IMG/VR virus record: IMGVR_UViG_3300016666_000113 | Coordinates: 1 to 33,397 of that record | Reading direction: 5' to 3' (one strand) | Source: a virus | Lineage: Duplodnaviria; Caudoviricetes | Length of the DNA: 33,397 nt | Shown here: piece by piece, positions 1-33,397 of the stretch | How the letters are laid out: each line of letters starts with the position of its first letter | How positions within the stretch are numbered: the stretch's first letter is position 1 | Position numbers and translations under genes: made by a program | The notes under the pieces: model-generated | Seen by the model: only the letters and a program-made list of their open reading frames with translations | Told to the model about the DNA's origin: nothing | Databases searched by the model: none

Positions 1-22
1 CCAAGACCTAAGTTGCCAGAGG
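1..22. repeat. Terminal direct repeat (circular assembly overlap), left copy
   Basis: CCAAGACCTAAGTTGCCAGAGG at 1-22 is identical to 33376-33397; the tail-fibre ORF continues in frame across the join. Confidence 0.95.
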
Positions 23-317
23 AATCAATCCTAGCCCTCTCAGTACCACCTGTGGTAATACCAACAGTATCAGCAGCAGGGAAGAACAAACCTGTATTGG
101 TGTCTCCAGTAGCCGTAATAGAGGGAACAGATGCGCTACCTGCAGGATGGATGTAAACGTCTTGCGAACCAGACTGCCAATCCTTGAGTTGCTTCATCAA
201 CGTGCGGATAGCATCGTTAATCCCTGAAGGGGCGCATCCCTCGTCAATGTTGATACCGCCAATGTCCGTGTTGGAATTTGCGGTTGCGCTGTAATCGCTG
301 ATTTTGTCTTTTGACAT
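1..317 (-). CDS. Tail fibre/tail spike, N-terminal part (continues at 33375 after circularisation; about 448 aa in total)
   Basis: Manual translation from ATG 317 (AAGGA SD upstream): MSKDKISDYSATANSNTDIGGINIDEGCAPSGINDAIRTLMKQLKDW...GDTNTGLFFPAADTVGITTGGTERARIDSSGNLGL; joins the 32346-33341 frame without a stop. Confidence 0.85.
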   Translation of the reverse strand, partial: MSKDKISDYSATANSNTDIGGINIDEGCAPSGINDAIRTLMKQLKDWQSGSQDVYIHPAGSASVPSITATGDTNTGLFFPAADTVGITTGGTERARIDSSGNLGL

Positions 318-326
318 GATTTTCCT

Positions 327-1928
327 TTATTGCTTCATTTGTTCTGCTTGATAAAGCAAGTTAAACATTGTTGGGTAGTCAATTTCAGGGATTCTTTGAC
401 CAACATCCAATAAACCTCTTGTAGCTCTTCCTGCACCATAAGCAGCCTCTCCGACCATTCTTGGAGAAGATACAGCCGCACCACCCACAACAGCAGGAGC
501 TCCACCAAGCGAGAATAAGCCAATACCACCAATCGGAGCCGTTGCTCTTTGGATTCCTCTAGGAGTCCAATCAGCCATAGCCTGTCCAGCTAAAGAAGGC
601 ATCATTTGCTGACCGCCCTGTGCTTCTAGCTGTTGCGCCAATTTAAGACGCTGACCATAGTTTGTATTAACGTTATTACGCATCAATGACTGCAATTTAC
701 GCATTGCTGTATCAGCAGAAGCCTTATCTCCAAGAGACAAAGCCCTTTCAATCTCACGAATCAACTCAGTTGAATCTGAGTAAGATTTCATGGTCTTAGC
801 GTAAGTTGGCGCTTGCTTATTTATCTCGTTTTTAATCGAGTTGTAAACGCCCTTAACAACCGTGTCAGAAGTTGTCCGAGGCTGTAAGCCTTCTAAGATT
901 TGCCCGACACTTTGCTTTAGAGCATCAATGCCTTCAGGTGTGTGAAACTCGGCAGGGTCTAATTGTTTCCATTCATCAATAATGGATTTAGCTTCCGAGA
1001 GTTTATTGGCAGCCTCTTGGTTTTTAATCTGACCCTTAAAGGAAACTTTGTCAAAAGCCTCACCTAAAGCCTTGTCAATTCCAGCAAAATCAAGGACTGT
1101 TTTATCTCCCTTGATATTTGCCATGTTTGCTTTGTATGTATTGCTACGGTCTAAACGGATTTGGTCAAGGTTTTGCTTTGCAATATCCAAGACTTCCATC
1201 ATGTCAGCAGTACCACGCATATTCTGAGTGAATTGCTGACCACGCTGACCGCCTTCTACACCAGCCTTAAACGCCTGAGAAATAGGCTCAGTTCCAACAC
1301 CTGTGGTAACGCCTAAAACCTTCTCAGCAACGCTTCCAGCGCCTTTTACAGCGGTTGTAGCGCCTTTTGTAGCCAAAGCCAATGGGTCAACCATAGTTGC
1401 TGCTTTTGACAAAGTTCCAGCCACTTGAGGCGCTCTTGCGGCAGCCATTGAACCGCCTGTCAAAACGGTAGAAATGTCAGCCATGACACTAGCAGGGTCT
1501 GTTGCAATAGCACGTTTAGCGCCTTCTACGGAGCCGTATTTATCAACGTACATTTGAGCAACTTGACTAGCCGCTTGGCGAGATGGTTTATCTTCTCCAA
1601 TAGCCTTAACAAGAGCCTCTGGAAGAATGTTTTGCAGAGTACCAGCGCCAACATCAAGAATCGCCTTCCCTGTCTGCAATGGGCTAGAAATAGCAGAAAT
1701 AATATCTCCAACCATCTTTGTTGTTGAAGATGGCAGATTTTTAACTGCTTTTGTAGCCACATCTAAAGCGCCCATCTCTTTATAAGATTCACGATTTAGA
1801 CTTTCAGCCTTTTTATCTGGGAAATCTAAAGCAACACGCTTCAAAACATCTTCTCGACTCAATGAGTCAGGGGCGTTCTCATATATGTGAGAAGTTCCAT
1901 CAGTAAACGAAACCGTAATGTCAGCCAT
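327..1928 (-). CDS. Internal virion / DNA ejection protein (largest of three)
   Basis: About 533 aa from ATG 1928 (track start 1937); Ala/Gly-rich, helical, hydrophobic Gly-rich C-terminal segment; lies between tail genes and tail fibre as in podophage ejection modules. Confidence 0.7.
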   Translation of the reverse strand: MADITVSFTDGTSHIYENAPDSLSREDVLKRVALDFPDKKAESLNRESYKEMGALDVATKAVKNLPSSTTKMVGDIISAISSPLQTGKAILDVGAGTLQNILPEALVKAIGEDKPSRQAASQVAQMYVDKYGSVEGAKRAIATDPASVMADISTVLTGGSMAAARAPQVAGTLSKAATMVDPLALATKGATTAVKGAGSVAEKVLGVTTGVGTEPISQAFKAGVEGGQRGQQFTQNMRGTADMMEVLDIAKQNLDQIRLDRSNTYKANMANIKGDKTVLDFAGIDKALGEAFDKVSFKGQIKNQEAANKLSEAKSIIDEWKQLDPAEFHTPEGIDALKQSVGQILEGLQPRTTSDTVVKGVYNSIKNEINKQAPTYAKTMKSYSDSTELIREIERALSLGDKASADTAMRKLQSLMRNNVNTNYGQRLKLAQQLEAQGGQQMMPSLAGQAMADWTPRGIQRATAPIGGIGLFSLGGAPAVVGGAAVSSPRMVGEAAYGAGRATRGLLDVGQRIPEIDYPTMFNLLYQAEQMKQ

Positions 1929-1930
1929 TT

Positions 1931-3259
1931 TTACCACCCACTCTTAGAAGGGCCAGAAGGTTTGGCGGGATTTTTCAATTCTTTTTCAATTTCTTTAGCC
2001 ACACCACCCAAACCATACAAGCGATCTAAGTTCTTCAAAGCCTCTAAGTTGGCTTCATAGCTTAGTTGTGGGTTTGTGGCAGCGTTCAAGTACAGTTGCA
2101 TTTCAGCATTTGAGTTCATTTGCTGTGCGCTCATGCCTGTTGCATTTTTAATCAGGTTAAGCAAAAGTGGTCGAGTTTGCTCAATCTTTTGACGCTCTTC
2201 CTGAGTTTTTGTGCCAACAGCACCGCCGATAGCCTGACCAAATCCAGAAGAACTTAGACGAGCACCAATGTTGCCAAAACCAGATTCTTGTGCGCTAACA
2301 ATTCCACCTTGCTCTTTCAAGGTTTCATAATTCTTTTTCAAAGAACCAACAATGTCAGTCAGTTGAGATTTAGCTTCAGATTTAGTAGTTGCGGCTTGTT
2401 CACGTTTTTCCTGTGCTGCGCTTACCTTTTCGTCAGCCAACATTCTTTGAGTTGCTAAAGACATTTGACGAGCAGATTCAGTTCCAGCTTGCGCCACTAA
2501 ACGATCTTGCCTTGCCATTTCACGGTCTTGTGCGGATTGAACCCTAGCACCTAAATCAGCCAAACGCTTATCTGCTGTTTCTGGGTCAATCAAACCAGCA
2601 GCATAGCTTTTCTCATAGTTTGCAGCCACTTGACGCAAAGCCAATGGCACAGATTGATCTTGTGCAAATACGGTAAATGGATTCTCGGTTTGAGCCATGC
2701 CACCAGTAAATCCTGCTTTACGCAAGTCAGGAACCAATTTTGACATTGTTGCCAAAGTCTCAATCGGGTTAGACGATCTAGCTGCCAAAGCCATGAGCCT
2801 ATTTGTATCTACGCTAATGTTTTGTCTAGCTGGAGTCATTCCACCGCCAGGCAACAGATTCCCCTCATCATCACGAATAACGCCTTGAGTTGGCTGACCG
2901 TACATTGTCAGTTGCTCTGGAGTTTGAGAAACTTGGAAAATCTGCGGGAAAAGTTGGCGCATATTCTCGGCTTCTTTTTGCTTGCGAATTTGCTCACTAA
3001 TTTGCAAAGATGCAACTTTTTCCTGAAGTCCTTGGTTCAACGCTTTACGATAAGCGTCTTGTCCCATTTGCAGACCTTGAGCGATAGCCAAAGCACCACC
3101 GCCAGGTGTACGGCTAGGCGCACCTGCTTGGAGTAAGGCAGTCGCCATGTTCAGCGTTCCTTGCTCTTGTGCTTGTTGGCGCAAACGATTCAGTTCGTCA
3201 GTACCCAACAGACCACCGTAGTAGTCTGGTGTTTGTCCGTAAAAGTCTAAAAGTGCCAT
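1931..3259 (-). CDS. Internal virion / DNA ejection protein
   Basis: 442 aa, Gln/Ala/Gly-rich, coiled-coil-like stretches; middle gene of the three-gene ejection block. Confidence 0.7.
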   Translation of the reverse strand: MALLDFYGQTPDYYGGLLGTDELNRLRQQAQEQGTLNMATALLQAGAPSRTPGGGALAIAQGLQMGQDAYRKALNQGLQEKVASLQISEQIRKQKEAENMRQLFPQIFQVSQTPEQLTMYGQPTQGVIRDDEGNLLPGGGMTPARQNISVDTNRLMALAARSSNPIETLATMSKLVPDLRKAGFTGGMAQTENPFTVFAQDQSVPLALRQVAANYEKSYAAGLIDPETADKRLADLGARVQSAQDREMARQDRLVAQAGTESARQMSLATQRMLADEKVSAAQEKREQAATTKSEAKSQLTDIVGSLKKNYETLKEQGGIVSAQESGFGNIGARLSSSGFGQAIGGAVGTKTQEERQKIEQTRPLLLNLIKNATGMSAQQMNSNAEMQLYLNAATNPQLSYEANLEALKNLDRLYGLGGVAKEIEKELKNPAKPSGPSKSGW

Positions 3260-3261
3260 GA

Positions 3262-4149
3262 TTACAGCCCAATCAATTTTCTAGTGTAAGGGTCTAATCC
3301 AAAACTATCTCCACCGCCACCGCTACCCATCAACCAATCGTAGCCTTTTTGGATATATGGAGAACCTCTATCCAATAACTGAAGTCCTAACAAACCAGTT
3401 CCCAATGCGGTAGCGGTTGGGTTAGTGAAGTAAGGAGTCTGAGTTGTCTGTGTTCTGCCAGCAGGGAAGCCGTAGACTTGATTCAGATAGTTTGTCAGAT
3501 TGGCTTGAGGTGCGGCTTGCTCAAATGCAAACTTCTCTTTAGCAGCCTGAAGTGCTTGCTGTTGGTAACCCTCTCCAAACTGACCTGCGGCTAACAGTTT
3601 GTTAATGTCAGCGTAATCAGCAGCAGCCATCTCTGGTGCGCCAAATGTTGCCTGTTGTTGACGAGCACGTTCTTGGGCGTAATTCTGATATGCCAGTTGT
3701 CCAGCAGTTCCTGTCAGGCTCTGAGCCAAAGTGTTAGCCGCTTGATTCTGAAGGTTAGTCATCGCACCAGAACCGTAGCGACCTGCTTTAGATGCCTGTG
3801 AAGCCACATTGCCAATCGCTTGATTAAAAGCGTTTGTAGCGGCTTGGGCAGCAGGTTGGAAAGCACCTTGAAAGAAAGGATTGCCACCAAGATAATCACC
3901 TTGGATTGTTCCGTACAGTTGATTTTGGGCAGCAGAAGTCAGAGGAGAACCAGCTTGAGCACGAGCCTGTAAAGCGGCTAGACCTGTCTGTGTTGCCTCT
4001 GAAGGCCCGACATAACCCTGACCTGTGAAATACTTTGGCCCACCTGCTTGGTAGAGGCGCTGAGATTCTTCCAGACCGTATTTCAGAAACGGCTGAATCG
4101 TTGGGTCAATCTGAGTTGTGGATGTAGATGTTGCGGTTTCGACTGCCAT
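3262..4149 (-). CDS. Internal virion / DNA ejection (pilot-like) protein
   Basis: 295 aa, Gln/Ala/Gly-rich, T/S-rich N-terminus (TATSTSTTQIDP), GRYGSG motif, Gly-rich hydrophobic C-terminus. Confidence 0.7.
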   Translation of the reverse strand: MAVETATSTSTTQIDPTIQPFLKYGLEESQRLYQAGGPKYFTGQGYVGPSEATQTGLAALQARAQAGSPLTSAAQNQLYGTIQGDYLGGNPFFQGAFQPAAQAATNAFNQAIGNVASQASKAGRYGSGAMTNLQNQAANTLAQSLTGTAGQLAYQNYAQERARQQQATFGAPEMAAADYADINKLLAAGQFGEGYQQQALQAAKEKFAFEQAAPQANLTNYLNQVYGFPAGRTQTTQTPYFTNPTATALGTGLLGLQLLDRGSPYIQKGYDWLMGSGGGGDSFGLDPYTRKLIGL

Positions 4150-4229
4150 TTTCGTTCCTTTTCACTAAGGGACTCCGAGGCGGGTCATCCACGGAGCCAA
4201 TTATATACACTAGCCTACCAAAATGTAAG
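4150..4229 (-). promoter_or_regulatory. Putative promoter and structured leader ahead of the ejection genes
   Basis: CTTACA-18 nt-TATAAT (-10 at 4205-4200), then hairpin GGCUCCGUGG-AUGACCCG-CCUCGGAGUC (4198-4171), then AAGGA SD. Confidence 0.45.
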
Positions 4230-4992
4230 CATAAGTCTTGTCTGATGTTGAGTTCGCAAAGTGGGTTAATGTCGCCTCGCCCTTGGTCTGGGAGCTGACG
4301 TAGACGTTTGTAGAGGCAGACGGAGCCACATATTGAGCCGTGATAATTGCTGATGGGACAGCAGGGCGGGTTGGACTTGTGGAAGTCCCGTATTGCTCAA
4401 TACTGACCCCCGTATCCGATACACGCCACTTTAATTCCACATAGTCGCCAGCTTGCATCTCAACAAAGAAATTCATTGCTGCGATAAGGTGGGATGGGTC
4501 GCCAGAACTCTTCCGAGCAGGTAACGAGAAACGGCTGTTTGACTTGTCAATATTCGTTCCATTCTTGGCAAACCAAATATCAACGTCTTGGGTGTCGTTT
4601 GTCGTGTTTTTAAGCTGAATTGAGAACTGGATGTTATAAATCCCGTAATTCCTGACGTTCACCCGAGAACTGTTGGACAGATAGACCCCATTTGAGTAGT
4701 CTGTCGTGTCAAAAGTAATCGAGTAAGCCGTAGTCGTATTGGCGGCTGTCTGATCGGTAGAGTCCTGAAAAGCCCCATAAGGAGCAGAATCAGTCTCAGC
4801 AGCGTCAGAGAACGGAATCAGCACAATCTTGGTATCTGCGCTAATTCTTTCGTCAGTTATCGTGGTCGTGGTGGCGTTTCCTGTCGCCAAGGTAACCGTT
4901 CCATGATTGTTCGTCTTACCGTTCATTATCCCGTTGACGATCTCAGCCACACCCCTTTGGTCGGCTCCAAATACAGGGAGAAGGCGAAACAT
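4210..4992 (-). CDS. Tail protein with an inserted C1q/TNF-like beta-sandwich domain
   Basis: 260 aa; the central YGAFQDSTDQ...ITFDTTDYSNG...GIYNIQFSIQL...GDYVELKW segment has the C1q-like pattern common in phage virion proteins; directly follows the tail nozzle gene. Confidence 0.6.
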   Translation of the reverse strand: MFRLLPVFGADQRGVAEIVNGIMNGKTNNHGTVTLATGNATTTTITDERISADTKIVLIPFSDAAETDSAPYGAFQDSTDQTAANTTTAYSITFDTTDYSNGVYLSNSSRVNVRNYGIYNIQFSIQLKNTTNDTQDVDIWFAKNGTNIDKSNSRFSLPARKSSGDPSHLIAAMNFFVEMQAGDYVELKWRVSDTGVSIEQYGTSTSPTRPAVPSAIITAQYVAPSASTNVYVSSQTKGEATLTHFANSTSDKTYAYILVG

Positions 4993-6644
4993 TACCTATT
5001 CCCCTGTGGTTGAATCTCAACATCCACCGCAACAGCCATCTTCCAGTTGTCGCCAGTAGGATTAACCTGAATCCGATGGTAATTCCCAGACCCCCTCAAA
5101 GAAACTCGGTTATCCGAATCCGCTGCGGTAGCCGTTCCAAAAGTCACCACCTCATTTAAGAGAGTTCTAGAAGCCAAAGCCACAGTCGCAGAACCGTTGT
5201 CAATCTGTGGTCGAGCTAGGTTAATCAAAGACCGCCCACCTGTGGAAATATCGCCTGTCTCGATAGTCGCTGACTTATTCGCCCCGCTAAACGTAACCAC
5301 CTTAGTCCCAGAAGTGCCGCCAAGGAAGTATTTACCACCTGCGTATAGGTTGGAGTCAAGAGACACAGAAAGAGCGTCTAAAGAGGCGTTAACGCTGTCT
5401 AATTGCTCAACAGTCACCGAGGCAGTAGTAGCATCAGAAATATAGTCCGAGGCTGCCATCATCACAGACCATTTCTTAGTCGTGAAGCTGTAAACCAACA
5501 TTTTCCTTTCTGCGAACTTACTCTTGTAATTCCACAGAACGAGTTTACGGATAGGGTCAACCGCAGAGGACATGGTTGTAAAGTCTGGGTCGGCATCGTT
5601 AAAGAAGAACCGATCTACCTTCTCAGCGCCGATTGGCACGACTTGTTGACCATCACACAAATAAAACCCGTCATCAGACAGGAAGAAAGTCAGACCTTGA
5701 TACTGACTTACTGAGCCTGATGCGATACAGCCCTTCTCTCGGCTGATGTTGTCGAATTGGAAGATAAACGGAGTGCCGACATAGCTCATCCGATGGATTG
5801 CCTTTTCCATCAGGATAAGACCAAACTCACCGCCTCGGATACCAGTAATATGCCCACCATCGGGAATGTCTTGGTAATCAGCCTGAGTGATTTGGCTTGT
5901 TGTCCAAGTGGTTTCATCATTTATTCCAGACCATTGAACCCGATAAGGCAGATTCCCGCCAGCCGAGTCTAAGTGAGCACAAACAACAAAATCCCTCACA
6001 ACGGTCACAAACTTGGCAATAGGCGCATCGTCTGCCAGATTCCTAAACGATGTGCTCGTATCAGCCACAAACGACTGAAGGCGGTCACCAAAGTTAGCAG
6101 CGATTGTCCTATTTCCAAATCGAGTGAAGCGAATTCTCTCGTTCGCAGGGGTGTTAAATCCTGTCTCAGAGGCAGAGATTCTCACGTTTCCGCTTGTTGT
6201 GGCAGAAGTCGTGGTAATCGTGAAAGTGTCAGCGGTTAGCTTGGTAACAGTAAAAGTCCCATCGGTAGCCGTTCCGCTTGTGAAATTGAGATAAACAGAA
6301 TCGCCTGTTTTCCAACCATGAGCCGTAGCTGTCACGGTCAGAGTGGTCGTTCCCGTTTGGGCGTAAGTCCCTGATGTGTACCAAACCTGAGTCAAAGCGC
6401 CAACAGAGTCAACGGTGTAAATCTTATCCTGACCTGCTGCGAATAATTTAATAGTCCCAGATTGGTCTTTAGAGTACGAAAGGGTAAGCAAATTCTCATC
6501 AGCAGCCGCTGAGAAATAAGCCTCAGACGGAAAAGGCGCATATCCCGTAGCCGTTGGGTAACAATTTAAGGCAGTCTGAATCCCACCAACCAAGCCAGGC
6601 TGATCTGGTGTCCACTCGCCTAATGCGATTCGTTGTGTAGGCAT
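4992..6644 (-). CDS. Tail tube B / nozzle (P22 gp10-like stabilisation protein)
   Basis: 550 aa, beta-rich propeller-like pattern (VQWSGINDETTW; GCIASGSV...FFLSDDGFY...IGAEKVDRFF); position after adaptor. Confidence 0.7.
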   Translation of the reverse strand: MPTQRIALGEWTPDQPGLVGGIQTALNCYPTATGYAPFPSEAYFSAAADENLLTLSYSKDQSGTIKLFAAGQDKIYTVDSVGALTQVWYTSGTYAQTGTTTLTVTATAHGWKTGDSVYLNFTSGTATDGTFTVTKLTADTFTITTTSATTSGNVRISASETGFNTPANERIRFTRFGNRTIAANFGDRLQSFVADTSTSFRNLADDAPIAKFVTVVRDFVVCAHLDSAGGNLPYRVQWSGINDETTWTTSQITQADYQDIPDGGHITGIRGGEFGLILMEKAIHRMSYVGTPFIFQFDNISREKGCIASGSVSQYQGLTFFLSDDGFYLCDGQQVVPIGAEKVDRFFFNDADPDFTTMSSAVDPIRKLVLWNYKSKFAERKMLVYSFTTKKWSVMMAASDYISDATTASVTVEQLDSVNASLDALSVSLDSNLYAGGKYFLGGTSGTKVVTFSGANKSATIETGDISTGGRSLINLARPQIDNGSATVALASRTLLNEVVTFGTATAADSDNRVSLRGSGNYHRIQVNPTGDNWKMAVAVDVEIQPQGNR

Positions 6645-6645
6645 A

Positions 6646-7536
6646 CTATCCCTGTCTTAACCAAGTGTTGTTATTTTGCGACACTTCTGACCATGTGTTT
6701 GAGTTCGCAGAAACGTCTGTCCATGTGTCTGAACTAGCACTCACAGTTGTCCAAGTGTTGTTATTTTGCGACACATCATTCCAAGTATCTTCGCTAGTCG
6801 TAACGTCAACCCAATTATCGCCCAGACGCACCCCATTACAAGTAACAGTAGCATCGCACGAAATTGAGCCGCTGAAGTCGTAGATTGCATAAGCACTAGC
6901 CTCGCAAGTTCCTGAACATTCAATGCTTGCAGTACCGTCTGCGGTTATCCCCCCCAAAGCAGAAACAGTCGCAGTTGCGGTAATTGAGGCATCAGCCTGA
7001 CGAACCCTAATGGAATCTGCGCTTACAGTAGCCGCACAGGAAATATCAGCCACTCCGCTTGCCACGATACCGCCCAAAGCGGTTACATCAGCAGAACAGG
7101 AAATAGCCGCATCTCCAAACTGAACTCTAATTCCAGCGGCAGATACAGTTGCGGTTGAATCAATAGCACCTGAACCGAACTGGACTCTTGTTCCAGCAGC
7201 AGAAACAGAGGCAGAAGCGTCAACAGAACCAGAAGCGTATTGAACCCTCGTGGCATCGCAGGAAACGGTCGCAGAAGCGTCTATTGCGCCTGAACCATAC
7301 TGAACCCTTATCCCGTCAGCAGATGCGCTTGCAGAGGTTGTTACAGAAGCAGAGGCTAATTGGACTCGTATCGCATCAGCCGAAACCGATGCGCTAGAAG
7401 TAACCGAACCGTAAGCATCCCACCGAGTGACTGACGTTGTGTATAACGGACTGTCAAGCGACAGCGTTAACGAGTCTAGACTAGCCTTTAGATTATCAAG
7501 GCTGTCTATTGTCCACGGTGGGAGCAGGTCAGCCAT
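6646..7536 (-). CDS. Ser/Ala/Thr-rich repeat virion protein (putative fibre)
   Basis: 296 aa; about ten 20-aa repeats (e.g. YGSGAIDASATVSCDATRVQ) followed by six Trp residues at 10-aa spacing. Confidence 0.6.
   Translation of the reverse strand: MADLLPPWTIDSLDNLKASLDSLTLSLDSPLYTTSVTRWDAYGSVTSSASVSADAIRVQLASASVTTSASASADGIRVQYGSGAIDASATVSCDATRVQYASGSVDASASVSAAGTRVQFGSGAIDSTATVSAAGIRVQFGDAAISCSADVTALGGIVASGVADISCAATVSADSIRVRQADASITATATVSALGGITADGTASIECSGTCEASAYAIYDFSGSISCDATVTCNGVRLGDNWVDVTTSEDTWNDVSQNNNTWTTVSASSDTWTDVSANSNTWSEVSQNNNTWLRQG
6661..6774. repeat. Exact 24-bp direct repeat within the Trp-decamer coding repeats
   Basis: CCAAGTGTTGTTATTTTGCGACAC at 6661-6684 and 6751-6774 (encodes VSQNNNTW twice). 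Confidence 0.9.
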
Positions 7537-7537
7537 A

Positions 7538-7924
7538 TCACGCCAAAGTCACGCTCAATGAACCAGAAGCAATGCGGAAAACGTCACCAGTAGCGATGGT
7601 TTTCGAGGCATCTAAGGCTGTGTGGAATAGCAAGTTACCAGCGGTAGAGGCATCACGAATCCCAACATGGGTGATCGTTCCCCATGAGCCACCAGCTTGA
7701 GGAAATTCAATAGCCGATGAGTTTGTAGTCACCCCGTTAGATGGTGAACCAAAAGTAATCGCCTGACGAGCGTAAGAAGTACCTGAACACTCAGTACCAG
7801 AATCCGCATCGGTTGGGTCGCTAGTGTAGAGAGCCAAGTAAACAGTCGTTGGACTTGTGTAGCTTGTGTTTCGGAGAACAGCGTTTACAAGAGCGTTCTC
7901 AAGATAATTTGACATTTCAGACAT
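7538..7924 (-). CDS. Conserved small beta-rich virion protein (minor tail/fibre subunit)
   Basis: 128 aa with YLALYTSDP..., YARQAITF, IEFPQA..WGTITHVGIRDASTAGNLL, a pattern typical of a widespread minor structural protein family. Confidence 0.65.
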   Translation of the reverse strand: MSEMSNYLENALVNAVLRNTSYTSPTTVYLALYTSDPTDADSGTECSGTSYARQAITFGSPSNGVTTNSSAIEFPQAGGSWGTITHVGIRDASTAGNLLFHTALDASKTIATGDVFRIASGSLSVTLA

Positions 7925-7926
7925 AT

Positions 7927-8547
7927 TTACCTCGTTGCAAATGACATTGAAAGTGGAACACCTGAATACTGTGAAGATTCATCAGATGTTGAAAGCGTTG
8001 CGATACCCCTGTCATACAGAGAACCCCAGACCTGAATACGAGCATCGTTCATCAGATAAGGCTCTGCTTCTAACAGAGAGGCATACAGCAAAACATCAGG
8101 CGCATTTGCCATGAATACGTTGCTTGAATTTGAGTCACCCAAGAATGTAGGCGCTGCGAAATACAACAGTTCTAGCGTGTAAGTCGTATCTGGAATTGGA
8201 GACAACTTAAACTCTGATGCCAGAATCGTGTAATCAAGAGGCTTACCGCTAGTGGTCGATTTTGTGTTACGACTGAAAATAGCAGGGCTTGAGTAAGTCA
8301 ACGGCTGGATTGGATTGGTAGAAACGTAAAAGTCTCTAGCTTCCAAAAAGTCTGAAGGGAGTTCAACGGTTGAATCACCACCTGTCGTGGTCGTGGTCAC
8401 AGACTTAAGCATTTGACGAATACGCAACTCACGGCGTAAACGCAACTCCGCAAACCGAATGAAATCAGGAATCTGATCGGTCAAGTCGGTACGAGCCAAG
8501 TAGCTGGCAACCTTTGTTTTCAAATCTGAGTAAGTCGCTATGCTCAT
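7927..8547 (-). CDS. Head-tail adaptor (tail tube A-like)
   Basis: 206 aa; TYSDLKTKVASYLAR.DL...IPDFIRFAE, LPSDFLE, PIPD..Y, PDVLLYASLLEA; downstream of capsid gene. Confidence 0.75.
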   Translation of the reverse strand: MSIATYSDLKTKVASYLARTDLTDQIPDFIRFAELRLRRELRIRQMLKSVTTTTTGGDSTVELPSDFLEARDFYVSTNPIQPLTYSSPAIFSRNTKSTTSGKPLDYTILASEFKLSPIPDTTYTLELLYFAAPTFLGDSNSSNVFMANAPDVLLYASLLEAEPYLMNDARIQVWGSLYDRGIATLSTSDESSQYSGVPLSMSFATR

Positions 8548-9164
8548 ACATCATCCCAACCATATTCGTAAGTTCCGATATGCCTGATGTGCTTTGAAAG
8601 GTCGTGGTCAACAATGGTGTCGAAACCAGCGTCATACGCCTTTGCACAAAAGTAAATATCTTCCCCTATTGTCCCACCTTTGGCGGTTTTATCAAACCAA
8701 AACCAAGGCTTTTCAACTTTCTCGAAAACTTCTTTTCGGATTAGAACCATCCCGAATCCGACACCCATGACTTGCTCAAGACCTTCCTTGCCTTTACTGT
8801 CAACTTTCACCAAGTCTTTAGTTTCAGGACAAACATCTAAGGCTGTCGCTTGGATAGGGAAACGGCGGGTCGTTGCATTAACCCCAACAATGGGAAGTTC
8901 ACGGGATAAAAGGATTCTGAGCGCATCTTTTGGGAATCTCATGTCTGAGTCAACCCACAAAATAGCGTCAGCACCATCCTTTAAGGCTTCCTCGGCTAAC
9001 CTCTCACGTTGGTTAAATATCAACGTGCCTGGCACTTGGTAGATCAATAAAGACCCACCTTCTGCACATCGAGTCACACCTTCATACGCACACAATTTCG
9101 CTAGATCAAAAGCAAACCCTGTCATAACTGTGTCACGGCAGGGAACGCAAATAGCTACCTTCAT
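8544..9164 (-). CDS. GT-A fold (GT2-like) glycosyltransferase
   Basis: KVAICVP start, DxD motif (WVDSDM), GFGMVLIRKEVF, catalytic-type GEDIYFC, C-terminal HIG. Confidence 0.8.
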   Translation of the reverse strand: MKVAICVPCRDTVMTGFAFDLAKLCAYEGVTRCAEGGSLLIYQVPGTLIFNQRERLAEEALKDGADAILWVDSDMRFPKDALRILLSRELPIVGVNATTRRFPIQATALDVCPETKDLVKVDSKGKEGLEQVMGVGFGMVLIRKEVFEKVEKPWFWFDKTAKGGTIGEDIYFCAKAYDAGFDTIVDHDLSKHIRHIGTYEYGWDDV

Positions 9165-9469
9165 AGTTGTCCTGGTCGAGTTCTGAAAAACCGATTATCA
9201 GGGTTATTTAGGAAGTCACGAAATCTTTTTTCATCAACTACGGCAAAACCTCGCATGATTCCCTGTTTATTTAGGTCATCAATCACAACATTAGGGATAC
9301 TGGCGACTTTCGCCCACTCCCCCCACTTGGCACGTTCATCCGTAGCGTTGAACTGAGCCTTGTTGCTCTCCAAAATACCAGAAATATCCTGCTTAGTCTC
9401 AATGAAATGCTTTCCATCGAGGTCGTGGAAATTAGTCTCTTTACCGTTCTGTGATGCAATGTGGCGCAT
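9161..9469 (-). CDS. Conserved hypothetical protein following the capsid gene
   Basis: 102 aa; QDISGILE.NK, VASIP, FLNNPDNRFFRT; ATGA overlap with the GT gene. Confidence 0.7.
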   Translation of the reverse strand: MRHIASQNGKETNFHDLDGKHFIETKQDISGILESNKAQFNATDERAKWGEWAKVASIPNVVIDDLNKQGIMRGFAVVDEKRFRDFLNNPDNRFFRTRPGQL

Positions 9470-9495
9470 AAAAGAAGGGGGGTGATTAGCCCCCC
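9470..9495 (-). terminator. Rho-independent terminator after the major capsid gene
   Basis: GGGGGG-CTAATCA-CCCCCC followed by TTCTTTT, a few nt after the capsid stop codon. Confidence 0.75.
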
Positions 9496-9501
9496 GTGTG
9501 A

Positions 9502-10452
9502 TTAAGATGTAGACAAGTCAGCAGCGATACCGTGGGCTGCTTCGTTACGCATCTCCAAAGTCAACTCGGCCAAAATCTGAGTTTTCTCTGCGTCACCAGC
9601 TTTTGCCAATTCGTTTGTGGCGAATGGGCGCAAGTAAGCAACTGCTGCGTATTCTGGGTCAAGCACCAGAGCGTCACGGGTACGCATGAAGCGTGATGGA
9701 ACCACAGAAATAGTGCCGAAATCGCTCATGTAAACGTCAGCAGCACCGATAATGGTTGTTGGCTCGTTAGAAGGAGCCATGTAACGCTGTGCTGCGATAC
9801 CAGCGAAACCAGAAACGGTTTGCTTTTGGAATGGGCCAACCATTAAAATCTTGGGGTTGCCGCCAGAAGAGTAAACCTTCTGAACCACATCCTTCAAGAT
9901 GGTTTCGGTGAAAGCACGTTGAGTGCCGTCTGTACGGGTAGACACACCGATAGTGGTGGGGTCAACGCCAGCGGTAGTGCCAGAAGATTTGCTAGTGTTG
10001 GTCTTAATCCAAGACAACATAGCGCCCAACTGACGAGCAGTAGAAGCATCACCAGCAGAACGGCCTTGGTTGGCAGTCAAGATGGTTTCAATGTCACGCT
10101 TCAACTCGGCAGAGGCTTTGCTCAACTGATAGGCTTTTTCTGACTTACGACCTGCTTTGTCAACAGCTTCCAAAGTGCCAGAAATCTTGATAGTTTTCTG
10201 AACGATCTGGGTGTAGTTGCCCAAACGGGTAGTAGGCGACATGGTAGCGTCAGAGGCGTCTGCACCTTCCACAGCGGCGTTGTTGGTGGTAGCGGCAGCC
10301 AAGCTGTCGGTTTGCCACTCATGGTATACGCCAGTAGCTTTGCCACGAGCCAAAGAGTTCAACAGAGGTGTGTCTGTGGGGCTGATGTTATAAATAACAT
10401 CCGAGAGGTCTTCACGCTGACCGATAGCGGTATATGTTTGATATGTTGCCAT
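9502..10452 (-). CDS. Major capsid protein (HK97 fold, DUF5309/SU10-like)
   Basis: 316 aa; GQREDLSDVIYNISPTDTP, HEWQTDSL, NYTQIVQK, ELKRDIE, YMSDFG; AAGGA SD; follows scaffold. Confidence 0.9.
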   Translation of the reverse strand: MATYQTYTAIGQREDLSDVIYNISPTDTPLLNSLARGKATGVYHEWQTDSLAAATTNNAAVEGADASDATMSPTTRLGNYTQIVQKTIKISGTLEAVDKAGRKSEKAYQLSKASAELKRDIETILTANQGRSAGDASTARQLGAMLSWIKTNTSKSSGTTAGVDPTTIGVSTRTDGTQRAFTETILKDVVQKVYSSGGNPKILMVGPFQKQTVSGFAGIAAQRYMAPSNEPTTIIGAADVYMSDFGTISVVPSRFMRTRDALVLDPEYAAVAYLRPFATNELAKAGDAEKTQILAELTLEMRNEAAHGIAADLSTS

Positions 10453-10461
10453 TTTGATTCC

Positions 10462-11406
10462 TTAGAGAAATTTTTCAAAGAGTGCGGCTGCATCACGGAC
10501 TTTGCCAGTTTGACGCAAACGCTGTTGCAATTTTTTGTTCTGTTCTGCCTCTGCATTTCGTGGCACAGAAGTTCCAGCTTTCATTACCTTCGGAGCGGCC
10601 TCGACCTTCTTTGTGATCGCAGGTTTATTGCTCTGAAGTTTTGCGTACTTCATGCCCTGATACAGACTCAAAACAGCCCTAGAGTCATATAGGTTTGCAA
10701 GCTCTTGGTCACTCCACCCGATTGACTTGGCGTATTCACGAATATCCTTACGGATTTGATCGCCAGCCTTGGGGTCACCGTAACCAGGAATCAGGTTAGT
10801 CAACTTTTGACTTTCTTCAGCGAGATGCTGCTGTAAACGCTCAGATTGCTCGGCTTGTTGCTGTTGGGCAATGCGTTGCTGCTCTTGTTGCAGAATAGCT
10901 AACTGTTTCTCTCTCTGCGCCTGTTCAGCGACTTTTACGGCATAACCGATAGGGTCGCTTTCCTTTAGTGCTTCCAAATTTTCACCCTTGTTCTGTTGCT
11001 GGAGAAATTGCTCCATCATTTGCAGACGTTGGGCGTACTGATCTCTTAATTTTGTCGCTTCCTGAATCTTCGCTCTTTCGGCTTCCACCGCTTTGCGTTC
11101 TTCAGCAAGTTTCTGGGTTTTCTTGGTGTAATCCGCACCTAATTGGTAGCCCTCAATAAGTTCTGTCTCAGTTACTTCCCTTTCCTCACCTGCGGCTTTC
11201 ACCTTGAAGGTACGGGTAGGCTGTTCTTGAACTTCTTCAGAATCTACCAACTCTGGTTCAGAGTCCTCAACATATTCCTCGACAGTTTCCTCAGTTTCGG
11301 GTTGGCTCTCGGCTCCCTCTGCTGATTCCATCATGCCCAAAAATGCTGCTGCGGCTGTGTCCACCGTCAGCGTTCCACTTCCTTGCGGAGTCGTGTTTTC
11401 GCTCAT
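10462..11406 (-). CDS. Capsid scaffolding protein
   Basis: 314 aa; acidic N-terminus, GYQLGADYTKKTQKLAEERK, long Gln-rich coiled coil, C-terminal TGKVRDAAALF; directly upstream of capsid gene. Confidence 0.85.
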   Translation of the reverse strand: MSENTTPQGSGTLTVDTAAAAFLGMMESAEGAESQPETEETVEEYVEDSEPELVDSEEVQEQPTRTFKVKAAGEEREVTETELIEGYQLGADYTKKTQKLAEERKAVEAERAKIQEATKLRDQYAQRLQMMEQFLQQQNKGENLEALKESDPIGYAVKVAEQAQREKQLAILQQEQQRIAQQQQAEQSERLQQHLAEESQKLTNLIPGYGDPKAGDQIRKDIREYAKSIGWSDQELANLYDSRAVLSLYQGMKYAKLQSNKPAITKKVEAAPKVMKAGTSVPRNAEAEQNKKLQQRLRQTGKVRDAAALFEKFL

Positions 11407-11449
11407 TTGATTCCCAAATTGTCAGCCTAAACGGTAGGCCACCGCCTCG

Positions 11450-11680
11450 TTAGAGGATTTTCCAACGCTTTTTGATTATTTCGCTTGTTGCAGCCAAACT
11501 CTCAAAATGCGCTATGACCGATTGTAATGCGTTTATTTTCAAATACGCAACTTCTCGTTCATCAATATTGTGAGGCTGAGAATTGACGATCACCGCCAGT
11601 TCTGCGTTCTTCAAAACCTCAAGCTCTCCCATGAAAAAGTCATCGGAGATTAGATTCTTAGCCCGTTGTGCTTTGTCCAA
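11450..11680 (-). CDS. Small conserved protein upstream of scaffold
   Basis: 76 aa helical; EREVAY motif; common portal-to-scaffold position. Confidence 0.65.
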   Translation of the reverse strand: MDKAQRAKNLISDDFFMGELEVLKNAELAVIVNSQPHNIDEREVAYLKINALQSVIAHFESLAATSEIIKKRWKIL

Positions 11681-12431
11681 GGATTGACCCCACTATTTGA
11701 TTTAAGTCCACAGGAGACCCCATTGGAGTCTGTCTGCCAGCAGCGAACAATTCATTAAACGTCTGCGCTTGAGGCATATTCTGCCATTGAGTACCCTGAA
11801 GGGAAACGCCTGGGAATAAGTCCTCAAAAGTCACATTCTGAACGGGAGTGTAGGTGTATTCTGGAGACTTCCAATCCTCTGGGATAGGGACTTGGGCAAA
11901 TCCACTCTGGGCGAATGTATTAGCACCACTACCCGTTACATCACTTAATCCAAGAGGGTCGCCAGTTATAGCGTTAACCAATAAACCAGCCCTCGCCATG
12001 TCCAAACCTTCTTTTAAGGTCAGCCCTTTTGCGGCGGCAGAAGTCGCAAAAACTGGCGATGCAGAGTTAGCCAAATCAATGGCGGCAGCATCCCAAGCGG
12101 CATTTTCTGCGGCTATTCGGGCGGCTTGTTCAGCGGCAATTTGTTCAGCGGCGGCGGTAGCAGCGGCATCAGCGGCGGCTACATCAGCGCCAGCAGCCAT
12201 AGTAGCCCCGTCTGCGCTAATGTAGGCGTTTATCTCAGGAGAATAATAGTAACCAGCGGCTAATAATGCGGCAGTAGTCCAACCGCCTGGCAACTGCTCA
12301 CGAACGGTTTGATCTATTTGTTTGCCAACATCTTTAACCGTATCAATAGCGCCTTGACCTATTTCGCCACCTGATTCGATTGCATTGCTGATAATCCTGA
12401 CAGGATTAAGACGACCTAAACCAAGCCCCAT
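11658..12431 (-). CDS. Ala-rich hypothetical protein between portal and scaffold (possible internal virion protein)
   Basis: 257 aa, AAGGGG SD, long Ala-rich helix, Gly-rich hydrophobic segments. Confidence 0.6.
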   Translation of the reverse strand: MGLGLGRLNPVRIISNAIESGGEIGQGAIDTVKDVGKQIDQTVREQLPGGWTTAALLAAGYYYSPEINAYISADGATMAAGADVAAADAAATAAAEQIAAEQAARIAAENAAWDAAAIDLANSASPVFATSAAAKGLTLKEGLDMARAGLLVNAITGDPLGLSDVTGSGANTFAQSGFAQVPIPEDWKSPEYTYTPVQNVTFEDLFPGVSLQGTQWQNMPQAQTFNELFAAGRQTPMGSPVDLNQIVGSILGQSTTG

Positions 12432-12441
12432 ATCGTTCCCC

Positions 12442-14523
12442 TTAACCTGGTATTTCTACGTTAGAAGTGATGCCAGCACCAACCTTCATGGCTTTCATTT
12501 GAGCCTCTGCCAAGAATTCCTCTTGTTTCAGAGCCAACTGTGCTGCGGCTTTTTCACGCTCTAGTTGAATCTGAGCCGTGTTCTTTTCACGCATGAGTTG
12601 TAGGTCAGCGATTGCCTTTTGTTGGGCTAACTCAATGTCAGCTTGCGCCTTCATTTGTTGAGCCTGAATATCCGCTTGGGTCTTAGCCATGTAAGCCTGA
12701 ACCTCTGGCGGCATTTGCGGCTGTTGAGGTTGAGGATTGGCGAGAGCCTGATCTTGCTCTGGAGTGATGGGTTTATAGAATTCGGCAGAATCCTTAAATC
12801 CTGCGGCTTCAACCATCCGACCAAGAGTATTACGGTACTGACCCATAGAAACCAACGGATTAGCTGGCCCCATTTGTCCGAGAACTTGCTCTTGTTTGGC
12901 GAGAACCATATTCAGCATCGCCATTTGTTCTTGGCGGTTTCCTGCGCCCAGACCCACGTTAATGTCCACATCGTACTGATTTGACCACTCACGGGGGTCA
13001 AAAGACACATACTGACCACGCATCCGAACGATACGAGCCTTATCTTGGTACTTACAGAGAAGATGCAAGATGCCTTGGAACAGAGATTTAACGCCTGTCT
13101 CAGCAAAGATTCGGGCAATCATCTCAATCTTGCCAGCGGCAGACTGTTGCATAGACGCAACAGCAGCGGCAGTCACGTTTTGAAGGATAGACGGGTCAAG
13201 ACCCTGAGAAGCCTCTGTAACCCCTGTGCGCTTTTGTTGGATTGAGTCCAAATATTGAAGCATCGGGAAGGCTTGTTGCGCCACAGGCTGAACGGCTAAC
13301 TGTTGAACAGCGCCTTGGGATTTAATCCGCACTACGCCGCCAGCAGTAGCTGTCAGAAGGTCATCTAAGTTAACTTGACCATCCACCGCTGTCACACGGG
13401 CGTTGTTCGTCAGATACAGATTATCCAAGATTTGACGAGTGATCGTGGTCTTGATTAACTGCAAGTCCATAGTCCTGTCAGCGAGAGATTCGCCAAAGAA
13501 CTTGTGTGGAGTTGGAATTGGGCAGAGTGAGTGGAAAGGAATGTAGTCAGTCTCTTCGTCACTCAGGATTTCGTTTGAGGCGTAAAAGACTTGGCGCAGT
13601 TCAGCAATACCGTCACCGTCAATATCGGCTGTGACATAGCACTCGAAAACCTCAATAGTCTCCATTGACTCATCGGCTGAGATTCCATCGTCAGGATTCT
13701 CGCCAGGTGCAACACGGGCTAGGTACTCAGGTGAGTAAGTCAGCGCACTAGAGGCTTGGAGTCCGTTCACAACGTCTTTATCAAAGCCCATTGCGATCAA
13801 GTCGCTACGGGTGATTAAGCGGCGATGAGCGACAAAAGGCGCATCCTGTGGGCTTTTCTTGGCTCGTTTAGAGATGAGGAATTCTTCAGGCGGCACGTTC
13901 TCAACGACAACACGACCTGATTTTTTCTTCTTTTTAACCACTACGGTATTCGAGGAATACATCACAGGCTGACCCATTGGGTCTAGAACTGGATTACCCG
14001 CAGGGTCTTTAAGTTCGTTCTCTACAACCTCTTTCTCAACGATCTCCATCGTGTCATCAGAGAGAAGCATCGCTAACTCATCATCAGACAAGTCACGATA
14101 TTTTTCTTTGGTTACATCCTCTTTATCTTCCCAATAGGCTTTAACGACACCTACCTTTTGGAGTAGGGCATCCTTAAACCAATCGTGCATGATGATTACG
14201 CCAGCGTTATCACGCATGAACACCCAATTACAGTATTCAGTCGCTTGCTTGGCTCCAGCCTCATCTTGTGGGCCACGAGGGTCGAATCTCACAACCTCAT
14301 CAGACGATGAGAAGATACGCACCAAAGGTGGCAAAGCACCATCCACCGCTTCAGCGACTTCGCCAGTTACGATGGATGATTTACCCTCGACTTCATTTCC
14401 GAGTGGTTGGCGTAGATAAAAGGATAGTGCGTCTGTGCGCTGTTGAGTCGTTTCGGTTTCTAGGAATCCGATGGAGTTATCAATTTCCGATTCCAGTATC
14501 GACTTCAGTTTGTCTTGGCTCAT
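12442..14523 (-). CDS. Portal protein (P22-like, long C-terminal barrel)
   Basis: About 693 aa from ATG 14523 (MSQDKLK; the track start at 14613 overlaps the upstream gene); WFKDALLQKVGVVK, VPPEEFLIS, PHKFFGES, Gln-rich coiled-coil C-terminus; follows terL. Confidence 0.9.
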   Translation of the reverse strand: MSQDKLKSILESEIDNSIGFLETETTQQRTDALSFYLRQPLGNEVEGKSSIVTGEVAEAVDGALPPLVRIFSSSDEVVRFDPRGPQDEAGAKQATEYCNWVFMRDNAGVIIMHDWFKDALLQKVGVVKAYWEDKEDVTKEKYRDLSDDELAMLLSDDTMEIVEKEVVENELKDPAGNPVLDPMGQPVMYSSNTVVVKKKKKSGRVVVENVPPEEFLISKRAKKSPQDAPFVAHRRLITRSDLIAMGFDKDVVNGLQASSALTYSPEYLARVAPGENPDDGISADESMETIEVFECYVTADIDGDGIAELRQVFYASNEILSDEETDYIPFHSLCPIPTPHKFFGESLADRTMDLQLIKTTITRQILDNLYLTNNARVTAVDGQVNLDDLLTATAGGVVRIKSQGAVQQLAVQPVAQQAFPMLQYLDSIQQKRTGVTEASQGLDPSILQNVTAAAVASMQQSAAGKIEMIARIFAETGVKSLFQGILHLLCKYQDKARIVRMRGQYVSFDPREWSNQYDVDINVGLGAGNRQEQMAMLNMVLAKQEQVLGQMGPANPLVSMGQYRNTLGRMVEAAGFKDSAEFYKPITPEQDQALANPQPQQPQMPPEVQAYMAKTQADIQAQQMKAQADIELAQQKAIADLQLMREKNTAQIQLEREKAAAQLALKQEEFLAEAQMKAMKVGAGITSNVEIPG

Positions 14524-14686
14524 CTTTAACCTTTGGCGGTCTGCCCAATCGTGGGCGTTGCTCTGATTGTAGCGGTTTCGCAACATTTTCAAGCATTTCG
14601 ACCCGTTTTTCAAGGTTGAGAATTAACTCTTCTAGACGAGCAATCTTTTTGGCATCGGCTATATCGCCTTGTCTGAGCATATACAT
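14480..14686 (-). CDS. Small coiled-coil protein with AT-hook-like GRPPK motif
   Basis: 68 aa from ATG 14686, coupled to the terL stop (TAATG); LEELILNLEKRVEMLE heptads; RLGRPPK. Confidence 0.65.
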   Translation of the reverse strand: MYMLRQGDIADAKKIARLEELILNLEKRVEMLENVAKPLQSEQRPRLGRPPKVKDEPRQTEVDTGIGN

Positions 14687-15942
14687 TAAATGACCCATTT
14701 CGGTGGTTGGTTGATAGATTTACCCCATGAAGAACCCTCATCGAGTCCAATCGCAAGGTAGCGGAAAGCGTCTGAGCCGTGGCTTGACCAATCGTGTAAA
14801 GGTCTGTCGTAAAAGACTTTCCTCTTTTCATCGTACTCACGGCGATAGTTTCTCAGGCAGTCTAGACCGATCTTTACGCTAGGAACGTTAAACCAGCATC
14901 TCGGCAGAAGGCGGCGAACAGCCTGAATCCCATCGTCTACGCTCATTCTCGGAGCGACCCTGACGTTTAATCCAGCCTCTTGTAAGACTTCTAATCGGCT
15001 CTTTCCTGAACCCAATTCCCTTACCTGAACGTCATGGGGCAGGATTTGCTCGGCAGTCGCCCAATTATTCTCTCTCAGCCATGTGACGTATTTATCCAGC
15101 CCAACCCCATTGTTTTCGTAGTAGTCCATCAAGCGAATCTCTGAACCAGCGATCTGAGCCACCCAAATAGCTGTCGAGTCCCCCATTCCTAAGTCCCAAG
15201 CGCAGACCGTTCGGCACAGGTCATCCCTTGGAATCTCTTGAATGTGATTCTTTGTCTCTAGGTCGTTAATGATTTGCCCGTAGTAAGAACCCTCTACGGC
15301 AGCGTTAAACGAACATTCAAATTCCTGAAGATACTTATCCTCACCCATCTCGGACTTGGCAGCGTCTAATTCAGACTGAGCAATTACCCCTGTCTGACTA
15401 GCCTTGAACTCCAAAAGCCCCCAACCATCCTCTGTTTCGGCTCTGTCTCTCAAGTCCTTAAAGTGGTTGTGACCCTTTGGCGTACCGATAAACAAACACC
15501 ATCCCAGACGGTCAGCTAGGGCAGGTCGGATAATGTCAGTCCAAATCTTTGGGTTTTGGTCGCCAATCTCATCAAGAATCACCCCGTCAAAGTATTGACC
15601 CCGTAAGGCTTCTGGATTGTCAGAGCCGTAAAGCTGAATCCTTCGACCCCAGAAGTCAACCCGCAATTCAGAGATGTTCTGTGTCCCACCCAAAGGAGTG
15701 GAGTATTTAACAAGGTAGTCCCATGCCACCCGCTTGGCTTGTCCGTAAGTCGGGGCGATATAAGCATATCGAGGCGCTTCCTTTTGGTTCAGGATAGCCG
15801 CCTTGATAATGTGGTTGATCGCTGAGACAGTCTTGCCCATCCTTCGATGAGCCACTACGACAGTAAACCGCTTGTTGTCTATCAGGTCGTGGATTTGGCT
15901 TTGCTGTTCTCTAGGCGAATATGGAATGACTATTTCGCCCAT
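14686..15942 (-). CDS. terL: Terminase large subunit
   Basis: 418 aa; Walker A HRRMGKT, APTYGQAK, LRG..FDGVILDE (Walker B), FIGTPKG, nuclease WDLG..DST and HGSDAFRY. Confidence 0.95.
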   Translation of the reverse strand: MGEIVIPYSPREQQSQIHDLIDNKRFTVVVAHRRMGKTVSAINHIIKAAILNQKEAPRYAYIAPTYGQAKRVAWDYLVKYSTPLGGTQNISELRVDFWGRRIQLYGSDNPEALRGQYFDGVILDEIGDQNPKIWTDIIRPALADRLGWCLFIGTPKGHNHFKDLRDRAETEDGWGLLEFKASQTGVIAQSELDAAKSEMGEDKYLQEFECSFNAAVEGSYYGQIINDLETKNHIQEIPRDDLCRTVCAWDLGMGDSTAIWVAQIAGSEIRLMDYYENNGVGLDKYVTWLRENNWATAEQILPHDVQVRELGSGKSRLEVLQEAGLNVRVAPRMSVDDGIQAVRRLLPRCWFNVPSVKIGLDCLRNYRREYDEKRKVFYDRPLHDWSSHGSDAFRYLAIGLDEGSSWGKSINQPPKWVI

Positions 15943-16247
15943 GTGACCTTAAGTTCAATGGGTTTGTCAGAGTCGCCTGTGACCTCAGTTCTTGAGAGTT
16001 TAGGAGCAGCGTACTCTGCTAACTTAGCCAACATATCTAATGCTCGGTAAGGGTCTGGTTTGCGGTCTTTAGTCTCATCACCGTTAGCAACCTCAGAAAG
16101 CCATTTAGCCACGTTTTCACGGTTATCCTCTAGCAGAGCCTTAACCGTGTCTCTAAACTCGCTGGTGGTTCGATTAACCGCCCCCTTGGGTCTGCCTCGA
16201 CCCTTTTGGGCTTCAAACCCAGAATTTCTTTCCCGTATTTTATTCAT
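15930..16247 (-). CDS. terS: Terminase small subunit
   Basis: About 105 aa; GRPKGAVN motif, EYAAPKLSRTEVTG..DKPI C-terminus; overlaps terL start. Confidence 0.75.
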   Translation of the reverse strand: MNKIRERNSGFEAQKGRGRPKGAVNRTTSEFRDTVKALLEDNRENVAKWLSEVANGDETKDRKPDPYRALDMLAKLAEYAAPKLSRTEVTGDSDKPIELKVTWAK

Positions 16248-16287
16248 GCTTACCAATTCCTTACGGCTCGTTGGTTATAACTAACAC

Positions 16288-16536
16288 TTACCACTTAACT
16301 TTGTCAGCCCAATATGCTGCGCTCATTTTCCCTTTGGCTATGTTTTTGGCGTGTCGTGCCTTAAATGCCTCGTTACGCTTAGAGCCATCAGGGGAACCTT
16401 TTACACCCTGCTGACCGAAACGGATAAGTTTCACCTCATCACCTGACTTTGCCAAGACTGCGTGGCTTTTTGTCGGGTGGTTAGGCGTTCTCTTTGGTTT
16501 GTTGTAACCAGAAAACTCTTCATTTCCTCGTTTCAT
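16288..16536 (-). CDS. Small basic conserved protein
   Basis: 82 aa, Lys/Arg-rich; KLIRFGQQG, FKARHAKNI, SAAYWADKVKW; ATGA-coupled to the FkbM gene. Confidence 0.75.
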   Translation of the reverse strand: MKRGNEEFSGYNKPKRTPNHPTKSHAVLAKSGDEVKLIRFGQQGVKGSPDGSKRNEAFKARHAKNIAKGKMSAAYWADKVKW

Positions 16537-17162
16537 ACCATCTCCGCAGGGATAAATACGTTGTCAGACCACACTCTCTCTGCAAAAAAGTAGCCTAACT
16601 TCTGAATCATTATAGCGATTTCAGCGTCATCCATGCCGTTTTTGGCTAGTCTTTTCTGCTCGATGATGATAATCGGTCTAGCCCTCATAATCGTGTCAAA
16701 AGCACCCTTTAAGGCGTTTTCCTCAAATCCCTCAACATCCAACTGAATCAGGTCAGGATTGAGATTCAGGCTGTCAATGGTCATCATCGGGATGCCTTCT
16801 TCTGCCTCTTCAATCTGAAGTGCACCGTAGTTTTGACCCTCATCACCCTCTACCGAGCGACAGAATCCAGCTTTGTCTGACAGTCCAGCCTTGTAAATCT
16901 CAACATTTGCCTCGGATACATTCCTTTGAAAGCACTCAAAGTTAATGTCGTTCGGCTCAAATGTCACGACTTTGCTGAAAAGTTCAGCATAAATCTTCGA
17001 CCAAACCCCGCAATTCCCACCCGCATGAATAACCAAATCCCGCTTTGGAACCCACTTCACAAGGTCAGGGATAGCCGCAATCTCTTTGGGAATCCACTCC
17101 CAAGCCTGAACGTCATCTTTAGGCCACCACCAACCATCACGTTGCTCGATCTGCGTATTCAA
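16533..17162 (-). CDS. FkbM-family SAM-dependent methyltransferase
   Basis: HAGGNCGVWS (SAM-binding motif), TFEP...NF, TIDSL, LIQLDVEGFE..ALKG, PIIIIE. Confidence 0.85.
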   Translation of the reverse strand: MNTQIEQRDGWWWPKDDVQAWEWIPKEIAAIPDLVKWVPKRDLVIHAGGNCGVWSKIYAELFSKVVTFEPNDINFECFQRNVSEANVEIYKAGLSDKAGFCRSVEGDEGQNYGALQIEEAEEGIPMMTIDSLNLNPDLIQLDVEGFEENALKGAFDTIMRARPIIIIEQKRLAKNGMDDAEIAIMIQKLGYFFAERVWSDNVFIPAEMV

Positions 17163-17760
17163 TCGTACTCTCCCAAAATTGTGTTGCGAAACAATGCCCG
17201 TTGCCCGTGTAAATCTGCCCTGAGAAGTGCTCTCTGGTGAAATAGTGGGATGGATAGATTGTCAGGGGATATTTGGTCTGAAGAAAGACCTCGGTAATCA
17301 GAACAGGGCCTGTTGACTCCCAAGCCCGTTTATCTGTTACCGTTTCCTTTTGTCGGAGTGTCTCGATACATTGACCGAAAAACGGATTCTCAGGGATTGA
17401 ACCCATGACGCTGACGTTAATCAGCCCAGGTCGGGTTATCTCTTGTTCCCAATGGGCAAAAGCGTCTGGTTTGAGCAACCAATCCTCTAACGGAGAAAGG
17501 CAGACAGAATCAGCATCTAGCGTGATTCCACCTTCGTTATAGAGGATTTCATACCGCATCATGTCGGCAACCCCACACAGTTCGTATTTCGCCATCTCTA
17601 CGATGTGCTTGGCATTAAACCAAGGGTTGCCTTTTAATTCCTCATTGCCCCATATCTTGATCTCGTAATCAGGATTTAGGTTGCGCCATGAGTTTATGCA
17701 ATGGTCTGGGCGTTTGGACTTGTCACCAATCCAGACAAAATGGAGTTTTTTAGGAATCAC
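17137..17760 (-). CDS. GT32/OCH1-like glycosyltransferase (DXD sugar-binding family)
   Basis: IPKKLHFVWIG, SWRNLNPDYE...W, ADMMRYEILYNEGGITLDAD (DxD), TGP..IT; GTG start coupled to upstream stop. Confidence 0.85.
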   Translation of the reverse strand: MIPKKLHFVWIGDKSKRPDHCINSWRNLNPDYEIKIWGNEELKGNPWFNAKHIVEMAKYELCGVADMMRYEILYNEGGITLDADSVCLSPLEDWLLKPDAFAHWEQEITRPGLINVSVMGSIPENPFFGQCIETLRQKETVTDKRAWESTGPVLITEVFLQTKYPLTIYPSHYFTREHFSGQIYTGNGHCFATQFWESTIEYADRAT

Positions 17761-17924
17761 TTAGCTGTTTTGGCTGCTTGCTTAAAGGCTTTGGCAGTAG
17801 GAGCGCCCTTTGTGCCAGGCTTACGCATCTTTTCTGGAGTCTTTCCAGCAGCTTTTTGCTTTTCAATGCGCTCACGCTTTACGTGGATTGCCGCATAGAG
17901 TCCTGGATCACCTGGCTTCTTCAT
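17757..17924 (-). CDS. Small Lys/Ala-rich basic protein (not in ORF track)
   Basis: Manual translation, 55 aa: MKKPGDPGLYAAIHVKRERIEKQKAAGKTPEKMRKPGTKGAPTAKAFKQAAKTAK; ATGA and GTGA overlaps at the two ends. Confidence 0.8.
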   Translation of the reverse strand: MKKPGDPGLYAAIHVKRERIEKQKAAGKTPEKMRKPGTKGAPTAKAFKQAAKTAK

Positions 17925-18418
17925 TTGTATGCTCCAACATTAAGTTGTAGATTTTCATCACCTAAAAATTGTGCAACATCTGCACATAGGCTATAAAAAT
18001 CTTCATAGGAAAAATCAGATTTCATCCTGTTGATTGCTTGGCAGACAAGAATAGTATTTTCAGGCGTGTAACCTATCTTGCTGTCAATTCGCTCAATTGA
18101 AACTGTGTTTAACTTGCCAGCATCAAGCGTCATTTCCCTACCGCTATAAGCACATATCCCGCTTTGATTATGCCAACAATTAACAATGTCAGAAATTTGC
18201 AACGAAAATTCTTGCTTTCGTTTTTCAGAACTTTTCTTTGATGTGTTTATAAAAACTTGCGCCCTGCCCTCAATGGTTGATCGCAATTTTATCCTTGATT
18301 TTGCATTTCCTTCAGAGCAACAAATTTTGCACCAACTATGATACCCATCACTTGTTTGGTTATGGCGAAAAAAAAGTGCAAAGTCTTTTTTCTCTTTGCA
18401 CTTAAAGCAAACCTTCAT
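17921..18418 (-). CDS. HNH-like homing endonuclease with N-terminal Zn finger
   Basis: CFKC...DGYHSWCKIC N-terminus; CAYSG...SIERIDSKIGYTPENTILVCQAINRMKS is a beta-beta-alpha-Me pattern. Confidence 0.75.
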   Translation of the reverse strand: MKVCFKCKEKKDFALFFRHNQTSDGYHSWCKICCSEGNAKSRIKLRSTIEGRAQVFINTSKKSSEKRKQEFSLQISDIVNCWHNQSGICAYSGREMTLDAGKLNTVSIERIDSKIGYTPENTILVCQAINRMKSDFSYEDFYSLCADVAQFLGDENLQLNVGAYK

Positions 18419-18579
18419 TTTTTCTTCATCGCTTTCTTGGCTTGCGACAAACCAATGGCAACGGCTTGTTTTTGGCTCTTCACGACAGGGCCACCCTTGC
18501 CTGAGTGCAACTTTCCTTTGCCATACTCAGACATGACTTTGCCCATTTTCTTCTCACCTGCTTTAGTCATTTTCATCAT
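18415..18579 (-). CDS. Small basic protein, possibly DUF6496-like (not in ORF track)
   Basis: Manual translation, 54 aa: MMKMTKAGEKKMGKVMSEYGKGKLHSGKGGPVVKSQKQAVAIGLSQAKKAMKKK; GGAG SD; stop overlaps HNH start. Family name recalled, not verified. Confidence 0.75.
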   Translation of the reverse strand: MMKMTKAGEKKMGKVMSEYGKGKLHSGKGGPVVKSQKQAVAIGLSQAKKAMKKK

Positions 18580-18991
18580 CGTTCTCCATCATTACAGGGG
18601 CTTTTTCCCACGCCTTGCAGACACGCAAGTTATGGCAGATAAACTCGAATTTATGGCAGTAACCACGACCACCACCGTCTTTGTCGAACTCGTCTTGAGG
18701 CACGACTTCCATCGCCTCTAAAGTGTCGGGTTGGTCATCGAAATACTCACAGTTCGCACACAGTCTGCGCTTGGCTTGATCTGGGGAAATGCGCCAGACG
18801 TTTGCTAGACCACGCCAGAACTCTGTGTTAGGTGCGTCAACCTTAACAGGGCCGAGCATTTGTGTCTCAACCAAGGTAGAACGGGTTTTTGCGTTTGATT
18901 CTTTTGTCAGACCTTCAATCACAGGCTTCTCTGCCTCGATTTCCTCGATCTCAACTTTAATTTCAGCAGCGGGGGCTAAAAGTCCAGCCAT
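18563..18991 (-). CDS. Cys-cluster protein with HiPIP-like ligand pattern; first gene of late operon
   Basis: 142 aa; CANCEYF...GYCHKFEFICHNLRVCKAW; begins MAGLL. Confidence 0.6.
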   Translation of the reverse strand: MAGLLAPAAEIKVEIEEIEAEKPVIEGLTKESNAKTRSTLVETQMLGPVKVDAPNTEFWRGLANVWRISPDQAKRRLCANCEYFDDQPDTLEAMEVVPQDEFDKDGGGRGYCHKFEFICHNLRVCKAWEKAPVMMENDDEND

Positions 18992-19006
18992 ATAAGCCTT
19001 TCATGG

Positions 19007-19043
19007 TTTTCGTCATTCTACGAAAAAAAAGGCAGTCCGTAAA
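19007..19043 (-). promoter_or_regulatory. Sigma70-like promoter for the late operon, overlapped by an inverted repeat
   Basis: TTTACG (19043-19038)-17 nt-TAGAAT (19020-19015); inverted repeat TTTTCGT-N6-ACGAAAA at 19007-19026. Confidence 0.6.
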
Positions 19044-19064
19044 CCGCCAAAGGTCGGCAACTGC
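19023..19064 (-). terminator. Putative terminator ending the nin-like region
   Basis: GCAGU(UG)CCG...CGGACUGC stem, then C and eight U, just past the stop at 19080. Confidence 0.6.
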
Positions 19065-19079
19065 TCAGATTACCAACGG

Positions 19080-19391
19080 TTAGATTTTAACCTCTTCAGG
19101 CCATAGATTTCGCTTAATCAGTTCATCAATCGTCTTTCTGTGTGCTTTTTCCCACAGTTCAGCCCTTTCATCTTTGCTCATCCGAGAACCTTGGTCAAGT
19201 TCAAAATGACACCTCAGACATAAAGCCGCTGTGTATTCGTCAGAAGCCTTTATCCCCCTGCCCTTCCCATGTTTGAGTTGGTTAGAGTGAGCCGCTTGGG
19301 TTGAGCCTTCCAGACCACAATGCTGACAGGCTAGGCTTGCGACATTCTTTAGGTGTTTCTTTGACCTGAAATATTTGAACTTAGGTATCAT
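19080..19391 (-). CDS. DUF1364/DUF968-like Zn-binding putative nuclease
   Basis: From ATG 19391; CQHCG...AAHSN..HGKGRGIKASD....LCLRCH. Confidence 0.7.
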   Translation of the reverse strand: MIPKFKYFRSKKHLKNVASLACQHCGLEGSTQAAHSNQLKHGKGRGIKASDEYTAALCLRCHFELDQGSRMSKDERAELWEKAHRKTIDELIKRNLWPEEVKI

Positions 19392-19605
19392 TTCTAACCC
19401 AAATAGCAAAAGATTGAGCCGTGTCTCCAAACGGGAGTTTTTCTATTTTGTTGGCGATTCGTTCTTTTTCTGCTTCTGCCACAAGTTTGGCAAAGTTCAT
19501 CAAATGCTCGTTATAAAAAACAAATGAGACTTCGCCAGACCTATGATTTTCGACACCATGTGATGCCGCCTGTCTTGCCATCTCAATGATTTCATCTTGT
19601 GTCAT
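19381..19605 (-). CDS. Hypothetical protein
   Basis: MTQDEIIEMARQA...FAKLVAEAEKER; ATGA-coupled to upstream stop; GGGGTGG SD. Confidence 0.7.
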   Translation of the reverse strand: MTQDEIIEMARQAASHGVENHRSGEVSFVFYNEHLMNFAKLVAEAEKERIANKIEKLPFGDTAQSFAIWVRNDT

Positions 19606-20222
19606 AAACCACCCCAAAAGTTAGATTTGTAGTCTTTCCACCGCTTACCGTTCTTAATGTCCCAAATGACCCGTTTAGAGACTCCATAACGCTCTGAAAG
19701 CACTCTCTGGGTATCTGGGCTTACCCGAATCAAATCAGCCTGTTCCTGCGTCAATTTACCCCGTTTACGGGACTGTTCTGAAATCCTCGATGCCCTCACA
19801 GGATTCGATGCGTAAGATTTGTCCATTGTCTGCGCTAAAGACTTGCGATTTACCGCCCGAATGTGATCTTCGGCTAGGCATCGTTTGTTTTTGCAGATTG
19901 TGGTGTAAACATCGCCTTTTCGCTTACTTTTTCCGTATATCTGAGCAATGATTCCCCTGACTGTCGCTGTTTTCTGGTTGTACCGAATGATCGGATACCC
20001 GTAACAACTTGTCGTTGAAGTCCAAATCAGGCAATCCCCGTCTGGTTCAGTTCTGGACAGCAGGAGTTGAAGTGAGGGTGTTAATGGCTTGGTTGAGGAC
20101 TTTCGGGGGGACTCTTGTCCATTCTTCTTGGCAGATTTGTAGAGCGTTGTCGATTGTGATTGCAAACTCTCGTTTCCACTTAAATCCTGACTTTGAACAT
20201 TCGAGGAGTATGTTTCCAGCAC
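19602..20222 (-). CDS. Degenerate HNH/His-Me finger protein with C-terminal HTH (start uncertain)
   Basis: DCLIWT....YGYP, CKNKRCLAEDHI, then KLTQEQADLIR...QRVLSERYGVSKRVIWDIKNGKRW. Confidence 0.6.
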   Translation of the reverse strand: MLETYSSNVQSQDLSGNESLQSQSTTLYKSAKKNGQESPRKSSTKPLTPSLQLLLSRTEPDGDCLIWTSTTSCYGYPIIRYNQKTATVRGIIAQIYGKSKRKGDVYTTICKNKRCLAEDHIRAVNRKSLAQTMDKSYASNPVRASRISEQSRKRGKLTQEQADLIRVSPDTQRVLSERYGVSKRVIWDIKNGKRWKDYKSNFWGGL

Positions 20223-20457
20223 TTTTTAACTTTCTGTATTCAACTGAATCTGTTTTCTTGAGTTCTTCGTAACAAGTCATCATGGCGTAGACAGGAAGTG
20301 ATGTGGCGACCATCTCGCTTGAGGCATCTTCTCCGTCATCCAATAGGAAGATTGAAATCCTGTGGCTTGTTATTGAGTCTTTGAGTTTCTGTTTAGCAAT
20401 AGCCCTAGCGACAGGATTCATGCCTGTGTTTCGGTCTACCTTGGTGACAAACTTCAT
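20047..20457 (-). CDS. Hypothetical protein
   Basis: 136 aa, ATGA-coupled to the upstream small ORF. Confidence 0.65.
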   Translation of the reverse strand: MKFVTKVDRNTGMNPVARAIAKQKLKDSITSHRISIFLLDDGEDASSEMVATSLPVYAMMTCYEELKKTDSVEYRKLKSAGNILLECSKSGFKWKREFAITIDNALQICQEEWTRVPPKVLNQAINTLTSTPAVQN

Positions 20458-20561
20458 TTGTGCTTTTCAATGTGCTTAATGAGAATGTCTGTGGCAGCGG
20501 CTAGGATTCTAAAAACCAAAACGCACAATGCGCCAAAAATAAAATATTGAATATCGCTCAT
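20454..20561 (-). CDS. 35-aa single-pass membrane peptide (not in ORF track)
   Basis: MSDIQYFIFGALCVLVFRILAAATDILIKHIEKHK; GGAG SD; ATGA overlaps at both ends. Confidence 0.65.
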   Translation of the reverse strand: MSDIQYFIFGALCVLVFRILAAATDILIKHIEKHK

Positions 20562-20971
20562 GTTTTCTCCGTAAAAGTAATACCATTCTCAGCACCCCAA
20601 GCGTTTAGCCACTCTACAAACTCGCTTGCTTGTTCTTTTGTGAAACTTCTTGATTGCAATCCAAGTTGGACAATTCCAGTACCGTCTAGGCTTGGCACGA
20701 TCTGACCTTGGTTTGTGTTCGTATCTTTTGCAAATTGCCACAACAGAAAACGCTTCCAGCTTTCAGAGTCCCACTTAGAACCTAGGTGGCTTGCTTGTTT
20801 GGCAATGTCGCCAATCATGGCGTGATATTTTTCCTCTTGTTCACGGCTCTTGTTTACCGCTTTGATCTCAAGAGACAAATGCTTACCGCTTTTTATGGCT
20901 TCTTTGACTTTAGGCCATATCGTCTGCATTAACGATGTTGCTTGCTCTGGTGTTCTTAATTCGTACTTCAC
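20558..20971 (-). CDS. ninB: NinB/Orf-family recombination protein
   Basis: SREQEEKYHAMIGDIAKQ, WKRFL, VPSLDGTGIVQLGLQSRSFTKEQASEFVEWLNAWGAENGI. Confidence 0.8.
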   Translation of the reverse strand: MKYELRTPEQATSLMQTIWPKVKEAIKSGKHLSLEIKAVNKSREQEEKYHAMIGDIAKQASHLGSKWDSESWKRFLLWQFAKDTNTNQGQIVPSLDGTGIVQLGLQSRSFTKEQASEFVEWLNAWGAENGITFTEKT

Positions 20972-21234
20972 TTGACCACTCCAATCATTCTTAAAGCTGC
21001 TTCAGGGCCATCAATGCGGCAGAGAGTCCCACCGCACCACTTCTCGAAAAACTCTGTCTGTAATTTTGTCAGCTTTTTCTTGGAATTTGTCTTGACCTCA
21101 ACTAAAAAAGTCTTGTTGTTGTATCCAACCAACAAATCCACAGGCAATCCGATAATCCACACATAAGCGCCAGCAGCCCTCAAAGCAGAAACGATCTGCT
21201 CTTGGTTTGCGTCTACCCTAGCTGCGTATCTCAT
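20968..21234 (-). CDS. VRR-NUC-like PD-(D/E)xK nuclease (putative junction resolvase)
   Basis: AARVDANQEQIV.ALR..G, PVDLLVG.....LVEVK, LTKLQ.EF...W.G. Confidence 0.75.
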   Translation of the reverse strand: MRYAARVDANQEQIVSALRAAGAYVWIIGLPVDLLVGYNNKTFLVEVKTNSKKKLTKLQTEFFEKWCGGTLCRIDGPEAALRMIGVVK

Positions 21235-21449
21235 ACACCATCACACCACATCAGGTGGCAGTAGCGATTAAAGTCTTTTGTGTCTAACTTTGCTGTCAGT
21301 TCACAAACTGTGTCAAGATAGTAAAGCGCCTCAAACTCACAACTCATCGCAGCGATAAAGTCACCCCTGCAAATAGCTGAAAAGCGTCTTTGTGCAGCTT
21401 GAGTATAGAGATATTTATACGTTAGTGCCTTGTTGATTAGTTCGTTCAT
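21231..21449 (-). CDS. Hypothetical protein
   Basis: 72 aa; stop overlaps the nuclease ATG. Confidence 0.55.
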   Translation of the reverse strand: MNELINKALTYKYLYTQAAQRRFSAICRGDFIAAMSCEFEALYYLDTVCELTAKLDTKDFNRYCHLMWCDGV

Positions 21450-21633
21450 TTTTTATCCTGTTCATGCGTTGTCTCAAATCCAAAGTAGCGGATTCGCCTC
21501 TGATTCTCCGCAAGTCCTCTAACACGCCCTGCCACCATGCGTATGCTTTCCTTGAGCCTAAAGTCGATACTTTCTCGGCATAGCGGTTCAGCCATTCTTT
21601 TGCTTCGCAGTTTTTCAGATGTTCTAAGTCCAT
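21415..21633 (-). CDS. Hypothetical protein
   Basis: 72 aa; CEAKEW...RIRGE pattern; starts 2 nt after the MTase stop. Confidence 0.6.
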   Translation of the reverse strand: MDLEHLKNCEAKEWLNRYAEKVSTLGSRKAYAWWQGVLEDLRRIRGESATLDLRQRMNRIKNERTNQQGTNV

Positions 21634-21635
21634 TT

Positions 21636-22367
21636 TTATAAATCATTCAGAATTCTCCAAGCGGTTGCCGCCACTCTTGGAACTTGTGCATTCCCAATGG
21701 CTTTAGTTCTGTCCACTTGTCCGGGAAGTACATTATGAGTTCTAGATAGTCCGGGTCGTAGTATTGATCGCAATCCTGGCTCGTTCTTATCCACTCCGTT
21801 GTAAAACTTGCTCTGTATTCTCGGCTTCCCCAATATCTTTTCTTTGCCGCACCTCTCCACATACTTGTGACTGGGGTCGGTAGCCAGCACCCAAATTCGT
21901 TCTCTCCTATGGGGTAATCCAATCGAGTCTGCTCCCAACACTCCCCATTTCGCATCAAACCCCAATTTGGCAAGGTCGCACAAGACTCTGTCGAGTCCTC
22001 GAATAGTGAGCATTGGTGAGTTTTCAATGAATGCGTATTTGGGTCGTACTTCGCAAATGATGCGAGCCATTTCTCGCCACATTCCAGAGGCTTCTCCGTC
22101 AATCCCTGCTCCTTTTCCTGCGACTGAAATGTCCGTACATGGAAAGCCTCCCGATACGACATCAACAATGCCTCTCCAAGGTCGTCCGTCAAAGGTTTGA
22201 ACATCATCCCAAATCGGGAAAGGCGGGAGAAGTCCGTCATTTTGTCGGGCGCACAATACGCTTGCTGGATAGGGTTCCCATTCAACGGCGCAGACTGTTC
22301 GCCATCCGAGAAGTTTTCCCCCAAGTATTCCGCCACCAGCGCCTGCGAATAAAGCCAACTCATTCAT
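21636..22367 (-). CDS. C5-cytosine DNA methyltransferase, main (alpha-like) polypeptide
   Basis: Motif I LFAGAGG, IV GGFPCTDIS, VI IENS, VIII PHRRERIW, X KAIGNAQVP; only 243 aa and no recognisable motif IX. Confidence 0.9.
   Translation of the reverse strand: MNELALFAGAGGGILGGKLLGWRTVCAVEWEPYPASVLCARQNDGLLPPFPIWDDVQTFDGRPWRGIVDVVSGGFPCTDISVAGKGAGIDGEASGMWREMARIICEVRPKYAFIENSPMLTIRGLDRVLCDLAKLGFDAKWGVLGADSIGLPHRRERIWVLATDPSHKYVERCGKEKILGKPRIQSKFYNGVDKNEPGLRSILRPGLSRTHNVLPGQVDRTKAIGNAQVPRVAATAWRILNDL
21647..22363 (-). CDS. Alternative-frame (beta-like) polypeptide of the C5 methyltransferase
   Basis: 238-codon frame nested in the MTase gene, ATG 4 nt after the MTase ATG; C-terminal DPDYLELIMYFPDKWTEL resembles motif IX. 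Confidence 0.7.
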   Translation of the reverse strand: MSWLYSQALVAEYLGENFSDGEQSAPLNGNPIQQAYCAPDKMTDFSRLSRFGMMFKPLTDDLGEALLMSYREAFHVRTFQSQEKEQGLTEKPLECGEKWLASFAKYDPNTHSLKTHQCSLFEDSTESCATLPNWGLMRNGECWEQTRLDYPIGENEFGCWLPTPVTSMWRGAAKKRYWGSREYRASFTTEWIRTSQDCDQYYDPDYLELIMYFPDKWTELKPLGMHKFQEWRQPLGEF

Positions 22368-23140
22368 GCCACCTTTCCCTTCAAAATTTCATTTATTCTT
22401 GCTTGAACCTCTGCACTCGGTTTAGCCGCCTTCTTTCGATCTTCCTCAATCTTCCGCAGGGCAGCATCATGGTTGGCAGGTGTTGGGGTTGTAATTCTGG
22501 CAATGTCCTGTTGGCTCACCTTTTGAGCCACCCAATCAGCCTTAAATGCTTGCCAGCCACGAACACAGCACTCGCTCAAAGCCTGTTCCAATGTCCAACC
22601 AGCTTTCTGAGCCTCAGACCTTAGACCATCCAACGCTCTTTCGGTTATCGGGGCTTTCTTAGCTTTTCTAAGGGTTTTGAAATCCTGCCAAACAGAATCT
22701 GAAACGCCTTCAGGCGTAGCAACGACAGTTGCTTTATTCTTTATTGGTTTTTGGTTATTGGTTATTGGTTCTTGGTTAGCATCAAAAACAGATTCGTTCG
22801 TATTGCGTTCGGTATGCGTTCGCATTGCCTTCGCATTATTCCATCGTGCGTTCGCACTCTTTGCGGCACTTTCGCTCTTTGCATGATACTTAGCAATTTC
22901 ACGATCGCAGCGGTTGTGATGCCACTTATCCACAGATTTTTCAAAGAAGTGACGCAAAAGCAAATGCACCGTTTTTTCATCCGAACGCATTGCAAACGCA
23001 ATACTTTCTAGATCATCATCAAATGGTTTTTCTTCTGTGTAGTAAACCCACAACATACGCAAATAAGTTGCAAGCTGATGATCGTCAAGGTTTGTTGTGT
23101 CCTTGATAAAGTCGCCAATGTGATGCTGGTAGTAGTGCAT
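22364..23140 (-). CDS. Replication initiator, DUF1376/YdaU family
   Basis: From ATG 23140: MHYYQHHIGDFIKDT..L......YLRMLWVYY.EEKP; KSANARW; NQEPITNNQKP linker; C-terminal WQDF...RKAKKAPIT...GWQAFKADW. Confidence 0.85.
   Translation of the reverse strand: MHYYQHHIGDFIKDTTNLDDHQLATYLRMLWVYYTEEKPFDDDLESIAFAMRSDEKTVHLLLRHFFEKSVDKWHHNRCDREIAKYHAKSESAAKSANARWNNAKAMRTHTERNTNESVFDANQEPITNNQKPIKNKATVVATPEGVSDSVWQDFKTLRKAKKAPITERALDGLRSEAQKAGWTLEQALSECCVRGWQAFKADWVAQKVSQQDIARITTPTPANHDAALRKIEEDRKKAAKPSAEVQARINEILKGKVA
22741..22854. repeat. Putative replication origin (iterons) inside the initiator gene
   Basis: TTGGTT five times at 7-bp period (22744-22777); TGCGTTCG-like octamers at 22793, 22804, 22815, 22826 and 22847; inverted copy at 22982. 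Confidence 0.65.
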
Positions 23141-23373
23141 TATGCTGCCCAATCCACATGATCGACTATTTGCAAAACAAGATAGCGTTCTGTTTGGCTT
23201 TCTTTTGCCAAGCGTCTAGCTTCTTTGGTCGCTAGTTCTTGTGATTTGTGAGTTGAAGTAAAGCGCAAAGAATGTTTTGATCTTGCGTGTCGCATAACCA
23301 CAAAGTCGCCTTCAAATTCAACTAGGGGTTTATCGCCTATACGTTTAGGCTTTTTGAGAGTGAGTGTTGCCAC
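23140..23373 (-). CDS. Hypothetical protein coupled to the initiator gene
   Basis: 77 aa from GTG 23373; H.S...A..EARRLA motif; TAATG overlap with initiator. Confidence 0.65.
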   Translation of the reverse strand: MATLTLKKPKRIGDKPLVEFEGDFVVMRHARSKHSLRFTSTHKSQELATKEARRLAKESQTERYLVLQIVDHVDWAA

Positions 23374-23404
23374 TTTTAACCTGCTTTCATCGGTTGCTTT
23401 CACT

Positions 23405-23464
23405 AAACACAAATGGCAGGGCGGTGAAAGAATCGCCTTTTCGGGAGCTACCCTAGCCGTGTTT
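23405..23464 (-). ncRNA. Structured RNA, c4 antisense-like
   Basis: AAACAC/GUGUUU closing stem, GGC(U)AG/CUGCC inner stem, GGCG-AUUCUUUCAC-CGCC hairpin whose loop is complementary to two downstream sites; own promoter upstream. Confidence 0.55.
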
Positions 23465-23470
23465 CAAAAC

Positions 23471-23500
23471 ATTATACCTGTTTCACAAATATCCCGTCAG
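23471..23500 (-). promoter_or_regulatory. Sigma70-like promoter driving the structured RNA and replication genes
   Basis: CTGACG (23500-23495)-18 nt-TATAAT (23476-23471), 6 nt upstream of the RNA stem. Confidence 0.6.
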
Positions 23501-23777
23501 CCCCTAGATAACCCTTACGGTCTTTGATTTCCTCGTAAGCGCCCTTAAAGCACTCCACAAGGTCTAAATCCGCACAGGCGCAACCCATCACCAAAGTCAC
23601 CAGAATATCCCCGTAGGCATCCTTCATAGCCTCTTTGTCGCCATTCCTGATAGCGTCTATGAGTTCGTCTAGTTCCTCTTGGGTCTTGACAGCTTGAGCC
23701 TCTGGGGTGGAGTTCTGAACGATTCCTCTCGCCTCACCCCATTGGATAACCTTAATTTCAGTCGCTGCGTAACTCAT
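23472..23777 (-). CDS. MazG-like nucleotide pyrophosphohydrolase
   Basis: From ATG 23777; WGEARGI, KTQEELDEL, DAYGDILVTL, AYEEIKDRKG....GIFVK. Confidence 0.85.
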   Translation of the reverse strand: MSYAATEIKVIQWGEARGIVQNSTPEAQAVKTQEELDELIDAIRNGDKEAMKDAYGDILVTLVMGCACADLDLVECFKGAYEEIKDRKGYLGADGIFVKQV

Positions 23778-23926
23778 CAGAAACAACTTGTGGTACACAT
23801 ATTAGGGCCAGAACAAGTGGTTGTGCAAGTTACCATCTTGTTACCCACCATGTAGGTGTGGGTTGAGAACTGAGCCAAAGCGACACTAGAAGCCAAGGCT
23901 AAAACGATTCCGATTACTGTTTTCAT
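23777..23926 (-). CDS. 49-aa exported peptide with four Cys (not in ORF track)
   Basis: MKTVIGIVLALASSVALA-QFSTHTYMVGNKMVTCTTTCSGPNMCTTSCF; GAGGTG SD; ATGA and TGATG overlaps with neighbours. Confidence 0.8.
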   Translation of the reverse strand: MKTVIGIVLALASSVALAQFSTHTYMVGNKMVTCTTTCSGPNMCTTSCF

Positions 23927-24303
23927 AAAGCACCTCTAAAAATACGCTTATCACCCATAAGCGAGGGGTATTGCAGGAAGTCATACGCACCAGGTCGCTG
24001 ACAAGTCCTAGTCAATTCTTTACCATCATAAAAGCCCACAGTCGTTCCTGCCACAACTTTTCTGGTAGTGGCGATCTTTGGCGCTTCCATCGCCTTACGC
24101 CCGTGTTCCGTGATATGCCACAAATCATCACCGTGTTGCGAAATTACAACAACCAGCCCTGCTTGAGCCATTTCCTCTAGGTATCTCTGGAAATGTACAG
24201 ATAGTTGGCTGTTTCCCGTGTCTCCGTGGGTAAACGATCTGGTGGACTTTGGGCCATACGCCAGCCGCTTGAGCATATCTTTGTGAGCGTTTCTGAGTTT
24301 CAT
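23923..24303 (-). CDS. Putative winged-helix DNA-binding protein
   Basis: YLEEMAQAGLV.......WHITEHGRKAM wing pattern; C-terminal RPGAYDFLQYPS. Confidence 0.6.
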   Translation of the reverse strand: MKLRNAHKDMLKRLAYGPKSTRSFTHGDTGNSQLSVHFQRYLEEMAQAGLVVVISQHGDDLWHITEHGRKAMEAPKIATTRKVVAGTTVGFYDGKELTRTCQRPGAYDFLQYPSLMGDKRIFRGAL

Positions 24304-24509
24304 TCAAACATTCCCTGTGAAAGTGATTTCCTGCCAATGACTAAATTCTTCGTTATCCAAGCACGATCACACCTGCCAGCTTCTCTCATCTTGAGTTCAT
24401 ACCGTACAGAACAATCGTCACAAGGGGACACGTTTTCCTTGGCTTGTTTTGCAAGCGTAACCCACTCTCGATATTGCTCATAGGAAAAAAAGCATTTTGG
24501 GAAGTACAT
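24300..24509 (-). CDS. Small Cys-containing (possibly Zn-binding) protein; first leftward gene
   Basis: PKCF...QYREW...CDDC...M...GRC; ATGA-coupled downstream. Confidence 0.65.
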   Translation of the reverse strand: MYFPKCFFSYEQYREWVTLAKQAKENVSPCDDCSVRYELKMREAGRCDRAWITKNLVIGRKSLSQGMFE

Positions 24510-24572
24510 GATTTATTGTGTATCAAAAAAGCGACATTAGCGTTGCTTCCTTGCAACAGACTAAAAATATTT

Positions 24573-24600
24573 TTCACAACCGCAGATTTTTGATTATGAT
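24573..24600 (+). promoter_or_regulatory. Sigma70-like rightward early promoter
   Basis: TTCACA (24573-24578)-16 nt-TATGAT (24595-24600) in the AT-rich divergent intergenic region. Confidence 0.55.
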
Positions 24601-24605
24601 TGTTT

Positions 24606-24647
24606 TCATGCCCTCGCTGTGAGGGTCTTTTTAGGAGTAAACATGGA
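24606..24647 (+). repeat. 42-bp leader repeat (hairpin, U-tract, RBS), copy 1
   Basis: TCATGCCCTCGCTGTGAGGGTCTTTTTAGGAGTAAACATGGA; 33/42 identical to 25107-25148. Confidence 0.85.
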
Positions 24648-24897
24648 AATCTTAACCTTATCCCACCACGACAGTTCAGCTAAGTTTGTGTGCCACTTTG
24701 AGGAATACACAGGCTCACTCTGGTACGTTTACATCAACTCAGAGGATTGCATTTACAACCTTCTCTCTGAAGCAGTCATTGAGGACTTTGAGCGTCAATA
24801 TGCCAAGTATCGCAAAGACGATGCGATTCAAAGAGAGGTTGATTTTGCGATTGACCAATACGACATGAAAGCACTTGACAATGCAATGTATCGCTAA
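24643..24897 (+). CDS. Hypothetical early protein
   Basis: 84 aa from ATG 24643 with AGGAG SD. Confidence 0.75.
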   Translation: MEILTLSHHDSSAKFVCHFEEYTGSLWYVYINSEDCIYNLLSEAVIEDFERQYAKYRKDDAIQREVDFAIDQYDMKALDNAMYR

Positions 24898-24914
24898 AGG
24901 CTGGAGAAAAAGAC

Positions 24915-25106
24915 GTGATAAAGACAATCGCCCTAACCCTGCTCCCGTTCGTTGTGACACTAGCGTTTTTCTATCTCATCGGTTCATTCATATCGGTGAG
25001 TTTCAATCCCGCTGAGTGGTCAATGGAATGTCGCATTTTGACAACAACATTCGGATTTATTTTTGGCTTGATGGTCGCACACAAGCTGGAATCGAGTAAT
25101 ATCTAG
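24915..25106 (+). CDS. Small two-TM membrane protein
   Basis: 63 aa, GGAG SD, two hydrophobic segments around FNPAEW. Confidence 0.7.
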   Translation: MIKTIALTLLPFVVTLAFFYLIGSFISVSFNPAEWSMECRILTTTFGFIFGLMVAHKLESSNI

Positions 25107-25148
25107 TCATGCCCTTATCCCAAGGGTCTTTTAAGGAGTAATCATGGA
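25107..25148 (+). repeat. 42-bp leader repeat, copy 2
   Basis: TCATGCCCTTATCCCAAGGGTCTTTTAAGGAGTAATCATGGA, preceded by TAATAT at 25097-25102. Confidence 0.85.
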
Positions 25149-25326
25149 CACAGATCGCAAATTACCTCGCACAATGAACGAGGCGTTTCAAAATACCGTT
25201 GAATACGGTGCAGCAATAGAAATCCCTGTAAAACAACTCAATCTCGTTGACAAAGTGATGATCGCTGTAAGCATTGTTGCTTTTGCAGTTGTGATTCTTG
25301 ACTTGTTTGTGTGGGGTGCAAAATGA
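25144..25326 (+). CDS. Small protein with C-terminal TM helix
   Basis: 60 aa; RKLPRTMNEAF motif; AAGGAG SD. Confidence 0.7.
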   Translation: MDTDRKLPRTMNEAFQNTVEYGAAIEIPVKQLNLVDKVMIAVSIVAFAVVILDLFVWGAK

Positions 25327-25877
25327 AGAACATTGCCACAGCCCTTGTAAAAGCACAGAAAGCCTTTGGCCCTGCGCTCAAAACTTCAACCAATCCACAC
25401 TTTCGCTCACGTTACGCTGATCTGTCAGCTTGCGTTGAGGCGGTCATTGACGCACTAAACAACAACGGGATTTTTCTTCTCCAGAAGAATTACGACTGTC
25501 CTGATGGAATTATGGTTGAGACTGTGTTTGTCCACGAATCAGGCGAGATGTTGGAGTGTGGGATTGTTCACTTCCCCGCCACCAAGAAAGACCCACAAGG
25601 CTACGCTTCTGCGCTGACTTATGGTCGCCGTTACTCGCTTATGGCAGCTTGCGGAATCGCCCCAGAAGATGATGATGGCAATCGAGCATCACGCCCAGAA
25701 AAGACTAATGTTGATTCAAGCGTAATGGCTGACCACTTGTTAGCTATCCAAGATGCTACGGATTCAGATTCACTCAAAGCAGCCTATCAAGCCGCTTATA
25801 AAGCCTGTGGCACAGATGCAAACTGGCAGAAGAAAGTGATTGCAGCTAAAGACGAAAAGAAAGCGAGTTTGAAATGA
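25323..25877 (+). CDS. erf: ERF-family single-strand annealing protein
   Basis: From ATG 25323; ALVKAQ, NPHFRSRYADL, HESGE, PQGYASALTYGRRYSLMAACGIAPEDDDGN. Confidence 0.9.
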   Translation: MKNIATALVKAQKAFGPALKTSTNPHFRSRYADLSACVEAVIDALNNNGIFLLQKNYDCPDGIMVETVFVHESGEMLECGIVHFPATKKDPQGYASALTYGRRYSLMAACGIAPEDDDGNRASRPEKTNVDSSVMADHLLAIQDATDSDSLKAAYQAAYKACGTDANWQKKVIAAKDEKKASLK

Positions 25878-26260
25878 CCAAAGAAGAACTGTTAGATCAC
25901 TTTGCGGTAAACGCAATGAACGCTCAAATTGAAAAAATGGGCATTACAAATCCATTTGCTTTGGCGCAAACAGCATATCGCATGGCAAAGGAAATGGTTG
26001 AACACCGTGATCGTATTATTCAAGAATGGGAAGAAGAAGAAAAACGCAAATATCGTTATGAAAATTCAAATCTAAAAGAACTTGACCTGCCAATTCGATA
26101 CCATAACTGTTTAACTTCTGAGTGTATTCAAATGAAAGAAGATTTGTGTCTTTGGACTGAACGTGACTTAAGAAGGATTCCAAATTTGGGTATGAAAGGC
26201 TTGAAACTAATTAAAGAAGCCATGGCTGCACACGGATTAAAACTGAAAGGCCAAGAATGA
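25874..26260 (+). CDS. Protein with RNA polymerase alpha-CTD-like domain
   Basis: ELDLPIRYHNCL...DL...TERDLRRIPNLGMKGLKLIKEAM..HGLKL matches the RpoA CTD pattern (LELTVRSANCL...[20 protein letters not shown]). Confidence 0.8.
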   Translation: MTKEELLDHFAVNAMNAQIEKMGITNPFALAQTAYRMAKEMVEHRDRIIQEWEEEEKRKYRYENSNLKELDLPIRYHNCLTSECIQMKEDLCLWTERDLRRIPNLGMKGLKLIKEAMAAHGLKLKGQE

Positions 26261-26261
26261 A

Positions 26262-26462
26262 ATGGCCAAAATTCAACTTACCGAACATCAAGCCTTTATG
26301 CTTAAGCACTTTGCGTTAGGTTGGAAGTTTAAGTTGGATAACAAAAAGCCTGGTTCATGGAACACTTATTGGTCGCTTAGACGCAGGGGCTTTGTGAACT
26401 CTGGAAGCATATTGACTGAAATGGGCAAAAAAGCTCTAAAGGATTGGAAGGATAAACAATGA
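26262..26462 (+). CDS. Small putative winged-helix protein
   Basis: LTEHQ..ML...SLRRRGFV.....LTEMGKKAL. Confidence 0.6.
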   Translation: MAKIQLTEHQAFMLKHFALGWKFKLDNKKPGSWNTYWSLRRRGFVNSGSILTEMGKKALKDWKDKQ

Positions 26463-27082
26463 TTGAACAAGGCACACCAGAATGGTTTGCAGCCCGTATT
26501 GGCAAAGTAACCGCCAGCCGAGTTGCTGATGTAATTGCCAAGACTAAATCAGGATATTCAACCAGCCGTGATAACTACATGGCACAGTTGATTTGCGAAC
26601 GAATGACGGGTCAAAAAGGCGAGTCATTCACCAACGCAGCAATGGAATGGGGTACTGCTAACGAGGAGTTTGCCAAGGCAGCTTACGAGGCTCTCAAAGA
26701 TGTTCTCGTTGATGAGGTGGGAATTATTGACCATCCATTCCTACCAATGTGTGCTGCCTCACCAGATGGGTTAGTGGACATTGACGGGATGATTGAGATC
26801 AAATGCCCAAACACAGCAACTCACTTTGAGACACTTCTAAAAGGTGAAGTGCCTTCTAAGTACATTCCTCAAATGCAATGGCAAATGGCTTGTGCAAATC
26901 GCTTGTGGGTTGACTTTGTAAGTTTTGACCCAAGAGCGCCTGAAGGCTTACAGTTGTTCGTCAAACGGGTAGAGCGTGACGATAAATATATCAAAGAATT
27001 AGAAGAAGAAGTGCATAAGTTCAAAACAGAACTTGAGCAACGCATTGAGAAACTTAACAAACTGAAAGAAAACAATGGCTAA
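26459..27082 (+). CDS. YqaJ / lambda-exonuclease family recombination nuclease
   Basis: QGTPEWFAARIGKVTAS, AMEWG...E, ASPDGLV....IEIKCP, Y.PQMQWQM, DFVSFDPR. Confidence 0.9.
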   Translation: MIEQGTPEWFAARIGKVTASRVADVIAKTKSGYSTSRDNYMAQLICERMTGQKGESFTNAAMEWGTANEEFAKAAYEALKDVLVDEVGIIDHPFLPMCAASPDGLVDIDGMIEIKCPNTATHFETLLKGEVPSKYIPQMQWQMACANRLWVDFVSFDPRAPEGLQLFVKRVERDDKYIKELEEEVHKFKTELEQRIEKLNKLKENNG

Positions 27083-27314
27083 AACAGTCTATGAAGTCTC
27101 CACAATCGTGGGCAAATACACAAACAAAGACGGTCAGGAAAAGAACCGCTATCAGCGAGTAGGCTCTGTGATCGACACCAAGAACGGACTGATGCTGCGG
27201 ATTGACAGCGTTCCAATCGTTGAAGGTGGTTGGTCTGGTTGGTGTTATCTGAACGAACCCAAACCAAAAGAAGATAAAGGATTCCCAAAAGACTTTGAAG
27301 ATGTAGATTTTTGA
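27075..27314 (+). CDS. Small SSB-like protein
   Basis: 79 aa, beta-rich, acidic tail ending in Phe (DFEDVDF); follows ERF and exonuclease genes. Confidence 0.6.
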   Translation: MAKTVYEVSTIVGKYTNKDGQEKNRYQRVGSVIDTKNGLMLRIDSVPIVEGGWSGWCYLNEPKPKEDKGFPKDFEDVDF

Positions 27315-27350
27315 GATAAATTTAAGCCAACTTAAGACGGAGTAAGACAC

Positions 27351-27644
27351 ATGGAATTTGGCACATTTTTCGGTAAGCTGTTTCGTAAAAACGACCCACA
27401 AACCTCTTTTGAGGCGGCTGAGAAGGTTGATACCTCTCGGCTAGAAAAGTTGGTCTATGAGGCGATTAAGGGGTTTGGCGAGGCTGGTTGCATTAGCGAC
27501 CAAATCCTTGCCATGTTCCCGACAATGCCTTATTCCTCAATCACGGCTAGATACAAGGCGTTACTGGACAAAGGATTCATTGAAATCACAGGCACAAGGG
27601 TAGGAAAGTCAGGTAGACAACAGAGAGTGATGGTGGCTAAATGA
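27351..27644 (+). CDS. Winged-helix DNA-binding protein
   Basis: RKNDPQTSFEAA, SITARYKALLDKGFI..TGTR...SGRQQRV; GGAG SD. Confidence 0.7.
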   Translation: MEFGTFFGKLFRKNDPQTSFEAAEKVDTSRLEKLVYEAIKGFGEAGCISDQILAMFPTMPYSSITARYKALLDKGFIEITGTRVGKSGRQQRVMVAK

Positions 27645-27683
27645 TATTCATCGCTTTTGCGTTTTTCCTTGTGGGGGAGATTT

Positions 27684-27788
27684 ATGACGAATATCTTGAT
27701 TCTTGTAACGATTCTTGGTTTGGGATGCCTTATCGGTGGATTGATATTTATCGCTCTAATGGCAGTTTGGAGTGCGTCAAATGACTGA
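27684..27788 (+). CDS. 34-aa membrane peptide (not in ORF track)
   Basis: MTNILILVTILGLGCLIGGLIFIALMAVWSASND; GGGGGAG SD. A competing 47-aa frame at 27641-27784 also exists. Confidence 0.5.
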   Translation: MTNILILVTILGLGCLIGGLIFIALMAVWSASND

Positions 27789-28290
27789 AAGAGAAGCATT
27801 GAAGCTGGCGCTTGAACCAACGCAGCAAGAACTGAAAGAGCTGTTTCATTACGAGCGAGGTTTTCTATTTTGGAAAGCTCCACGCAAAAAGGTTGTAGTT
27901 GGCAATCTTGTTGGTTGGGTGGCTAGAAGTGGGTATGCCGAAGTCAAGTTAAACCAAAAAATCTACAAACTGCATCGTTTGATATTCAAGATGCACAACG
28001 GTTATATGCCTGAATTTGTAGACCACATTGACTGTGACAGGCTAAATAACAAGATTGAAAACCTTAGAGAAGCAACAGCATCACAAAATAAATGGAATCA
28101 GGCAGCGCCAAAGAACAACACAAGCGGGGTTAAAGGCGTTTGCTTTGACAAGCGGTACAACAAATGGAAAGCGTATCTCAAGGTAAACAGCAAGCAAAAA
28201 AACATTGGGTATTTTGAATCAATAGAACTGGCTGCTCAAGCCGTACAAAAAGCAAGAGGTGAACAACATGAACAATTCGCAAGACACTAA
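27781..28290 (+). CDS. HNH-AP2 homing endonuclease
   Basis: LHRLIF...VDHIDCDRLNNKIENLREAT..QN (HNH); NTSGVKGV.....KWKAY......IGYF...ELAA.A (AP2). Confidence 0.9.
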   Translation: MTEREALKLALEPTQQELKELFHYERGFLFWKAPRKKVVVGNLVGWVARSGYAEVKLNQKIYKLHRLIFKMHNGYMPEFVDHIDCDRLNNKIENLREATASQNKWNQAAPKNNTSGVKGVCFDKRYNKWKAYLKVNSKQKNIGYFESIELAAQAVQKARGEQHEQFARH

Positions 28291-28936
28291 AAACTCACAG
28301 CTAGAGCAGGAGCGATGCGTTGGTTGCGAGGCTTGTATTGATACAGCCTGTGGTCGTGATGAATGTCCAAAGGGTTGGCCTAAAGCATTGCAGCAAGAGC
28401 AGGAGCCTGTGGCGTGGGTTCCGTATTTGAGCGACCGTGCCGATGGCGTAAAAGGCCATTACGCAATTGCAAGATGGAACCCAAGGGGTTACCGCGAAGT
28501 GTGGAATCTTCGCCGCCACGAGTGGGGGGCTTACAGCGATGATGTTTTGAGTCTTGAGGAGGCTGATACTTTGCTTCGGCTCATAACGATCCCAACACGC
28601 AAAGTCACATCCCCACAGCCACCACAACCCAAAGAGCCAGAGCAGGAGCCTGTGGCGTATTTGGTAACAGGGCCGTATGAAAAAGTAGCATTTTCAGACA
28701 TTGGTTCTGCCAACGCATATTGCAAAGGGCTAAATACAGGCTACGGAACAGAGGCGTACCTAGTTGTCCCTCTCTACACCACCCCACCACAGCGCACATG
28801 GGTTGGGCTGACGGATGATGAAAGGCGACAAGCAATGAATACAGTAACGTATTCTCAGTTGGGCATGACTGCCGCAGAGTGGGCGTATGAGGTGCAAAAG
28901 GCAACAGAAGCCAAACTCAAGGAAAAGAACACATGA
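28268..28936 (+). CDS. Modular hypothetical protein with repeated EQEPVA linkers
   Basis: ATG 28268 with GAGGT SD; EQEPVAW and EQEPVAY; PLYTTPPQRTWVGLTDDE; ends EAKLKEKNT. Confidence 0.75.
   Translation: MNNSQDTKNSQLEQERCVGCEACIDTACGRDECPKGWPKALQQEQEPVAWVPYLSDRADGVKGHYAIARWNPRGYREVWNLRRHEWGAYSDDVLSLEEADTLLRLITIPTRKVTSPQPPQPKEPEQEPVAYLVTGPYEKVAFSDIGSANAYCKGLNTGYGTEAYLVVPLYTTPPQRTWVGLTDDERRQAMNTVTYSQLGMTAAEWAYEVQKATEAKLKEKNT
28396..28658. repeat. Exact 20-bp direct repeat bounding a coding module
   Basis: AGAGCAGGAGCCTGTGGCGT at 28396-28415 and 28639-28658; 11-bp partial copy at 28303-28313. Confidence 0.9.
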
Positions 28937-29118
28937 GTAAAGGTTCAGCACCACGCCCATTCAGCGTAACTCAGCAAGAATATAATTCCCGATGGGATGC
29001 AATATTCGGCAGAGATTTAGATGATAAACCTGACCCAGACAAAAAAGAGTTACCTCAAGGCACAATCGGCTCTGGAGACAATGCTGGCAGGAACGAAATG
29101 CACCCCGACAGAACGTGA
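28933..29118 (+). CDS. Small conserved hypothetical protein
   Basis: MSKGSAPRP......Y..RWDAIFG; ATGA-coupled. Confidence 0.65.
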   Translation: MSKGSAPRPFSVTQQEYNSRWDAIFGRDLDDKPDPDKKELPQGTIGSGDNAGRNEMHPDRT

Positions 29119-29212
29119 ATTCTTTATCAGGGGCTATATCGCAGCGGTTGAGACTATCCTAGAACAGCAAGAGCCTCTTCCGTGTGCTTTATCCGATCTG
29201 CCAAGCCGATAG
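29021..29212 (+). CDS. Hypothetical protein
   Basis: 63 aa; overlaps the previous ORF by 98 nt and the endolysin 3' end by 59 nt. Confidence 0.4.
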   Translation: MINLTQTKKSYLKAQSALETMLAGTKCTPTEREFFIRGYIAAVETILEQQEPLPCALSDLPSR

Positions 29213-29750
29213 TTCCACCGTTGATTTTCTTGGTCAGCCCAACCCAATCTGAGGCTTCTGCCAGGCTATTACAGTTGTGAGTTGACCAAAACCAACCTGC
29301 TGTCAGGGCTGCGTATTTAGGAGTAGCCACAAGGTCAGGCTCCATAACAAAATCAACGCCCAATGCCTTACCAGCATGAAAATAATTAGCGTGACCTGTA
29401 AGCTGAATACAGCCACGACCCCGAAAACGATACCCGTCACCAGATGCCTCGTCACGGTTGCCCATACGACTAGCATAAACCATGTTGGCGATTTTTCTAG
29501 GGTTTCTCTCGTAAGCATTAGCCACCTCTTGAGTTGGAAAGCGTTTAGGCCATAACTTCATCAGAGTGGCGGCTCGATAGTTTAAGTTCTCTTCCAGAAT
29601 CTTAAAGTTACCGCACTCATGCCCACATTGACCTATAAATGCGGCTTGCTTTCTGTGAGTGTTTATCTCAAAGCGCTCAAAAGTCTCGTTAAGCGCATCA
29701 ACCCATTGGCTTCCGATATGTAGCTTGGCTAGTTGTTCAGCGGTTACCAT
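29154..29750 (-). CDS. Endolysin, glycoside hydrolase family 19
   Basis: AAFIGQCGHE, ENLNY, IANMVYASRMGN, DGYRFRGRGCIQLTG..NY, AGWFW, TKKINGGTIGLADR. Confidence 0.92.
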   Translation of the reverse strand: MVTAEQLAKLHIGSQWVDALNETFERFEINTHRKQAAFIGQCGHECGNFKILEENLNYRAATLMKLWPKRFPTQEVANAYERNPRKIANMVYASRMGNRDEASGDGYRFRGRGCIQLTGHANYFHAGKALGVDFVMEPDLVATPKYAALTAGWFWSTHNCNSLAEASDWVGLTKKINGGTIGLADRIKHTEEALAVLG

Positions 29751-30195
29751 TTATCGTGTCCTTTACTTGGTTGTAGGCTGCGATACAGGCGTTGAGTTCG
29801 TTGATTGCCCTGTCGCCTTCTGCTGCGAGTTGAGCAATAAGTCTGAGAGTCTCTCGCTCAGATTCGCTTGCTTCGGCGTTATTCCCGCTGGCAGAGGCGG
29901 AACTTGTGGCGGCTTGTACGCAACTTGAGGAGTTGAGCCGCACCCGACCAGCACGAATGGCAGCATCAAGAGAGTTTTGTTTTTGAGTGACAACATCGTT
30001 AGCCTCTTTCAGTTGTGAAGATGTTTGGTTAAGGTCTTGAGCGAGTTTCTGCTCTTTAGCCCTAGATTCCTCATTCAGACGAGCAATCTCAGCTTGCATC
30101 TCTGCATCACGCTCTTTATATCCTGTGTGAGTCCCGTACTTATATGTACCAAGGACTACACAGATAGCACCGATAATCATCCAAGGGTTAATCAT
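29737..30195 (-). CDS. Rz: Rz-like inner-membrane spanin
   Basis: From ATG 30195; N-terminal TM, long coiled coil, EGDRAINELNACIAAY. Confidence 0.8.
   Translation of the reverse strand: MINPWMIIGAICVVLGTYKYGTHTGYKERDAEMQAEIARLNEESRAKEQKLAQDLNQTSSQLKEANDVVTQKQNSLDAAIRAGRVRLNSSSCVQAATSSASASGNNAEASESERETLRLIAQLAAEGDRAINELNACIAAYNQVKDTINGNR
29763..29996 (-). CDS. Rz1: Rz1-like outer-membrane spanin lipoprotein embedded in Rz
   Basis: Alternative frame inside Rz; lipobox LVGC followed by Pro-rich PPQVPPLP. Confidence 0.75.
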   Translation of the reverse strand: MLSLKNKTLLMLPFVLVGCGSTPQVAYKPPQVPPLPAGITPKQANLSERLSDLLLNSQQKATGQSTNSTPVSQPTTK

Positions 30196-30628
30196 TGTGC
30201 GCCCTCGCTTGTGCCAGTTCTTCACGTTCATGGTCAGGCTCTAAGTGGTCTGCTGGAGTTGTAGGGGGTGGGGGTGGTGTCCACGACTCATCTAATTGAG
30301 GATTGACCCATACAGGCAACGCACCCGATGGGTCACTTGGCTTTGGGGGCGTTTCTCCCTTTGGATCACCAGATGAGCCTGAGACTGCCCGTTTAGTCAT
30401 CACTCCACCAATGCCACCAACGATGAGTAGAACAATGTCGTTCAGCATCTTGAGATAACCTTGGTCGATTGGAGCCATAGACTTAATCGGTTGGGTTACA
30501 AACGTCACGCTGTACAACATGAAGAACACGATTCCAGCTAGGATTACAGTCACGATGCCGACCACAAAGGCCCACACCCTGACCTCAATTTCCGCTGGAC
30601 TGAGAGGCTGTTGATTGGGGTTGCTCAA
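30188..30628 (-). CDS. Two-TM membrane protein with Pro-rich tail (holin candidate)
   Basis: TM1 VWAFVVGIVTVILAGIVFFMLY; TM2 IVLLIVGGIGGVM; PPPPPTTP tail; TTG start. Confidence 0.6.
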   Translation of the reverse strand: MSNPNQQPLSPAEIEVRVWAFVVGIVTVILAGIVFFMLYSVTFVTQPIKSMAPIDQGYLKMLNDIVLLIVGGIGGVMTKRAVSGSSGDPKGETPPKPSDPSGALPVWVNPQLDESWTPPPPPTTPADHLEPDHEREELAQARAHND

Positions 30629-30806
30629 TTTTCTTCTCCAAGATAGGGGCGACCAAGTATTCAGGACAGGTCTGGGTAAACAGGCATCGAGGCTTCTGGC
30701 ACTCAGGCAGATTAAACTTGTCTGGGTTTTGACAGGTATATCGGTATCTGTCCTCGCACCCCGTCAATGCTGTTACCGCTAGTAGCGTCAGGATTAGATT
30801 TCTCAC
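30585..30806 (-). CDS. Small lipoprotein with four further Cys
   Basis: Lipobox LTGC; DRYRYTCQNP...ECQKPRC....TCP; GAGGGG SD. Confidence 0.75.
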   Translation of the reverse strand: MRNLILTLLAVTALTGCEDRYRYTCQNPDKFNLPECQKPRCLFTQTCPEYLVAPILEKKIEQPQSTASQSSGN

Positions 30807-31005
30807 GTTTCCCCTCTTTCAGTTGCTCTTCAAGTTTCTGTTTCAGTTGCTCAGTCTTACGCCTGTCTGCTTTTATCTGTTCGCTGAGAATTTTGTTGTC
30901 AAGATAGATAAAGGCAACGGCTGGTAAGGCAATGAAGCTGACGGTGGCGAATAAGACCATGCCCCAAAAGTAGATTTTTGCGTCATACTCAGAGATATTA
31001 GCCAT
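30712..31005 (-). CDS. Single-TM coiled-coil protein
   Basis: 97 aa from ATG 31005; one TM then a Lys/Glu/Gln coiled coil. Confidence 0.55.
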   Translation of the reverse strand: MANISEYDAKIYFWGMVLFATVSFIALPAVAFIYLDNKILSEQIKADRRKTEQLKQKLEEQLKEGKREKSNPDATSGNSIDGVRGQIPIYLSKPRQV

Positions 31006-31664
31006 ATAAACACCCAGAAGATAATAATCAACCCAAGCGTTACCCAATGAGGTACACAACGATCAACCCTGTCATTCTCAGTCTTGATCTTGTCAATCCG
31101 CTTTTGTTTCTCGTTCCTTCTGTCTCTCTCCCTTGCCTTTTTCTGTTCGTCAAGAATCTTTGAATACATAGCCTTGTATCGGCTATATAGTGGCCCAAGC
31201 TGTGCAGGAGCCTCATTCATCAATTCTCTTAACTCAGCACCACATTTAACCAACTTTGTCTCAATCGAAATCAACTCCAAAGCGCCAAGGTTGTTGTCAC
31301 CGTAAGAACTACCAAATACCTTTTTCTCCAAATCCTCTTTGTAGGCTACCAAATAGGCTTGAGCCTTAAAGAAGTCCCCAACGTGCTTAATGAATTGGTC
31401 AATGATTGCATCTTCGTCAGGAATATAGTCAACATATTCATCCTTTACTTTTTTCTTTGGCTCTTCAATTTTTCCAGAGTTAACGCTTTGCTTATCTTCT
31501 GGTAAGAACAAACTCTTGACCCAACCAAAAAAACCAGAAACATCTTTGACGATTGCCTTGGCATCTTCAACACCTTTTTTTATCCTTTGAATTTCTGCTT
31601 TGCCTTCAGACAGCATTTCACAGCAAGAGCGTATACCCTTGAGTGCGCTTCCCAACATGAGCAT
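30873..31664 (-). CDS. Coiled-coil protein with C-terminal TM helix
   Basis: 263 aa; charged helical body; WVTLGLIIIFWVFIWLISL near the C-terminus. Confidence 0.7.
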   Translation of the reverse strand: MLMLGSALKGIRSCCEMLSEGKAEIQRIKKGVEDAKAIVKDVSGFFGWVKSLFLPEDKQSVNSGKIEEPKKKVKDEYVDYIPDEDAIIDQFIKHVGDFFKAQAYLVAYKEDLEKKVFGSSYGDNNLGALELISIETKLVKCGAELRELMNEAPAQLGPLYSRYKAMYSKILDEQKKARERDRRNEKQKRIDKIKTENDRVDRCVPHWVTLGLIIIFWVFIWLISLSMTQKSTFGAWSYSPPSASLPYQPLPLSILTTKFSANR

Positions 31665-31689
31665 TGCAGAAATCGGGTCAATGGCAGTC

Positions 31690-31911
31690 TCACTTGTCGG
31701 CTTTGCCGTCTAGCTTTTCAAAGATTTGGCGGCACAAGTCCTTGACCTCACGCAAGTCATCTTTGTAGTCGTTCTTTACGACATACTCATGTGGCATTGC
31801 ACGAACGTCAGAGTCTAGGCGCTCAATGGCTTTTGTGATGTTGTTTAGCACCCAACCACCAAAGAAGGCGGCTAGGGCAACAGCACCATTAAACAGAACT
31901 TGGTAATCCAT
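31690..31911 (-). CDS. Small TM plus coiled-coil protein (XhlA-like/holin-like)
   Basis: 73 aa from ATG 31911: MDYQVLFNGAVALAAFFGGWVL...YVVKNDYKDD...IFEKLDGKADK. Confidence 0.7.
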   Translation of the reverse strand: MDYQVLFNGAVALAAFFGGWVLNNITKAIERLDSDVRAMPHEYVVKNDYKDDLREVKDLCRQIFEKLDGKADK

Positions 31912-32050
31912 CGCTCTCTTTCGGAAGTTGTTGCTCTGCTTGTTCCTTAATCTGCATAGCAAGTGGGTAAGCGCCTGTTTTTGTAGGCAAATCACCCAAT
32001 ACTTGCAGAATAAAGTTAACCGCTTCTGGAGAAAGTTCTAGTTTAATCAT
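31889..32050 (-). CDS. 53-aa protein after the tail-fibre chaperone (not in ORF track)
   Basis: MIKLELSPEAVNFILQVLGDLPTKTGAYPLAMQIKEQAEQQLPKESDGLPSSV; ATGA-coupled. Confidence 0.7.
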   Translation of the reverse strand: MIKLELSPEAVNFILQVLGDLPTKTGAYPLAMQIKEQAEQQLPKESDGLPSSV

Positions 32051-32349
32051 TCAGTCACCCAAGGAAGTCCGTTAGCAACCACAGGGGCTTTCTGAGCATT
32101 GATCTGAGCAGTCAAAGCAGCTTCCACAGCCTCTTTGTCTACCTTGCTCCAAACCCAACCCAATACAGTCTTTTGTGTCAGGGTGTCGTAGTTAACAAAG
32201 CTGTCACCACGCTCTAGGGCTTGAGTGTTCACGATACCAGCAGAATAGTCACCGTCTACGGCTGAAGCGCCCCAATGCACTACGGTTACAAGACCATCAG
32301 AGGTTTGACGTTCTAGGTTGTTGACCTGCCAATTTATTTCGATTGTCAT
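32047..32349 (-). CDS. Putative tail-fibre-associated protein/chaperone
   Basis: 100 aa; W.V..LER...DG.V..VHW, Y..LT...VLGWV, GLPW; ATGA-coupled to the tail fibre. Confidence 0.65.
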   Translation of the reverse strand: MTIEINWQVNNLERQTSDGLVTVVHWGASAVDGDYSAGIVNTQALERGDSFVNYDTLTQKTVLGWVWSKVDKEAVEAALTAQINAQKAPVVANGLPWVTE

Positions 32350-33375
32350 GCTTGCTCCAGTGCTGTGATTCGGTTTGTCAGGGTTTCAATGATGGCTTGT
32401 TGTTCTTGGATGGCTTTGATGAGCATTGGAACAAACACGCTGTATTTGACTTGTTTTGTTGTCGTACCAAGGTCGTTACCTTCCACATCACGGTCTGGAC
32501 TTTCATCAACCATACTTGGAAAAACTTGTTCCAATTCTTGAGCAATAACGCCAAGTTGTTTTTGTTCTGGCGCATTTTTCAGGTTGTAATTACGGACACG
32601 CACCTGCATCAAATCTGCAAGTTTTGGAGTTGTATCAGTGATGTTTTCTTTCAGTTTTATATCTGAAATAGCGCCATAGCTGTTGTTGGTGTTTACAACG
32701 TTACCGTTTGACCAAACAATAAAAGAGTTTGTGCCAGAACCTGTATCGCCAGCAGTTGCGCTATATCTAGCAATAAATACAGCCGTAGAAGTCCCTGCGG
32801 CGGCGGTCACAGCTGAGGAAAGACCATAATTTAGTGTGGCTACATTTTTGAATGTACCGTTGGAGTCGATACGGGCACGGGTTACAGGCGTGTTGTCACT
32901 TGACGCTGTGATGAAGTCGATACTGTAATAGCCACCGTAGTCGGTTCTGGCTTTAAGCAAGAGACTGCCGTAGGTTGTCTGACCCCAAGTTGCAGACGAT
33001 GTATATGCGCCAGCAAGCAGAGACAATGTGCTGCCGTTAACGTAGGCAAACCCTAAACCATGACCTGGGCTGCCAATGTTTAAAGTTGTTCCTGGGGTTG
33101 TAGTCCCAATACCTAATTGCCCACTAGCATCAAGCGTCATTGCTTGGGTGAAGCTGATTGAGTTACCTGCTGTGCCTGAGGCTGCGTTATACCAACGATG
33201 TTGACCGCTAAATTGCTGATAATACGATGCGTAGTCTGAAGTCATATATTTAAATACAGACCCATCATAATAATTATTTGCAGACAAAGTAGTGTTCTGA
33301 GAACTAGTCGGCGCATACACAGCCGCAGTACCTATCTGCATAGCTTTAACAGCACTCCAAGCACTAGGCGTAACA
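32346..33375 (-). CDS. Tail fibre, C-terminal part with peptidase S74 intramolecular chaperone
   Basis: SDIKLKENI, LGVIAQELEQVFP..V, VKYSVFVPMLIKAIQEQ...LTNRITALE; in frame with 1-317. Confidence 0.88.
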
Positions 33376-33397
33376 CCAAGACCTAAGTTGCCAGAGG
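33376..33397. repeat. Terminal direct repeat, right copy
   Basis: Identical to bases 1-22. Confidence 0.95.

Follow-up and report, generated by a model that had tools for sequence, protein, structure and literature searches.

A hidden reading frame for 49 amino acids lies between two genes of an uncultured phage, and the locus raises the question of whether this frame is a gene and, if so, what a phage would do with so small an exported product. The window, the whole 33,397-base stretch of DNA analysed here, is a complete phage genome with terminal repeats. It has a virion module of the short-tailed type (capsid PHROG 1328, portal 1216 and a DNA ejection protein), a lambdoid-type replication and recombination module (DUF1376 initiator, Erf, exonuclease and NinB), and lysis genes for an endolysin and an Rz-like spanin, the last of which indicates a Gram-negative host. 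A sequence-only reading of the window had described the frame as a gene for an exported peptide and had suggested superinfection exclusion, inhibition of competitors or phage signalling as roles. The features on which the present analysis draws are the following.

23777..23926, minus strand: 49-aa precursor gene, four-Cys family member (ORF and selection analysis)
23873..23926, minus strand: predicted Sec/SPI signal peptide of 18 aa, with MK, a hydrophobic core and A-L-A (sequence, family residue rule and model helix)
23780..23872, minus strand: mature peptide of 31 aa, predicted three-stranded antiparallel sheet (models and conservation)
23783..23827, minus strand: C-x3-C-x5-C-x3-C core, with inferred disulfides C16–C30 and C20–C26 in mature numbering (paired Cys loss and gain, strand register)
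23931..23936, minus strand: Shine-Dalgarno GAGGTG, within the 3' end of the upstream gene (sequence)
23923..24303, minus strand: upstream 126-aa gene with a weak winged-helix match, translationally coupled, no constant partner (Pfam and locus comparison)
23472..23777, minus strand: downstream MazG-like pyrophosphatase, coupled, no constant partner (Pfam and locus comparison)

The hidden frame is a coupled, conserved gene

The frame proved to be genuine. It runs from 23926 to 23777 on the minus strand, a strand that the sequence-only reading had left unstated, and its peptide sequence agrees with the one given there. The couplings described earlier are present: the frame overlaps the upstream 126-aa gene (stop at 23923) in an ATGA and the MazG-like gene, whose ATG begins at 23777, in a TGATG, and the GAGGTG Shine-Dalgarno sequence lies at 23936–23931, 4 nt ahead of the peptide ATG. 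The MazG-like label of the downstream gene is borne out by a Pfam match (PF03819) above the cut-off. The winged-helix label of the upstream gene is weak, the only match being to HTH_45 with an E value of 0.003, below the cut-off.

Homologues were found, and they keep the frame, start, stop and cysteines. In the mature part, the window and its relative L001 differ at 11 synonymous and 0 non-synonymous sites, and in the signal part by about 6 replacements. For 83 distinct six-Cys mature coding sequences the median dN/dS was 0.04, taken over the 144 of 3403 pairs that were not saturated, and third codon positions carried most of the variation (0.46, against 0.10 and 0.13 at the other two). An SD-like 4-mer stands ahead of the family gene in 125 of 130 loci. 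The small gene is protein-coding and under strong purifying selection. A contig from one RNA-labelled freshwater run spans the peptide gene; a probable DNA run breaks at nearly identical places, and the RNA-labelled run contains 33-kb contigs, so this contig is not evidence of transcription.

A large family without a name

Thirteen viral loci came from searches that used the window peptide and an initial alignment of it, and a degenerate motif scan yielded at least 120, with about 210 estimated. The scan motif, shaped partly by prior expectation of such peptides, fixed several residues including Cys16, 19 and 20 and left Cys2, 25 and 29 free, which inflates the conservation figures for the residues it fixed. 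Family ORFs were parsed in 131 of the 133 viral loci collected (all except L052 and L122); one of the 131, L041, is truncated where its contig stops. A profile built from 42 sequences picked out 700 clusters (90% identity) among 1829 candidates, and a 5-sequence profile gave 18 representatives at 50% identity; the variant Cys forms came from profile searches. The window peptide is a derived four-Cys variant of a large, mostly six-Cys family.

Databases have little to say about this family. In Pfam, PHROG, NCBIfam and PADLOC there was no significant family match to the window peptide, with scattered weak matches (E above 0.001) in a few members, and a PDB sequence search gave no family match and only weak similarities, mostly to signal peptides. 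A likeness to a fimbrial pilin N-terminus (E 0.23) was out of register and was rejected. The ESM Atlas returned unnamed clusters only, all below 0.9, with no named match, and Foldseek against BFVD and PDB returned nothing at E ≤ 0.001; no homologue of known function was found in the databases searched. INPHARED contained 0 matches to the window peptide and 2 uncultured records matching a six-Cys query, a plasmid search gave no match to the family, and no carrier phage in culture was found. A published description of the family was not found in the literature searched, and the tables of a large survey of small phage genes, or the GMSC catalogue, may list members. A public six-Cys member, UFOVP420_45 (A0A6J5M8Q5) from an uncultured Caudovirales phage, is named 'hypothetical protein' or, automatically, 'Lipoprotein'. 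GenBank record MW202544.1 (L274, 2501–2638) has no annotation for the family gene and instead places a hypothetical ORF on the opposite strand there. The carriers are uncultured freshwater phages, and a phage from Manatee Spring (USA) also has the gene. The gene is a common accessory one in uncultured freshwater phages; its family is unnamed, and annotation overlooks or mislabels it.

Several candidate members were set aside. Ten longer family matches that might have been fusions seem to result from starts called too far upstream, from chimeras or from read-through gene calls. P0185, which does not resemble the peptide, was clustered with it wrongly. In P0194, P0195, P0200 and P0201, Gln occupies the usual stop of the family and is followed in frame by the apparent next gene; these four are probably read-through gene calls from a putative TAG-recoded code.

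Predicted export and a disulfide-stapled fold

The Sec-type signal peptide that had been proposed is supported, as a prediction, by a residue rule and by a helix in the AlphaFold models. The rule asks for a basic n-region, a hydrophobic h-region and small residues at −3 and −1. Position −1 is Ala in 198 of 200 sequences and position −3 is V, A, T or L in all 200 (200 of 203 distinct sequences were parsed), and 9-residue hydropathy reaches 3.1 in the window peptide. Only 6 of 191 sequences have a canonical lipobox ahead of the first Cys. That Cys lies at +2, not +1, in the six-Cys form, is lost jointly with Cys19, and is absent from the window copy. The automatic name 'Lipoprotein' of A0A6J5M8Q5 is therefore unsupported, because the lipobox is rare and the window form lacks the first Cys. 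By prediction, the family product leaves the cytoplasm through Sec, is cleaved by signal peptidase I and is not lipidated.

The mature part has the 31 residues and the C-x3-C-x5-C-x3-C core described before. Both AlphaFold models have a signal helix and three strands, with mature pLDDT of 78–87 and low pTM (0.39 and 0.41). In the six-Cys model, two-residue turns lie at mature positions 10–11 and 22–23, and the strand register places 2 opposite 19 and 8 opposite 13 across the first hairpin, and 16 opposite 29 and 20 opposite 25 across the second. Cysteines at 2–19, 8–13 and 20–25 are gained or lost in pairs in 222 of 223 distinct cores, a tally from which two unparsed sequences and three truncated or mis-clustered ones are omitted. 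Six Cys are present in 204 cores; 13 lack 2 and 19 (the window type), 3 have gained 8 and 13, 1 lacks 20 and 25, 1 keeps only Cys16 and Cys29, and the 1 core with an unpaired Cys comes from a sequence that looks frameshifted. The independent changes behind these counts are probably few, four or five, and each fits the register of the model.

Cross-strand disulfides form at non-hydrogen-bonded positions of hairpins. By established hairpin geometry we take all four pairs (2:19, 8:13, 16:29 and 20:25) to occupy such positions. Of the two-disulfide beta-hairpin put forward in the sequence-only reading, the two disulfides, here assigned to C16–C30 and C20–C26, are supported by family covariation and the models, whereas the fold is modelled as a three-stranded sheet. 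Because the paired Cys changes match the register of that sheet, a disulfide-stapled three-stranded beta-meander, rather than a simple hairpin, is the supported model, with the pairing predicted.

The mature peptide is rich in Thr and Asn and has no strongly hydrophobic face, and 162 of 168 mature peptides have a net charge of +1. Mature forms of 30 aa end in F or Y in 99% of cases, and some members have N, I, L or M as the last residue. A His is conserved, with Asn, Ser or Gln in its place in some members. Homodimer prediction scored 0.04, a value that we do not weigh as evidence either way. The natural 2-, 4-, 6- and 8-Cys variants yield a disulfide map, and at 30 residues the peptide can be synthesised and tested.

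Carrier phages and bacterial copies

The surroundings of the family gene vary. Across 91 loci there are at least 7 distinct upstream gene families, usually tightly coupled to it (Cro-like, SSB-like, DUF968-like, three HTH-like families and terminase), labels that are our reading of clusters and not library calls. No neighbour gene is constant in these 91 loci, and in a comparison of 20 genomes (blastp, E 1e-5) no other gene family was common to all 16 carriers. The surrounding operons mostly serve replication or recombination. The earlier description of an early operon fits most loci, as judged by neighbourhood, but not L016 and L060, where the gene sits between terminase and portal. The carriers have at least 6 capsid families (PHROG 1328, 267, 10, 3437, 283 and 4523) and include podo- and siphoviruses, with and without a tape measure. 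Among 28 records chosen by capsid similarity alone, 5 have the family gene; of the 4 with a completeness of 90% or more, 3 have it. The gene is accessory but common, and it is spread over unrelated phages.

The carriers look lytic from their gene content. Tyrosine integrase (PF00589) was found in 0 of 26 phage records (controls positive 14/14), the S24 repressor (PF00717) in 0 of 27 (controls 9/14) and resolvase (PF00239) in 0 of 27 (controls 12/14). No integrase was found among the window's own proteins, and other maintenance modes may remain. Divergent early operons meet at about 24510–24620 of the window, and neither CI nor integrase was found in the window or in the relatives searched.

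In bacteria the gene is nearly absent. A GTDB scan with the alignment gave 0 matches, and the motif scan gave 9, of which 5 are family members (L134, L135, L138, L139 and L140). In 401 genomes of the seed genome's order only the seed has the gene, and 401 genomes of the seed's family returned the seed and a MerP false match only. The host group is probably Betaproteobacteria, going by the MAG labels of L135, L140 and L134, which are weak evidence. The taxon labels of L134, L138 and L139 say little about the host, because the first two are contigs of phage-like content that were binned into MAGs and the end of the L139 contig is phage-like.

In two Burkholderiales MAGs, L135 and L140, an intact copy is flanked by a VIT-vWA gene on one side and a WYL regulator on the other; the L135 block comes after a complete Zorya I system. 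The two MAGs are nearly identical over 661 bases and count as one event, and the copy occurs in 2 of 7 genomes of the genus, on MAG contigs. It may be a passenger. The L135 island (3427–14289) comprises Zorya I (zorABCD), MerR, VIT-vWA, the peptide and the WYL regulator, with a Fic gene further on, and the VIT gene has a perfect palindrome at its end.

Superinfection exclusion as the preferred reading

Our best reading, held tentatively and at rather less than even chance, is that the peptide is a periplasmic superinfection-exclusion factor acting on a putative host envelope target. The precursor would be made from its translationally coupled gene, exported by Sec and cleaved after A-x-A. The mature peptide would then be oxidised into a rigid three-stranded, disulfide-stapled sheet, bind a conserved component of the host envelope from the periplasm and keep later-arriving phages from entering. 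Periplasmic residence, host target and exclusion are each inferred by analogy. A conserved host envelope component is the most likely target, because the carriers are unrelated, conservation is strong and neither a phage partner nor a lysogeny switch was found. The copy in the L135 defence island fits an anti-phage role.

Two precedents favour exclusion. The T4 protein Spackle (gp61.3) is made early, resides in the periplasm after signal cleavage, is disulfide-bonded and acts in superinfection exclusion (PMC7677548). T5 Llp and T1/phi80 Cor are described as small periplasmic disulfide proteins that jam a host outer-membrane transporter (PMC9586334). In the literature consulted, both functions reported for small exported disulfide proteins of lytic phages are superinfection exclusion. 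Like Spackle, the peptide is a small lytic-phage product with a cleaved signal and disulfides, although here export and disulfides are predicted. In contrast, Spackle is described as a 75-aa helical bundle inhibiting the tail lysozyme of its own phage, whereas the peptide is modelled as a 30-aa beta-sheet with 2–4 disulfides, has no sequence match to Spackle and occurs with unrelated virion types. The models are all-beta and the peptide has no PHROG or PDB match, which does not place it in the Spackle family. Llp and Cor are lipoproteins, and Llp acts on the receptor of its own phage, with llp adjoining the receptor-binding gene (PMC9586334); the peptide family, in contrast, has a lipobox only rarely, the window form lacks an N-terminal Cys, and the gene stands among replication genes. 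The family may work like Spackle or Llp and belongs to neither, with a different fold, no lipobox and no similarity.

Some evidence speaks against exclusion. Spackle and Llp act on phage-specific partners, and no cognate partner was found here. Near-invariance across unrelated phages would be unusual for the product of an arms race, the bacterial defence-island copy is a single event, and L016 and L060 have a late-gene setting. In a bolder form of the exclusion reading, to which we give only a small chance, the peptide would be a pan-phage envelope weapon: a mini-protein that unrelated lytic phages of freshwater Proteobacteria, podo- and siphoviruses alike, pass among themselves and that a bacterium has taken into a defence island. 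It would jam one conserved envelope machine, exclude even unrelated phages and stay active on neighbouring cells after lysis. If true, this would be a new mode of phage–phage competition and a natural scaffold against Gram-negative envelopes. A single host target that excludes unrelated phages would show how lytic phages compete for dilute hosts and would indicate a conserved weak spot of the envelope.

Alternative functions

The strong conservation without a phage partner, which points to a conserved host target, would also suit a takeover of the host from the periplasm, in which the peptide inhibits or tunes a conserved envelope machine (cell division or peptidoglycan enzymes, outer-membrane protein assembly or an envelope-stress sensor) and so enlarges or stabilises the infected cell. 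We regard this as unlikely, while taking it seriously. Its neighbours in replication and recombination operons fit, as does the near-constant terminal F or Y, which we take to resemble the outer-membrane protein ends read by BamA and DegS. However, the members with other terminal residues and the polar position −3 are unlike a beta-signal, and an intact copy kept by a bacterium (L135) fits poorly with an inhibitor of an essential machine. That copy, the only bacterial one with long context, adjoins Zorya I, and a small, accessory, mobile gene in the early regions of many unrelated lytic phages could be an anti-defence gene whose peptide neutralises an envelope-anchored defence sensor such as the periplasmic domain of a Zorya-type system. 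This is improbable, since an inhibitor kept beside the system it blocks is hard to explain, the peptide itself has no PADLOC match and the Zorya link is one event. We give similarly little credence to control of lysis timing, as an antiholin or endolysin inhibitor, or to a metal-binding or self-assembling structural role. Periplasmic disulfide proteins of a similar kind exist in T4, where RI offers an antiholin-type comparison, and the conserved His and Thr-rich face could bind metal or stack. Nevertheless, the gene never adjoins a lysis cassette in the 91 mapped loci (by our cluster labels), no lysis gene family is common to all 16 carriers, and replacement of the His in some members argues against metal binding. 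Ice binding through a Thr-x-Thr face was set aside: the 2x2 Thr patch seems too small, and the Manatee Spring phage has the gene.

The sequence-only reading had also suggested a phage signal and an inhibitor of competitors, and both are now disfavoured. A secreted precursor with a stable scaffold, conserved strongly enough to allow cross-talk between phages, could be a diffusible cue, arbitrium-like or for lysis inhibition, released by infected cells and read by others. The arbitrium peptide AimP is likewise made as a secreted phage-encoded precursor, and it requires the receptor AimR and a lysogeny switch (PMC11323111). In the carriers, however, neither an AimR-like shared receptor nor a lysogeny switch was found, and the host is Gram-negative. 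With no integrase, CI or resolvase found there would be no lysogeny switch to control, and the lack of a common partner gene argues against an arbitrium-type signal; Sec export in a Gram-negative cell would stop at the periplasm, and a folded 30-mer is unlike a short processed pheromone. We therefore consider a signal quite improbable. An antimicrobial beta-hairpin that kills competing bacteria after lysis seems very improbable, even though the six-Cys C-x3-C-x4-C-x3-C ladder has the spacing and the 1-4/2-3 pairing of gomesin and tachyplesin (PMC10053013). The likeness lies in the spacing of the C-terminal hairpin and the inferred ladder of the six-Cys form, the window having x5 in place of x4. 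Gomesin, tachyplesin and polyphemusin are two-strand beta-hairpin peptides of animals with a charge of +6 (PMC10053013), whereas the phage family has a third strand, often a third disulfide, and a charge of +1. The Thr/Asn-rich mature part lacks a strongly hydrophobic face, and no immunity gene was seen in 91 loci. We regard the scaffold likeness as probable convergence.

Other features of the window

Just upstream of the peptide Shine-Dalgarno sequence, on the minus strand at 23945–23963, a 7-bp hairpin shows a compensatory change in L001, L005 and L007. Over 104 upstream regions no family-wide RNA element was found (mean z −0.16). At 21636–22367 the minus strand encodes a 243-aa DNA methyltransferase (PHROG 363), and a 238-aa frame with a weaker methyltransferase match (PHROG 1008) lies at 21647–22363 on the same strand, fully overlapped by the longer ORF. 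L004 and further loci have this pair of overlapping frames as well. Methyltransferase and glycosyltransferase-like genes, so called partly by sequence appearance, stand on the minus strand at 16533–17760 and 8544–9164 beside packaging and head genes, and possibly serve modification of the virion or the host surface.
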